Assembly (NCBI GenBank): GCA_947628235.1
Contig: CANQZC010000008.1
Span: forward strand, 2,273-66,272
Reading direction: 5' to 3'
DNA from: an uncultured Bacilli bacterium
GTDB lineage: Bacteria > Bacillota_I > Bacilli_A > RF39 > UBA660
Length of the DNA stretch: 64,000 nt
The translations under genes were made by a program, and so were the position numbers. The notes under the pieces were generated by a model, which was given only the letters and a program-made list of their open reading frames with translations, made no database searches and was not told the origin of the DNA. Below, piece by piece: positions 1 to 64,000 of this stretch (positions within the stretch are counted from its first letter, which is position 1; each line of letters opens with the position of its first letter).

Positions 1-2
1 AT

Positions 3-566
3 CAACAAGAAGAGTCAAAGGCTGTCTCAGAAGAGTTAGTAAAAGAACTAAAAGAGATGATAGGATATGATGAGGATGAAGAATTTCCACTTCTTCATAT
101 GAATTTTATTGGTGTGAATGGGGTAATTGATGAACTAGACGATCATACAAAACTATCTATTTTGAATCAGGCAACGATGGATTCTAGAAAGTCTCTTCCT
201 CTAGATTATGATGAAATTTGTGTGGATATGGATGAATGTCCTGGAATTCCTATCACGGCGATTGAAGAGACGGCTAAAAAATATGGTATTACGAATCCAA
301 CAAAACTTTTTGATGATGATCAAGTCTATGTAAAGTCTGGTGATTACTACATTTGGTTAGGAAGTGGATATGGTATGTCTTTTTCTATGGAGTCTTCTAA
401 CTTCAAGGCAAGTTATCAAGGAGAAGACATTATCGTAGAAGAAGATATCATAACAACCCAATTAGATGAAACAGCAGAACAAAAGAAATACCATATAAGT
501 TATACCTTCAAGAAAGATACTGAGAAAAATTATTATTTATATTCTGTGACTAGTAAAGATGCATAA
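3..566 (+). CDS. Hypothetical protein, 5'-truncated by the window edge
   Basis: Frame of the 57..566 ORF is open back to position 3; acidic protein, no recognisable motif. Confidence 0.6.
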   Translation, partial: QQEESKAVSEELVKELKEMIGYDEDEEFPLLHMNFIGVNGVIDELDDHTKLSILNQATMDSRKSLPLDYDEICVDMDECPGIPITAIEETAKKYGITNPTKLFDDDQVYVKSGDYYIWLGSGYGMSFSMESSNFKASYQGEDIIVEEDIITTQLDETAEQKKYHISYTFKKDTEKNYYLYSVTSKDA

Positions 567-603
567 GCATCTTTTTTCTTTCATATATTGTAAGGGTGAT
601 GAA

Positions 604-1494
604 ATGGACAAGATAACAATAGGAATACCAAGAGCGTTACCATATTACTATTTAGGAAATTTTTGGAAATATTTTTGGAAGAAATGTGATATAGATGTTG
701 TTTATAGTCCGAATACGAATGAAGAAATTTTAACTTTAGGAAAGAATATTTCTCCCACCGAAATGTGTCTTAGTATGAAGATTTATCTTGGACATTTATC
801 TTATTTAGATGGCAAATGTGACTATCTATTAGTTCCAAGAATTGATCGATATGATGATCAAAATCAAACTTGTACGAATTTTTTAGCGCTTTATGATTTA
901 GCTGCTCACTATGTAGAAACACCTATTTTAAATTATAATATAGATTCCCATCAGGATTTATTAGATGGGGTATTAGAACTAGGAAGCCAATTATCAATTC
1001 CTAAAATGCAGGTTCTAAAAGCATATGAATACGCACTTAAAAAAGATGAGAAATGGAAGAAAATGCGGGCTTTAGAACAACAACGACAATTGCAAGAAGA
1101 AGGTAAAAAGGTACTTATCGTTTCTCATGCTTATAATATTCATGATACTTTTATTGGTGGTAATATTTTAAAATTGTTAAAGGAGAAAGAGATGAAAGTA
1201 TTCTTTAGTGATTATTTTGATAGTACGAAAACTGCTCTTCAAGCTAGGAAGTTATCTAAAAAATTATATTGGAAATATAGTAGGGAAAGCATAGGAGCAA
1301 TCCCTCTTTGTAAGAAAGTAGATGGCATTATTTTTGTATCTACTTTTCCTTGTGGATTAGATTCTTTAGTTCATGAATTAGTGATGAGAAAATTAGAAAA
1401 GCCATATTTAAATTTAGTGATAGATGATCTTTCCTCTGATACAGGAATAGAAACTAGAATAGAAAGTTTTGTGGACTTACTTGAACAAAGTTAG
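604..1494 (+). CDS. Acyl-CoA dehydratase activase-related protein (DUF2229-like)
   Basis: N-terminal IGIPRAL, E-x-CL-x-x-K, FPCG-x-DS and C-terminal G-x-x-TRIESF motifs; ATG at 604 has a GGTGA RBS. Confidence 0.75.
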   Translation: MDKITIGIPRALPYYYLGNFWKYFWKKCDIDVVYSPNTNEEILTLGKNISPTEMCLSMKIYLGHLSYLDGKCDYLLVPRIDRYDDQNQTCTNFLALYDLAAHYVETPILNYNIDSHQDLLDGVLELGSQLSIPKMQVLKAYEYALKKDEKWKKMRALEQQRQLQEEGKKVLIVSHAYNIHDTFIGGNILKLLKEKEMKVFFSDYFDSTKTALQARKLSKKLYWKYSRESIGAIPLCKKVDGIIFVSTFPCGLDSLVHELVMRKLEKPYLNLVIDDLSSDTGIETRIESFVDLLEQS

Positions 1495-2524
1495 TTATCC
1501 AAAATTAGGAAGTTATAGTGTGGCAATTCAATATTTTCTTACACATGTTTTAGAAAATGAAATTCTTCCTCCTAAAGAGATTACTGAACATACGAAAGAA
1601 TTAGGAAATCAATATAGTCCTGATTTTGTCTGTACCCCTTTTAAATATACCTTAGGAACGATGTTAGAAGGAATTGAGGAAGGGGCAACTATCTTCTTTC
1701 AAATGGGTGGTGGATGTCGATATGGATACTATCATGAACTACAGGAACAAATCTTAAAAGATCTAGGATATTCTTGTACGATTATTAATTTGATTAGTGG
1801 GGGCAATAGAATTTCTTATCAAGAACTAAAGTCTTATCCTTTAAAAATTCGTAAGAGAAAACTTCTTTCTAGTTTTTGGACGACGAAAAAGATGGTTCTT
1901 TATATGGATAAAATAGATGATTATATTAGAAAGAATCGGTGTTATGAAAAAGAAAAGGGTTCTTTTGATTATTTAAGAGAACAAATGCTTCAAGAGTTTT
2001 CAAAAACGAAAGGATTTTTAGAACTTAGAAGGACTTATCATAAATATCAAAAACAGTTTTTCAACCTCCCTAGAAAAGAGAAAAAGAAACGAATTCGTGT
2101 TGGACTCATTGGCGAACTTTATACATTAATGGAACCGAACGCTAATGAAAAGATAGAATCTTTTTTAAATGCGTATGGCTTTGAAGTAAAAAGATATACG
2201 AATGTTACTTATCTTCTTTTTCAAAAGAAACGAAAAGTAAAAAAGTATCTTCGAAAAAAATTAGTAAAATATCGAATGGGTGCTGATGCCTTAGATAATA
2301 TTTACCATGCCAAAGAACTTTGTGAACAGGGATATGATGGGATTATTCATATTAAATCTTCTTTTTGTACTCCGGAAATTGGAGCCATGCCGATTCTAGA
2401 AAAGATAGCAGGAAAGTATGGAGTTCCTATCCTTTTTCTCAGTATGGATTTAAATTCCTCTAATACGGGTTTTTTAACGAGAATGGAAGCGTTTTGTGAT
2501 ATGTTAGAAATGAGGTCACAATGA
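1469..2524 (+). CDS. 2-hydroxyacyl-CoA dehydratase component-like protein
   Basis: SPDFVCTPFK, GGCRYGYY, GLIGELY, FCTPE and TRMEAFCDML motifs; overlaps neighbours in an operon. Confidence 0.7.
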   Translation: MWTYLNKVSYPKLGSYSVAIQYFLTHVLENEILPPKEITEHTKELGNQYSPDFVCTPFKYTLGTMLEGIEEGATIFFQMGGGCRYGYYHELQEQILKDLGYSCTIINLISGGNRISYQELKSYPLKIRKRKLLSSFWTTKKMVLYMDKIDDYIRKNRCYEKEKGSFDYLREQMLQEFSKTKGFLELRRTYHKYQKQFFNLPRKEKKKRIRVGLIGELYTLMEPNANEKIESFLNAYGFEVKRYTNVTYLLFQKKRKVKKYLRKKLVKYRMGADALDNIYHAKELCEQGYDGIIHIKSSFCTPEIGAMPILEKIAGKYGVPILFLSMDLNSSNTGFLTRMEAFCDMLEMRSQ

Positions 2525-3450
2525 AAGAATGTTATTTAGGAGTAGATATTGGTTCTATTTCTACGAAAGCAGTTGTGATAAATAGAAAGTATGAAATTTT
2601 ATCTTCCTGTTATATCGAGACAAAAGGAAATCCTATTCAGGCTGTAGAAGAAGCTTTATCCTCTCTTACGATTCCTTCTGGATATGAACTTTGTGGGATA
2701 GGAACGACTGGTTCTGCTCGAAAATTAATTGGCCTTTTACTAGATGCCTCCATCATCAAAAATGAGATTACAGCGCATGCGATAGGGACATTAACTTTCC
2801 ATCCTGAAGTGAAGACGATTTTAGAAATAGGTGGACAGGATTCTAAAGTAATTCTCCTTCAAAATCATATGATTCGAGACTATGCGATGAATACTTTATG
2901 TGCGGCAGGAACGGGTTCTTTTTTATCTAGTCAAGCGAAACGATTAGGACTAGATGTTACTTCTTTTGGAGAAATTGCTCTAACTAGTACACATCCTACC
3001 ACGATTGCTGCTAGATGTACTGTTTTTGCGGAATCAGATTTAGTTCATAAGACCCAACTTGGTTATCCCAAAGAAGATATTGTTGCTGGTCTTTGTAAAG
3101 CCGTTGTGTTAAACTATTTAAATAATGTTTGTAAAGGAAAAAAACTAGAAGAACCGATTATCTTTCAGGGAGGAGTTTCGAAAAATAAAGGGGTAGTTCA
3201 TTTCTTTCAAGAAGTTTTAGGAAAAGAAATTTTAGTAGATCCAAATGGACATTTGATGGGAGCGTTAGGGATGGCCATTTTAGCGAGCCGTCTTCCGAAG
3301 GAGAAAACCTATTCCTTAGATTTTCAAAAACTTTCTTTTCGCACGGTGGGGAAGGAATGTCAAGGATGTTCGAATCGCTGTGAATTAGTCCATATTTATA
3401 AAGAAGAAAAATTACTAGATGTTTGGGGAAGTAAATGTGGAAAATTTTAA
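2521..3450 (+). CDS. 2-hydroxyacyl-CoA dehydratase activator (HgdC/BcrAD-type ASKHA ATPase)
   Basis: GVDIGSISTK, EITAH, IGGQDSK, CAAGTGSFL, CTVFAES, GGVS-x-N; C-terminal CxxCxxxC. Confidence 0.9.
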   Translation: MKECYLGVDIGSISTKAVVINRKYEILSSCYIETKGNPIQAVEEALSSLTIPSGYELCGIGTTGSARKLIGLLLDASIIKNEITAHAIGTLTFHPEVKTILEIGGQDSKVILLQNHMIRDYAMNTLCAAGTGSFLSSQAKRLGLDVTSFGEIALTSTHPTTIAARCTVFAESDLVHKTQLGYPKEDIVAGLCKAVVLNYLNNVCKGKKLEEPIIFQGGVSKNKGVVHFFQEVLGKEILVDPNGHLMGALGMAILASRLPKEKTYSLDFQKLSFRTVGKECQGCSNRCELVHIYKEEKLLDVWGSKCGKF

Positions 3451-3541
3451 AATAGAAATTCTCTTTTTTCGAAAATTAGAAAATAGGATACTAAAACCTT
3501 AAAAACAGTAAGAAATCTTTTGGAATTCCTAAAAATTCTAT

Positions 3542-3570
3542 TTGACAAAAAATTCATTATAGTGTATAAA
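3542..3570 (+). promoter_or_regulatory. Sigma-A promoter of topA
   Basis: TTGACA (3542-3547), 17-bp spacer, TATAAA (3565-3570). Confidence 0.6.
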
Positions 3571-3599
3571 TTATAGATAGACAAAAAAGGAAGTGGATT

Positions 3600-5627
3600 A
3601 TGCCTAAAAATTTAGTAATTGTCGAGTCTCCAAGCAAGACGAAACCAATTGAAAAATATTTAGGAGGAGGATATAAAGTTCTCTCTTCAAAAGGTCATGT
3701 AAGAGACTTATCAACCAAAGGAAAATATGGGTTTGGAGTCGATATTGATCATGACTTTAAACCAGATTATGTTCCTATGAAGGGAAAAACTTCAGTCATT
3801 AATGAATTAAAAAAAGAAGTGAAAAAGTCTGATCATGTCTTTCTTGCAACCGACCCAGACCGCGAAGGAGAAGCTATCTCATGGCATCTTTTTGATACCT
3901 TAGGATTAAAAGAAAATGATTATGATCGTGTTGTTTTTAATGAAATTACCAAAGATGCTGTTGTAAATGCGTTTCAACATACGAGAAAGATTGATAAAAA
4001 TTTAGTCAACAGTCAAGAGACGAGAAGAATTCTTGATCGTATGATAGGATTCCGTCTTAGCAAATTAATTCAATCTAAAACGGATGGTAGTAGTGCGGGA
4101 AGAGTTCAGTCTGTTGCCCTCAAATTGATTGTTGATAGAGAGCGGGAAATAGAGGCTTTCCAAGCCGAAGAATATTGGACGATTACCGGAATTTTTCCTA
4201 CTTTTGAAGCCGAGATGTTTCAATATAATCATAAAGATATAGAAGTAAAAACAGAAGCAGAAGCAAAAGAAATTTTAGAGAAACTTTCTAATTCTTTTCG
4301 TATTGAAAAAGTAGAGAAAAAAGTAAAACAAAAACAATCTAAACTTCCTTTTATTACGAGTACTCTTCAACAAGATGCTTCCAATAAATTAGGATTTAAT
4401 GCGAAGAAAACGATGCAGATAGCGCAACGACTATATGAGGGAGTAGAACTAGCGGATGAGACAGTTGGACTTATCTCTTATATGCGTACTGATTCTACTA
4501 GATTATCGCAAAGTTTTGTCGAAAGTGCTTATGCTTTTATCGAAGATAAATATGGAAAAGAATATGTTGGTAGTGTTAAAATTGTAAAGAAAAAAGAGAA
4601 TGTCCAAGATGCTCATGAAGCCATTCGACCAACAAGTATTAAAAGAACACCAGAGTCTGTGAAAGCTTATTTAACGGCCGATGAATTTAAATTATATCGT
4701 ATGATTTATTATCGTGCTTTAGCGTCTTTAATGAAGAGTGCGAAAACAGAAAATACGACAGTTATTTTAGATAATAATAATTATCAGTTTAAAGCGACTG
4801 GGCAAGTAATTGTCTTTGATGGATATTTAAAAGTATTCCAAGATTATGAAGATACCGAGGAGAAACCTTTACCACCTTTTGATACTTATCAATCTTCGAT
4901 TGTGGTTGCGCAGTCTATTGAAAAGAAACAACACTTTACTAATCCACCATCTCGTTATACCGAAGCAAAATTAATTAAAGAGATGGAAGAATTGGGAATT
5001 GGAAGACCAAGTACTTACGCTACTACGGTAGATATTTTAAAGAAAAGAAATTATGTTCAGTTAGTCGAAAAGAAATTTGTTCCAACCGAGATTGGAATCG
5101 AGATTACTGATAAGTTACAACAATGTTTTAGTCATTTAATCAATGTGGAATATACCGCTAATATGGAGACCGATTTGGATAAGATTGCCGAAGGAAATAT
5201 GAATTGGGTCAAAACCCTAAGAGATTTCTATTCAGAATTTGAACCAGCCGTTCAAAATGCTTTCCATGAGATGCCAAGGAAAGAGGCTGAAAAGACAGGG
5301 GAGGATTGTCCAGAATGTGGTAGTCCACTAGTTATTCGTAAAGGAAAGTATGGTGCATTTACTGCTTGTAGTAATTATCCTACTTGTAAATATATTAAGA
5401 CAGAAGAAAGAAAAGTTGTAGAAGTATGCGACTGTCCAAATTGTGGATCAAAGATTGTAGAAAAGAAAAGTAAAAAGGGAAAAGTTTTCTATGGTTGTAG
5501 CAATTATCCAAAATGTAAAACAGCCTATTGGGATAAACCAATCGGAGAAAAATGTCCAAATTGTGGGGAAATGTTAACAGAGAAAAAAGGAAAAGTAAAG
5601 TGTAGTTCTTGTGACTATGAAAGATAA
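3600..5627 (+). CDS. topA: DNA topoisomerase I
   Basis: TOPRIM LVIVESPSK, ATDPDREGE, SAGRVQS, catalytic SYMRTDS, GIGRPSTY; C-terminal Zn ribbons. Confidence 0.98.
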   Translation: MPKNLVIVESPSKTKPIEKYLGGGYKVLSSKGHVRDLSTKGKYGFGVDIDHDFKPDYVPMKGKTSVINELKKEVKKSDHVFLATDPDREGEAISWHLFDTLGLKENDYDRVVFNEITKDAVVNAFQHTRKIDKNLVNSQETRRILDRMIGFRLSKLIQSKTDGSSAGRVQSVALKLIVDREREIEAFQAEEYWTITGIFPTFEAEMFQYNHKDIEVKTEAEAKEILEKLSNSFRIEKVEKKVKQKQSKLPFITSTLQQDASNKLGFNAKKTMQIAQRLYEGVELADETVGLISYMRTDSTRLSQSFVESAYAFIEDKYGKEYVGSVKIVKKKENVQDAHEAIRPTSIKRTPESVKAYLTADEFKLYRMIYYRALASLMKSAKTENTTVILDNNNYQFKATGQVIVFDGYLKVFQDYEDTEEKPLPPFDTYQSSIVVAQSIEKKQHFTNPPSRYTEAKLIKEMEELGIGRPSTYATTVDILKKRNYVQLVEKKFVPTEIGIEITDKLQQCFSHLINVEYTANMETDLDKIAEGNMNWVKTLRDFYSEFEPAVQNAFHEMPRKEAEKTGEDCPECGSPLVIRKGKYGAFTACSNYPTCKYIKTEERKVVEVCDCPNCGSKIVEKKSKKGKVFYGCSNYPKCKTAYWDKPIGEKCPNCGEMLTEKKGKVKCSSCDYER

Positions 5628-5648
5628 ACATTCCCTTGACAAAAAAAG

Positions 5649-5680
5649 ACTCTATTCGGAAGAATAGAGTTGTTTTTTTT
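5649..5680 (+). terminator. Intrinsic terminator after topA
   Basis: ACTCTATTC-GGAA-GAATAGAGT hairpin followed by a T run. Confidence 0.8.
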
Positions 5681-5714
5681 GCTTGATTATGATACATTGT
5701 AGATGGTGATAAAG

Positions 5715-6086
5715 ATGGTAAAAAATAGAAATGAAAAGGGATTTACTTTAGTAGAGTTATTAGCGGTTATTGTTATTTTAGCGTTAATTGCTTTAATTAC
5801 GGTTCCAATTATCAATGGAACTATTAATAGTTCTAAAGAAAGATTAGAGAAAGAACAATATGAAAGAGTAGAACAAGCGGTAAAAACATATACAGCCAAA
5901 AATGTATCTGATGATTGTGCTTGTGTTTCTATCGATGATTTAAAACAAGATGGATATCTAGAAAATGTTGTGATTCGAAATCCAAAAACGGGAGATGCTA
6001 TCGATGGTATTTATACGATTATTTGGTCAGAAGAGACAAATCAGTATGAATATCATGGACCATCCTCTGCTTGTAGCTGTTCTTAA
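5715..6086 (+). CDS. Type IV prepilin / pseudopilin (N-methylation domain)
   Basis: KG|FTLVELLAVIVIL class III signal peptide; likely start ATG 5715 (ORF track 5703). Confidence 0.9.
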   Translation: MVKNRNEKGFTLVELLAVIVILALIALITVPIINGTINSSKERLEKEQYERVEQAVKTYTAKNVSDDCACVSIDDLKQDGYLENVVIRNPKTGDAIDGIYTIIWSEETNQYEYHGPSSACSCS

Positions 6087-6130
6087 GAGTGCGAAAGCAC
6101 TTTTTCTTTTTTTTCCAATCCTTAGAAATA

Positions 6131-6159
6131 TTGACATCCCTTTTAAAATCAACTATAAT
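6131..6159 (+). promoter_or_regulatory. Consensus sigma-A promoter of the aquaporin gene
   Basis: TTGACA-17 bp-TATAAT, exact consensus. Confidence 0.85.
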
Positions 6160-6184
6160 GAAATTGAAAGGAGTATGGAAAGAT

Positions 6185-7051
6185 ATGAAAAAATATCTTT
6201 GCGAGTTTTTAGGAACTTGTGTTTTGGTTTTATTTGGATGTGGAGTTGCCGTATTTTCAGGAGCTGACTTAGTAGCTACTTCCTTGGCATTTGGACTTTC
6301 TATTATCGGTATTGCTTATACGATTGGAAAAGTTTCTGGATGTCATGTAAATCCTGCTGTTACTTTTGCAATGTGGATTGATAAAAGAATTTCTACCAAA
6401 GACTTTATCGGTTACATTGTTGCGCAAGTAGCAGGAGCATTTGCTGGTAGTGGATTACTTGCTCTTATTATCAATTCAACCACAATCGCTGATTACAAAT
6501 TAACAGGATTAGGAGTAAATACTTATGCAGAATTATCTGCAAGTAATATTACAATGCTAGGAGCATTAGTAGTAGAAATTATTTTAACTTTTGTATTTGT
6601 TCTTGCCGTACTTGGTGTTACAAAAGATAAAAAGAGAGAAAATGTTGCTCCAATCGTAATTGGATTAGCGTTAGTTTTAGTACATCTTTTAGGAATTAAA
6701 TTAACAGGAACTTCTGTTAACCCAGCTCGTTCTTTAGCGCCAGCTGTACTTATGGGAGGAGATTACTTATCTCAAGCTTGGGTATTCATTGCTGGACCAT
6801 TAGTAGGAGCTGCCTTTGCGGCTTTAGCGATTTTCTTTATTGATTTAGAACCATCTAATGCCATTACTTTAGAAGAAGGAAAAGTAGAACCTAAAAGAGT
6901 AGAAATTAAATTAGAACCAAAAAGAGTAGAAGTAAAAGAAGAACCAAAAAAAGAACCAAAAGCCGTTTCTAAAAGCGAGAAGAAAGAACCAAAGAAAGCT
7001 GCTCCAAAAAAAGGTAGACCAGCTTCTAAGACAAAGACGAAAAAGAACTAA
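6185..7051 (+). CDS. Aquaporin (MIP family, AqpZ-like) with charged C-terminal tail
   Basis: SGCHVNPAVT and GTSVNPARS NPA boxes; start ATG 6185 lies downstream of the promoter and a GGAG RBS. Confidence 0.92.
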   Translation: MKKYLCEFLGTCVLVLFGCGVAVFSGADLVATSLAFGLSIIGIAYTIGKVSGCHVNPAVTFAMWIDKRISTKDFIGYIVAQVAGAFAGSGLLALIINSTTIADYKLTGLGVNTYAELSASNITMLGALVVEIILTFVFVLAVLGVTKDKKRENVAPIVIGLALVLVHLLGIKLTGTSVNPARSLAPAVLMGGDYLSQAWVFIAGPLVGAAFAALAIFFIDLEPSNAITLEEGKVEPKRVEIKLEPKRVEVKEEPKKEPKAVSKSEKKEPKKAAPKKGRPASKTKTKKN

Positions 7052-7114
7052 TTTAGTTCTTTTTTTTGGTACTCTTTTGATTTTGCCACATACGCTATTA
7101 GTAGCAGGTGAAAT

Positions 7115-7834
7115 ATGAAAATTTATATCTTGGTTTTCCTTTGTACTTTTTTTATGTTTTTAGCAACGACTTTAGGATCTGGCTTTATTTTCTTCTTAAA
7201 AAAGACGAGTACTACCTTAGAAAAATCATGTTTAGGGTTAGCGAGTGGAATTATGATTGCTGCCTCTATTTTTTCTTTATTACTTCCTTCTTTAGAAGAA
7301 AAGAATTGCCTTTTTATTGCTGCTAGTTTTTTACTAGGAGGATTTCTTCTTTGGGCATTAGATTTTTTCTTTTCCTTTCAAAAGAAGAAAAAGTCACTTT
7401 TCTTTTTGGCGGTAACCCTTCATAATATTCCAGAAGGAATGGCTGTTGGATTAGCTGTTTCTCTAGCGGTTCATTCCTCTCTTTCTTTCGCAAGTGCTTT
7501 TGCGCTTACTTTAGGAATTGCTGTTCAAAATATCCCGGAAGGAATGGCAGTATCTTTTGCCATGTTAGAACAAAAAAAGAATAAAGTTATTGCCTTTTTT
7601 TATGGAGTTATATCGGGAATTGTAGAACCGATAGCGGGAATTTTCATGGCACTTTTAGTCCATAAACTCTCTAGTTGGATGCCGTTTTTTTTAGCGCTCG
7701 CGGCCGGTACGATGTTCTATGTAGTAGTCGATGAATTAATCCCTAGTAGTAAAGAAGAAAATAAGAGTTCAGGCGTTGTTTCGTTTATGGTAGGATTTGT
7801 TATTATGATGTATCTAGATGTGATTTTAGGATAG
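7115..7834 (+). CDS. ZIP family metal transporter (ZupT/GufA-like)
   Basis: LHNIPEGMAVG and QNIPEG motifs, multiple TM segments. Confidence 0.92.
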   Translation: MKIYILVFLCTFFMFLATTLGSGFIFFLKKTSTTLEKSCLGLASGIMIAASIFSLLLPSLEEKNCLFIAASFLLGGFLLWALDFFFSFQKKKKSLFFLAVTLHNIPEGMAVGLAVSLAVHSSLSFASAFALTLGIAVQNIPEGMAVSFAMLEQKKNKVIAFFYGVISGIVEPIAGIFMALLVHKLSSWMPFFLALAAGTMFYVVVDELIPSSKEENKSSGVVSFMVGFVIMMYLDVILG

Positions 7835-7916
7835 TTGAAAATGTCAACTATTCTCTTTTTTCTAGGAAAATAGAAAAGAAAAAGAAAAAGTATGTTACAA
7901 TAAAAGAGGTGATAGA

Positions 7917-8873
7917 ATGAAAAGCAAAGTGATTCCTATAAATCCTTATCTTCTTTTAATTCTTTTTCTTTGGATTACCTATGAAGTAAAGTTTCAAGGT
8001 ATTCTTTCTATTGATTCTTTTTGTATCAACAATATCGTTTTATCGGGAAGGAGTGGATGGCTTACTAACATTTTTACCTTCCTTACCTTTTTTGCTGGAA
8101 TTTTAGGAACGATTCTTCTTGGAACTGCTATTTTTTGTTTCTTGAAGAAAAAAGAAAGATGGTATTTTTTAGGAAGTTTAATGGGAGCTGTTTTGGTAGG
8201 ACAAGGATTAAAATTTTTTATTCAACGACCTAGACCACCAGTAATATATCGATTAGTGGAAGAAAGTGGCTTTAGTTTTCCTTCCGGCCATTCGATGATA
8301 GGAACCGTTTTATATGGCTATTTGGTAGCGCTTTTATGGCGTAGTCAATGTTCTAAGAAAACGAAATGGCTAGGAACTATTTTTCTTTCTATGTTTATCT
8401 TTTCGATAGGATTTAGCCGTATCTATTTAGGAGTTCATTATGCGAGTGATGTCCTTGCGGGATTTTTATTAGGTACTCTTTACTTATGGATATTCTTTTC
8501 TTGGAAAGAGGGAAATCAAATGAAGAAAAAATCTTTGTTAAAAAGTTTTTATCATGCAGGAGAGGGAATCATCAGTGCTTTTTTCTCTGAACGAAATATG
8601 AAAATTCATGTTTGGATGATGATTTTAGTAATCTTTTCTGGATTCTATTTTCAAATTTCTAATATGGAATGGCTTATTTGTCTTCTCCTTTTCGGTGTTG
8701 TTATCTCGGCAGAAATTATGAATACTGCTGTTGAAACAGTCGTGGATTTAGTTTCTCCAGAAAAAAATCCAAAAGCGAAATTAGCGAAAGATCTATCGGC
8801 TGGGGCAGTTCTTGTGGTAGCGTTAGTAGCAGCTATCATCGGCTTTTTGATCTTTTTTCCTAAAATGATATAG
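7917..8873 (+). CDS. PAP2 phosphatase fused to DgkA/UdpK-type lipid kinase
   Basis: PAP2 motifs K-x6-RP, SFPSGH, SRIYLGVHYASD; C-terminal EIMNTAVETVVD...AKDLSAGAVL DgkA motif. Confidence 0.85.
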   Translation: MKSKVIPINPYLLLILFLWITYEVKFQGILSIDSFCINNIVLSGRSGWLTNIFTFLTFFAGILGTILLGTAIFCFLKKKERWYFLGSLMGAVLVGQGLKFFIQRPRPPVIYRLVEESGFSFPSGHSMIGTVLYGYLVALLWRSQCSKKTKWLGTIFLSMFIFSIGFSRIYLGVHYASDVLAGFLLGTLYLWIFFSWKEGNQMKKKSLLKSFYHAGEGIISAFFSERNMKIHVWMMILVIFSGFYFQISNMEWLICLLLFGVVISAEIMNTAVETVVDLVSPEKNPKAKLAKDLSAGAVLVVALVAAIIGFLIFFPKMI

Positions 8874-8971
8874 AAAGATTCTTTGGAATCTTTTTCTTTT
8901 CTCCTTCGCATTTTGGTTGTATAAAAAGGCATAGTTATGGTATAATGAAAAAAGTAAAGATAGAATAAAAA

Positions 8972-18903: not shown

Positions 18904-19293
18904 ATGAAAGTAATTACCGTAAAACAACCTTTCGCTACTTTAATTGCGGAAGGATTAAAAATATATGAGTTTCGAACATGGAAAACATCCTATCGTGGAG
19001 AGATTTGGATTCATGCGGGAAAAGGCGTTGATAAAGAAGCCATGAAAAGATATGAACATTTAGGACTTTCTTATCCTAAAGGATGCATTATTGCCCGTGC
19101 GAATCTAACGGATTGTGTCTCTGTCGATGAAACACTAAGAAAAAAATTAGAAGCCAAAGACCCACTCGTTTATTATGGCGTTCTTCATTCTCCAAATTGG
19201 AAGGGATATGGATTTTATCTTACGAATATAGAAAAAGTAACACCCATTCCTGCCTCTGGTAAACTAAGTTTTTGGGAGTATCCTGATAAGTAG
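18904..19293 (+). CDS. ASCH domain protein
   Basis: QPFA..IAEGLK.YEFR.W.TSYRG.IWIHAG and GKLSFWEY. Confidence 0.9.
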   Translation: MKVITVKQPFATLIAEGLKIYEFRTWKTSYRGEIWIHAGKGVDKEAMKRYEHLGLSYPKGCIIARANLTDCVSVDETLRKKLEAKDPLVYYGVLHSPNWKGYGFYLTNIEKVTPIPASGKLSFWEYPDK

Positions 19294-19299
19294 TGGATT

Positions 19300-19761
19300 A
19301 TGAAAATAGAAAGTATTTATGAACATTTAGATCTCTTAGATGAGATTATTACACTTACGCAAAAAGAGTGGGGAAGTTATGCAAATGAAGAAGAATTTCA
19401 ACAAAAATTAAATCGAAAAAAGAAACAAATTTTAGAACTAGAAAAAAGAAATGATTATGCGAAGTTAGTTCTTCTTGAAGGAACTACTTTGATAGGCTTT
19501 ATTTCCTTATTTCCAACCGATGGCGAAGAACATCAAGAACTAACGCCTTGGTATGCGACAATGTATGTGAAAGAAGAATATCGAGGACGGGGATATTCAC
19601 GCCTTCTTCATGAAGCCTTATTAAAAGAAGCAAAGAAAAGGGGATATTCGAAAGTTTATTTAAAGACAGATTTAAAAAATTATTATGAGAAATGGGGAGC
19701 TATCTATTTAGATACTCTTTCGAATGGCGAAAAATTATATTATTTTCAAATAGAAGAATAG
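19300..19761 (+). CDS. GNAT acetyltransferase
   Basis: YVKEEYRGRGYS acetyl-CoA motif, YYEKWG. Confidence 0.9.
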   Translation: MKIESIYEHLDLLDEIITLTQKEWGSYANEEEFQQKLNRKKKQILELEKRNDYAKLVLLEGTTLIGFISLFPTDGEEHQELTPWYATMYVKEEYRGRGYSRLLHEALLKEAKKRGYSKVYLKTDLKNYYEKWGAIYLDTLSNGEKLYYFQIEE

Positions 19762-19801
19762 AGAAGTGATGGTATGAAAAAAGATGGAAGCTGGATGAAA
19801 A

Positions 19802-20317
19802 ATGGAACCATCTAACAATTTTTTAATTGCCCAAATTCTTGGGATAGTCGCGCTTATTGTCCTTGTCATTAGTTGGCAACAAGAGAAGAAAAAAGCGTTA
19901 CTTCATTGTCAAATTGTTTCTGGACTTCTCTTTTCTATTCAATATCTTTTTTTACATGCTTATACCGGTGCGATTATTCACTTTCTAAGTGCTGTTCGTA
20001 ATTTTGTTTTCTCTAGGTATCCGAAACGAGCGCCACTTTCTTTTCTCATCCTTATTTTAGGCCTTGGAACCTTTTTATCCTTACTGAATTATGATGGTTG
20101 GATCAGTTTATTTCCTCTTATTGCCTATCTTCTTTATGGAACAGCAGTTTGGATAGGAAATTTATTAGGGATTCGCCTTGCGAATGTCATTAGTGATCTT
20201 TTAGGAATTCTCTATAATTTTTATGTAGCCGCTTATGTATCTTTAGTTACTTCGGTCATTGAACTTTTTTCTACTTTGGTATCTATTTATCGTTTTCATA
20301 TCAAAAAAAGGTTGTAA
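19802..20317 (+). CDS. YgjV-like inner membrane protein
   Basis: AQILG, L.AYTGA, RN.VF, multi-TM pattern. Confidence 0.75.
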   Translation: MEPSNNFLIAQILGIVALIVLVISWQQEKKKALLHCQIVSGLLFSIQYLFLHAYTGAIIHFLSAVRNFVFSRYPKRAPLSFLILILGLGTFLSLLNYDGWISLFPLIAYLLYGTAVWIGNLLGIRLANVISDLLGILYNFYVAAYVSLVTSVIELFSTLVSIYRFHIKKRL

Positions 20318-20335
20318 AAAACAATCTTTTTTCTA

Positions 20336-20365
20336 TTTACAATATACCCATATAGGGTATATAAT
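20336..20365 (+). promoter_or_regulatory. CsoR operator embedded in the cop operon promoter
   Basis: ATATACCC-ATATA-GGGTATAT inverted repeat (20342-20362) between TTTACA and TATAAT. Confidence 0.85.
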
Positions 20366-20377
20366 AAAGATGGTGAT

Positions 20378-20668
20378 ATGATGAAGGAAGAAAAGCATAC
20401 TTACCGTGATATGGAAACGAAAAAAGTGATAACAAATCGTTTGAATCGAATTGAAGGACAAATTAAAGGAGTCAAAAAAATGGTCGAAAAAGACTGTTAT
20501 TGTAATGATATCTTAATTCAATTATCAGCCATTCAAAGTGCGGTAAAAAGTTTATCGAATCAATTGTTAGAAAATCATTTAAACACTTGTATTTGTAAAA
20601 ATCTACAAGAAGGAAATACAGAAGTATTAGAAGAACTTACTAGTTTATTTAAAAGGTTTAATAAATAA
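20378..20668 (+). CDS. csoR: Copper-sensing repressor CsoR
   Basis: RLNRIEGQIKGV, YCNDILIQ, NHLNTC (Cys-His-Cys ligands). Confidence 0.92.
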   Translation: MMKEEKHTYRDMETKKVITNRLNRIEGQIKGVKKMVEKDCYCNDILIQLSAIQSAVKSLSNQLLENHLNTCICKNLQEGNTEVLEELTSLFKRFNK

Positions 20669-20677
20669 GGAGGAATT

Positions 20678-20887
20678 ATGAAAGAATTAGTATGGAAAGT
20701 AACAGGAATGCATTGTGAAGGATGTGAGGCAAGAATCAAAAAGAGTTTGCTTGCTATCCAAGGAGTAGAAGAAGTAGAAGCAAATCATGAGACAGGGAAA
20801 GTAAAAATAAAAATTTCTAAAGATATCGAGGAAGAACTTGCTGATCGCCTTTCTGATATCGGTTTTCCAAGAGATGAGAATCTATGA
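20678..20887 (+). CDS. copZ: Copper chaperone (HMA domain)
   Basis: GMHCEGC motif, 69 aa, between csoR and copA. Confidence 0.88.
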   Translation: MKELVWKVTGMHCEGCEARIKKSLLAIQGVEEVEANHETGKVKIKISKDIEEELADRLSDIGFPRDENL

Positions 20888-23046
20888 AAAAAATTATTTT
20901 AAAAGTAGAAGGAATGAGTTGTAGTGCTTGTTCGAATGGATTAGAAAAATATTTAAAAAAGCAAAAAGGAATTCATGAGGCGAGTGTTAATTTGGTATTA
21001 GCGCAAGCATCGATTCAATACGATGATTCTCTTACCATTTCTGATTTAAATCGGTTTATTGAAGAAGCTGGATTTGAAAGTAGTGGAGAATGGACATTAG
21101 AAGAGAGCAAGAAAAAAGAACCGATTCTTTTCGTTACGATTCTTTTTCTTTTCTTTCTATATGTAACGATGGGAGGAATGATTCATCTTCCAAGCCTTCC
21201 TTTTTTAAGTATGGAAAAAAATCCTGAGATTTTGGCATGTTTTGAATTCTTTATGACACTTGCCTTTTTGTACTATGGAAAAGATATTTTAAAGAGTGGT
21301 TTTAAGAATGTCATTCATCGTACTCCGAATATGGATACACTAGTTTCTCTTGGCGTACTAGCTAGTTTGGGATATAGTCTCTATTATTTTTTCCCAACGA
21401 TTTTAGGGAGTCCACACTATTTTCACCATCTTTATTTTGAATCTGTCGTTATGGTTATTTACTTTATTAAGTTAGGTCGTTTCTTAGATGGAAAAAGTAA
21501 AGAAAAAACGAAAGAGGCATTAAAAGAATTAGTTCAAATAACCCCTCAAAAAGCTCTTTTAAAAAAAGGTGATAAAGAGATAGAAGTTACGATTGATGAA
21601 GTTCAAAAAGGAGACTTATTAATTGCCAAACCAGGACAGAAAATTGCGGTAGATGGAATTATTAAAAAAGGTTCTTCTCATTTAGAACAAGCTTTTATTA
21701 CCGGGGAATCAGTACCTGAGAAAAAAGAAGTAGGAGAGGAAGTTATTGCAGGAAGTGTCAATATCGATGGATATTTAGAATATGAAGCAGTACGAATTGG
21801 AAAGGATTCTACTATTTCAGAAATTGTCCGTTTAGTGGTGGAAGCTTCCAACTCGAAAGCACCAATTGGAAGATTAGCGGATAAAGTAAGTGGCTATTTT
21901 GTTCCATTTATCTTAGGGATTGCCCTTCTTACTTTGATAGTATCTCTTCTTTTATCCGTTCCTTTAGAAGAAGCATTTACTTCTTTTGTGACAGTCTTAG
22001 TCGTTGCTTGTCCTTGCGCTTTAGGACTTGCTACTCCTCTTGCGATGGTTGTTAGTGTAGGAAGATGTGCCAAAGAAGGAATCTTGATAAAAAGTAGTGA
22101 AACCTTAGAAGCTACTTCTAAGATTGATACCATTATCTTTGATAAGACAGGAACCCTTACTTATGGAAATCTCCAAGTATTTCATATCTATACTTCGGTA
22201 GAAGAAAAGAAAGTAAAACAGATTGTGATGAGTCTTGAAAAATATTCAAACCATCCCATCAGTCAAGCCTTTAAAACTTATGAAAAAGAATTTTCTCTTC
22301 TAGAAGTAACCGACTTTCAAAATTTACCAGGAATGGGAATTGAAGGAGTTATCGATGGCAAAAAATATCAAATAGGAAATGAAAAATTAGTCTCTAAGAA
22401 AAAGTATGAAAAAGAAGCTTCTTCTTTGATGCAAGAAGGATGTAGTTTACTTTATGTCATCGAAGAAGGGGAAGTGATTGCTCTTTTTGGTGTAAAAGAT
22501 ATTGTTCGTGAATATGCCAAAGAGACAATTGATGCCTTAAAGAAAATGGGAAAAGAAGTAATTATGTTAACAGGAGATAATGAAAAGACGGCTTCTTTGA
22601 TCGCATCCTCTTTAGCGATAGATTCTTTTGTCGCAGATGTGTTACCAAAAGAAAAGACGGAAGAAGTTCAAAAACTACTAGATCAAGGAAAGAAAGTAAT
22701 GATGGTAGGAGATGGAATTAACGATGCTCCTTCTCTTACTTTAGCGACTGTGGGAGTGAGTGTTTTAAGTGGAAGTGATATTGCGACCGACTCTTCAGAT
22801 GTCATTTTAATGCATGATGATATTTCTAAGTTACCAAAGTTTTTTCAAATTAGTAAACGAACGATTTTAAATATTCAGGAAAATTTATTTTGGGCTTTCT
22901 TCTATAACCTTTTAATGATTCCTATCGCGATGGGGTTATTAAAACCAATTGGACTTTCTATGAATCCGATGATTGCCTCTTTAACGATGACAATCAGTAG
23001 TTTAACCGTTGTATTGAATGCTCTTCGATTACGGGGAGGAAAATAG
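20884..23046 (+). CDS. copA: Cu(I)-translocating P1B-ATPase
   Basis: GMSCSAC, TGES, CPCALGLA, DKTGT, HP, GDGINDAP, YN motifs. Confidence 0.95.
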   Translation: MKKIILKVEGMSCSACSNGLEKYLKKQKGIHEASVNLVLAQASIQYDDSLTISDLNRFIEEAGFESSGEWTLEESKKKEPILFVTILFLFFLYVTMGGMIHLPSLPFLSMEKNPEILACFEFFMTLAFLYYGKDILKSGFKNVIHRTPNMDTLVSLGVLASLGYSLYYFFPTILGSPHYFHHLYFESVVMVIYFIKLGRFLDGKSKEKTKEALKELVQITPQKALLKKGDKEIEVTIDEVQKGDLLIAKPGQKIAVDGIIKKGSSHLEQAFITGESVPEKKEVGEEVIAGSVNIDGYLEYEAVRIGKDSTISEIVRLVVEASNSKAPIGRLADKVSGYFVPFILGIALLTLIVSLLLSVPLEEAFTSFVTVLVVACPCALGLATPLAMVVSVGRCAKEGILIKSSETLEATSKIDTIIFDKTGTLTYGNLQVFHIYTSVEEKKVKQIVMSLEKYSNHPISQAFKTYEKEFSLLEVTDFQNLPGMGIEGVIDGKKYQIGNEKLVSKKKYEKEASSLMQEGCSLLYVIEEGEVIALFGVKDIVREYAKETIDALKKMGKEVIMLTGDNEKTASLIASSLAIDSFVADVLPKEKTEEVQKLLDQGKKVMMVGDGINDAPSLTLATVGVSVLSGSDIATDSSDVILMHDDISKLPKFFQISKRTILNIQENLFWAFFYNLLMIPIAMGLLKPIGLSMNPMIASLTMTISSLTVVLNALRLRGGK

Positions 23047-23083
23047 AAAAAGTATGATATAATAGAGAAAATGGGAGGATGTT

Positions 23084-23671
23084 ATGAAGATTTTTGTAAA
23101 TTGCCTTACAATTAGTCGTTTTGTAGTAGCGTTATTTTTACCATGGATGAAATATCAATATTCTTCCTATCTCTTTTTATGTGTCCTTGTCCTTCTTTTC
23201 TTAACAGATACTATCGATGGCTTTTTAGCGCGTAAATTTCAAGTACAAACTTTCTTTGGAGCTTTGATGGATACGATTGCGGATAAAGCGTTAAATATTA
23301 TTCTACTTCTCTGTTTACTTTCTTCTTGTCCTCTTTTATGGGTTATTCTACTAGGAGAAATTATTATTTTTGGCATCAATAGTATCGCTTTTTTAACAGG
23401 AAAGAGAATTCAAGCTAGTATTTTTGGAAAAGCGAAAATGTGGTTAGTTGCTTTTTCTATCCTTTTTGGATATCTCTATGAATTTCAAGGATGTGATTAT
23501 TCTTGGGTAGTAAGTGGTGCTGTTCTTGCTTTTGTATCTCAGTTGATAACGATTGTAAACTATGTTCAAACGCTCTTCTTACATCCTACTTTTGTTTCTA
23601 AGAAGAAAGAAAAAGTTCCTTTTCAAACTCTTCTTTTTGATACCCAGTATTATTTAGAAAATAGAAGTTAA
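23084..23671 (+). CDS. CDP-alcohol phosphatidyltransferase (PgsA-like)
   Basis: D-x-x-DG-x-x-AR-x8-G-x3-D-x3-D motif. Confidence 0.88.
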   Translation: MKIFVNCLTISRFVVALFLPWMKYQYSSYLFLCVLVLLFLTDTIDGFLARKFQVQTFFGALMDTIADKALNIILLLCLLSSCPLLWVILLGEIIIFGINSIAFLTGKRIQASIFGKAKMWLVAFSILFGYLYEFQGCDYSWVVSGAVLAFVSQLITIVNYVQTLFLHPTFVSKKKEKVPFQTLLFDTQYYLENRS

Positions 23672-23683
23672 GGGAGATTGTTT

Positions 23684-24559
23684 ATGATACCAGATTTTTT
23701 ATATGAAAAATTAAAGGAAGAATATCCTCTTCAAGTAGAGAAGATAATAGAAGGATACGGAAAGAAAAGACCAACCACTTTTCGGGTGAATTTTCTTCGT
23801 ACGACCAAAGAAAAAGTGATAGAAGAACTAGATAAGAATCACTTCCTTTATGAAGAGCTACCTTCTTTAGGAGCCTTTCTTTTAACGGAAGAAAAAGATA
23901 TTCGCGCGACTTCTCTTTATCAAGAAGGAAAAATCTATCTCCAGAGTTTATCTTCCATGATACCGGTTCTCTTTTTAGAACCAAAAGCAAAAGAATCTAT
24001 TTTAGATATGGCTTCCGCTCCTGGCGGAAAAACTACCCAAATTGCTTCTTTAACGCAAGATCAGGCGCTTATTACGGCTTGTGAGAAAAATCCCATTCGT
24101 TTAGAACGACTAAAATATAATTTAGAAAAACAAGGCGTAAAAAGAGTTTCTGTGTTGAAGGAAGATGCTAGAAAATTAGATTCTTTTTTCTCCTTTGATA
24201 AAATTTTATTAGATGCTCCTTGTAGTGGTAGTGGAACTATCTATCTAGGGGAGGATACTTCTTATTTTCAAGAAGATTTAGTCGAAAGATTGAGAAAACT
24301 TCAACACGAACTTTTAGAAAAAGCCATTTCTCTTTTAAAGAAAGGATCAACGATGATCTATTCTACCTGTTCTATCTTAAAAGAGGAAAATGAAGAGATT
24401 TTAAAACCTTTTTTAGCCCAACAAAAAGTAGAAATTGTCCCACTAACTTTAGAAGGAGTAACTCTTCTTCCTACTAGCATAGAAGGAACTTTAGTAGTAG
24501 AACCAAATGAACGATATGAAGGCTTTTTTATTGCTAAATTACGAAAGAAGGATATATGA
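23684..24559 (+). CDS. RsmB/NOP2-family RNA m5C methyltransferase
   Basis: LDMASAPGGKT, LLDAPCSGSG, YSTCS, EENE, GFFIA. Confidence 0.92.
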   Translation: MIPDFLYEKLKEEYPLQVEKIIEGYGKKRPTTFRVNFLRTTKEKVIEELDKNHFLYEELPSLGAFLLTEEKDIRATSLYQEGKIYLQSLSSMIPVLFLEPKAKESILDMASAPGGKTTQIASLTQDQALITACEKNPIRLERLKYNLEKQGVKRVSVLKEDARKLDSFFSFDKILLDAPCSGSGTIYLGEDTSYFQEDLVERLRKLQHELLEKAISLLKKGSTMIYSTCSILKEENEEILKPFLAQQKVEIVPLTLEGVTLLPTSIEGTLVVEPNERYEGFFIAKLRKKDI

Positions 24560-25191
24560 AAATAGTATTTGGAACGACGAATGAAAGAAAAGTAGAGGAT
24601 TTTCAAAAAGTAGTGCAACTCCTCGGCTATAAAATAGAAGTATTAACGCTTTCTCAGATAGGTTGGAATTTAGGAGAGATTGAAGAAACAGGTTCTACCT
24701 TAGAAGAAAATTCTAACATTAAAGCAGAAGCGATATATCAATTTTTAAAGAAGAAAAATTTAAATATTCCAGTATTTACGGATGATGGGGGACTCTTTGT
24801 GGAAGCCTTAGAAGGAAGACCTGGCGTATATACTGCTCGTTATGGAGATACCGAATTAAAAAAAGATCCCACGCTTCCTAAGTATGTAGGAGTCGAAAAA
24901 CTATTAAAAGAAATGGAACAAGAGACGAATAGAACAGCCTATTATCGATCTGTTGTCACTTGTATTTGTCCAGACGGAACACAATTTCAAGAAAAGGGAG
25001 AAACGAAAGGCGAAATAGCTAGAAAGATGGAAGAACCATTTACAAAACCTTATTTTTATACCGTTTTTTCTTATCAAGGAAAGAACTTTCGAGAACTATC
25101 TTTAGAAGAATTAAAGACGACTTACCGTTTCCAAGCGATTGAAAAGGCTTTGCGTAAATGTCTGGAACATGAGGGATTTTATGAAGATTGA
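24556..25191 (+). CDS. Ham1/RdgB-family NTP pyrophosphatase, divergent
   Basis: T-N-x-x-K, EETG.T.EEN..IKA, DD.GL.V.AL.G.PGVY.AR; C-terminal specificity motifs are atypical. Confidence 0.85.
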   Translation: MKIVFGTTNERKVEDFQKVVQLLGYKIEVLTLSQIGWNLGEIEETGSTLEENSNIKAEAIYQFLKKKNLNIPVFTDDGGLFVEALEGRPGVYTARYGDTELKKDPTLPKYVGVEKLLKEMEQETNRTAYYRSVVTCICPDGTQFQEKGETKGEIARKMEEPFTKPYFYTVFSYQGKNFRELSLEELKTTYRFQAIEKALRKCLEHEGFYED

Positions 25192-25801
25192 AAAACCAAA
25201 AATAAAAAAGGTAGAAGAAGCAAAACTCCCTTCTTTTCCAGAAAGTCTTTATGAAAAGAAATTTGTAGGAGAGACATTCGGCGATATTGTCTTTGATGAA
25301 ATAGAAATCGATAGTTGTGAATTTTGGAAAGTCGGTTTTTCCTCTGCGCAGTTTACGAGAGTAGAATTGATAGATGTTCTTTTTGAAGATTGTGATTTCT
25401 CGAATCTTTCTTTCGATAATTTATCTTTTACGCGTGTTCTTTTTAAAAATTGTCGTATGGTAGGAACTAGTTTTATTGGGGCTTCCTTTCATGATGTCTC
25501 TTTTACTTCTTGTAATGTCAAATATAGTAATTTTTCCGAAGCTACTTTGACACATGTTGAATTTTCAGATAGTACCTTAGAAGAAAGTACTTTTCTAAAT
25601 ACCAAAATAAAAGGATTAGAAGTAAAAAATGTATCTTTCCAATCTACGGAATGGATGAATACACCTTTATCAGGAGTTGATTTTTCTACCTGCTCTTTAG
25701 AACAAGCTAGTTTTGATATGGTATCTTTACGAGGAATGATTATCGATTCTTTTCAGGCACCACTTTTAGTAGGCCTTTTAGGAGTCAAAATAAAGGAGTA
25801 A
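25181..25801 (+). CDS. Pentapeptide repeat protein
   Basis: Regular x-F-x-x-C/A pentapeptide periodicity; ATG 25181 after a GAGGG RBS. Confidence 0.9.
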   Translation: MKIEKPKIKKVEEAKLPSFPESLYEKKFVGETFGDIVFDEIEIDSCEFWKVGFSSAQFTRVELIDVLFEDCDFSNLSFDNLSFTRVLFKNCRMVGTSFIGASFHDVSFTSCNVKYSNFSEATLTHVEFSDSTLEESTFLNTKIKGLEVKNVSFQSTEWMNTPLSGVDFSTCSLEQASFDMVSLRGMIIDSFQAPLLVGLLGVKIKE

Positions 25802-25803
25802 AT

Positions 25804-26475
25804 ATGATAAAATATGTCGTGTTAGACTTTGGAAAAGTTTTGGCTGCTCCCACTACAGGAGAATGGTTTTTAACTCCAAAGTTTTATGAATTAGTAGATA
25901 TGTCCTTGATTTCTCTTCCAGATATTAAAAAGGCGATAGAAGAATGTAATCCAATTTTATCTCGAAAAATGATGACTCAAGAAGAGGAATATCAAGCTTT
26001 TTTAGAATTTTATGAAACGATTTTAAAGAAAGTAAATTATCCAAACATAACGGATTCTCTTCTTCAGACTTTAGCGTTTGATTTTGCTTATGAAGAGGGA
26101 AAATATACTTTTTATGATAAAGTAGAAGAAGAACTTCAAAGACTTTCTAAAAAGTTTTCATTACTACTTCTTTCGGATAATTGGCCAAGCGTTCTTCCCA
26201 TTTTAAAAAATCATCATTTAGATATTTATTTTCAAAAAATTTATATTTCTTCTATCTATCAAGAAAAGAAAGAGGAAGGGACTTTTTTTAGACATCCCTT
26301 AGAAGACTTTTCAATTGCTAGAGGAGAAGCTTTGATGGTAGATGATAATGAAAAACTATTAGAAGTTGCTGTGAAAGAAGGATATCAAGTGCGATTAATG
26401 GACCGTGACAAAACGATATCGACTTCTTCCTATCCCATTCTTCAGTCTTTAGAAGAACTATTAGAAATGGATTGA
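25804..26475 (+). CDS. HAD-superfamily hydrolase
   Basis: VLDFGKVL, LLSDNW, MVDDNEK motifs. Confidence 0.8.
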   Translation: MIKYVVLDFGKVLAAPTTGEWFLTPKFYELVDMSLISLPDIKKAIEECNPILSRKMMTQEEEYQAFLEFYETILKKVNYPNITDSLLQTLAFDFAYEEGKYTFYDKVEEELQRLSKKFSLLLLSDNWPSVLPILKNHHLDIYFQKIYISSIYQEKKEEGTFFRHPLEDFSIARGEALMVDDNEKLLEVAVKEGYQVRLMDRDKTISTSSYPILQSLEELLEMD

Positions 26476-26543
26476 AATCAAGAGATGAAACTTGCTATTT
26501 CAATCCTTTTTTTTTATAATATTAGTAGAAAGTAGGAGAGAAT

Positions 26544-29500
26544 ATGAACTATCAGTTAATTCAAGCAAGAGTAGAAGAAGCAAAACGTTCTGGAACTTTA
26601 AACTATGATTGGTTTCAGACAAATTTTACCTTAGAGGAAAGGGTAGAACTATTTAATTCTTCGCTTTACTTTGCTGAAAAAGCCTCTCTTATGTTTACGG
26701 AAGAAGAGATTTTGGAACATGCTAGTGCTCTTTCTGAAGATTATTTTGTCTATGCTTTCCGAACACTATCTGATAAAAATAAATTACAACATCTTTTTCA
26801 AATTCAAAACCAGCCAGACGCAGAGGATATGATCTGTTTTTTAGCAGAGGAAATTCAAACGGATGATTATAAATTAGAGGCAGTGCGTTTTTTAAAAGAT
26901 AAAGAGGATCGTGCAAGTTTAATAGCAAAGTTAGATTCTGATGAGAAAAAACTAGAAATTCTTCCTTCTTATCATGGATCTCCAAGAGCTACTATTATTG
27001 CTAGTATGAAAAGTGATCAAATCAAAGAAAAATATATTCACTTAACTCCCAATCTAGAAACAATTATTGCATCTTTAGAAAGCGATGAGTTACGCCAGCG
27101 TTATCTTCATCAATATCGCTTTGTTCTTTCTGGATTTGCCAAAGTAGAAATTGTTCGTTCTTTTCGAGATGAAAAAATCAAACTAGAACACTTAAAGAAG
27201 TTTAAAAAGGAAGATGAGAGAGTAGAAATTATTCAATCTCTTTCTTCGAAAAAAATGTTAGAGTTTATTCCTACGATTGTTGGAGAGGATAATCGTAGAA
27301 TGGTTATTGGTGAGTTAGAAGAACCGGAGTTATTAACTATTTTACCTACCTTAGAGAAAGAAGAGGCTTTTCCTTTTCTATTTAACTTAACACGCGATCA
27401 ACAAAAAATCCCTTTCTTAGATGGATATGATCAAGAGCAACTTGCCACTTTACTCGGACATTTTAAAGATACTTCTTTATTCTTAGAGAATGTTACGCGG
27501 ATTCAAGATTTTGCTAAGATGGAATCTTTAATCGCGCATCGCGAAAATTTTCCTCCTTATTTTGAATCTTATCAGTCTCTAGTAGATTTATTTGCGCAGC
27601 ATTATCAAGTACCTGTCGAGCATCTTTTAACGATGATTGATTTAACTTCAATGCAATGTCTCTCTTATTTGAATAATGATAATATTCAACAGATTCTTCG
27701 TCTTCCGGAAGAAGAATTCAAAGAAATCCTTGCTTTCTTTAAAAAAGAAAATACGCAATTAAGTAATAATACATTTAATGATATTTTAAATTCTTTATTG
27801 CAACGACAATTTCGAATTGAACATTCTTCTTTAGTGAATATTTTTCCACAGTGTTTAGCAGCTATCGAAGCAAAAGATGTAGAGACTCTTGGAAATCTAT
27901 TGATTCAAATAGATAAAACTTATCCTTTTACAGAGTTATTAGTGGCCGCTGGAATGGATCAGCAAACCTTTGTTCATGGCCTTTTAGAAAAACAAAATCA
28001 GGCAATTACTTTCCTTCACCAAATTACCAATAAGTATTTAACCCTAGAAAGAAATAATTATACCAAAGAAAACTTAGAGGAAATGAGAACTCGATGCCTT
28101 AAAAATTGTTTTGAGAAAAATGCTTTAATTAAAGCAGCTATGAAGTGGATTTCTTGGAAAACTTTCCTCAAAGATGTGGATTCTTTATCTGTTCATTTCT
28201 TTTCACCAGAAGACCAAGAACTCCTTGCGAATGAATCTCTCTTAAAAGAAGTTTTCCAATTTAAAAAAGATCCTACTACCTATGGAAAAGAAGTCACAAA
28301 AGAGATGAAACAAGCCTTTAAAGCTTATCAACATATTTTCCGTGTATTAGCGGATCGAAAGTTCTTTCATGGAGGATCTAATTTACTTTCTACACCTACC
28401 TATGAACTACCAGAAAAAGATCCACAATTTCTCCTTTCTGTTTTAGGGGAGTTAGATGTTGAACATTTATTAAGTTTCTCGAAAGAAAATCCAGATCTTT
28501 ATCATAAGATGGGTGAAATGTTAGAAAAATATCAGTTTATGGCTTGGGGAGAATCTTTTAGTCCCTTCTTAGAAGAAATGGATTTATATTTTGATCCTTC
28601 CACGATTGCGAGTCTTATGAATAACTTCTCAGAGTTTTATCCAAGACTAGAAAGAAGTATGGAAAGAGGAGAATTAAGTGGAGTAACTATTACAGGATTA
28701 ATTGATCAAGCCAATTGTTATGGATCAGATTCTTATCGATATTCTCAGGTATTTGGAAAAGAGGATTATCAGTTATTAAGTTCTAATCCAGGACCTAACA
28801 GTGCTTCTATGAAACGAAAAGATAGATTAGCTATGGCGTTAGAAAAAGTTAAGAAAATCTATCAAAGAGATAGTATTCCTGTCCCACCAATTCAAAAAGA
28901 GTATACATTACCAAATGGAAAAACACTATTAGTAGAAGTAGGAAATGTAACTGATATGCGAAACCTAACTTTAGGAGAAAGAACCGGGGCTTGTATGAGA
29001 ATTGGGGGAGCAGGGGATTCTTTATTTGATTTTTGTCTAGAAGATGCCAACGGCTTTCATATTACTTTTAGTGATCCTAAAACGGGTCAATTAATCAGTC
29101 GCGTTAGTGGATTTCAAAATGGAAACTGTTGTTGCTTAAACCAGTTACGGGATAGTTTATCTATGGAATATACCGATATGGATTTAGTATCGATTTGTAA
29201 GAAGGTAGCTGAAGATTTCTTAGAGACAAGTAAACAATCTTCTCATCCTATCGATTTTGTCATTGTCTCTAGTGGGTACGCTATGCGACAAAGTAAGGAA
29301 AAACCAAGAAATCTCCATGTATCTGACATTAAGAAAGGATTAGGAGAATTTTATAGCGATGTTGCTCCTACCGCTATCGTTTTAGCGGAGAGAAAAGGAA
29401 GTAGAATTCAATTAGGAAAAGAAAAAGTAGAACGCTATGCACCCGTTCGTTCTTATCCTAAAAAATATGAAGAAGAAAATGCCAAAGAAGCGATTCAACA

Positions 29501-29741
29501 TATGGAAACTCTTCGTCAACATTTAAATGGAGTCTCTTTAGATGAAATAGAACTTCCAAATCTAGAGGAAATCAAAAGTTGTTATATCGGTACAGATTGG
29601 TATGTCGCTCTTCTTTCTAACGGAGAAACCATTTCTGCCGTATTTGAACAAGGAGATTCTAAACGAGCTCAAGCAGAAATGGCAGAAGTTCTTCAAAAAC
29701 TAGAAATCGAAAGAACTTATCAAGGAGGTTATCAAAGATGA
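26544..29741 (+). CDS. Large hypothetical protein: N-terminal helical repeats, C-terminal putative catalytic domain
   Basis: 1065-aa ORF with RBS; repeats of II-x-S-(L/M/F)-x-(S/D)-D-E-x-K; LGERTGACMRIGGAG motif. Confidence 0.7.
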   Translation: MNYQLIQARVEEAKRSGTLNYDWFQTNFTLEERVELFNSSLYFAEKASLMFTEEEILEHASALSEDYFVYAFRTLSDKNKLQHLFQIQNQPDAEDMICFLAEEIQTDDYKLEAVRFLKDKEDRASLIAKLDSDEKKLEILPSYHGSPRATIIASMKSDQIKEKYIHLTPNLETIIASLESDELRQRYLHQYRFVLSGFAKVEIVRSFRDEKIKLEHLKKFKKEDERVEIIQSLSSKKMLEFIPTIVGEDNRRMVIGELEEPELLTILPTLEKEEAFPFLFNLTRDQQKIPFLDGYDQEQLATLLGHFKDTSLFLENVTRIQDFAKMESLIAHRENFPPYFESYQSLVDLFAQHYQVPVEHLLTMIDLTSMQCLSYLNNDNIQQILRLPEEEFKEILAFFKKENTQLSNNTFNDILNSLLQRQFRIEHSSLVNIFPQCLAAIEAKDVETLGNLLIQIDKTYPFTELLVAAGMDQQTFVHGLLEKQNQAITFLHQITNKYLTLERNNYTKENLEEMRTRCLKNCFEKNALIKAAMKWISWKTFLKDVDSLSVHFFSPEDQELLANESLLKEVFQFKKDPTTYGKEVTKEMKQAFKAYQHIFRVLADRKFFHGGSNLLSTPTYELPEKDPQFLLSVLGELDVEHLLSFSKENPDLYHKMGEMLEKYQFMAWGESFSPFLEEMDLYFDPSTIASLMNNFSEFYPRLERSMERGELSGVTITGLIDQANCYGSDSYRYSQVFGKEDYQLLSSNPGPNSASMKRKDRLAMALEKVKKIYQRDSIPVPPIQKEYTLPNGKTLLVEVGNVTDMRNLTLGERTGACMRIGGAGDSLFDFCLEDANGFHITFSDPKTGQLISRVSGFQNGNCCCLNQLRDSLSMEYTDMDLVSICKKVAEDFLETSKQSSHPIDFVIVSSGYAMRQSKEKPRNLHVSDIKKGLGEFYSDVAPTAIVLAERKGSRIQLGKEKVERYAPVRSYPKKYEEENAKEAIQHMETLRQHLNGVSLDEIELPNLEEIKSCYIGTDWYVALLSNGETISAVFEQGDSKRAQAEMAEVLQKLEIERTYQGGYQR

Positions 29742-29959
29742 AAACATATGGAAAAGTAGAAAAATATAATGGATACAGTGGTTCTATTTTAGGGGTTGAT
29801 GGAAAAGAATATCTTCTTCTTGAAAAAGAAATTGTCGAAGGACAAGTAGAAGAAAAAGATGATGTTTCTTTTGTAGCAGAAGAATATGAAACTCCAGAAC
29901 ATCATGAAGATATCGCTCGTTTTGTAAAAGTTTTAAAAAAGGATGATAAAAAGATTTAG
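29738..29959 (+). CDS. Small cold-shock-like OB-fold protein
   Basis: GKVEKYNGYSGSI...DGKEY...DDVSF mirrors the CSD strand pattern; ATGA overlap with the upstream stop; GGAGG RBS. Confidence 0.55.
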   Translation: MKTYGKVEKYNGYSGSILGVDGKEYLLLEKEIVEGQVEEKDDVSFVAEEYETPEHHEDIARFVKVLKKDDKKI

Positions 29960-30028
29960 AAGGAGTAGAATTTCCTTCTTTTTTAAAAAATACATTCTTT
30001 CTAAGAATTTTTGATATAATATTTTTAG

Positions 30029-30490
30029 GTGAGAAAGATGGAATCTAAAATATATCGTTTTTTAGAAGGTAGATATGGATTTGATGATCTTTATCGATTC
30101 CTTTTGTATCTTTATGTTATTTTATTATGCTTTGATATTCTTCTTCATAATCCAATTCTTTCTGTTTTGGTGGTACTAGAATTTACCGTGATGTTTTATC
30201 GTGTCTTTTCTAAAAATAAAAAGAGAAGAAGAAGAGAAAATGAGATTTATCTACATATTCGTGGAAAACTATTTTCGCCTTTTCAAACGATGAAAAGAAA
30301 TTGGCAAGACCGAGAAACTCTTATTTATAAAAAGTGTCGTCATTGTAAGACAACCCTTCGACTTCCTCTTCCTAGTGAGCGAGGAATTCATCATGTAACT
30401 TGTCCAAAATGTAAAAAGAAATTAACTGTTCTTTGCCTTCGCAAGATGAAAGTAGAAATTTATACCAAAGAGGGGAAAAGAAAGAGGTAA
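30029..30490 (+). CDS. Membrane protein with C-terminal Zn ribbon
   Basis: GRYG.D.L, two TM segments, CRHC...CPKC. Confidence 0.75.
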   Translation: MRKMESKIYRFLEGRYGFDDLYRFLLYLYVILLCFDILLHNPILSVLVVLEFTVMFYRVFSKNKKRRRRENEIYLHIRGKLFSPFQTMKRNWQDRETLIYKKCRHCKTTLRLPLPSERGIHHVTCPKCKKKLTVLCLRKMKVEIYTKEGKRKR

Positions 30491-30559
30491 TTTTCTTAAG
30501 GAAATCTTAAGTTTTATTCTAAGAAAAGTATGCTATAATGAAAAAAAGAGGAGATATTT

Positions 30560-33145
30560 ATGATTGAATTAAGAGATATTTGTAAAACCTATAAAGCCAA
30601 AAAAGGAAAAAGTACGAAAGCTTTAAATGGCGTATCTCTAACCCTAGGAGAAAAAGGAATGACTTTTATTCTAGGAAAGAGTGGTAGTGGAAAAAGTACA
30701 CTTTTAAATGTTTTAGGAGGATTAGACAAATACGATTCTGGAGAAATGTTTATTCTTGGAAAAAGTAGTAAAGATTTCACACAGGCTGATTTAGATTCTT
30801 ATCGAAATACTTATGTAGGGTTTGTTTTTCAAGAGTTTAATATTTTGGAAGATTATGATGTTTATCAAAATATTTTATTAGCGCTTCAACTTCAACAGAA
30901 AAAAGTCGATGAAAAGAAGATGAATGAGTTATTAGAAACGCTAGAACTTACTGAGTTAAAAAAGAGAAAAGTAAATGAATTATCGGGAGGACAAAAACAA
31001 AGAGTAGCCATTGCTCGAGCGCTTATTAAAGAACCAAAAATTATCTTAGCCGATGAACCAACCGGAAATCTAGATAGTAAAACAGGTAGACAGGTAATGG
31101 AACTCTTACAAGAAATCTCTAAAGATAAATTAGTCGTTGTTGTCTCTCACGATGAAGAATATGCTGAAAAGTATGGAGATCGAATTATTGAGATTCAAGA
31201 TGGAAAAGTAGTTTCTGATACCAAGCCTTATAAAGAGAAGAAAAAAGAACAAGATTTTTATCAAACAATTAAATCTCATCTTCCTTTTAAAGAGAGTTTT
31301 AAATTAGGCATTGGTAGTTTAAAACATAAAAAACTAAAACTTTTCTTTACCATTCTACTCGTAGTGGCAACTTTAGGATTTTTAAGTTGTACGGATACAT
31401 TAACGAGTTATAACTTAAATCTAGCACATGCGAAATTATTGTCAGATGAGGGAGAAACTTTTGTTCAAGCCCAAAACTTTCATATTCCAAAATATGATGG
31501 AGAACTAAGTTATGTTTCTAGAAGTCTAATGAAAATGGATGAAGATACTGTGTCGGAGGTGAATAGACGTCTTCCAAAACAGGGATATGAAGTATATCGA
31601 TATACGAATGATTATTCTTTCTATAGTCCTACTACATTATTAAATATAAAAATGCCAGAAAATAGTTATGATAAATATTCTTTCTATCATCCAACTTATT
31701 TTGATTGTTTTGCAGATATTGTTGTTGTAGATCATGTAAAAGAGATAGTCGAAGAAAAATTAATTGGTAGAGAGCCTAAAGAACCAGATGAAATTGTTAT
31801 ATCTAGTTATCTTGCTAAATTAATGATATTAAATGGTGTTTATGTTCATGAATCTATCAATACAGATGAATTTTCGGATGAACACCTTTTTACTCCAAAA
31901 GACTATGAAGAGATTGTTAATTCTTCCTATACTTATTATTTTGGAGAAACTGGTAAAGTAAAAATTGTTGGAATTATGGATTATGATATAAAGAAATATG
32001 AAATCCTTTTGGAGGATGATAAACCGAAAGAAGAAAAAGCCAAACTGTTAGAAGAATTCAGTACCAAAGTACTAGGTACTTATAATAAGATTTATGTTAC
32101 CAAAGATTTTGTTTCTTCTTTAAATGTTCCTACGGAGAAAAGATTAGATCAAAATTATAATTATATTTTTTCTTCTCAAGAAACAACACTTTTGAATGAT
32201 GGACGTTATATTGGTCCTGCTATTTTAGGAGAAAATGTAACATACTATGATGGAACTAAATGGACAACAACGGCTTCTTTAAAGAAAAATGAAGTAATTT
32301 TAAATCTTTCTCAATTAGTGGATGATTCTTACCGAACAGATTTGGAAGCTTATTATGCCAAACATCCGAATGAAGATATCAATGAATTACAGAAGAAATT
32401 TTTTGCTAACTATATTTCTAAACTAGATGTTATTGGAAAAATAATAAATTTAAAAGTTTGTTATGGTGGCGAAGCAGAGGCAATAGAAAATTTTGATGTA
32501 AAGATAGTTGGAGTTTCTACCAGTGAAGTAGAAGGTGGAAGTTTTTATGTCAATTATTTTTCAGAAGAATTATTAGAAAAGTATCAAGCAGAACCCATCA
32601 CAAGAACTGGAATTCTTTATGTTGCTAAAACAACAAAAGAGTTTAAAAAGATTTTAGATGCTTTCCCATATCATGATACTCTTTCTGCTACAACTAGCTA
32701 TAGTGATCAATTTTATATGCTTTATGATGCTGTTTCAGTCTTACGGAAAATTACTTTCTATATAGGACTTGTATTTACTGTATTTGCGATTTTCTTAATT
32801 GCCAATTTCATGTTCAATAGTATTTCTTATCGCAAAAGAGAAATTGGTGTTTTACGAGCTTTAGGTGCTAGAAGTAGTGATGTTTCTAAAATCTTCTTAT
32901 GGGAAGGTGTTGTACTTGCTACCATTTCTGGAGTCATCGCATCTATTCTCTTAGTCGTTGTAACGAATGGATTAAATGCATACATTATGAAAGAGACTAG
33001 TTTAATTCTTACACCATTTATTGTCGGAATTAGACAATTCCTTGTCATTTGGATTCTTGTCTTTAGTGTTACGATGGTTGCATCTATTTTACCAATTCGT
33101 AGAATTGCCAAAAAGAAACCAATCGATGCGATTTTAAATAAATAA
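30560..33145 (+). CDS. MacB/FtsX-type ABC transporter, ATPase-permease fusion
   Basis: GKSGSGKST, LSGGQKQR, ADEPTGNLD; REIGVLRALGA FtsX motif. Confidence 0.93.
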   Translation: MIELRDICKTYKAKKGKSTKALNGVSLTLGEKGMTFILGKSGSGKSTLLNVLGGLDKYDSGEMFILGKSSKDFTQADLDSYRNTYVGFVFQEFNILEDYDVYQNILLALQLQQKKVDEKKMNELLETLELTELKKRKVNELSGGQKQRVAIARALIKEPKIILADEPTGNLDSKTGRQVMELLQEISKDKLVVVVSHDEEYAEKYGDRIIEIQDGKVVSDTKPYKEKKKEQDFYQTIKSHLPFKESFKLGIGSLKHKKLKLFFTILLVVATLGFLSCTDTLTSYNLNLAHAKLLSDEGETFVQAQNFHIPKYDGELSYVSRSLMKMDEDTVSEVNRRLPKQGYEVYRYTNDYSFYSPTTLLNIKMPENSYDKYSFYHPTYFDCFADIVVVDHVKEIVEEKLIGREPKEPDEIVISSYLAKLMILNGVYVHESINTDEFSDEHLFTPKDYEEIVNSSYTYYFGETGKVKIVGIMDYDIKKYEILLEDDKPKEEKAKLLEEFSTKVLGTYNKIYVTKDFVSSLNVPTEKRLDQNYNYIFSSQETTLLNDGRYIGPAILGENVTYYDGTKWTTTASLKKNEVILNLSQLVDDSYRTDLEAYYAKHPNEDINELQKKFFANYISKLDVIGKIINLKVCYGGEAEAIENFDVKIVGVSTSEVEGGSFYVNYFSEELLEKYQAEPITRTGILYVAKTTKEFKKILDAFPYHDTLSATTSYSDQFYMLYDAVSVLRKITFYIGLVFTVFAIFLIANFMFNSISYRKREIGVLRALGARSSDVSKIFLWEGVVLATISGVIASILLVVVTNGLNAYIMKETSLILTPFIVGIRQFLVIWILVFSVTMVASILPIRRIAKKKPIDAILNK

Positions 33146-33163
33146 AGTTTTTCATAAAAAATG

Positions 33164-33192
33164 ATAGAGTAAGGAAACCTTACTCTATTTTT
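33164..33192 (+). terminator. Intrinsic terminator
   Basis: ATAGAGTAAGG-AAA-CCTTACTCTAT followed by Ts. Confidence 0.85.
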
Positions 33193-33227
33193 GTGTTATA
33201 ATAAATCTATAAGATAGGAGGAATACA

Positions 33228-34178
33228 ATGTATCCAAATAATATGAATTCTATGAACTCCATGAACTCTATGAATTCCATGAATAGAAATGGGAATATCC
33301 CACCTAGAAATGAAACTCCTGTAGAAAAACCAAAAGCAAAAGGAATCCCCGTCGTAGTTCTTCTTCTTTGCTCTCTTATTTTCTTAGGAGTAGGAGTGAT
33401 TGTTGGTAAGTTTGTTTTAGGTGCTTCTAATGGTGGTAGTCAAAAAGAAGCTGAAACTTGTGAGACAGAATCTGAAGAAAGTGATTATTATTCTATTATG
33501 ACAGAAGAGATTAAAGACTGTTCTCATAGTACTTCTCTTTATTATGAAGGGGAAGGAAAAAATGTCTATCTATACTGTCTAGATAGTATTTCTTTAAAAG
33601 ATAATGGAAAGCAAATGTCTTTAAAAGACTTTATTGATCGAAATGGAAAAGATATTGATAAATCTATTGATACTTTAGCAAGTTTTGATAAATTATGGGA
33701 TGCTTCTGTTGATTCTTTAGATGATGGGGGAACGACCATTTATAAAGATACGGGAGGAACGAAAGTAACGAATCATGGACTTACTTTAATTCGTTGTCAT
33801 AATTTACAAGGAGGCGAAGATATCTATCTTGGACCTTATCAAATGAAGTATAAGGAGTTCTATTGTAATCCAACCGTTCAAGAAAATAAATACTTTATTA
33901 AAACATACCGTATTTTATTCCAAGAAGATAGTCTAGATAAACAATCTGTTTATTTAACCCTTCGAAAATATCAAGAAGATGAAATTCAGACTGTCAAAGT
34001 ATCTAAGAAGATTGCAGACCGTGTAATGGTAGGAAGTAACTATGAATTTACTTTTGAATATCGTGATAAATATATCGATGATAATAGCATTTCTTCGGTA
34101 TTTACGAATGCCACTTTAATTTCTATGTCAAAAACAGATAAAGAAGGTTCTAATCAAATTCAAGAAAATGCAGAATAG
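33228..34178 (+). CDS. Single-pass membrane protein, Cys-containing extracellular domain
   Basis: N-terminal MNS repeats, one TM helix, large C-terminal domain. Confidence 0.65.
   Translation: MYPNNMNSMNSMNSMNSMNRNGNIPPRNETPVEKPKAKGIPVVVLLLCSLIFLGVGVIVGKFVLGASNGGSQKEAETCETESEESDYYSIMTEEIKDCSHSTSLYYEGEGKNVYLYCLDSISLKDNGKQMSLKDFIDRNGKDIDKSIDTLASFDKLWDASVDSLDDGGTTIYKDTGGTKVTNHGLTLIRCHNLQGGEDIYLGPYQMKYKEFYCNPTVQENKYFIKTYRILFQEDSLDKQSVYLTLRKYQEDEIQTVKVSKKIADRVMVGSNYEFTFEYRDKYIDDNSISSVFTNATLISMSKTDKEGSNQIQENAE
33243..33284 (+). repeat. 9-bp coding tandem repeat (Met-Asn-Ser)
   Basis: ATGAAYTCY x4 plus a partial copy. Confidence 0.85.
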
Positions 34179-34201
34179 AGAATATCTCTATTCTTTTTCT
34201 A

Positions 34202-34259
34202 TTGACAATTGAATAGATATTCAACTATAATAGTAATATATAATTGAATAATTGTTCAA
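34202..34259 (+). promoter_or_regulatory. Promoter with two ArsR/SmtB-type operators
   Basis: TTGACA..TATAAT (18-bp spacer); TTGAATA-GA-TATTCAA (34209-34224) and TTGAATA-AT-TGTTCAA (34244-34259). Confidence 0.85.
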
Positions 34260-34275
34260 CCGAAGGAGAATACTT

Positions 34276-34665
34276 ATGGCGAAAAAAGAATTTGTCTGTG
34301 ATTGTAATATGATTCATGAAGAATCCGTCTATCAAGCGAAAAAGAAAATGCCCAAAGAAGAAATTTTTGATAAGGTAGCTATTTTCTTTAAGTTGTTAGG
34401 GGATCAAACGAGAGTTAAAATTTTATTCGCATTAGATCAACATGAAATGTGTGTCTGTGATTTAGCCAATACTCTTTCTATGACGAAGTCTTCTATTTCT
34501 CATCAACTTAGCCATTTACGAAAAGAAGAAATTGTCAAATGTCGAAAAGAGGGAAAAGAGGTTTATTACACCTTAGATGATGAGCATGTTAGAAAAGTTT
34601 TTGAAATTGCTTTAGAGCATATTCAACATAAAAAGGAGGAAAAAAATGAAAAAACAAGGGATTAA
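34276..34665 (+). CDS. ArsR/SmtB-family metalloregulator (CadC-like)
   Basis: FKLLGDQTRVKIL, MCVCDLA, SISHQL, LDDEHV; ATG 34276 after AAGGAG. Confidence 0.92.
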   Translation: MAKKEFVCDCNMIHEESVYQAKKKMPKEEIFDKVAIFFKLLGDQTRVKILFALDQHEMCVCDLANTLSMTKSSISHQLSHLRKEEIVKCRKEGKEVYYTLDDEHVRKVFEIALEHIQHKKEEKNEKTRD

Positions 34666-36472
34666 AATTCTTGCTAGTTTTGTCTTCTTCCTTCTTGGTT
34701 TCTTTTTAAAAATGCCATTGGAAAAGACATGTTGTTTCTTTCTTGCTTATGTGATTGTTGGTTTTTCTGTTCTTACCAAAGCCATTCACAATTTTAGTGA
34801 AGGAGAAATTTTTGATGAGAACTTTTTAATGACCATCGCTACTATTGGGGCCTTTATCATTGGTCAATATCCAGAAGGCGTAGCAGTGATGTTGTTTTAT
34901 CAAGTAGGAGAACTCTTCCAAGAACTAGCCGTTCAAAAATCTAGAAAGTCTATCGCGTCTTTAATGAAATTAAAACCGGATATCGCGTATCTAGAGGTCG
35001 ATGGAAAGGTGAAAAAGGTATCTCCAGAAGAAGTAAAAGTAGGGGATATTTTAGTTGTGAAACCAGGCGAAAAAGTTCCTTTAGATGGAAAAGTAATGGG
35101 GGGAGAAACTTTCTTAAATACCGTTCATTTAACAGGAGAATCTGTTCCTCGTAAAGTAGAAGTAGGAGATATGGTACTAAGTGGTACTATCAATACCGAA
35201 AGTGTCATTCGTATTCGGGTTACGAAACCATTAGAAGAGTCTACTGTTCAAAAAATTTTAGATTTAGTAGAACATGCGAATAGTAAAAAATCTACTCCAG
35301 AGACTTTTATTCGTAAGTTTTCTAGGTACTATACCCCAATCGTTGTTACGCTTGCTCTTCTTCTTTCTTTTTTACCACCCATTATCTATGGAACTTCCTT
35401 TACTCCTTGGATTTATCGGGCTCTTTCATTTCTAGTTGTTTCTTGTCCATGCGCTCTAGTAATTTCTGTTCCCCTTAGTTTCTTTGGAGGAATTGGAGCA
35501 GCTTCAATGGATGGAATTTTAATCAAAGGAAGTCAGGCTTTAGAACAATTGAAAGAAGTAACAACTGTTGTCTTTGATAAGACAGGAACTTTAACGGAAG
35601 GAGTTTTTGAAGTTCAAAAGATAACTCCTAAGGGAGTTTCTAAAGAAGAACTATTAAAACTAGCTGCTTATGCGGAAGCTTATTCTAATCATCCTATCGC
35701 GAAATCTTTAAAACAAGCTTATGGTAAAGAAATTGATGAAAAATATGTCAAAGAAATCAAAGAAGCATCTGGAATGGGTTTAAAAGCGTTAGTAGATGGG
35801 AAAAATGTTCTAGTTGGCAACGAGAAATGGATGAGAGAAAATCATATTGATTATGAACAGGAAGAAGAGGTAGGAACAACTATCTATGTAGCAGTAGATT
35901 TAGAATACTGTGGATCAATCTTTATTTCCGACAAGATAAAAGAAGATTCTTATCATGCGATTCCATCTCTTCGAAAAGAGGGAATCAATGAAATTGTTGT
36001 TTTGACAGGAGATCAACAAGAAATTACCGCTTCTGTCTGTCAAAAGTTGGGAATCTCTAAATATTATGCGGAACTTTTGCCAAATGATAAAGTGGAAAAA
36101 TTAGAATATATTAAAGAGAAGAAAAAAGCAGATGAAAAAGTATTATTCGTCGGAGATGGTATGAATGATGCTCCAGTACTAGCGCTTTCTGATATTGGTG
36201 TAGCGATGGGTGGTTTAGGAAGTGATGCTGCTCTAGAATCTGCGGATATTGTCATTATGACAGATGAACCTTCTAAGGTGGCAAAAGTAAAACAAATTAG
36301 TCGAAAAACGCTACGAATCGTTAAAGAAAATATTCTTTTTGCGCTTTTCATTAAAATTCTGATTTTATTGGGAAGTGCTTTAGGAATCACAACGATGTGG
36401 TTTTCGGTATTTGGGGATGTTGGTGTGACAATTCTTTGTGTATTTAATGCTTTAAGAGCATTTCGGAGGTAG
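34646..36472 (+). CDS. cadA: Zn/Cd-translocating P1B-ATPase
   Basis: ENFLM, TGES, SCPCAL, DKTGT, HP, GDGMNDAP. Confidence 0.9.
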   Translation: MKKQGIKILASFVFFLLGFFLKMPLEKTCCFFLAYVIVGFSVLTKAIHNFSEGEIFDENFLMTIATIGAFIIGQYPEGVAVMLFYQVGELFQELAVQKSRKSIASLMKLKPDIAYLEVDGKVKKVSPEEVKVGDILVVKPGEKVPLDGKVMGGETFLNTVHLTGESVPRKVEVGDMVLSGTINTESVIRIRVTKPLEESTVQKILDLVEHANSKKSTPETFIRKFSRYYTPIVVTLALLLSFLPPIIYGTSFTPWIYRALSFLVVSCPCALVISVPLSFFGGIGAASMDGILIKGSQALEQLKEVTTVVFDKTGTLTEGVFEVQKITPKGVSKEELLKLAAYAEAYSNHPIAKSLKQAYGKEIDEKYVKEIKEASGMGLKALVDGKNVLVGNEKWMRENHIDYEQEEEVGTTIYVAVDLEYCGSIFISDKIKEDSYHAIPSLRKEGINEIVVLTGDQQEITASVCQKLGISKYYAELLPNDKVEKLEYIKEKKKADEKVLFVGDGMNDAPVLALSDIGVAMGGLGSDAALESADIVIMTDEPSKVAKVKQISRKTLRIVKENILFALFIKILILLGSALGITTMWFSVFGDVGVTILCVFNALRAFRR

Positions 36473-36473
36473 T

Positions 36474-37601
36474 ATGAAAAATTTTTATCAAAATCATCGT
36501 GTTTTATTTGTTCTTCTTTGTATGATAACAGTTCTTTTGGTTCTTCTTCTTTTAGGATTCCTTTTCTTACATTTTTGGCCTGCTTTTGGTGGAACTCCTT
36601 CAAAGAAGGATAAAGCAAACTACGCTTCTAGGACAGAATATTATCAAGACGGAAAGTTTTTACCATACGAAGAAATTCACATCATGGGAGATAGTGCTTT
36701 TACCAATGACTTTCTTTCTACGAAAAAGACAAAGCCACAAGAAAAGTTACCGACTGTAACACCGACTTGGGAAAAAGAACCATCCAAAGAAGATTTCACT
36801 ATCACTTGGTTAGGACATTCTACCTTACTTATTCAAATCGAAGGATTAAATATTTTAGTAGACCCTATCTTTAGTGAAGTAGCGTCTCCAGTTTCTTTTA
36901 TAGGACCAAAAAGATTTACGGATGTTCCTGTTTCTATCGACGATTTACCAGTTATCGATATTGTTTTAATTACGCATGATCACTATGACCATTTAGATTA
37001 TGAAACGATTCGCAAACTAGATAAGAAAGTAAGACAGTATGTCGTTCCTTTAGGGGTTGAAAAACACTTAGAAAGATGGAAAGTAAAGAAAGAAAAAATT
37101 ACCAATATGGCATGGTGGGAAGAGATTACTATATCTGATTTAGTCATTGGATGTACACCTGCCAAACACTATTCACAAAGAGGTCTATTTGATAGAAATC
37201 AAACGATGGTAGCTTCTTATGTATTAAAAGGAACGAAATATCAAATCTATGAAAGTGGAGATACGGGATTTGGAAATCATTTTCAAGAGATTTATCAGAA
37301 ATATGGCGATTTTGATTTGGTATTGATGGATAGTGGACAATATAACAGTGCTTGGCATGATATTCATATGACACCAGAAGAATCTGTAGAAGCTAGTAAA
37401 ATTTTAAATGCGAAAGTAGCCATGCCAATTCATTGGGGCAGTTTTGCTTTATCGATTCATCCTTGGGATGATCCAGCAGAAGCCTTTACGACTCATGCCG
37501 AAAGAGAAAAATTAGAGACAGTAACACCACGGATTGGGGAGACCTTCTCTTTCGAAGAATATTCTAATTACCAAGAAAAATGGTGGCGAGACATTTCCTA
37601 G
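36474..37601 (+). CDS. MBL-fold metallo-hydrolase (NAPE-PLD/RomA-like)
   Basis: WLGHST, THDHYDHLD, GDTG, HMTPEE, PIHWG; N-terminal TM. Confidence 0.9.
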   Translation: MKNFYQNHRVLFVLLCMITVLLVLLLLGFLFLHFWPAFGGTPSKKDKANYASRTEYYQDGKFLPYEEIHIMGDSAFTNDFLSTKKTKPQEKLPTVTPTWEKEPSKEDFTITWLGHSTLLIQIEGLNILVDPIFSEVASPVSFIGPKRFTDVPVSIDDLPVIDIVLITHDHYDHLDYETIRKLDKKVRQYVVPLGVEKHLERWKVKKEKITNMAWWEEITISDLVIGCTPAKHYSQRGLFDRNQTMVASYVLKGTKYQIYESGDTGFGNHFQEIYQKYGDFDLVLMDSGQYNSAWHDIHMTPEESVEASKILNAKVAMPIHWGSFALSIHPWDDPAEAFTTHAEREKLETVTPRIGETFSFEEYSNYQEKWWRDIS

Positions 37602-37647
37602 ACAGAAATGTCTTTTTATGTTATGATAACAGGGATGGAGGGATTCC

Positions 37648-38886
37648 GTGAGAGTAAGAAAACTAGATAATACAGCAAAAATTTTTTCTTTAGACAGCAA
37701 AAAAAATAATAATCTTTATCGCATGACTGTCACTTTGACAGAACCTGTTGATCCCAGACTTTTAAAGAAGTCTGTTATTTTAGCGTTAGACTATTATCCT
37801 AGTTATAAAGTAAGAAAAAGTTTAGGGTTCTTTTGGAATGCTTTTAGCAAAAATGAAAGAAATCCTATCGTCGAACAAAAAACGATTCATCCAGGAAAAA
37901 AGATTTGGTTTCATCGTAGTAACGATTATCTTTTTAAAGTGACTTTTTTTGAAAACCAAATTAATTTAGATGTCATTCATGTTCTTACGGATGGTGGGGG
38001 AGCTTTTATCTTTTTAAAGGCAATTCTCTATTTTTATCTCAGTGAAAAATATCAGTTAAAAAATCCTATCTTAAAACAGATTCCTAAACTTTCTAGTGAA
38101 GATCCTTATCAGTCAATCGTAGATTTAGAAAAGAAAACAGCACCTTCTTCATCAAAGTCTTATTTGATTAAAAAAGAGACGGCTTTTCTTCATAATTTTA
38201 AAACGAAATATCAGATGAAAATTGCGGATTTAAAAAAGGTGTGTAAAAAGAAAAAAGTATCTATTACAGAATACTTAACAGCGCTTTATATTTTTTCTAT
38301 TTATCAAACCATTTATGATAAAAAGAAAAATCGTGATATTAAGATTACGATTCCTATCGATTTAAGAAAGTATTATCCGGAAGAAGTGTTTACTAACTTT
38401 TTTACTTGTATGGTCATTGAAGGAAAAATCTTAGAATGTGAAAAAGTGACTTTTAATAACCTTTTAAAAGAAGTGAAAAAACAATTTGAAGAGAGACTAA
38501 CCAAAGAACAAATTGATGCCTATGTAGCGCGTGATGTTCGTCTTGGCAATAATCTTGCTATTTCGTTTGTTCCTCTTGGCATTAAGAAATTATTTATGCG
38601 TTTTTTAGGTACTTATGTTAGTCAAAGTACGACTTCAACACTTTCTAATTTAGGACAAATTACTTTAGAAGAACCATTTTCTTCCTATGTAGAAGATATT
38701 CATACTTCCGTCAATCCAGGAAGAACGCAGAAGGTAAAGTGTACGATTACTTCTTATCAAGATAATTTAACGATTGTATTAAATTCTAATCTTGCTTGTC
38801 ACCAGATGGAACAGGAGTTTTATCGTCTTTTAAAGAAACAAATTAAGAATCTTTCTTTCGAAAGTGACATATTAAAAAACCAGTAA
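37648..38886 (+). CDS. CoA-dependent acyltransferase (alcohol acetyltransferase/condensation-like)
   Basis: LDNTAKIF, HVLTDG (HxxxDG), PIDLR, SNLG motifs. Confidence 0.8.
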   Translation: MRVRKLDNTAKIFSLDSKKNNNLYRMTVTLTEPVDPRLLKKSVILALDYYPSYKVRKSLGFFWNAFSKNERNPIVEQKTIHPGKKIWFHRSNDYLFKVTFFENQINLDVIHVLTDGGGAFIFLKAILYFYLSEKYQLKNPILKQIPKLSSEDPYQSIVDLEKKTAPSSSKSYLIKKETAFLHNFKTKYQMKIADLKKVCKKKKVSITEYLTALYIFSIYQTIYDKKKNRDIKITIPIDLRKYYPEEVFTNFFTCMVIEGKILECEKVTFNNLLKEVKKQFEERLTKEQIDAYVARDVRLGNNLAISFVPLGIKKLFMRFLGTYVSQSTTSTLSNLGQITLEEPFSSYVEDIHTSVNPGRTQKVKCTITSYQDNLTIVLNSNLACHQMEQEFYRLLKKQIKNLSFESDILKNQ

Positions 38887-38897
38887 TTACTGGTTTT
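38876..38897. terminator. Perfect 22-bp palindrome at abutting convergent stop codons; likely bidirectional terminator
   Basis: AAAACCAGTAA|TTACTGGTTTT with A-rich left and T-rich right flanks. Confidence 0.65.
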
Positions 38898-40050
38898 CTT
38901 TTTGTAACATTTTAACATAAGGTTTGCGGTTAATATAGTGTTGATAATCAGGACCTGTTCCTAAAGTCATAATAGGAACTCCTAATTCACTTTCTAACCA
39001 CGCTAAATATTCTTTCCGATATTTATCAAAATAAATTTTTCCATAGCCATTATAAACACCATGAATATTTTGATAATCACTATCTAATTGTTCAAAGAAA
39101 TTGAGATAAATTTCTGTTGGATGACATCGTAAGACCGTTCTTTTTAAGTGATTGATATCGATATCAAAAATTCTTCTTTTCTTTTTAGTAACCGTTGTAT
39201 ATTCTGTTAAATCAGGAGCAATATCACCATATTCTTCAATATCTTCTTCAGTAATGACGGTAGGATATTGTCCTAAATAAGCGCCTACATTAATCTGATT
39301 CCAAGAAAGTTCGATGGAATTTCCATAATTGCCACTAAAGATAGTAGAACCATCATAAATTTCATTACTGATTCGAATCGGAAAAGGGCGAATGACCATA
39401 ATGACTTCTTTTAAGTAAAAAGCAGAAATACCAGCATCCGCTAACATCTGTTCTACGCAGACTTCTCTAGAAGTCGTATGAGGATAGTGACCACTATGAT
39501 TCATATCTAAGTCATATCCTTGCGCTCCTTCTAGTAAGATTCTTTTCGCACTCTTTAAATAAGAATATAATTTTTGATAGTAGTCTGGATCGGCTTTGAT
39601 GCCTTTCCACTCTTTAAAAAACTTCGTTTCTGGACTTCTCATCATCTTTTCTGTTTGACAAGCACATCCTCCTTTAAAGGTAGACCCAGAAACAATCTCT
39701 TTCTTTTCTTTTTCAATATGTTTTGGTTGAATGATAGGAACGAGTGGGTGGACAATAATTTCTCTTCCTTCTAACAAATCTTTATTATTTTCATACTCCT
39801 CTTCTAAGACATCCATATCGATGACAGAACCGGGTCCAATAAAGAGTTGTGTATTCGGATTTACTGCCGAAACGGGAATATGACGAAATACTCTTTTTTT
39901 CCCATCTTTGACAAAGGTATGACCCGCATTTGGCATATTGTTGGTAATCGCTACTTCCACATTTTTTTGAAGAGCGAATTGACCAATTACTTTGCCTTTT
40001 CCACAACTTCCTGCTTGACCATCCACAATCGCATAAACATTTCTTCGCAT
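38887..40050 (-). CDS. Adenylosuccinate synthetase-family protein with PurZ-like signatures
   Basis: GSCGKGK, NMPNAGHT, GST, EGAQG, YPHTTSR, PIRI, TTVTKKKRR, LNF, GTGP; start ATG 40050 after a GGGGGA RBS (387 aa). Confidence 0.85.
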   Translation of the reverse strand: MRRNVYAIVDGQAGSCGKGKVIGQFALQKNVEVAITNNMPNAGHTFVKDGKKRVFRHIPVSAVNPNTQLFIGPGSVIDMDVLEEEYENNKDLLEGREIIVHPLVPIIQPKHIEKEKKEIVSGSTFKGGCACQTEKMMRSPETKFFKEWKGIKADPDYYQKLYSYLKSAKRILLEGAQGYDLDMNHSGHYPHTTSREVCVEQMLADAGISAFYLKEVIMVIRPFPIRISNEIYDGSTIFSGNYGNSIELSWNQINVGAYLGQYPTVITEEDIEEYGDIAPDLTEYTTVTKKKRRIFDIDINHLKRTVLRCHPTEIYLNFFEQLDSDYQNIHGVYNGYGKIYFDKYRKEYLAWLESELGVPIMTLGTGPDYQHYINRKPYVKMLQKENQ

Positions 40051-40074
40051 ATCTCTTCCCCCTAATGATTTCTT

Positions 40075-40103
40075 ATTATACAGGAAGTGAAGAAAAGAAA
40101 CAA
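40075..40103 (-). promoter_or_regulatory. Sigma-A promoter of the PurZ-like gene
   Basis: Minus strand TTGTTT-17 bp-TATAAT, about 25 bp upstream of ATG. Confidence 0.65.
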
Positions 40104-40180
40104 GAAAAAGTGTAAAGTAACGAAGAAGGGAGTGCAAAAATAAGAAAAGTATGTTATTCTTAAAGAAGAGTAGGTGAAAT

Positions 40181-40669
40181 ATGAGAAGAAAGAAAAAAGA
40201 ATTAGAAATTGATATTGTCTTAGAAGAAGATTTCTATGAGAAGTACAATCGGGAGAAAGTGTCTAGAGATTTGATATCGTATTTGATGGAAGTAGTGGAT
40301 CCTTTCGAAGAAGAAAATGTGAAAATAATAATTGATAATCAAATTGAAAATGAGAAATGTATTTCGATGATTCGAAAGCAATTAAAAGAAGAATATGATA
40401 AATGTTTGAAAGAAAGAAGTCATAACAATAAAGTTCAACTCATCTATTGTCTATTAGGAATTTTGATGTTAGCGTTATCTTTTTATGTGACACATGATTC
40501 TATTTTTAAAGAGATATTTTTAATTAGTGGTTGGGTTTTAATTTGGGATATGATTGAGATTGAAATGTTTTCTGATTCAGATAACCGAAGAAAGAGAAGG
40601 ATTTTAAAAAAACTATATCATTCTCAGATTGTTTTGAAAGAAAAAGAAGGAGAGAATAGGGCCTCTTAA
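40181..40669 (+). CDS. Hypothetical membrane protein
   Basis: Two TM segments, I.GWV.IW motif. Confidence 0.65.
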   Translation: MRRKKKELEIDIVLEEDFYEKYNREKVSRDLISYLMEVVDPFEEENVKIIIDNQIENEKCISMIRKQLKEEYDKCLKERSHNNKVQLIYCLLGILMLALSFYVTHDSIFKEIFLISGWVLIWDMIEIEMFSDSDNRRKRRILKKLYHSQIVLKEKEGENRAS

Positions 40670-40789
40670 AGTGTCAAGAAAATGGAAAAAGGAAATGTCC
40701 TTTTTCCTTTTTTTTAGGGCCGTCATCTTCCTTTTCAAACAGCATATAATAAAGGGAAAAAAATTTTTTCAAAACCATTCGTCTAGTTA

Positions 40790-40818
40790 TTGATTTCAAG
40801 TCCTTTGTAAGATATAAT
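40790..40818 (+). promoter_or_regulatory. Sigma-A promoter of the M60 peptidase operon
   Basis: TTGATT-17 bp-TATAAT; AAGGGGG RBS downstream. Confidence 0.65.
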
Positions 40819-40843
40819 AAGGATTATAGAAGGGGGAATTTAT

Positions 40844-43800
40844 ATGATGAAAAAGATAATGCAGAAACTATTATCTATGGTAATGATAATAGCTACATTA
40901 TTCTACAACTTTGCACCGATGGCAGTCATCGCTTTAGAGGAACTTGCTCCAGCCGAAAGAGAGCTTGTAACGATCTCTGAAAAAATGACTCCCAAAGGAA
41001 ACATGGAAGTGGAAGCTCAGTTAGTACTTCCCATCAGAAACCGTGAAGAGAATAATATCGTATTTAAGATAAAAGATTCTCAAGATAATGAGGCAACGAT
41101 TCTTTTAAATGAAATTACGGTAAAAGCTCAAGATGGTGTCTATGAGACAAAGATTGACTTGGGTGACCAAAAAAATATTCGTGTTGTGGCAACCAAAAGA
41201 GATAACAATGGTGGCTTACTCAGTGGTGTAGATTATGAGAATAACATCGTTTATTTAAGTATCAACCTTTATGAACTAAATAAAGGCACTTACACGATTG
41301 AATTTAGCGGAAAACATTTTGTTACTTATGAAGTGCCTGTCACATTAGATGACTTTTCTAAGAGAGTTAGTATCACGAATGAAGCTGGTATGTTTGAAAT
41401 TGGTGATATCAATGAAGATGGAAAAGTTGATGAAGCCGATAGTGAAATGATGCTAGAGGCAATCGAAACTGGAAAGGAAGAATACGACCTAAATTTAGAT
41501 GGCATTGTGGATATTGCTGACTTAAACTATATTACCGCGATGATTACTGGAACTCCAAAGAAAGCAAAAATTGAAAATACTAGTGCCATTATCAATCCAG
41601 AGACAATTTCTTTTGATGTTCAAGATGTCAAAGTAGAAGGATCTTTAGGAAATCTATTCCAAGACGATGGAGTAGTTACTTTAGAACCAGCTAATGGCGA
41701 AAAGGTAACGGAAGAAAATCCTATTCAACTGGCAATGGATTTAGGAGATAATAAAGAAGAAGCTATCGAGATGAGCGAAATTCGTATCGGTATCGGGGCA
41801 GAAAATATTCCAACGAAGATGACACTTCTTGTCGAAACAGCTTCTGGAAAAGTAGAAGAATATACTTATTCTGCGAAAGAAGGAGTAGAGCAAGTTCATC
41901 TATTTACAGAAGATGCTAGTGAAGGAGTTATTTCCATTTCTTTAGGAAATCAAGTAGCTGTTAAGAAAGTAACAATCAAAGTAACAGAGACTTCTGGAAA
42001 TAATTTAGCGGAAATTGCCAAAGTAGAATTCCTAAATAATGTAAAAGTAAAAACACAAATGCCAGAAGGATTCTATACCCCAAAAGGAATTAAAGTAGAT
42101 ACTTCGGTAAGTGAACAGTTAACCATTTCATTTGACCCTGTAGACAATGTTACTGGTTATGAAATTTCGATTGTGGGACCAAAAATGAACCGTATTTTCC
42201 AAACGACATTTACAAGTTTCACTATTGAAGATTTAAAAAACTATAAGAGTTATATTATTAAAGTACAATCTGCTAACCAAGAATGGCGTAGTGGATGGAG
42301 TGAGGAGATAGAGGCAATTCCTCAAGCAACAAGAAAACCTCCCGCACCAGATATGGTAAAAGGAGATGCTACTTTCGGTGGTATTAATTTTAGTTGGAAA
42401 GATATGGATGATACGACTTCTTACAACTTATACTATCGTATGGTAGGAGAAGAAAAATATACTAAGATTGCTGATTTAAAGGGAACTAGTTACTCTTTAA
42501 AGGGATTAAATCCAGGAGAACAATATGAAGCTTATATCACTGGTAATAATGTGTTAGGTGAAGGAGATAAATCTGCCGTTGTTACTGTGAAAGTATTAGA
42601 AGTTGGTGCTGTCATTGTTCCTCAATATGGCATTATTAATGACTATAATGGAACGACGAATAGAACCAATCATATTGTAGGAGTTACGACTTCTAAAGGA
42701 ACTTATTCGAATGGAACAGAAGAGACACAAGATGCTTGGTCTTTAGTCGATGATGACTTTAGAACGACTTGGTCTTATCAAGACTGGACGATGGGAACTT
42801 ATAATAATATTAGTGGATTCCCACTCTTTGAGTTAGATGAAGCTTATGAAATGGATGAATTTGTTCTTACCGTTCCTGATAACTATCCAAACCAATATAA
42901 AACAGGTGGATATGTAAACAATAATGATGCTCTTATCTATTATTGGGAAGAAGGACCTGAGTATACGGCAGCAACACAAAAGAAAGTACCAGCCGTAGTT
43001 ACAAGAAAACAAGATGTAAATGGTCGTTATTACTATGTTGTAAAACTAGAAGACCCAATTACCGCAAAAGCTGTTCAATTCGGTTTAACGGTAGTATCTA
43101 ATAAACAATTAATTACTCTTGGCGATGTAAAGTTCTATCACTACGATTCTTTAGTGGATGATGTTAGTGCTTTATTTAAAGATGACCTTAGAGTAGAACT
43201 TGCGGATGGTGTTGACCAAAAGAGAATTACAGAATTAAGAGAACGCGCTAATACGATGAAAAATGGTGAATATAGTCCATATCGTGAAAGTGTTTTAAAT
43301 GATTTAGCGTATGCTGAAAAAATCTTAAATGATGAAAAATTAAATGATGTTATCGTTTTAAATCCAAATATTTCTAATTCTTATAATGGACATTTAGGAT
43401 TTGCGATGACAATTAATGACTATCAACCATTAGGAATTTCTGTTAGACCTGGAGATCAAATTACCATCTATGCAGGTTCAACTGGAAAAATTAATGCTGA
43501 AGTCATTGTTACACAATACTATGCTGAAGCAAGTGCATGGAAAAAATCTGTAAAGACATTACAGAAGGGACAAAATATTATTGATATCCCAGAAGTAACG
43601 ACAACTAGTTCTTTAAGAGAAAGTGGAGGAAGCGTTTATATTCGTTATACATCTACTCCAGATCCTAAGAATCCAATTAAGATTCGTGTGAGTGGTGGTA
43701 CGAAAATACCAATGCTAGATACTTCTTTATTAACGAACGATACAGAGAAGAAAGCAGCTATTAAAGAGTATATTGAAACCCTTGATCAATATGTTGCTGC

Positions 43801-46051
43801 GCTTCCAGAAATGTATTCTGAGGAAGGAAAAGAATTCAGTCCACAAAAGAGTGCATTAGGAGCAACAGAAATTGTTACAGAACATGGATTATGGTCTGTC
43901 TCTGCTGTAGCTGTTAAAAACGGATTAGATTCTGGAACTTCTTCTCTAGAGGATAGAGTGAATCGTCTTTTCGAATCTACAGAAGCCTTTGATGAAATGA
44001 TGGAAATGTTCTATCGTCATAAAGGACTTTCCAAAGATGCCGAAGAAAAGACAAATGAAATGCCAAAAGCGAGAATTAATATTCGTTATATGAAGATGTT
44101 TGATGGTGCTTTCATGTATGCTGGTGGATACCATATCGGTATTGAATATGGTTCTATTGCTGGACTTGTTCAAGCACACCGTAATACGGAAGATGCAACA
44201 GGATACTTTGGATGGGGAATTTCTCACGAAGTAGGACATCAAATTAATCAATCTTCTTTAGTACATGCAGAAGTTACGAACAACATCTATGCGATGTTAG
44301 CGCAAACAAGTAATGATAAAGATATTTCTCGTTTAGAGGGTAGTGGAATCTATGAGAAAATCTATGAGAAAGTTACTTCTCATACGATTGGAAAACCACA
44401 AAATGTATTTGTTACATTAGGTATGTATTGGCAACTTCATTTAGCGTATGATAATACCAATACCTTTAGTGATACAGATTCTATTTATGCGAGAATCAAT
44501 CAACTTACTAGAACTTACAAAAATGAAAAGAATTATAGTAAAGATGACTTATTAGTTCTTTTCGCTAGTCAGGCTGCGAAGAAGGATTTAACAGAGTTCT
44601 TTGCGACTTGGGGAATTCAAGCAAGTCCTGAAGTACAAGAAGAGATTGCTAATCTAAATTTAGAAAAAGAAGAAAAAGCAATCTACTACTTAAATGATGA
44701 AGCAAGAAAATATCGTTTATCTGGAAAGTCAGGAATGGCTAGCGATACGAAAGCAACTGCGCAAATAGTAGATACCAATAGTAAAGATAAACGAGTTACT
44801 TTAACATTTGGAGTAACCAAAGATAGTGATAAGATTTTAGGATATGAAATTCTTCGTAATGGCGTATCTATTGGATTTGTTCCAGGAAATACTCATGAGT
44901 TTACAGATAATGTAGGTGCTGAAAATAATCGTGCTTATGTTTATAGTGTAGTTGCTTATGACTATCTATTAAATGAAACAGACCCAATCGCTCTAGAGGA
45001 AATTAAGATTAGTCATGATGGAAGCATTGTCAAAGATGCCTTCACTGTAGAATCTAATGTGAAAGAACCAAAAGAGATTGTAGACTACGAAGATGAAGAT
45101 TTAGATTATTCTGCCCTACATGTAAATCGTCTTGTCGATGGAAATGTAGAAGTTGGATTTAATGGTACAGAAAAGATTACTACTTTAAATCAAACCAATG
45201 ATAATCCAAAATTAGTAACCGATACTGGAAATGCTTATGTAATTATCAATTTAAATGCTTCTATGTCTGTTAGTGGTATTAAATACCGTGCTTTAGTAGA
45301 AGATGGTACTTTAAATGCCAATACTGTTAAGAAATATAATGTCTATGTAAGTTCAGATAAAGAAACATGGACTCTTGCTCGTACTGGAGAATTTAAAGTA
45401 ACTGCCGAAAACCCAGAAGAAACGATTTACTTTATGGGACAAGGTACAACTAGTCAAACTCAATTATGGACTTATCATGATGTTGCTTATGTTAAGATTG
45501 AATCTGTAGGTAACAAGAATGGATTCTCAGGTGCGGAAATTGATATTATTGCTCCTCCAGGAGATAATGTTGATATCGATGAGACAGCATCTCATACCAA
45601 AGCCTTTGGAAAATTAACAACAGATTACTGTTATTTAAGAGAGGGATGTGATCCTTCTAAGAAAGACGAAAACGGTGATGTCATTGGACAAATTAAAGCC
45701 GGATCTGTTATTATTCAAGGTACTTATCGTGGAAATCCAAGTTTCAATGTAGTTACTATTGGAAATCCAAATGATGAGAAAAAGATTTATGATGGATATC
45801 AAATCATCTTTGCGGAACTAAATGATGATGATACCGTTTATGATGTAGCGAGTGGTATATGGATTTATGTTATGACAGAAGAAGAATATAATACAATGTT
45901 ATCTTCTACAGACAGTATTCGTGCTTACTTATATCGTGTTAATGATGCAGAAACAAATGAAGGACAAAGAATTACAAGTACTTCTAAATCTATTACAAAT
46001 TTACCTAAGTACGAAGATTTAAATTCTGTAGTTCTTGATAATAAACAATAG
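40844..46051 (+). CDS. Secreted M60-family (enhancin-like) metallopeptidase with dockerin, FN3 and CBM32/discoidin-like modules
   Basis: Signal peptide; dockerin GDINEDGKVD..D / DLNLDGIVD.ADL; FN3 repeats; FMYAG, WGISHEVGH..EVTNN gluzincin motif. Confidence 0.9.
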   Translation: MMKKIMQKLLSMVMIIATLFYNFAPMAVIALEELAPAERELVTISEKMTPKGNMEVEAQLVLPIRNREENNIVFKIKDSQDNEATILLNEITVKAQDGVYETKIDLGDQKNIRVVATKRDNNGGLLSGVDYENNIVYLSINLYELNKGTYTIEFSGKHFVTYEVPVTLDDFSKRVSITNEAGMFEIGDINEDGKVDEADSEMMLEAIETGKEEYDLNLDGIVDIADLNYITAMITGTPKKAKIENTSAIINPETISFDVQDVKVEGSLGNLFQDDGVVTLEPANGEKVTEENPIQLAMDLGDNKEEAIEMSEIRIGIGAENIPTKMTLLVETASGKVEEYTYSAKEGVEQVHLFTEDASEGVISISLGNQVAVKKVTIKVTETSGNNLAEIAKVEFLNNVKVKTQMPEGFYTPKGIKVDTSVSEQLTISFDPVDNVTGYEISIVGPKMNRIFQTTFTSFTIEDLKNYKSYIIKVQSANQEWRSGWSEEIEAIPQATRKPPAPDMVKGDATFGGINFSWKDMDDTTSYNLYYRMVGEEKYTKIADLKGTSYSLKGLNPGEQYEAYITGNNVLGEGDKSAVVTVKVLEVGAVIVPQYGIINDYNGTTNRTNHIVGVTTSKGTYSNGTEETQDAWSLVDDDFRTTWSYQDWTMGTYNNISGFPLFELDEAYEMDEFVLTVPDNYPNQYKTGGYVNNNDALIYYWEEGPEYTAATQKKVPAVVTRKQDVNGRYYYVVKLEDPITAKAVQFGLTVVSNKQLITLGDVKFYHYDSLVDDVSALFKDDLRVELADGVDQKRITELRERANTMKNGEYSPYRESVLNDLAYAEKILNDEKLNDVIVLNPNISNSYNGHLGFAMTINDYQPLGISVRPGDQITIYAGSTGKINAEVIVTQYYAEASAWKKSVKTLQKGQNIIDIPEVTTTSSLRESGGSVYIRYTSTPDPKNPIKIRVSGGTKIPMLDTSLLTNDTEKKAAIKEYIETLDQYVAALPEMYSEEGKEFSPQKSALGATEIVTEHGLWSVSAVAVKNGLDSGTSSLEDRVNRLFESTEAFDEMMEMFYRHKGLSKDAEEKTNEMPKARINIRYMKMFDGAFMYAGGYHIGIEYGSIAGLVQAHRNTEDATGYFGWGISHEVGHQINQSSLVHAEVTNNIYAMLAQTSNDKDISRLEGSGIYEKIYEKVTSHTIGKPQNVFVTLGMYWQLHLAYDNTNTFSDTDSIYARINQLTRTYKNEKNYSKDDLLVLFASQAAKKDLTEFFATWGIQASPEVQEEIANLNLEKEEKAIYYLNDEARKYRLSGKSGMASDTKATAQIVDTNSKDKRVTLTFGVTKDSDKILGYEILRNGVSIGFVPGNTHEFTDNVGAENNRAYVYSVVAYDYLLNETDPIALEEIKISHDGSIVKDAFTVESNVKEPKEIVDYEDEDLDYSALHVNRLVDGNVEVGFNGTEKITTLNQTNDNPKLVTDTGNAYVIINLNASMSVSGIKYRALVEDGTLNANTVKKYNVYVSSDKETWTLARTGEFKVTAENPEETIYFMGQGTTSQTQLWTYHDVAYVKIESVGNKNGFSGAEIDIIAPPGDNVDIDETASHTKAFGKLTTDYCYLREGCDPSKKDENGDVIGQIKAGSVIIQGTYRGNPSFNVVTIGNPNDEKKIYDGYQIIFAELNDDDTVYDVASGIWIYVMTEEEYNTMLSSTDSIRAYLYRVNDAETNEGQRITSTSKSITNLPKYEDLNSVVLDNKQ

Positions 46052-46059
46052 GTGACTGC

Positions 46060-46983
46060 ATGAAAAAGAATTTCTTATTTATTCTTTGTATGGTCCTTTC
46101 TCTCTTTTGCTTTTTACCAAACGCAAAAGCTTCTGCAAAAGTAGAATTAAAAGAGAATGCGAATGGACAAATAGGAACCTCTATTCATTTTGAAGAAGGG
46201 TTCGTAGGTGGTATTGAAATTTCTCTTGCTATTAAGGGAAATGTCGATATTGATAAATTTACTTTTGGAAGTGTTGTAAAATCTGGTTATACCAAAAAGA
46301 GTAGTTATGATCCTAAAACAAAAGTTTTAACACTCATAGTTACTACTGGTGGAGTAGGGACAGGACACAATTTATTAAATGAAAATAAAGAGTTAGTTCT
46401 AGGAACGATGTATTTCACTACCAAAGAAAAAGCAGATACAAACTATTCTGTAGAAGTAAAAAAGGTTGTTATTACCGATAATACTTGGAATTCTAAAACT
46501 TTAGAAGGTTCTTTAAAAGAAGAAGGGGATTTTACTTATCGAGTAAATTCCCCTCAAGAACCACCAAAAGAAGAAGATAGTAACACCAATACCAATACGA
46601 ATACAAATAGTAATACAAATACCAACAGTAATACCCATACAAATACGAATAGCAATACTAGTAGTAATTCTAGTAATACAAACACGAATACATCATCTAA
46701 TCAAACGAATACAAGTAGTTCCAATTCTTCTAATTCCATGAGTAATACCAATACGAATGGAGAAAATACTTCTAGTAATACAGATACAAATTCTAATGAG
46801 ATAGAATCTAATACGAATATGCCTGTAGTAACTAATAGTAATACTTCTCAAAATTCTTCTACAACAGAAGAGAAGAAAGAGACGAAAAAAAGTAGTCTTT
46901 TACCAAAAATTTTAATTCCTGGAGTAGGAGTTGTTCTAATTGCTACAGCCGTTGCCGTAGTATGGAAAAAGAAGAAAGCATAA
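46060..46983 (+). CDS. Membrane-anchored cohesin-like protein
   Basis: Signal peptide (AKA), ~140-aa all-beta domain, N/T/S-rich linker, C-terminal TM plus KKKK. Confidence 0.6.
   Translation: MKKNFLFILCMVLSLFCFLPNAKASAKVELKENANGQIGTSIHFEEGFVGGIEISLAIKGNVDIDKFTFGSVVKSGYTKKSSYDPKTKVLTLIVTTGGVGTGHNLLNENKELVLGTMYFTTKEKADTNYSVEVKKVVITDNTWNSKTLEGSLKEEGDFTYRVNSPQEPPKEEDSNTNTNTNTNSNTNTNSNTHTNTNSNTSSNSSNTNTNTSSNQTNTSSSNSSNSMSNTNTNGENTSSNTDTNSNEIESNTNMPVVTNSNTSQNSSTTEEKKETKKSSLLPKILIPGVGVVLIATAVAVVWKKKKA
46578..46866 (+). repeat. Low-complexity Asn/Thr/Ser coding linker
   Basis: NTNTNTNSNTNT... degenerate AAY/ACN/AGT repeats. Confidence 0.85.
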
Positions 46984-47047
46984 AGGAAATTCTAAGATTT
47001 CCTTTTTTGTTGTTTGAAAGACATAAAAAAAGAGCTAAGCTCTTTTT
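46982..47047. terminator. Two hairpins between convergent genes
   Basis: AAAGGAAAT..ATTTCCTTT plus T run, and AAAAAGAGC-TAA-GCTCTTTTT. Confidence 0.75.
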
Positions 47048-47048
47048 C

Positions 47049-48734
47049 TTAAAATCCGAATGGATCTTCTATTGGGTCAGTATCTGTATCTGTTGTCATC
47101 ATAGAATTTAAAATCTGTGAAATATATTGGAATAATTTAGATTGTTCTAAGTTAACTAAAGCAGTTTGAAGTTTTTGTTCATCAGCAGGAGTAATATCTG
47201 TTGCAAGAGCTTTACTTACATCAATATCTGCAATTTCAGCACCTATCTCTTCTGTATAAGTAAGATGAATTCCAAGGTCGATTCCACTCATATCTATTGT
47301 AAAATCAAAAGTACCTTCCGTTTTCTTATCATTTACCTTCTTCGTTGTAGATTTTAAAGTACCAGTTATAGAGATACCTTCCACAGAAACCGTATAATCC
47401 ATATCTATTTCATCTTCAGTAAATTTCTTAACTTTTAAAGAAACAGGAGTTTCTAATTTCATATCTTGATTAACATCTAACTTAATATCTACATTCGTTA
47501 CATCTTTTTCTTCGGTTGCGACAACTTCCACGAAAGTTACATTTCCTAATTTGTAAGCAATATCTGTAACATCATCATAATGATAGTAAGTAATAGTTGA
47601 TCCTTCAGAATCAATGATTTCAACACCTACCGTTTTTGTTTTTAATCCTGTTGTCGTATAAAGAACAAAACTTCCTTTTCCTACTTCAGAGAAATCTTGA
47701 TTAGCAGCTTCCTCTAAAGATTTTTTAACTTCGTCTTCAGACATTCCAGAAATTTTTGCAAATGTTTTTGTGAATTGACTACTATTTTTTAATTCTTTAC
47801 TAAGAGAACTAACAAGATTTTTAACGGTATTAGAATTGATTTCATAAGTAATTGCGTTAACTTTTACTTTCTTTCCGTTAATCGTAATTTCTTTTTTCTC
47901 TTTCTTCATATTTTTAGAATCTAAAGAATTGATAAGAGCGTCTTTGAATTCTCTTACAATAGTATCAATTTCTTCTGTACTTGGCATAGATAAGTCATCG
48001 AATTCAGACATATCGAATTCAACGGTTTCCCCTTCAGCAATATCATAGATATTAGAAAGAAGGGTATCACTTTGTAAATAAGTATGATTATTCTTTAAGA
48101 AAGCAGTAGCGTCTAGTAATTTCGTATTATTTTCTAGATAAGCACCACCAATTTCTAATTTTTGGTTTTTTAAATCCATTCCATAAGAAAATTGAAATTT
48201 ACTATCTTTTAATGGTTCTAACATAGATCCTGTAAAAGATAATTCTCCAGTAATCTTATAGCTTTCTTCAAGCATTGCTTTTAGACTTTCAGAACCTTTA
48301 TAATTCTTTAAAGATTCACTAAAGTCAGAATATAGTTCATTGATAGAACTCTTTACAATTTTTGTTGGATTGTTAGAGAGTTTAAAGTAAACTCCTACAA
48401 CAACTGCGATAATCGCAACAACAATAAGTGAACAAATGGCAATGATTTTTCCTTTGCCTTTTTTAGGAGCTTTGTTCATTTCTCCGTTTGTATCCACATT
48501 TGGTTGTGGAGTGGTAGGAACTGTAGTGACTGGTGTTACTGGGGGTACTGGTGTTACTGGGGGTACTGGCGTTACCGGAGTAACAGGACTCTCAGTAGCT
48601 GGTACTTCAGGAGTAACAGGAGTTTCCGTCGTTGGAGTTTCTGGTGTAACTGGTACTTCTGGTGTAACAGGAGTCTCTGGTGTTGTTCCTACTTCAGGTG
48701 TCACATTTTCACCTGGCGTATGATTTTCGTTCAT
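47049..48734 (-). CDS. Single-pass membrane protein with Pro/Val/Thr-rich N-terminus and large extracellular domain
   Basis: PVTP(E/V) repeats, KKGKGK then TM, beta-rich C-terminus. Confidence 0.75.
   Translation of the reverse strand: MNENHTPGENVTPEVGTTPETPVTPEVPVTPETPTTETPVTPEVPATESPVTPVTPVPPVTPVPPVTPVTTVPTTPQPNVDTNGEMNKAPKKGKGKIIAICSLIVVAIIAVVVGVYFKLSNNPTKIVKSSINELYSDFSESLKNYKGSESLKAMLEESYKITGELSFTGSMLEPLKDSKFQFSYGMDLKNQKLEIGGAYLENNTKLLDATAFLKNNHTYLQSDTLLSNIYDIAEGETVEFDMSEFDDLSMPSTEEIDTIVREFKDALINSLDSKNMKKEKKEITINGKKVKVNAITYEINSNTVKNLVSSLSKELKNSSQFTKTFAKISGMSEDEVKKSLEEAANQDFSEVGKGSFVLYTTTGLKTKTVGVEIIDSEGSTITYYHYDDVTDIAYKLGNVTFVEVVATEEKDVTNVDIKLDVNQDMKLETPVSLKVKKFTEDEIDMDYTVSVEGISITGTLKSTTKKVNDKKTEGTFDFTIDMSGIDLGIHLTYTEEIGAEIADIDVSKALATDITPADEQKLQTALVNLEQSKLFQYISQILNSMMTTDTDTDPIEDPFGF
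48505..48718 (-). repeat. PVTP/PETP coding repeats
   Basis: Near-exact 18-bp units such as ACTGGTGTTACTGGGGGT on the + strand. Confidence 0.8.
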
Positions 48735-48867
48735 TTTTGAACCTCACTTTCCTTCTATTATACATTACCATCATATCACAAAAATGCGAAAAAAGTCATA
48801 AAAACTTAGGAATCTTTTAAAAAATGTGATAATATGTTAATGAAATAGTCAAAAAAAGAGGTGTCTT

Positions 48868-49701
48868 ATGGAAAGATATCAAGAAATTGAAAGAAGTATT
48901 ATTAAGAAATATCGCAAAGATATTTGGAGTAAATTTGTACATGCTGTAGAAGAATATCAGCTCATTCAAGAAAATGATAAAGTCATGGTTTGTATTAGTG
49001 GTGGGAAAGATTCCTTTTTACTAGCAAAGTGTATCCAAGAACTTGTTCGTCACGGAAAAGTTCCATTCGAGGCCTATTATGTGGTTATGAATCCAGGGTA
49101 TAGTGAAGAAAATGCGAAAATGATTGCGTATAATGCGGAAGTTTTAAATCTTCCTATCGAAGTTTTTGAAAGCAATATCTTTGAAGTTGTTACTTCGGTA
49201 CCTTCGAAAAGTCCTTGTTATTTATGCGCTCGTATGAGAAGGGGATTCTTATATAATCATGCGAAAGAATTAGGATGTAATAAAATTGCTTTAGGACACC
49301 ATTTTAATGATGTGATTGAAACGACACTATTATCGATGTTATATGGATCAGAAATCAAAACGATGATGCCAAAACTACATAGTGAGAATTTTGAGGGATT
49401 AGAACTCATCCGTCCTCTTTATTTGGTAAAAGAGCAAGACATTATTGCTTGGGCAAAGTCGAACGGATTAACCTTTTTAAACTGTGCTTGTAAATTTACT
49501 TTAGAAAATCAAAATGCTGAAGAATCTACTAGTAAACGAAAAGAAGTAAAAGAGTTAATTCGAAAGTTAAAAGAAATCAATCCAGAAATAGATCATAATA
49601 TCTTTGAGTCGTTAAATAATATCAATTTAAATTGTGTGTTAGGAACTAAAAAAGATGGTATTTATCAAAGTTTCTTAGATACTTATGAAACTAAAAAGTA
49701 A
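48868..49701 (+). CDS. ttcA: tRNA 2-thiocytidine biosynthesis protein (TtcA family)
   Basis: SGGKDS PP-loop, PCYLCARMRRG, LGHH..D, IRPL. Confidence 0.88.
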   Translation: MERYQEIERSIIKKYRKDIWSKFVHAVEEYQLIQENDKVMVCISGGKDSFLLAKCIQELVRHGKVPFEAYYVVMNPGYSEENAKMIAYNAEVLNLPIEVFESNIFEVVTSVPSKSPCYLCARMRRGFLYNHAKELGCNKIALGHHFNDVIETTLLSMLYGSEIKTMMPKLHSENFEGLELIRPLYLVKEQDIIAWAKSNGLTFLNCACKFTLENQNAEESTSKRKEVKELIRKLKEINPEIDHNIFESLNNINLNCVLGTKKDGIYQSFLDTYETKK

Positions 49702-49766
49702 GGAAGGAAAAGGACTTTTGTCTTTTCCTTTTTTTTGATATACTAAAAATAGAGAGGATAAGGATT

Positions 49767-50309
49767 ATGGAACAAAGAAATCTAAAAAAAGTATCTATGT
49801 ATCAAAATACGATCTTATCAACAGAGCGCCCTAAGATGGTATTATCATTAGAAAGAGAAAATAAAAAAGTACTGAAGACAAGAACCATTACTAAACGAAA
49901 ACTGATTATTTTTGTGGGACTAAACCAAGAAAAATGGGTAGATTCGGCTACTGCGTATGCCCTTGCTCTTACTTCAGTTCGTTCCATCATGGTAGGACAA
50001 CCAAGATATGTAAAGATAGATGGAGCAACGATAGAGAGAATAGCGAAAGATCCACAATATGAGATTCTCTATCAAGAACTACCTACCAAAAAAAAAGAAA
50101 AATTAATGGTTTATTATCACAATCAACAACTTTATATCGACATGGCTTCTGCTTATGCTTTAGGAATGGTAGATGTTCAAAAGTTTTATGAAGATGAAGG
50201 AAAATATGGACCGTTAGGGGAAAATGAGATAGCTTTTATCAAAGCCAAATATGAAATTACTTTTCTTCCTTTAGAAGGATTTTCAAAAGAAGAAGAAAAG
50301 AAGAAATAA
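49767..50309 (+). CDS. Hypothetical protein with internal duplication
   Basis: WVDSATAYALAL and YIDMASAYALGM. Confidence 0.6.
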   Translation: MEQRNLKKVSMYQNTILSTERPKMVLSLERENKKVLKTRTITKRKLIIFVGLNQEKWVDSATAYALALTSVRSIMVGQPRYVKIDGATIERIAKDPQYEILYQELPTKKKEKLMVYYHNQQLYIDMASAYALGMVDVQKFYEDEGKYGPLGENEIAFIKAKYEITFLPLEGFSKEEEKKK

Positions 50310-50356
50310 GAAAGGCATATTTGTGTTATAATAAAGAGGAAAGGATGGAGAGTTCC

Positions 50357-50836
50357 ATGAAAACTTTAGTGGTATTTTATTCTTATGGAAATAATACTAG
50401 GACATTAGCGCGTACTTTAAAAGAAAGTATCAATGCAGATTTAGTAGATTTACAACCAGTTATGTTGTATACGACAAACTATCAAGAATTAGTAGCGAGC
50501 GAAGAGAAAAAGAAAAATCAAAAAGAGATTGTTCCTATCAAGGAAGTCAATATTCTTTTTAGTAAATATGATCGTATTATTTTAGGAACTCCTGTATGGT
50601 GGTATCAAATTACTCCAGTTATGAGAAGTTTTTTAACGAAATATCAAGAGCAGTTAAAAGCGAAAGAAGTATATGCCTTTATTACGAACGGAGGATGGAT
50701 TGGACATGCCAAAGAAGAGATGGAAAGTTATGTTCCATTAAAGAAATGTCTCAGTCTAGAATTTGATGGAAATGCGATGAGAAAGCAATCCAAAGAAGAA
50801 TTTGATAATTTTGTAAGAGAAATGGAGTCGTTATGA
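50357..50836 (+). CDS. Flavodoxin-like protein
   Basis: VFYSYGNNTR, LGTPVWWY, FITNGG. Confidence 0.88.
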   Translation: MKTLVVFYSYGNNTRTLARTLKESINADLVDLQPVMLYTTNYQELVASEEKKKNQKEIVPIKEVNILFSKYDRIILGTPVWWYQITPVMRSFLTKYQEQLKAKEVYAFITNGGWIGHAKEEMESYVPLKKCLSLEFDGNAMRKQSKEEFDNFVREMESL

Positions 50837-51495
50837 AAAGAAGATGTCTTTATGTTTTATTACCTATTCTTGTCCTTAGTTTATGTGCTTGTGGAAAGAA
50901 GGAACTTCCAAAGCCAGAATTAGCGGGAGGAATTCGAGGAGAACAATTTGGAATCGATAAAAATATTGATGAATCTACGATTGATAATTATTTAGGAAGA
51001 GAAGATAGTGTCTATCGGGATATGAGAATGTTAGAAGATCCTGGAAACTATGAAGCAATCGGAGGAGATTCTTATCTTTCTGGATTTGTCAAAGGATTTG
51101 AAGTTGTTCCTTATCCTTATTTAGTTAATGTGATAGGACTTCCTTCGGAAGTAGGGGAAACTTATACAGGTCCTACTCTTTATACTGAAGAAAATGGTCA
51201 TTATCATGCGAATTATGAAGAATCTTTAGCGATTTTAGAGTACTACTTCCCAAAAGATAAAGTAATCTTCTTAATGTGTGGTGGTGGCGGATATGCCGGC
51301 ATGACAAAACAGTTATTAGTTTCTTTAGGATGGGACAAAGATAAAATCTATAATGTTGGTGGATACTGGTACTATGAAGGAAAGAATAAAGTAGAAGTAA
51401 AACGGACGAAGGAAGATGGTACGACAACTTATGATTTCTGGAAAGTAACTTATCATGATATTGATTTTTCCACGCTAACTGAGGTAAAAGAATGA
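50833..51495 (+). CDS. Lipoprotein with rhodanese-like domain
   Basis: Lipobox LCAC; YRDMR, FLMCGGGGYA, LG...YNVGG. Confidence 0.7.
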   Translation: MKRRCLYVLLPILVLSLCACGKKELPKPELAGGIRGEQFGIDKNIDESTIDNYLGREDSVYRDMRMLEDPGNYEAIGGDSYLSGFVKGFEVVPYPYLVNVIGLPSEVGETYTGPTLYTEENGHYHANYEESLAILEYYFPKDKVIFLMCGGGGYAGMTKQLLVSLGWDKDKIYNVGGYWYYEGKNKVEVKRTKEDGTTTYDFWKVTYHDIDFSTLTEVKE

Positions 51496-51980
51496 AAACA
51501 AAGGCATTTCTGATTGGGGGAATTCTTCTTTTCTTCCTTCTTGTAATAGGGAGTTATTTTCTTTTGACAGGGAAGAAGGCAGAAGAAAAAGAAAAATTTC
51601 CCTTGGATGATTCTTACTATCAAGATGGAAAATATATTGAGGCTACTTCTACCCGAGTTCAAAAACTATTAGAGGAAAAATCTTCTTTTCTCCTTTTTAC
51701 TTATAATAGCTTTTGTTCTTTTGAAATTCCTGTCGATGATATTTTTCAGGAAGTGATGGATAAGTATCATATTGATGTTTTAAAGATTCCGTTTGAAGAT
51801 TTTAAGGATACGAAACTATATGATACCGTGAAATTAGGACCTTCTTTTCTTATTATCAAAGAGGGGACTCTAGTAGATTATTTAGATGCGGAAGCAGATG
51901 AAGATATTTCTCTTTATCAAAATTCTAAAAAATTTGAAAAGTGGTTAGGGCAATATATCTTCTTTTCAAAAAATAATTAA
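51492..51980 (+). CDS. Membrane-anchored thioredoxin-fold protein
   Basis: N-terminal TM, FTYNSFC, GPSFLIIKEG (cis-Pro region); no CxxC. Confidence 0.6.
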   Translation: MKTKAFLIGGILLFFLLVIGSYFLLTGKKAEEKEKFPLDDSYYQDGKYIEATSTRVQKLLEEKSSFLLFTYNSFCSFEIPVDDIFQEVMDKYHIDVLKIPFEDFKDTKLYDTVKLGPSFLIIKEGTLVDYLDAEADEDISLYQNSKKFEKWLGQYIFFSKNN

Positions 51981-52042
51981 CAATTCTATGTAGAATTGTT
52001 TTTTTATGATATAATTTAATAGGCATAAGAAAGGATGAGACA

Positions 52043-53776
52043 ATGATAAAGAAACTTGCTAGTTGTATTGGCGAATATAAAAAAGATACCATATTAACAC
52101 CTATCTTTGTAGGAATAGAATGTGCGATGGATGTCATTATTCCTTTTTTGATGGCTTTTTTGATTGATGAAGGAATTAATAAAGGAGATATTTCTCATAT
52201 TGTATGGATAGGAATTCTTCTCGTCCTTTGTTCCTTTATTGCCATTTATACGGGAGTAAAGTCAGGAAATTATGCCGCTAGAGCTGCGGCCGGATTTGCG
52301 AAAAATGTAAGAAAGAAAATTTATTATAATGTTCAAGATTTTTCCTTTTCGAATATTGATAAGTTTTCTACTTCTAGTATCGTTACTAGACATACTACAG
52401 ATATCAATAATATCCAGATGGCCTTCCAGATGATTATTCGAATGGCTGTCAGAGCGCCTCTTATGATTATCTTTTCTTTAATTATGACTTTTATTATTAA
52501 TGTGAAATTAGCGATGATCTTCCTAGTAGCGATTCCACTTTTAGGATTTGGTCTTTATTTTATTGCTACAAAAGCCCATCCTATCTTTGAAAAAGCAATT
52601 ACTTTATATGATAAATTAAATAATACTGTGGAAGAAAATGTAAGAGGAATTCGAGTTGTAAAATCTTTTGTGACAGAAGAAAAAGAAATAGATAAATTTA
52701 ATAAGACAAGTGAAGAAATCTACTGTGAATTTTCTCGGGCAGAAAAAATTGTAGCGTTAAATAACCCTTTAATGCAGATTACTGTAGCGACCATTATCTT
52801 ACTTCTTTCTTGGTTTGGTGGAAAAGAGATTGTGGTAGGAAATCTTACAACAGGAGAGTTTACGAGTATGATTTCTTATACGATGCAGATATTAATGTCT
52901 CTCATGATGCTTTCAATGATTTTAGTAACGATTATGATTTCTCGAGCATCTGGAGAGAGAATTGTTGAAATTTTAGAAGAAAAAAGTACTATTACGAGTA
53001 AGGAAAATGCCCTTACTGAAGTGAAAGATGGATCCATTTCTTTCCGCGATGTTAGTTTTAGTTATGTAGGAGATAAAAACAAATTATGTCTAAAAAATAT
53101 CAATTTAGAGATTGCTTCTGGACAAACGATTGGAATTCTTGGAGGAACTGGATCTTCTAAATCTACTTTAGTACAATTAATTCCTCGTCTTTATGATGTT
53201 ACTTCTGGGGCGGTTCTTGTTGGAGGAGTAGATGTGAGGGACTATGATATTACTTCTTTACGAAATCAAGTAGCCATGGTTCTTCAAAAGAATGAACTAT
53301 TCTCTGGAACCATCAAAGAAAACCTTCGTTGGGGAAAAGAAGATGCGACAGACGAAGAGATAGAAAAAGCTGCTTCTTTAGCGCAGGCAGATGAGTTTAT
53401 TAAAACCTTTGAAAAAGGATATGATACCCATATTGAACAGGGAGGAACTAATATTTCTGGAGGACAAAAACAACGCCTTTGTATTGCGCGAGCCCTTTTA
53501 AAACATCCTAAAATATTAATTTTAGATGACTCTACTAGCGCTGTAGATACGAAAACAGATAGTTTAATTCGTCAATCTTTTAAAGAATATATTCCAGAAG
53601 TAACCAAAATTATTATTGCCCAAAGAATCGCTTCGGTAGAAGATGCCGATAAGATTTTGGTATTAGATAATGGCGAGATTAGTGCTTTTGGAACTCATGA
53701 AGAATTATTAAGAGAAAGTTCTATTTATCGAGAAGTATATGAATCTCAGAAAAAGGGAGGCGAAGAAGATGAATAA
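52043..53776 (+). CDS. ABC exporter, heterodimer subunit (degenerate site)
   Basis: TMD plus NBD; GGTGSSKST, ISGGQKQR, LDDSTSAVD, AQRI. Confidence 0.93.
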   Translation: MIKKLASCIGEYKKDTILTPIFVGIECAMDVIIPFLMAFLIDEGINKGDISHIVWIGILLVLCSFIAIYTGVKSGNYAARAAAGFAKNVRKKIYYNVQDFSFSNIDKFSTSSIVTRHTTDINNIQMAFQMIIRMAVRAPLMIIFSLIMTFIINVKLAMIFLVAIPLLGFGLYFIATKAHPIFEKAITLYDKLNNTVEENVRGIRVVKSFVTEEKEIDKFNKTSEEIYCEFSRAEKIVALNNPLMQITVATIILLLSWFGGKEIVVGNLTTGEFTSMISYTMQILMSLMMLSMILVTIMISRASGERIVEILEEKSTITSKENALTEVKDGSISFRDVSFSYVGDKNKLCLKNINLEIASGQTIGILGGTGSSKSTLVQLIPRLYDVTSGAVLVGGVDVRDYDITSLRNQVAMVLQKNELFSGTIKENLRWGKEDATDEEIEKAASLAQADEFIKTFEKGYDTHIEQGGTNISGGQKQRLCIARALLKHPKILILDDSTSAVDTKTDSLIRQSFKEYIPEVTKIIIAQRIASVEDADKILVLDNGEISAFGTHEELLRESSIYREVYESQKKGGEEDE

Positions 53777-55640
53777 GAAACGCTCTAGAATTGATTTTAA
53801 AGTATTAGGTAGAGTATTAAAATATATCTTAAAGAATCATAAATTCCGTCTTCTTTTTGTTATCTTCTGTCTTCTTCTCAGTACGATTTCTTCTGTTGGG
53901 GCGAATCTTTATTTACAGACTTTAATTGATAAATATATTATTCCTTTAGTGGGTAGTAGTCATCCTGCTTATGGCGCTCTTTTAAAGGCAATTGGCTTTA
54001 TGGCAGGAATTTATCTAGTAGGAGTTATTGCTAACTTCTTGTCTAGTCGAATTATGGTAAAGGTGACGGAAGGAACCCTAAAAGATATTCGTGATGAAAT
54101 GTTTGTAAAAATGCAACGATTCCCACTTCGTTACTTTGATACCCATTCTCATGGAGATATTATGAGTCGTTATACGAATGATACGGATACTTTAAGTCAA
54201 ATGATTTCTCAGAGTATCCCTCAAATGTTTTCGGTCGTTACAACGATTGTTGTTATCTTTGTTGCCATGGTTATTACCAACATCTACTTAACCCTTGTAG
54301 TTCTCTTATTTTTAGGAATTATTTTAGCCGTTTCTAGATTTATGACATCACGAAGTGGAAATTATTTCTTAAAGCAACAAGAAGCGGTAGGAAATCTAAA
54401 TGGTTATATTGAAGAGATGATTAATGGTCAAAAAGTAGTCAAAGTATTCTGTTATGAAGAAAGAGCCAAAAAAAGGTTTGATGAATTGAATGAGGAATTA
54501 GCGCTTAATGTCTATAATGCTAATAAATTTGTGAATTCAATAGGACCCGTTAATGGGAATTTAGGAAATACATTATATGCTGTTTTAGCTGTTGTTGGAG
54601 GAATTCTAGCGGTTAAAGGAATCGGACATGTTACGGTAGGGATGATTATTGCGTTTCTTCAATTGAGTAAAACTTTTATTCGTCCTATCAATGAAATTTC
54701 CAGACATTTGAATTCTTTAGTCATGGCGATAGCTGGTGCGAAGCGAATCTTCACTTTTATGGATGAAGAATTTGAAAAGGATGAAGGATATGTCACTTTG
54801 GTTTCTGTCAAAGAAGAAGATGGAAAATTGGTGGAGACAAAGGAAAGGACTGGACTTTGGGCTTGGAAACATCCTCATCATGATGGGACTCTAGAATATG
54901 TATCTTTAAAAGGACATATTGAATTTCATGATGTCGATTTCGCTTATGAAGAAGGAAAGACCATACTTCACGATGTTACGATAGATGCTCTTCCGGGAGA
55001 AAAAATTGCTTTTGTAGGCGCTACGGGAGCAGGAAAGACAACCATTACCAATTTAATTAATCGTTTCTATGATTTAGAAGATGGAAAGATTCGTTATGAT
55101 GGAATCAATATTAACAAAATTAAGAAAGATGATTTACGACTTTCTTTAGGAATGGTTCTTCAAGATATCAATCTTTTTACAGGAACGATTCGTGAGAATA
55201 TTCAATATGGAAGGGAAGATGCTACTGAGGAAGAAGTGATTGAGGCTGCCAAATTAGCTAATGCACACAATTTCATCATGAGACTTCCGAATGGATATGA
55301 TACGATGTTATCTTCGGATGGTGCGAACTTATCGCAAGGTCAAAGACAATTACTAGCTATCGCGCGCTGTGCTTTAGTAGACCCACCCGTTATGATTTTA
55401 GATGAAGCTACTTCTAGTATCGATACAAGAACAGAAAAAATTGTCCAAGATGGAATGGATAAATTGATGCAAGGAAGAACGGTATTTGTCATCGCACATC
55501 GGCTCTCTACTGTCAAGAATGCTGATGAAATCGTGGTATTAGATCATGGACATATTATGGAACAAGGAACCCACTCTCAGTTAATCGCGCAAAAAGGACA
55601 GTATTATCGTCTTTACACAGGAGTATTTGAATTAGAATAG
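53769..55640 (+). CDS. ABC exporter, heterodimer subunit (consensus site)
   Basis: GATGAGKTT, LSQGQRQ, LDEATSSID, AHRL. Confidence 0.93.
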   Translation: MNKKRSRIDFKVLGRVLKYILKNHKFRLLFVIFCLLLSTISSVGANLYLQTLIDKYIIPLVGSSHPAYGALLKAIGFMAGIYLVGVIANFLSSRIMVKVTEGTLKDIRDEMFVKMQRFPLRYFDTHSHGDIMSRYTNDTDTLSQMISQSIPQMFSVVTTIVVIFVAMVITNIYLTLVVLLFLGIILAVSRFMTSRSGNYFLKQQEAVGNLNGYIEEMINGQKVVKVFCYEERAKKRFDELNEELALNVYNANKFVNSIGPVNGNLGNTLYAVLAVVGGILAVKGIGHVTVGMIIAFLQLSKTFIRPINEISRHLNSLVMAIAGAKRIFTFMDEEFEKDEGYVTLVSVKEEDGKLVETKERTGLWAWKHPHHDGTLEYVSLKGHIEFHDVDFAYEEGKTILHDVTIDALPGEKIAFVGATGAGKTTITNLINRFYDLEDGKIRYDGININKIKKDDLRLSLGMVLQDINLFTGTIRENIQYGREDATEEEVIEAAKLANAHNFIMRLPNGYDTMLSSDGANLSQGQRQLLAIARCALVDPPVMILDEATSSIDTRTEKIVQDGMDKLMQGRTVFVIAHRLSTVKNADEIVVLDHGHIMEQGTHSQLIAQKGQYYRLYTGVFELE

Positions 55641-55697
55641 AGAAACAAGTCGTTTCTCTTTTCTTATGATATAATGAATATGAAAGGAAGAGGAAAG

Positions 55698-56417
55698 ATG
55701 GAAGAAAAAGAAGAAAGAAAAACAAAAAAGAAATGGTGGAAGAAAGTAATTTTCATTCTCTTTCTTCTTTTCTTAGTAGGAATCTTTTATGTTTTTGGAA
55801 TTAATAGTTATGTTAAAAATTCTGTTAAAGGAAAGATTTTAGAAGAAAACTCCATAGATACGATTCCCCAAGTAGATTGTATTTTAGTGTTAGGAGCAGG
55901 AGTATGGGAAAGCGGCCCTAGTCCAATGCTAAGAGACCGGTTAGAAAAAGGAATTGAACTATATCAACAAGGAGTAGCGCCTAAACTTTTGATGAGTGGA
56001 GATCATGGAAGAAAAGATTATGATGAAGTGAATGCCATGAAAGAATATGCGATAGAACAAGGAGTTCCTTCTCAAGATATCTTTATGGATCATGCTGGAT
56101 TTTCTACTTATGAAAGCATTTATCGAGCAAAAGAAATCTTTCAAGTCAAAACGATGATTATTGTGACTCAGGAATATCATTTATATAGAGCCTTATATAT
56201 TGCAAAGAAATTAGGAATAGAAGTTTATGGTGTCCCTGCTCAAAAAATAGTTTATTCAGGACAGACTGCTAGAGAACTTCGTGAAATTCTTGCGCGGAAT
56301 AAAGATTTTATAAACTGTATGATAAAACCAAAACCTACTTATTTAGGAGAAAGTATTCCTGTTTCTGGAAATGGTGATCAAACCAATGATAAAGTAGAAG
56401 GGGATGCTGGTCTATGA
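55698..56417 (+). CDS. SanA/YdcF (DUF218) family protein
   Basis: VLGAG, L.DRL, MSGD, D.AGFSTYES, VTQ.YHL.RA, RE.LAR. Confidence 0.9.
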   Translation: MEEKEERKTKKKWWKKVIFILFLLFLVGIFYVFGINSYVKNSVKGKILEENSIDTIPQVDCILVLGAGVWESGPSPMLRDRLEKGIELYQQGVAPKLLMSGDHGRKDYDEVNAMKEYAIEQGVPSQDIFMDHAGFSTYESIYRAKEIFQVKTMIIVTQEYHLYRALYIAKKLGIEVYGVPAQKIVYSGQTARELREILARNKDFINCMIKPKPTYLGESIPVSGNGDQTNDKVEGDAGL

Positions 56418-57439
56418 AAATAGAAGAACTCTTTAAACGATGTCATATCGATTTTCCAAAATTAAGAGAATATGGATTTCTTTTCAAAAATAAACGGTAT
56501 TATTTCTCTAAAAAAATTATGGATGACACCTTAGAAATTCAAATTACGATTTCTAAAGAAGAAACTTTTGAAGTAAAAGTTTTTGACCTTTCTTTTGGAG
56601 AAGAATATACGAATTATAAAAGAGAAGGTGAACTAGGGGAGTTTGCTAGTAAAGTAAAAGAAGAAGTACTTAGTCTTTTTATAGATATCCAAAAGAAATG
56701 TACAACTCCCTGTTATTTTCAAAAAGATCAAGCCAATCGAATTGCTGCTTTGGTAGAGAAAAAATATCAAGATACTCCTCAATTTCTATGGGAGGAAGAG
56801 CCTCACGGTGTTTTTAAAAATGAACAGAATGGAAAATGGTATGGACTGATTATGGATATCAATCGAAAGAAACTAGATGGCATAGAGAAAGAAGTAGAGA
56901 TCTTAAATGTCAAACTAAGTCCTAAAAAGATTCTTTCTTACCAAGAAAAGAAAGGATTCTATCCAGCTTATCATATGAATAAGAAAAACTGGATTACAAT
57001 TCTTTTAGATGACACTTTATCTGATGAAGAAATCATGGAATGCTTAGAGGAGAGTCATCAATATACGGAAGAAAAAAAGGAATGGTTAATTCCTTCCAAT
57101 CCTTACTATTATGATATTGAAAGCGCATTTGCCAAAGAAGATACGATCCTTTGGAAACAACCTCTTAATATTCATCTAAATGATATTATCTACCTATATG
57201 TAGGACAACCATATTCTGCTATTCTCTATCAATGCCAAGTGATTGAACTAAATATTCCATATTCTTATCAAACCAAAAAACTGTCTATGAAAACAGTGAT
57301 GCGTATTCAATTATTAAGAACATATCCAAAGACTGCTTTTCCATTAGAAAAATTAAAGACTTATGGAGTAACAACAGTGCGTGGACCACGGTTTGTTCCT
57401 TCCAAATTATCGAAAGAACTAAAGAAAGAAGTGCATTAA
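56414..57439 (+). CDS. MmcQ/YjbR-family protein with C-terminal EVE/PUA-like domain
   Basis: KWYG, PAYHMNKKNWI; C-terminal W.IP.NP.YYD...D.IYLY. Confidence 0.8.
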   Translation: MKIEELFKRCHIDFPKLREYGFLFKNKRYYFSKKIMDDTLEIQITISKEETFEVKVFDLSFGEEYTNYKREGELGEFASKVKEEVLSLFIDIQKKCTTPCYFQKDQANRIAALVEKKYQDTPQFLWEEEPHGVFKNEQNGKWYGLIMDINRKKLDGIEKEVEILNVKLSPKKILSYQEKKGFYPAYHMNKKNWITILLDDTLSDEEIMECLEESHQYTEEKKEWLIPSNPYYYDIESAFAKEDTILWKQPLNIHLNDIIYLYVGQPYSAILYQCQVIELNIPYSYQTKKLSMKTVMRIQLLRTYPKTAFPLEKLKTYGVTTVRGPRFVPSKLSKELKKEVH

Positions 57440-57627
57440 ACACACTTCTTTTTTGTACTTCTTTTCACATCTAATCCATGAAGTTGAAGATAAATAATTA
57501 CTTGTTGAATTTGTTGATTATCTAACTTGCAATTTTTTAAATCTTCTCTTGTAATTCCCTTTAAGGATTCTAAATTAGAAAACCCATTTTTTTCTAGAAG
57601 AAATTGAACATCTTTCGATAAAGTCAT
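57436..57627 (-). CDS. Stand-alone RNA polymerase alpha-CTD-like protein
   Basis: LS....LL..NG...L..L...T.EDL......I..V...L...GL pattern; ATG 57627 with a GGAG RBS, 1 bp after the carD stop. Confidence 0.55.
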   Translation of the reverse strand: MTLSKDVQFLLEKNGFSNLESLKGITREDLKNCKLDNQQIQQVIIYLQLHGLDVKRSTKKKCV

Positions 57628-57628
57628 C

Positions 57629-58114
57629 TTATTCACTCTCCATTTGTTTTTGAATAAAACTCTTTGTTTCATCGAAAGGAATGTCTAGAGCAATCGCTAA
57701 TTCCTGATAGAGAAAATCTTCTGCTTTTTCAAAGTATTTAAAATCCTTCTCACTACTTTTCTTTTTGGCTTTTTCTCTTGCTTCGTTTCTTAAATAAGTG
57801 GTTTTAATAAGTTTTACTAAATCTTCTTGATTTCCATAATAAAGAAGATCTTTATAAGTTGATTCCATCGTTCTTTCTTCTACTTTTAAAGGAGGAATCT
57901 TTTTCATTTTGTGAATGAGTTCCATCGCTTCTTCCTTTGTCATAAGGGATCTTAAAAAGCCAAATTCATTATCCGAAGGAACATCAATTACTAAAGATTC
58001 ATCTTTAATAGGAATTAAAGTATAGTAGTCTTTATCTACCTTAGAAGAATGCTTTTTATCAACAATCTTACATACTTCATTTTTATACATAATATAGTTT
58101 TCTTTATCACCCAT
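57629..58114 (-). CDS. CarD-family transcriptional regulator
   Basis: VC.I.D, YY.L.P, I.VP, LR.LM.KEEA, AE..LY.ELA.AL. Confidence 0.85.
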   Translation of the reverse strand: MGDKENYIMYKNEVCKIVDKKHSSKVDKDYYTLIPIKDESLVIDVPSDNEFGFLRSLMTKEEAMELIHKMKKIPPLKVEERTMESTYKDLLYYGNQEDLVKLIKTTYLRNEAREKAKKKSSEKDFKYFEKAEDFLYQELAIALDIPFDETKSFIQKQMESE

Positions 58115-58284
58115 ATTACCACTCCTTTTTTCTTGATTTCTACTTTTATTTTAGCAAAAAAAATTTTTTTTCGTAAGTTTTTTCTTTTCTAAAAAGGGAA
58201 GAAATCCTTCTAAAAAGTATGATAGCGAGGAAAAATGTGGCATAATAATTAATAAGATAGATATTGTAATAGGAGGAGTAAAGG

Positions 58285-58755
58285 ATGAAAAAATTTGGTA
58301 TGCTATTGTTAAGCTTGTTAACGGTTTTCTTTTTAGCAGGATGTGGATCTACGCAAGAAAAAGAACAAAAATTAGTTTGTACGATGAACCAAAACGAAGA
58401 TGGAATGAATGTAAAGCAAGTCATTTCTATGAATTTTAAAAACGATAAGTTAAATCATATGACTATGGAAATTACTACTAGAATTACGGATTCAGATGTT
58501 CAGAAAAATTGGGAACAATTTAAAAAGATTATGGACGAGGACAATCAAGAGTTTGATAAAGATGGAATTCGTTTCACTGTTTCTGTAAATGATCAAAATT
58601 ATGAATATACGACTTCTTTGGATATTGATGTTGAAAATACAACGGAAGAAGCTTTAAAGAAGCAGGGATTTGAAGGATTAAAAGATGATAGAAGTACTCT
58701 TGAAGAAAATAAAAAAGAAGCCGAACAAGATGGTGCTATCTGCGAAATAAAATAA
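58285..58755 (+). CDS. Lipoprotein (YehR/DUF1307-like)
   Basis: Lipobox LAGC; LVCT and terminal G..C disulfide pattern. Confidence 0.7.
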   Translation: MKKFGMLLLSLLTVFFLAGCGSTQEKEQKLVCTMNQNEDGMNVKQVISMNFKNDKLNHMTMEITTRITDSDVQKNWEQFKKIMDEDNQEFDKDGIRFTVSVNDQNYEYTTSLDIDVENTTEEALKKQGFEGLKDDRSTLEENKKEAEQDGAICEIK

Positions 58756-58775
58756 GTAAAATGAAAGTATTACTC

Positions 58776-58830
58776 TTTATGGAAGCAAACGATATAAAGT
58801 TTGCTTTTTCTTTGGTATAATAGTAGTGAA
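58776..58830 (+). repeat. Intergenic hairpin plus extended -10 element, copy 1
   Basis: TTTATGGAAGCAAAC-N8-GTTTGCTTTTT..TGGTATAATAGT. Confidence 0.7.
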
Positions 58831-58853
58831 ATAGAGATATTGAGGTAGATATT

Positions 58854-59348
58854 ATGAAGAAAGAAGAAGTCTATGATTTTATCAAAAGTAAGAATATCTG
58901 GTATGAAATTACAGAACATCAAGCGGTTTATAACATGCAAGAGTTAAAAAAGATAAACTTACCATATCAAGAAGATGATGGAAAAAATCTCTTCGTTAGA
59001 GATAATAAAAAAAGAAACTATTATTTAATTACTGTAAAAGGCGATAAAAGACTAGATTTAAAGGCTTTTAGTGATACTTATCATACGCGTCGTTTAAGCT
59101 TTGCAAGTGAAGCAGATTTACTTCATATTTTAAATTTAAAACCAGGATCAGTAACCCCTTTAGGATTATTAAATGATAAAGATTTACAAGTGACTTTTTA
59201 TTTAGATGAAGACTTTTTAAAGGAAAATGGCATTATAGGTGTTCATCCTAATGATAATACGGCAACGGTTTGGTTAAAAACTCTAGATTTGATAGCTCTA
59301 ATTCAAGAACATGGAAATCTAGTAAAGATTGTAAAAATAGAGAAATAG
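58854..59348 (+). CDS. YbaK/ProX (PrdX) aminoacyl-tRNA editing protein
   Basis: KNLFVRD, LSFASE, PGSVTPLGL, HPNDNTAT. Confidence 0.92.
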   Translation: MKKEEVYDFIKSKNIWYEITEHQAVYNMQELKKINLPYQEDDGKNLFVRDNKKRNYYLITVKGDKRLDLKAFSDTYHTRRLSFASEADLLHILNLKPGSVTPLGLLNDKDLQVTFYLDEDFLKENGIIGVHPNDNTATVWLKTLDLIALIQEHGNLVKIVKIEK

Positions 59349-59446
59349 TAGGCTTCTAGAGAAAATATTTTAGTTCGTAACTTAGTTGTAACATTTCTTC
59401 CTTTATAATGAAGTTGTGTCAGAAAATATTATAAAGGAGATTTCTT

Positions 59447-60796
59447 ATGAAGAAAAAAATATCTATCATCTTATATGGTATTGCTAGTTTCCTTGGACTT
59501 ATCTATTGGATTGGAGAGATAACTCCTAATTTTAATTTATCAGAAACGGGCAGATTATTTCTATTGTGTGGTAGTTGTTTCTTCCTTTACTTGGGAGGCC
59601 TATTACTTTCAAAAATAAAAGCAAATAATAAACCTATGAAAATTAACTTATGGATTTTCTTTGCACTTTATGTTTTGCTTCTTGTGACCCTAACTTTATT
59701 TGATTCTATGTGGGGAAGAAATGGTTTTTCCTGGATAAATTGGTTTCATGATGATTTTCTTTCCTTTGTCAAACATTCCATGAACTTAATTCCATTTAAA
59801 ACAATTATGGAATTCGCTAAAGAATTTAACAGTATGTATAGCAATCGTACTATCCTTTTAAATTTATTTGGAAACTTTATTGCGCTTATGCCGATGGCTT
59901 TCTTTTTACCACTATTATTTCCAAAACAAAATAAATTTAAAAACTTTTTTTGGACATCCTTCTTTATTGTACTTGGTATCGAATTAACACAGTTATTAAC
60001 CGCATCCGGTAGATTTGATATCGATGATATCATCTTAAATGTTACGGGCGCTACTGTGATGTATTTTATTTTAAAAATCAAAGAGGTAGATCATCTAATC
60101 AAGAATATCTTTCTATTAGAAAACAATCCCATTTCTAAGAAAAGTTATTTGGTAATGACAATGTCTATATTACTAGTGATTTTAGGGACTATTTTATTAG
60201 TGAAATTTAGAAGCAAATTATATAGGGATAATTTGGATCAATATAACAAAATTCATAACCCTAGTATTGCCATTCTAGATGAATCCGAAAATGTTTGTGA
60301 TCCAGGATTCGACTTATTTTATGAGGATGATTTGTATCGTTACTATTTTCCTTGCCGGAAAAGTGATAATGTATACGCTATTATCAATCAAGAAGAAAAG
60401 TATTTGGTAAAAGACTTCATGAAGAATGAAACTTATCATTATTCGATTGATAGGATGTTATCGGTATTAGATTTTTATGAAGTAAAATATGTAAAAGAAA
60501 ATAAGTATCCATATATTCTCTTATCAATTAAAGTTCCAACAGGGGATAATGGTAGTTTTTCAAGTCCTAACATCGATATTAAAGTAGAAAAGGAAAATCT
60601 CTTAGATACTAGATATGACTATGAAAATGATTTTGAAAATGCTACATTTCAGTATAAAGTACATTTGATTCCAAAAGTATCAGGTACTACGAAGATAGAA
60701 GTATCATTTACAGATCATAATCATAATCTATTAGGAAATTATCAGTACACTATTCAAATAGATGAAAAGTTAAATCTAGAATATCAAGAATCATGA
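59447..60796 (+). CDS. VanZ-domain membrane protein with extracellular C-terminal domain
   Basis: NLIPFKTI, NLFGN...MP, IELTQ, G.FDIDDIILN..GA. Confidence 0.88.
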   Translation: MKKKISIILYGIASFLGLIYWIGEITPNFNLSETGRLFLLCGSCFFLYLGGLLLSKIKANNKPMKINLWIFFALYVLLLVTLTLFDSMWGRNGFSWINWFHDDFLSFVKHSMNLIPFKTIMEFAKEFNSMYSNRTILLNLFGNFIALMPMAFFLPLLFPKQNKFKNFFWTSFFIVLGIELTQLLTASGRFDIDDIILNVTGATVMYFILKIKEVDHLIKNIFLLENNPISKKSYLVMTMSILLVILGTILLVKFRSKLYRDNLDQYNKIHNPSIAILDESENVCDPGFDLFYEDDLYRYYFPCRKSDNVYAIINQEEKYLVKDFMKNETYHYSIDRMLSVLDFYEVKYVKENKYPYILLSIKVPTGDNGSFSSPNIDIKVEKENLLDTRYDYENDFENATFQYKVHLIPKVSGTTKIEVSFTDHNHNLLGNYQYTIQIDEKLNLEYQES

Positions 60797-60812
60797 AATT
60801 AAGGAGAGATTC

Positions 60813-61103
60813 ATGAAAGAAAAAGTATATGAATTTTTAAGAACGATTCCAAAAGGAAAGGTAGTCACTTATGGTCAAATAGCAGAATATCTAGGAGATA
60901 AACATCTTGCGCGAGTAGTTGGAAATATTCTTCATCACAATCCTGATGAATATCAATATCCTTGCTATAAAGTAGTAGATGGAAAAGGGAATCTATCAAG
61001 AAATTTTGCTTTTGGAGGAATAGAGAGGCAAAAAGAAAGATTAGAAGAAGAAGGAATTGTGGTTAATCATTATAAAGTTGATTTAGATAAATATCGTTAT
61101 TAG
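60813..61103 (+). CDS. MGMT/ATL-family alkylguanine DNA repair protein
   Basis: IPKGKVVTYGQIA, ARVVG, PCYKVV, L..EG. Confidence 0.9.
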   Translation: MKEKVYEFLRTIPKGKVVTYGQIAEYLGDKHLARVVGNILHHNPDEYQYPCYKVVDGKGNLSRNFAFGGIERQKERLEEEGIVVNHYKVDLDKYRY

Positions 61104-61110
61104 AATTCAA

Positions 61111-61162
61111 TTTATAGAAGCAAACCCTATGTGAGGTTTGCTTTTTATGGTATAATAGTGAA
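61111..61162 (+). repeat. Intergenic hairpin plus extended -10 element, copy 2
   Basis: TTTATAGAAGCAAAC-N10-GTTTGCTTTTTATGGTATAATAGT. Confidence 0.7.
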
Positions 61163-61195
61163 CAGAAAATAATGATTTGAAGGAGTGTGGATACG

Positions 61196-61531
61196 ATGAA
61201 TAATAGAGAGTATTTAGGAAAAATATTGAATATCGAAATCGATCGAGAATATGGTAGTAAACATCCTAAACATGGTTTTATTTATCCAGTCAATTATGGG
61301 TATGTTCCAAATACTGTCAGTGGCGATGGCGAAGAACTAGATTGTTATTTATTGGGGGTTTTTGAACCTGTAAAATCATTTCGAGGAAAATGTATTGCTA
61401 TTGTTCATAGAACGAATGATAATGATGATAAATTAATCATAGTACCTGAAAATAAAGAGTATACCGACGATGCGATTAATGCCTTAATTGAATTTCAAGA
61501 ACAATACTTTGAACATATCATTATAAGATAA
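61196..61531 (+). CDS. Short family I-like inorganic diphosphatase
   Basis: YPVNYGYVP, GDGEELD, DDKLI. Confidence 0.85.
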   Translation: MNNREYLGKILNIEIDREYGSKHPKHGFIYPVNYGYVPNTVSGDGEELDCYLLGVFEPVKSFRGKCIAIVHRTNDNDDKLIIVPENKEYTDDAINALIEFQEQYFEHIIIR

Positions 61532-61554
61532 ATGGTAAGTTATATAAGTAGGAG

Positions 61555-62229
61555 ATGAGATTTGTGATGGATTATTTTCATAAAATATGCAAGGATAAAG
61601 AAATAATAGAAATATACGAAAGAATTCACAAATATGAAGATGCGGAAGGTGGTTATGCATATCATGATTATAACCATGTTAATAATGTTGCGAATTATTG
61701 CGAAAAAATATTAAGGTCATTAAAATATGATGATGATTTTATCAGTGAAGCAAAAATAGCGGCTATTTTACATGATACAGGTTGTACTGAAGGAAAGGAA
61801 AATCATGCATATAGAAGTTATGAATTTGCTAAGAAATATATAGAAACAAATCATATTCCTTTAAAAAATAAAGAATTGGTATTAGATGCCATCAAAAATC
61901 ATAGTGAAGGATTTATTACCGATAACATAATTCAACTTGTTATTATATTGGCAGATAAGATAGATATCAAGAAATCTAGAATTAGTGAAAGTGGTAAACA
62001 AGTAATAGGAAATAGACAATATCAATATATAAATGATATTCAGTTTGAAGTAAAAAACAATAATTTTTATATCAATTTTATATGTGATGAAAAAATTAAT
62101 TTAGAGGAATTAAACAATTATTATTTTACTAAAAAAGTTTTTAAAGCAATTCAATCTTTTTCTAATAAAATGAACTTATCTCCTAAAGTGTTTATGAATG
62201 GTAAATCATGGGAAGAATTTTATAAATAG
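61555..62229 (+). CDS. HD-domain phosphohydrolase
   Basis: H...H, AILHDTG, NH, KNH, ADKID. Confidence 0.85.
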   Translation: MRFVMDYFHKICKDKEIIEIYERIHKYEDAEGGYAYHDYNHVNNVANYCEKILRSLKYDDDFISEAKIAAILHDTGCTEGKENHAYRSYEFAKKYIETNHIPLKNKELVLDAIKNHSEGFITDNIIQLVIILADKIDIKKSRISESGKQVIGNRQYQYINDIQFEVKNNNFYINFICDEKINLEELNNYYFTKKVFKAIQSFSNKMNLSPKVFMNGKSWEEFYK

Positions 62230-62271
62230 CAATTTGTTAAACTTTCCATAATTGGATGAGAGGAGAAAATT

Positions 62272-62538
62272 ATGAGTAATAAAGAGACAGTAGGAAAAAT
62301 CATTAAAGTTAAAAAATTATGGTGGTTGAAAATCAATAAAAAACCTATTAGAACAACATCTTTAGACGGCGCTATCTTCCCATCATCATTACAAGTTCAA
62401 TATCGTGTTAGTGGTAAGGAACATATTGGAAAGAAAATAGTTACTTGGGATAATAGTTTTACGCAAGTAGGACAAGAGGTTATTGTCGTGTATAATGAAG
62501 ATAAACCACAAAAAATATTAAGTTTAAGAAAAAAGTAA
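62272..62538 (+). CDS. Small hypothetical protein (DUF3592-like beta fold)
   Basis: GKI..V, V.Y.V.GK, G..V.V.Y...P. Confidence 0.6.
   Translation: MSNKETVGKIIKVKKLWWLKINKKPIRTTSLDGAIFPSSLQVQYRVSGKEHIGKKIVTWDNSFTQVGQEVIVVYNEDKPQKILSLRKK
62497..62538 (+). repeat. Direct repeat, left copy (gene 3' end)
   Basis: GAAGATAAACCACAAAAAATAT identical to 63616-63637, then imperfect to the stop codon. Confidence 0.85.
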
Positions 62539-62784
62539 GTTACAATTTGTGTCAGTAAGATAAATAATAATTTGTATAATTGAACACTTTGAAAAATTGT
62601 CCTTTTTTGAACTATTTATATATTGATTTTTCGATGAATCTATATTTGATATAAACCTTTTCAACTTTTTATTTATAAATTTATTGGATTACGAACATTT
62701 GTATGATATAATGTCGTTATTAGAAAGGCTGAAAATAGAAGAAAAAATTTGTAAATATACATCAAAATTGCAAAAGGAGGAAAA

Positions 62785-63612
62785 ATGTTGGAATTAAAAG
62801 TAGATAATCAAATTATTAATTATGTTAAAATAAATGATGAAGATTACATTTCCATAACAGATATGCTTAGATCGAAAGATGGAGATTTTTTTGTCTCTGA
62901 TTGGCTTAGAAATAGAAATACTATTGAATTTTTAGGAATTTGGGAAGAACTTCATAATCCTAATTTTAATTATGGCGAATTCGCCATAATTAAAAGTCAA
63001 GCAGGCTTAAATAGTTACAAGATTAGTGTTAAAGATTGGGTTAGTAAAACGAATGCGATAGGAATAATATCAAAAGTTGGAAGATATGGTGGAACCTATG
63101 CCCATAAAGATATTGCTTTTGAATTTGGTATGTGGATTAGTCCAAAATTTAAATTATTGTTAATTAAAGAGTTCGAAAGATTAAAGCAAGAGGAACAAAA
63201 GCAATTAGGATGGAGTGCCAAAAGAGAATTATCGAAAATCAATTATAAAATTCATACCGAAGCAATTAAAAATAACTTAATACCAAAAAAATTAAACAAA
63301 GATCAAATAAATTTTGTTTATGCTGAAGAAGCGGATGTATTAAACATGGCGCTGTTTGGAATGACCGCAAAGGAATGGAGACAAAAAAACACTAATTTAA
63401 ATGGTAATATTAGAGATTATGCTTCCATTGATGAACTGATATGCTTAGCCAATTTAGAAAATTTAAATTCAGTATTTATTAATTATGGATTGTCACAAGC
63501 TGAAAGACTTGAGGAATTGAATAAAATTGCTATTTCACAAATAAAAGTATTATCAGAAAATAATATGAAATTTTTAAATAGTACTGAAACAAAGCATATT
63601 AGAAATAGCTAA
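62785..63612 (+). CDS. KilA-N domain DNA-binding protein
   Basis: DYISITD, WLRN..TIEFLG.WE..HNP.F, GRYGGTYAH.DIAFEF..WISP.F. Confidence 0.93.
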   Translation: MLELKVDNQIINYVKINDEDYISITDMLRSKDGDFFVSDWLRNRNTIEFLGIWEELHNPNFNYGEFAIIKSQAGLNSYKISVKDWVSKTNAIGIISKVGRYGGTYAHKDIAFEFGMWISPKFKLLLIKEFERLKQEEQKQLGWSAKRELSKINYKIHTEAIKNNLIPKKLNKDQINFVYAEEADVLNMALFGMTAKEWRQKNTNLNGNIRDYASIDELICLANLENLNSVFINYGLSQAERLEELNKIAISQIKVLSENNMKFLNSTETKHIRNS

Positions 63613-63615
63613 TAA

Positions 63616-63657
63616 GAAGATAAACCACAAAAAATATCATCTTTAAGAAGAAAATAA
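63616..63657 (+). repeat. Direct repeat, right copy (displaced gene 3' end)
   Basis: Reads EDKPQKISSLRRK* versus EDKPQKILSLRKK* in the left copy. Confidence 0.85.
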
Positions 63658-63693
63658 TTAGAAAGTAGAACTAATGAAAAGGAGAAATAGATT

Positions 63694-64000
63694 ATGAAAG
63701 TATTATTGGTAAATGGCGGACCACATAGAGAAGGATGCGTTTATACTGCTCTTACTGAGGTGGCAAAAGAATTAAATCAGGAAGGAATTGAAACGGAAAT
63801 ATTTTGGATAGGGGTAAAACCTATATCTGGATGTATTGCATGTCATAAATGTTCAGAACTTGGAAAATGTGTATTTTCTGATGTGGTAAATGAATTTGCT
63901 TTAAAGGCAAAGAGTGCGGATGGTTTTATCTTTGGAACACCTGTTCATTATGCTTCAGCATCAGGAGCCATGACTTCCTTCATGGATAGACTTTTTTATT
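63694..64000 (+). CDS. Iron-sulfur flavoprotein / NADPH-dependent FMN reductase family, 3'-truncated (not in the ORF track)
   Basis: MKVLLVNGGPHREG...GCIACHKC....KC...GTPVHY; AAGGAG RBS. Confidence 0.9.
   Translation, partial: MKVLLVNGGPHREGCVYTALTEVAKELNQEGIETEIFWIGVKPISGCIACHKCSELGKCVFSDVVNEFALKAKSADGFIFGTPVHYASASGAMTSFMDRLFY

Follow-up and report, generated by a model that had tools for sequence, protein, structure and literature searches.

To our knowledge, PurZ has so far been treated as an enzyme that occurs in phages only and whose product is finished by the host enzyme PurB. As a succino-amino-deoxyadenylate synthase, it turns dGMP, aspartate and (d)ATP into dSMP, from which dZMP is formed with the help of PurB. 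The characterized representatives, phiVC8 PurZ/DgsS (6FM1/6TNH) and S-2L PurZ (7ODX), have a short version of the adenylosuccinate synthetase fold with a Ser in place of the catalytic Asp of PurA, and they have in common a TTVTKK.RR loop, an N-F pair in the donor-base pocket and extra residues inserted behind the P-I-R-(V/I) strand. The actinophage PurZ0 (7VF6) and short “archaeal-like” homologues with a GSEGKG P-loop likewise combine the Ser P-loop with the short fold and a TTVT loop, but they carry an Asp at the donor-specifying position like PurA. According to PMC12884076, Asp13 is 99% conserved in PurA, whereas Ser is found in 147 of 147 phage PurZ/PurZ0 sequences. The PurZ group of that study contains 147 phage and four archaeal sequences, and as no more than two prokaryotic sequences were included for each phylum, it would miss the family from gut Bacilli that is described here. 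In PurZ, a loop insertion after R-V disfavors ribonucleotides. Some PurZ records with bacterial names look viral (PMC8342488). The accessible part of a recent preprint (bioRxiv 10.1101/2025.10.22.683976) does not mention cellular PurZ, and according to a paper of 2026, phages are the only known natural source of dZ-DNA (PMC13128860). Within the full text that could be searched, no description of a bacterial PurZ family was found.

The window analyzed here, a stretch of 64,000 nucleotides from an uncultured Bacilli bacterium, encodes on its minus strand a PurZ-like homologue of adenylosuccinate synthetase. The gene is intact, chromosomal and conserved, it is nested among PurZ-like genes of phages, and it keeps the catalytic core together with PurZ-specific residues. 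The coding sequence extends from 38887 to 40050 (minus strand, stop codon included) and was assigned from the open reading frame and its translation, from PF00709, from a PDB match and from an AlphaFold2 model with a mean pLDDT of 85.6. It lies in an enclosing open reading frame at 38887..40137 on the same strand, and the ATG at 40050 is the likely start, which gives an intact reading frame of 387 residues. The initial annotation had credited the gene with its own sigma-A promoter and ribosome-binding site. The latter is evident, as the Shine-Dalgarno-like AGGGGGAAGAG at 40053..40063 (minus strand), read off the sequence just upstream of the ATG, makes a strong ribosome-binding site. The promoter could be upheld in part: a plausible promoter-like site is found at 40075..40103 (minus strand), in which a perfect -10 element TATAAT (40075-40080) is separated by a 17-nt spacer from a weak TTGTTT (40098-40103), but the latter matches the -35 consensus at only three of six positions and the site was not listed by the consensus scan, which counted 8 such sites in this region and thus no excess over shuffled sequences (mean 7.6). 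Downstream, a terminator-like hairpin of nine pairs with T-runs on both sides (38876..38897, no strand assigned; one found versus a mean of 0.7 in shuffles) lies between the convergent stop codons of the PurZ-like gene and of a gene for a 412-residue protein (37648-38886).

The surroundings are those of a cellular chromosome. The 51 window ORFs analyzed with Pfam include topoisomerase I, a glycerol channel, P-type ATPases, RsmB, Ham1, ABC transporters and an M60 peptidase, and none near the PurZ-like gene is a phage structural or integrase gene, in line with the initial annotation. That source had also described the gene as the only one on the minus strand for many kilobases, and indeed all other minus-strand ORFs of at least 100 residues before 47049 overlap longer plus-strand genes. 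With a GC content of 0.317, compared with about 0.32-0.34 in the flanks, the gene has a native base composition. The source genome comprises 1.61 Mb in 38 contigs and is 94.1% complete. In phage genomes, purZ is accompanied by datZ, by mazZ or DUF550 and usually by dpoZ. The six-frame ORFs of the source genome were searched by phmmer with DatZ and MazZ of S-2L and with a phiVC8-like PolA, which gave the host PolA, a single weak HD-domain match and nothing else, so that no datZ, mazZ or dpoZ was found in this genome, nor were any seen in the window. A syntenic copy, encoding a protein with 78% identity, is present in a second species of the genus (G002), where on one side it adjoins the same four genes, for the 412-residue protein, an MBL hydrolase, a P-type ATPase and ArsR. 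The position of the gene is hence kept between the two species.

Profile comparisons place the protein closest to PurZ. It reaches 115 bits with Pfam PF00709 and an E-value of 1e-60 with PHROG 1211, and its best-scoring model is the NCBIfam PurZ model NF038379 with 205 bits, which is below the cut-off of 300. The archaeal PurA model NF003295 gives 173.7 bits versus a cut-off of 368, and TIGR00184 (purA) gives 122.7 bits versus 395.55. The best relative in the PDB is PurZ of the vibriophage phiVC8 (6FM1; E 4e-41, 144 bits), followed by P. horikoshii PurA (E 3e-32, 115 bits), S-2L PurZ (E 3e-31), PurZ0 (E 4e-26, 95 bits) and E. coli PurA (E 5e-11, 45 bits). In a fold search, archaeal PurA (5K7X) and PurZ (6TNH) score alike; the fold thus does not separate the two, and the comparison of the window protein with archaeal PurA is based on HMM and PDB scores and on motifs. 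The motifs quoted in the initial annotation (GSCGKG, NMPNAGHT, PIRI, TTVTKKKRR and LNFFE) are all present in the translation, while P. horikoshii PurA, aligned by HMMER, is canonical at the same sites with GDEGKG, TRVG, GTVTGRRRR and TMLDKYD. With PurA (E. coli 1ADE; P. horikoshii 5K7X) the window protein shares the homologous fold and the catalytic His, Gln and Arg, but Asp13, TRVG, GTxTGR.RR and the Asp-containing GTP motif of PurA are all absent from it: a Ser occupies the site of the catalytic Asp13, and LNFFE stands where the GTP-specifying Asp would be.

This picture is refined by the ligand contacts of S-2L PurZ. From the residues named in PMC8342488, 30 were compiled that touch dGMP, dATP or aspartate, and 24 of these are identical in the window protein. 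The P-loop Ser is S15 in GSCGKG and aligns with S23 of S-2L PurZ, the T-T-V-T tip of the aspartate loop is kept (T285-T288, aligned with S-2L T273-T276), and R292/R293 and TTVTKK.RR are found as in phiVC8 PurZ. Where contact positions discriminate between PurZ and PurA, the protein sides with PurZ at five of six (S15, S123, T285, N317 and F318). The six contacts that differ from S-2L are Y21, Y203, C204, V241, R244 and Q308, replaced by Ala, His, Thr, Ile (Ile227), Glu and Glu (position 320), respectively. In the adenine-type donor pocket (S-2L N305, F306 and Q308), N317 and F318 are kept, and position 320, which is Gln or Asn in characterized PurZ (Q308/N297) and Asp in PurA and PurZ0, is Glu in the window protein and Gln both in the copy of the second species and in the long form of the family. 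The loop insertion after the P-I-R-(V/I) strand is present, with the mentioned Ile227 for Val and a Glu as the equivalent of R244. Unlike phage PurZ, the family has an own insertion just before the aspartate loop as well as a C-terminal extension, and the window protein has at most 35% identity to any match in the phage database.

The gene has relatives in other uncultured gut Bacilli. A word-indexed search returned 1790 proteins at E <= 1e-10 on contigs of up to 355 kb, and these come in two lengths, about 385 residues for the short form and about 455 for the long one. In an exhaustive search of 50%-identity representatives, only about seven clusters exceed 44% identity. With each species represented by a single genome, relatives are encoded in 158 stretches, of which the top 80 are all from metagenome-assembled genomes, titled mostly as uncultured Bacilli, Bacillales, Tenericutes/Mycoplasmatota or Firmicutes. 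Among these top 80, 11 record titles name Muribaculaceae, an assignment by title only. One holder is a circular chromosome of 1.52 Mb. The distribution is patchy: within the genus, six of the 19 other genomes have the gene, and in a sample of the order it was found in 10 of 151 genomes and 8 of 86 genera, one of these copies (G067) being broken by two stop codons. A run search listed eight DNA runs as carriers of the gene, which are gut metagenomes from two studies, and no RNA run. Searches with family-specific patterns found no member with at least 50% identity on viral contigs of IMG/VR. Among 16 members with identities as low as 48%, 58 columns are invariant, and a subgroup (P0060, P0063) has reverted to Asp in the P-loop and no longer has the TTVT tip. 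The window gene is under purifying selection, with a dN/dS of 0.10-0.15 against four orthologues, a rough figure because dS is saturated.

Trees were calculated with FastTree (163 rows) and with the quick mode of IQ-TREE (79 rows, LG+C20+F+G4, SH-aLRT), with the same picture; they were rooted only on bacterial PurA and left out the Asp-type archaeal PurA. The gut Bacilli family is monophyletic (SH-aLRT 99*), and its nearest relatives are seven phage proteins from IMG/VR with a GSCGKGK P-loop, together with which it forms a clade of 30 rows (99*). Next outward follows the group of Bacillus phage vB_BpsS-140, whose protein is named “PurA” (90). The enclosing clade of 65 rows (98*) includes the PurZ proteins of S-2L, of the phiVC8-like vibriophages and of an Acinetobacter phage, the characterized PurZ proteins forming a subclade of 10 rows outside of which the window family is placed. 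Outside the 65-row clade are PurZ0 and the “archaeal-like” sequences with GSEGKG or GGEGKG, PurZ0 and the GSEGKG short homologues being a separate basal group, as well as canonical bacterial PurA, which is the outgroup (100*). A homologue search with P0138 as the query gave 115 Ser-type sequences out of 117. The IMG/VR relatives share the GSCGKGK P-loop and the TTVTKK.RR loop with the gut Bacilli family, but at only 34-39% identity for nine out of ten, the tenth having 28% identity and a GDCGKGK P-loop. The genes of the phage sister proteins sit in replication and nucleotide modules, among exonuclease, helicase, thymidylate synthase and dNMP kinase genes. A transfer from phage to cell would be the simplest reading of these trees and is supported by them. 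The proposal of the initial annotation that a cellular bacterium has domesticated a PurZ is thereby strengthened, given a PurZ-type protein that is chromosomal, syntenic in a second species, under purifying selection and nested among phage sequences, apart from PurA and PurZ0.

The gene had also been regarded as a lone one, and in this point the view has to be corrected. When the ORFs of 80 related loci and of the window were clustered, the only conserved neighbor was a protein of about 298 residues with a Ppx/GppA fold. In the 74 loci with more than 1000 nt of upstream sequence, its gene immediately precedes that of the synthetase in the same orientation in 37 and lies 1.1 kb upstream in one; one further locus contains only a distant paralogue, and in 35 the partner is absent from the locus. 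To judge from these loci, a two-gene operon with the Ppx/GppA-like gene is the ancestral arrangement. The source genome retains a remnant of the true partner, located by a tRNA gene on another contig (C17) and decayed by stop codons and large deletions, in addition to a paralogue with 28% identity (C6). Among the holders without an adjacent partner, one has it at a distance of 18 kb (G043), one has only the paralogue (G042) and one has none (G044), so that the partner is dispensable in several holders (the source genome, G002, G042 and G044). Conversely, it occurs without the synthetase in G007 and together with canonical PurA in G024. In G007, Ogt-like and Tag-like ORFs, named by motif reading, follow the partner gene.

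The partner passes the Pfam model PF02541 (Ppx-GppA) narrowly, with 32 bits versus a cut-off of 27, and it reaches 47.6 bits versus 307 with TIGR03706. Its model (pLDDT 93) shows a two-domain ASKHA fold with A. aeolicus Ppx/GppA (1T6C) as the best Foldseek match (E 4e-20); the further matches include H. pylori PPX/GppA, solved with ppGpp and GTP analogues, and then NTPDases. It is more conserved than the synthetase, with 78-89% identity among 15 close members. Like MazZ and DUF550, this partner adjoins the purZ gene and would deliver (d)GMP from (d)GTP (PMC8342488). It differs from MazZ in its Ppx/GppA (ASKHA) fold instead of the MazG fold, and in the source genome only the remnant is left. 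The loci of the IMG/VR relatives have no such partner.

PurB also serves de novo purine synthesis. In the source genome, 94.1% complete as mentioned, neither purB (TIGR00928) nor any Lyase_1 protein (PF00206) was found, and the same searches gave control matches in 14 of 14 reference genomes. No second PF00709 protein is encoded either, so that there is no purA, and IMPDH and GMP reductase were not found; an adenosine/adenine deaminase and two anaerobic ribonucleotide reductases are present. The lack of purB and Lyase_1 extends to all 19 holder genomes searched, that is, six from the sample of relatives, five that were reached through their loci, including the closed chromosome, and eight further ones from the order sample. 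In the latter sample, purB matches were obtained in 6 of 151 genomes, none of them a holder, frequencies that are too low to show exclusion. As PurB is needed for de novo synthesis too, the holder cells are purine auxotrophs. Canonical PurA is encoded in G009 and G024, two genomes from the same family without PurB, at 554 and 569 bits. A 276-residue ORF upstream of purA in G009 was considered as a candidate lyase and discarded, as it has no match in the source genome or near any member of the PurZ-like family. A phage-borne lyase was not found in five related IMG/VR records, three of which are at least 90% complete.

Because PurB, the second enzyme for 2-aminoadenine, is absent, the gene probably does something that has not yet been described. 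From the residues discussed above, we infer that PurZ chemistry, the joining of a guanine (deoxy)nucleotide with aspartate, is retained, and a preference for deoxyribose is likely. We give an even chance to the reading that the window protein goes back to the phage PurZ radiation, has been domesticated and now belongs to a separate family in uncultured gut Bacilli with small genomes, and that it combines PurZ chemistry with a supply of its substrate by a Ppx/GppA-like protein and with a succinylated end product. In such a module, ATP, or possibly GTP, would phosphorylate the 6-oxo group of a guanine (deoxy)nucleoside monophosphate, which would then be attacked by aspartate. The ancestral partner, a putative phosphohydrolase, may have supplied the monophosphate from (d)GTP or (d)GDP by analogy with MazZ and DUF550, and in the source genome, where it has decayed, the synthetase would work alone. 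As the holder cells have no adenylosuccinate lyase, the succinylated product would be the end product, staying N6-succino-2-amino-(deoxy)adenylate and never becoming Z. The score of NF038379 below its cut-off, the six deviating ligand contacts, among them Glu320 and the Glu in place of R244, and the family-specific insertion are points against this reading. So are the dispensability of the partner in several holders, the lack of a match of either protein to a defense-system model and a fold that fits archaeal PurA equally well. A dead-end product is, moreover, an odd thing to find under purifying selection.

As to its role, such a module could be an accessory one that drains or diverts guanine nucleotides, or alternatively it could make a succinylated nucleotide that has its own function, for which antiviral pool manipulation and guanylate overflow are ideas. 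PADLOC gave no match for the window protein, for the long form or for the partner. Of 341 non-redundant neighbor proteins, 150 were submitted without a background control, and 17 matched at E <= 1e-10, all with generic-domain models (HTH, ABC ATPase, UvrD helicase, TatD, HD and adenosine deaminase) and without a complete system; a clear defense island around the loci was not seen among these 150 proteins. It is only tentatively that we propose a captured phage PurZ, often accompanied by a Ppx/GppA-like protein, that either has a succinylated nucleotide of antiviral or regulatory function as its end product or yields Z by means of another lyase.

As an alternative to the accessory module with a succinylated product, the protein could substitute for PurA and form adenylosuccinate from IMP and aspartate in purine salvage, the Ser being tolerated in the P-loop. 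A replacement enzyme for purine interconversion had been among the early suggestions. It would fit that the protein is the only one with PF00709 in the source genome, where purine interconversion is otherwise missing without IMPDH and GMP reductase, and that its fold matches archaeal PurA as well as PurZ. However, conversion of the product to AMP is impossible without PurB, so that this suggestion fails unless a lyase of another kind exists, and a gene present in 10 of 151 genomes of the order is not part of core metabolism. As the scores for TIGR00184 and NF003295 are also far below their cut-offs and the Asp13-to-Ser exchange is typical of phage PurZ/PurZ0 and not of PurA (PMC12884076), we consider this substitution unlikely.

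Similar reservations apply to the view that Z nucleotides or even Z-DNA are made and that a lyase outside the Lyase_1 family finishes the pathway. The conservation of PurZ-type residues speaks for this, and so do G009 and G024, as their canonical PurA would also be of little use without cleavage of adenylosuccinate. Synthesis of Z nucleotides by the known route, as initially suggested, is unsupported, because the succinylated intermediate cannot be cleaved without purB, which was not found in any of the 19 holder genomes searched. Against the view also stand the lack of any Lyase_1 protein and of DatZ and MazZ homologues in the source genome, in which PolA is only the housekeeping one, the missing counterpart of the ORF next to purA in G009, and the restriction of natural dZ-DNA to phages as stated in PMC13128860. 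We think that Z synthesis in these cells is improbable.

About equally improbable is a new chemistry, in which another acceptor (GMP, XMP or a damaged purine nucleotide) or another nucleophile, for example in a direct amination, is used and a lyase is not needed. The family-specific insertion by the aspartate loop and the subgroup of P0060 and P0063, with an Asp in the P-loop and without the TTVT tip, would be compatible with such a change. DNA-repair genes recur near the loci, with the UDG superfamily at nine and UvdE at five loci, and the Ogt-like and Tag-like ORFs behind the partner in G007 would, if read correctly from their motifs, point the same way, but the genomes are related and the counts not independent. 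The main objection is that TTVTKK.RR and R292/R293 are kept as in phiVC8 PurZ. Finally, an old prophage relic without present function is very improbable, because the phage ancestry of the family, the decayed partner in the source genome, the broken copy in G067 and the patchy distribution are outweighed by the intact frame, a dN/dS of about 0.1, the 58 invariant columns in 16 members, the position conserved in two species and the native base composition.

A cellular PurZ family in hosts without PurB suggests that the chemistry may have been reused or that a missing enzyme may exist. If the succinylated product is indeed kept, it would be a new natural nucleotide of cells, and if another lyase releases Z, this would be the first Z metabolism owned by a cell. 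The Ppx/GppA-fold partner is a possible new supplier of (d)GMP beside MazZ, DUF550 and DutZ. In practical terms, such bacterial genes will turn up as false positives in surveys that search for Z-genomes by PurZ homology alone. Ser-type short homologues (GSEGKG, LNF.D) are furthermore found under the database names of the cultured bacteria Cohnella, Metabacillus, Paenibacillus, Clostridium tertium, Tissierella, Anabaena and Nitrospira tepida, and for this reason cellular homologues of the Ser type may be more common than this single family.

The Ser-type radiation around the query, the PurZ-like synthetase of the window, is large and mostly uncharacterised. Among the 131 nearest representatives of 320-500 aa (drawn from P0126-P0267), the variable P-loop residues read ST in 56, SE in 42, SC in 17, SS in 11 and GE in a single protein, and they were unreadable in the remaining four. 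Within the PurZ-like family itself, the subgroup formed by P0060 and P0063 has regained the P-loop aspartate (GDCGKG) in alignment A1, and the same two proteins have kept neither the TTVT tip nor the inserted loop after PIRI. Short Ser-type homologues reading GSEGKG (P0388-P0504) also occur under the names of cultured bacteria, including Cohnella algarum, Metabacillus halosaccharovorans, Clostridium tertium and Nitrospira tepida, some of them on multi-megabase contigs.

Canonical PurA is encoded in two genomes belonging to the same PurB-less family, at 7430-8695 of L029 (G009, contig C10; PF00709, 554 bits) and at 352-1617 of L030 (G024, contig C47; PF00709, 569 bits), and no purB match was obtained in either genome. 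A PurA with no known lyase to act on its adenylosuccinate is a puzzling combination.

Convergent to the PurZ-like gene lies the gene of a 412-aa protein (window 37648-38886), which has no match in Pfam or NCBIfam and contains an HxxxDG-like motif. This adjacency is conserved in G002, a genome of the same genus, and in loci L086 and L087 relatives of the 412-aa protein are found two genes upstream of the module of synthetase and Ppx/GppA-like partner.

Copies of the partner, one of them decayed, also lie away from the synthetase. The genome of the window carries a decayed remnant on contig C17 (10178-10360; about 3170-3560 of L117), whose reading frame shifts and is broken by stop codons and from which large internal segments are missing; it adjoins a putatively tRNA-like stretch, so named from reading a translated ORF. 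In the relative G007, a genome without synthetase, a stretch of contig C3 (2922-7111 of L119) contains a partner gene; ORFs 3' of it may encode an O6-methylguanine-DNA methyltransferase and a 3-methyladenine glycosylase I, and a small ORF upstream appears MazG-like, all three being named from motifs read by eye rather than from profile matches.

Elsewhere in the window, a secreted-looking protein of 1735 aa (40844-46051) combines Peptidase_M60 (enhancin-like) and fibronectin type III domains, an architecture in keeping with a host-mucus-associated gut organism. A 1520-aa protein (8972-13534) has two FtsK/SpoIIIE stretches, and a 37%-identical copy of it is located near the long-form (~455 aa) synthetase gene of the relative G011 (L028). 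A possible separate island is the stretch from 58000 to the end of the window at 64000, in which the GC content falls to 0.27-0.29; its ORFs at 61187-61531, 61555-62229 and 62785-63612 code for a truncated-looking inorganic pyrophosphatase, an HD-domain protein and a KilA-N protein, respectively.
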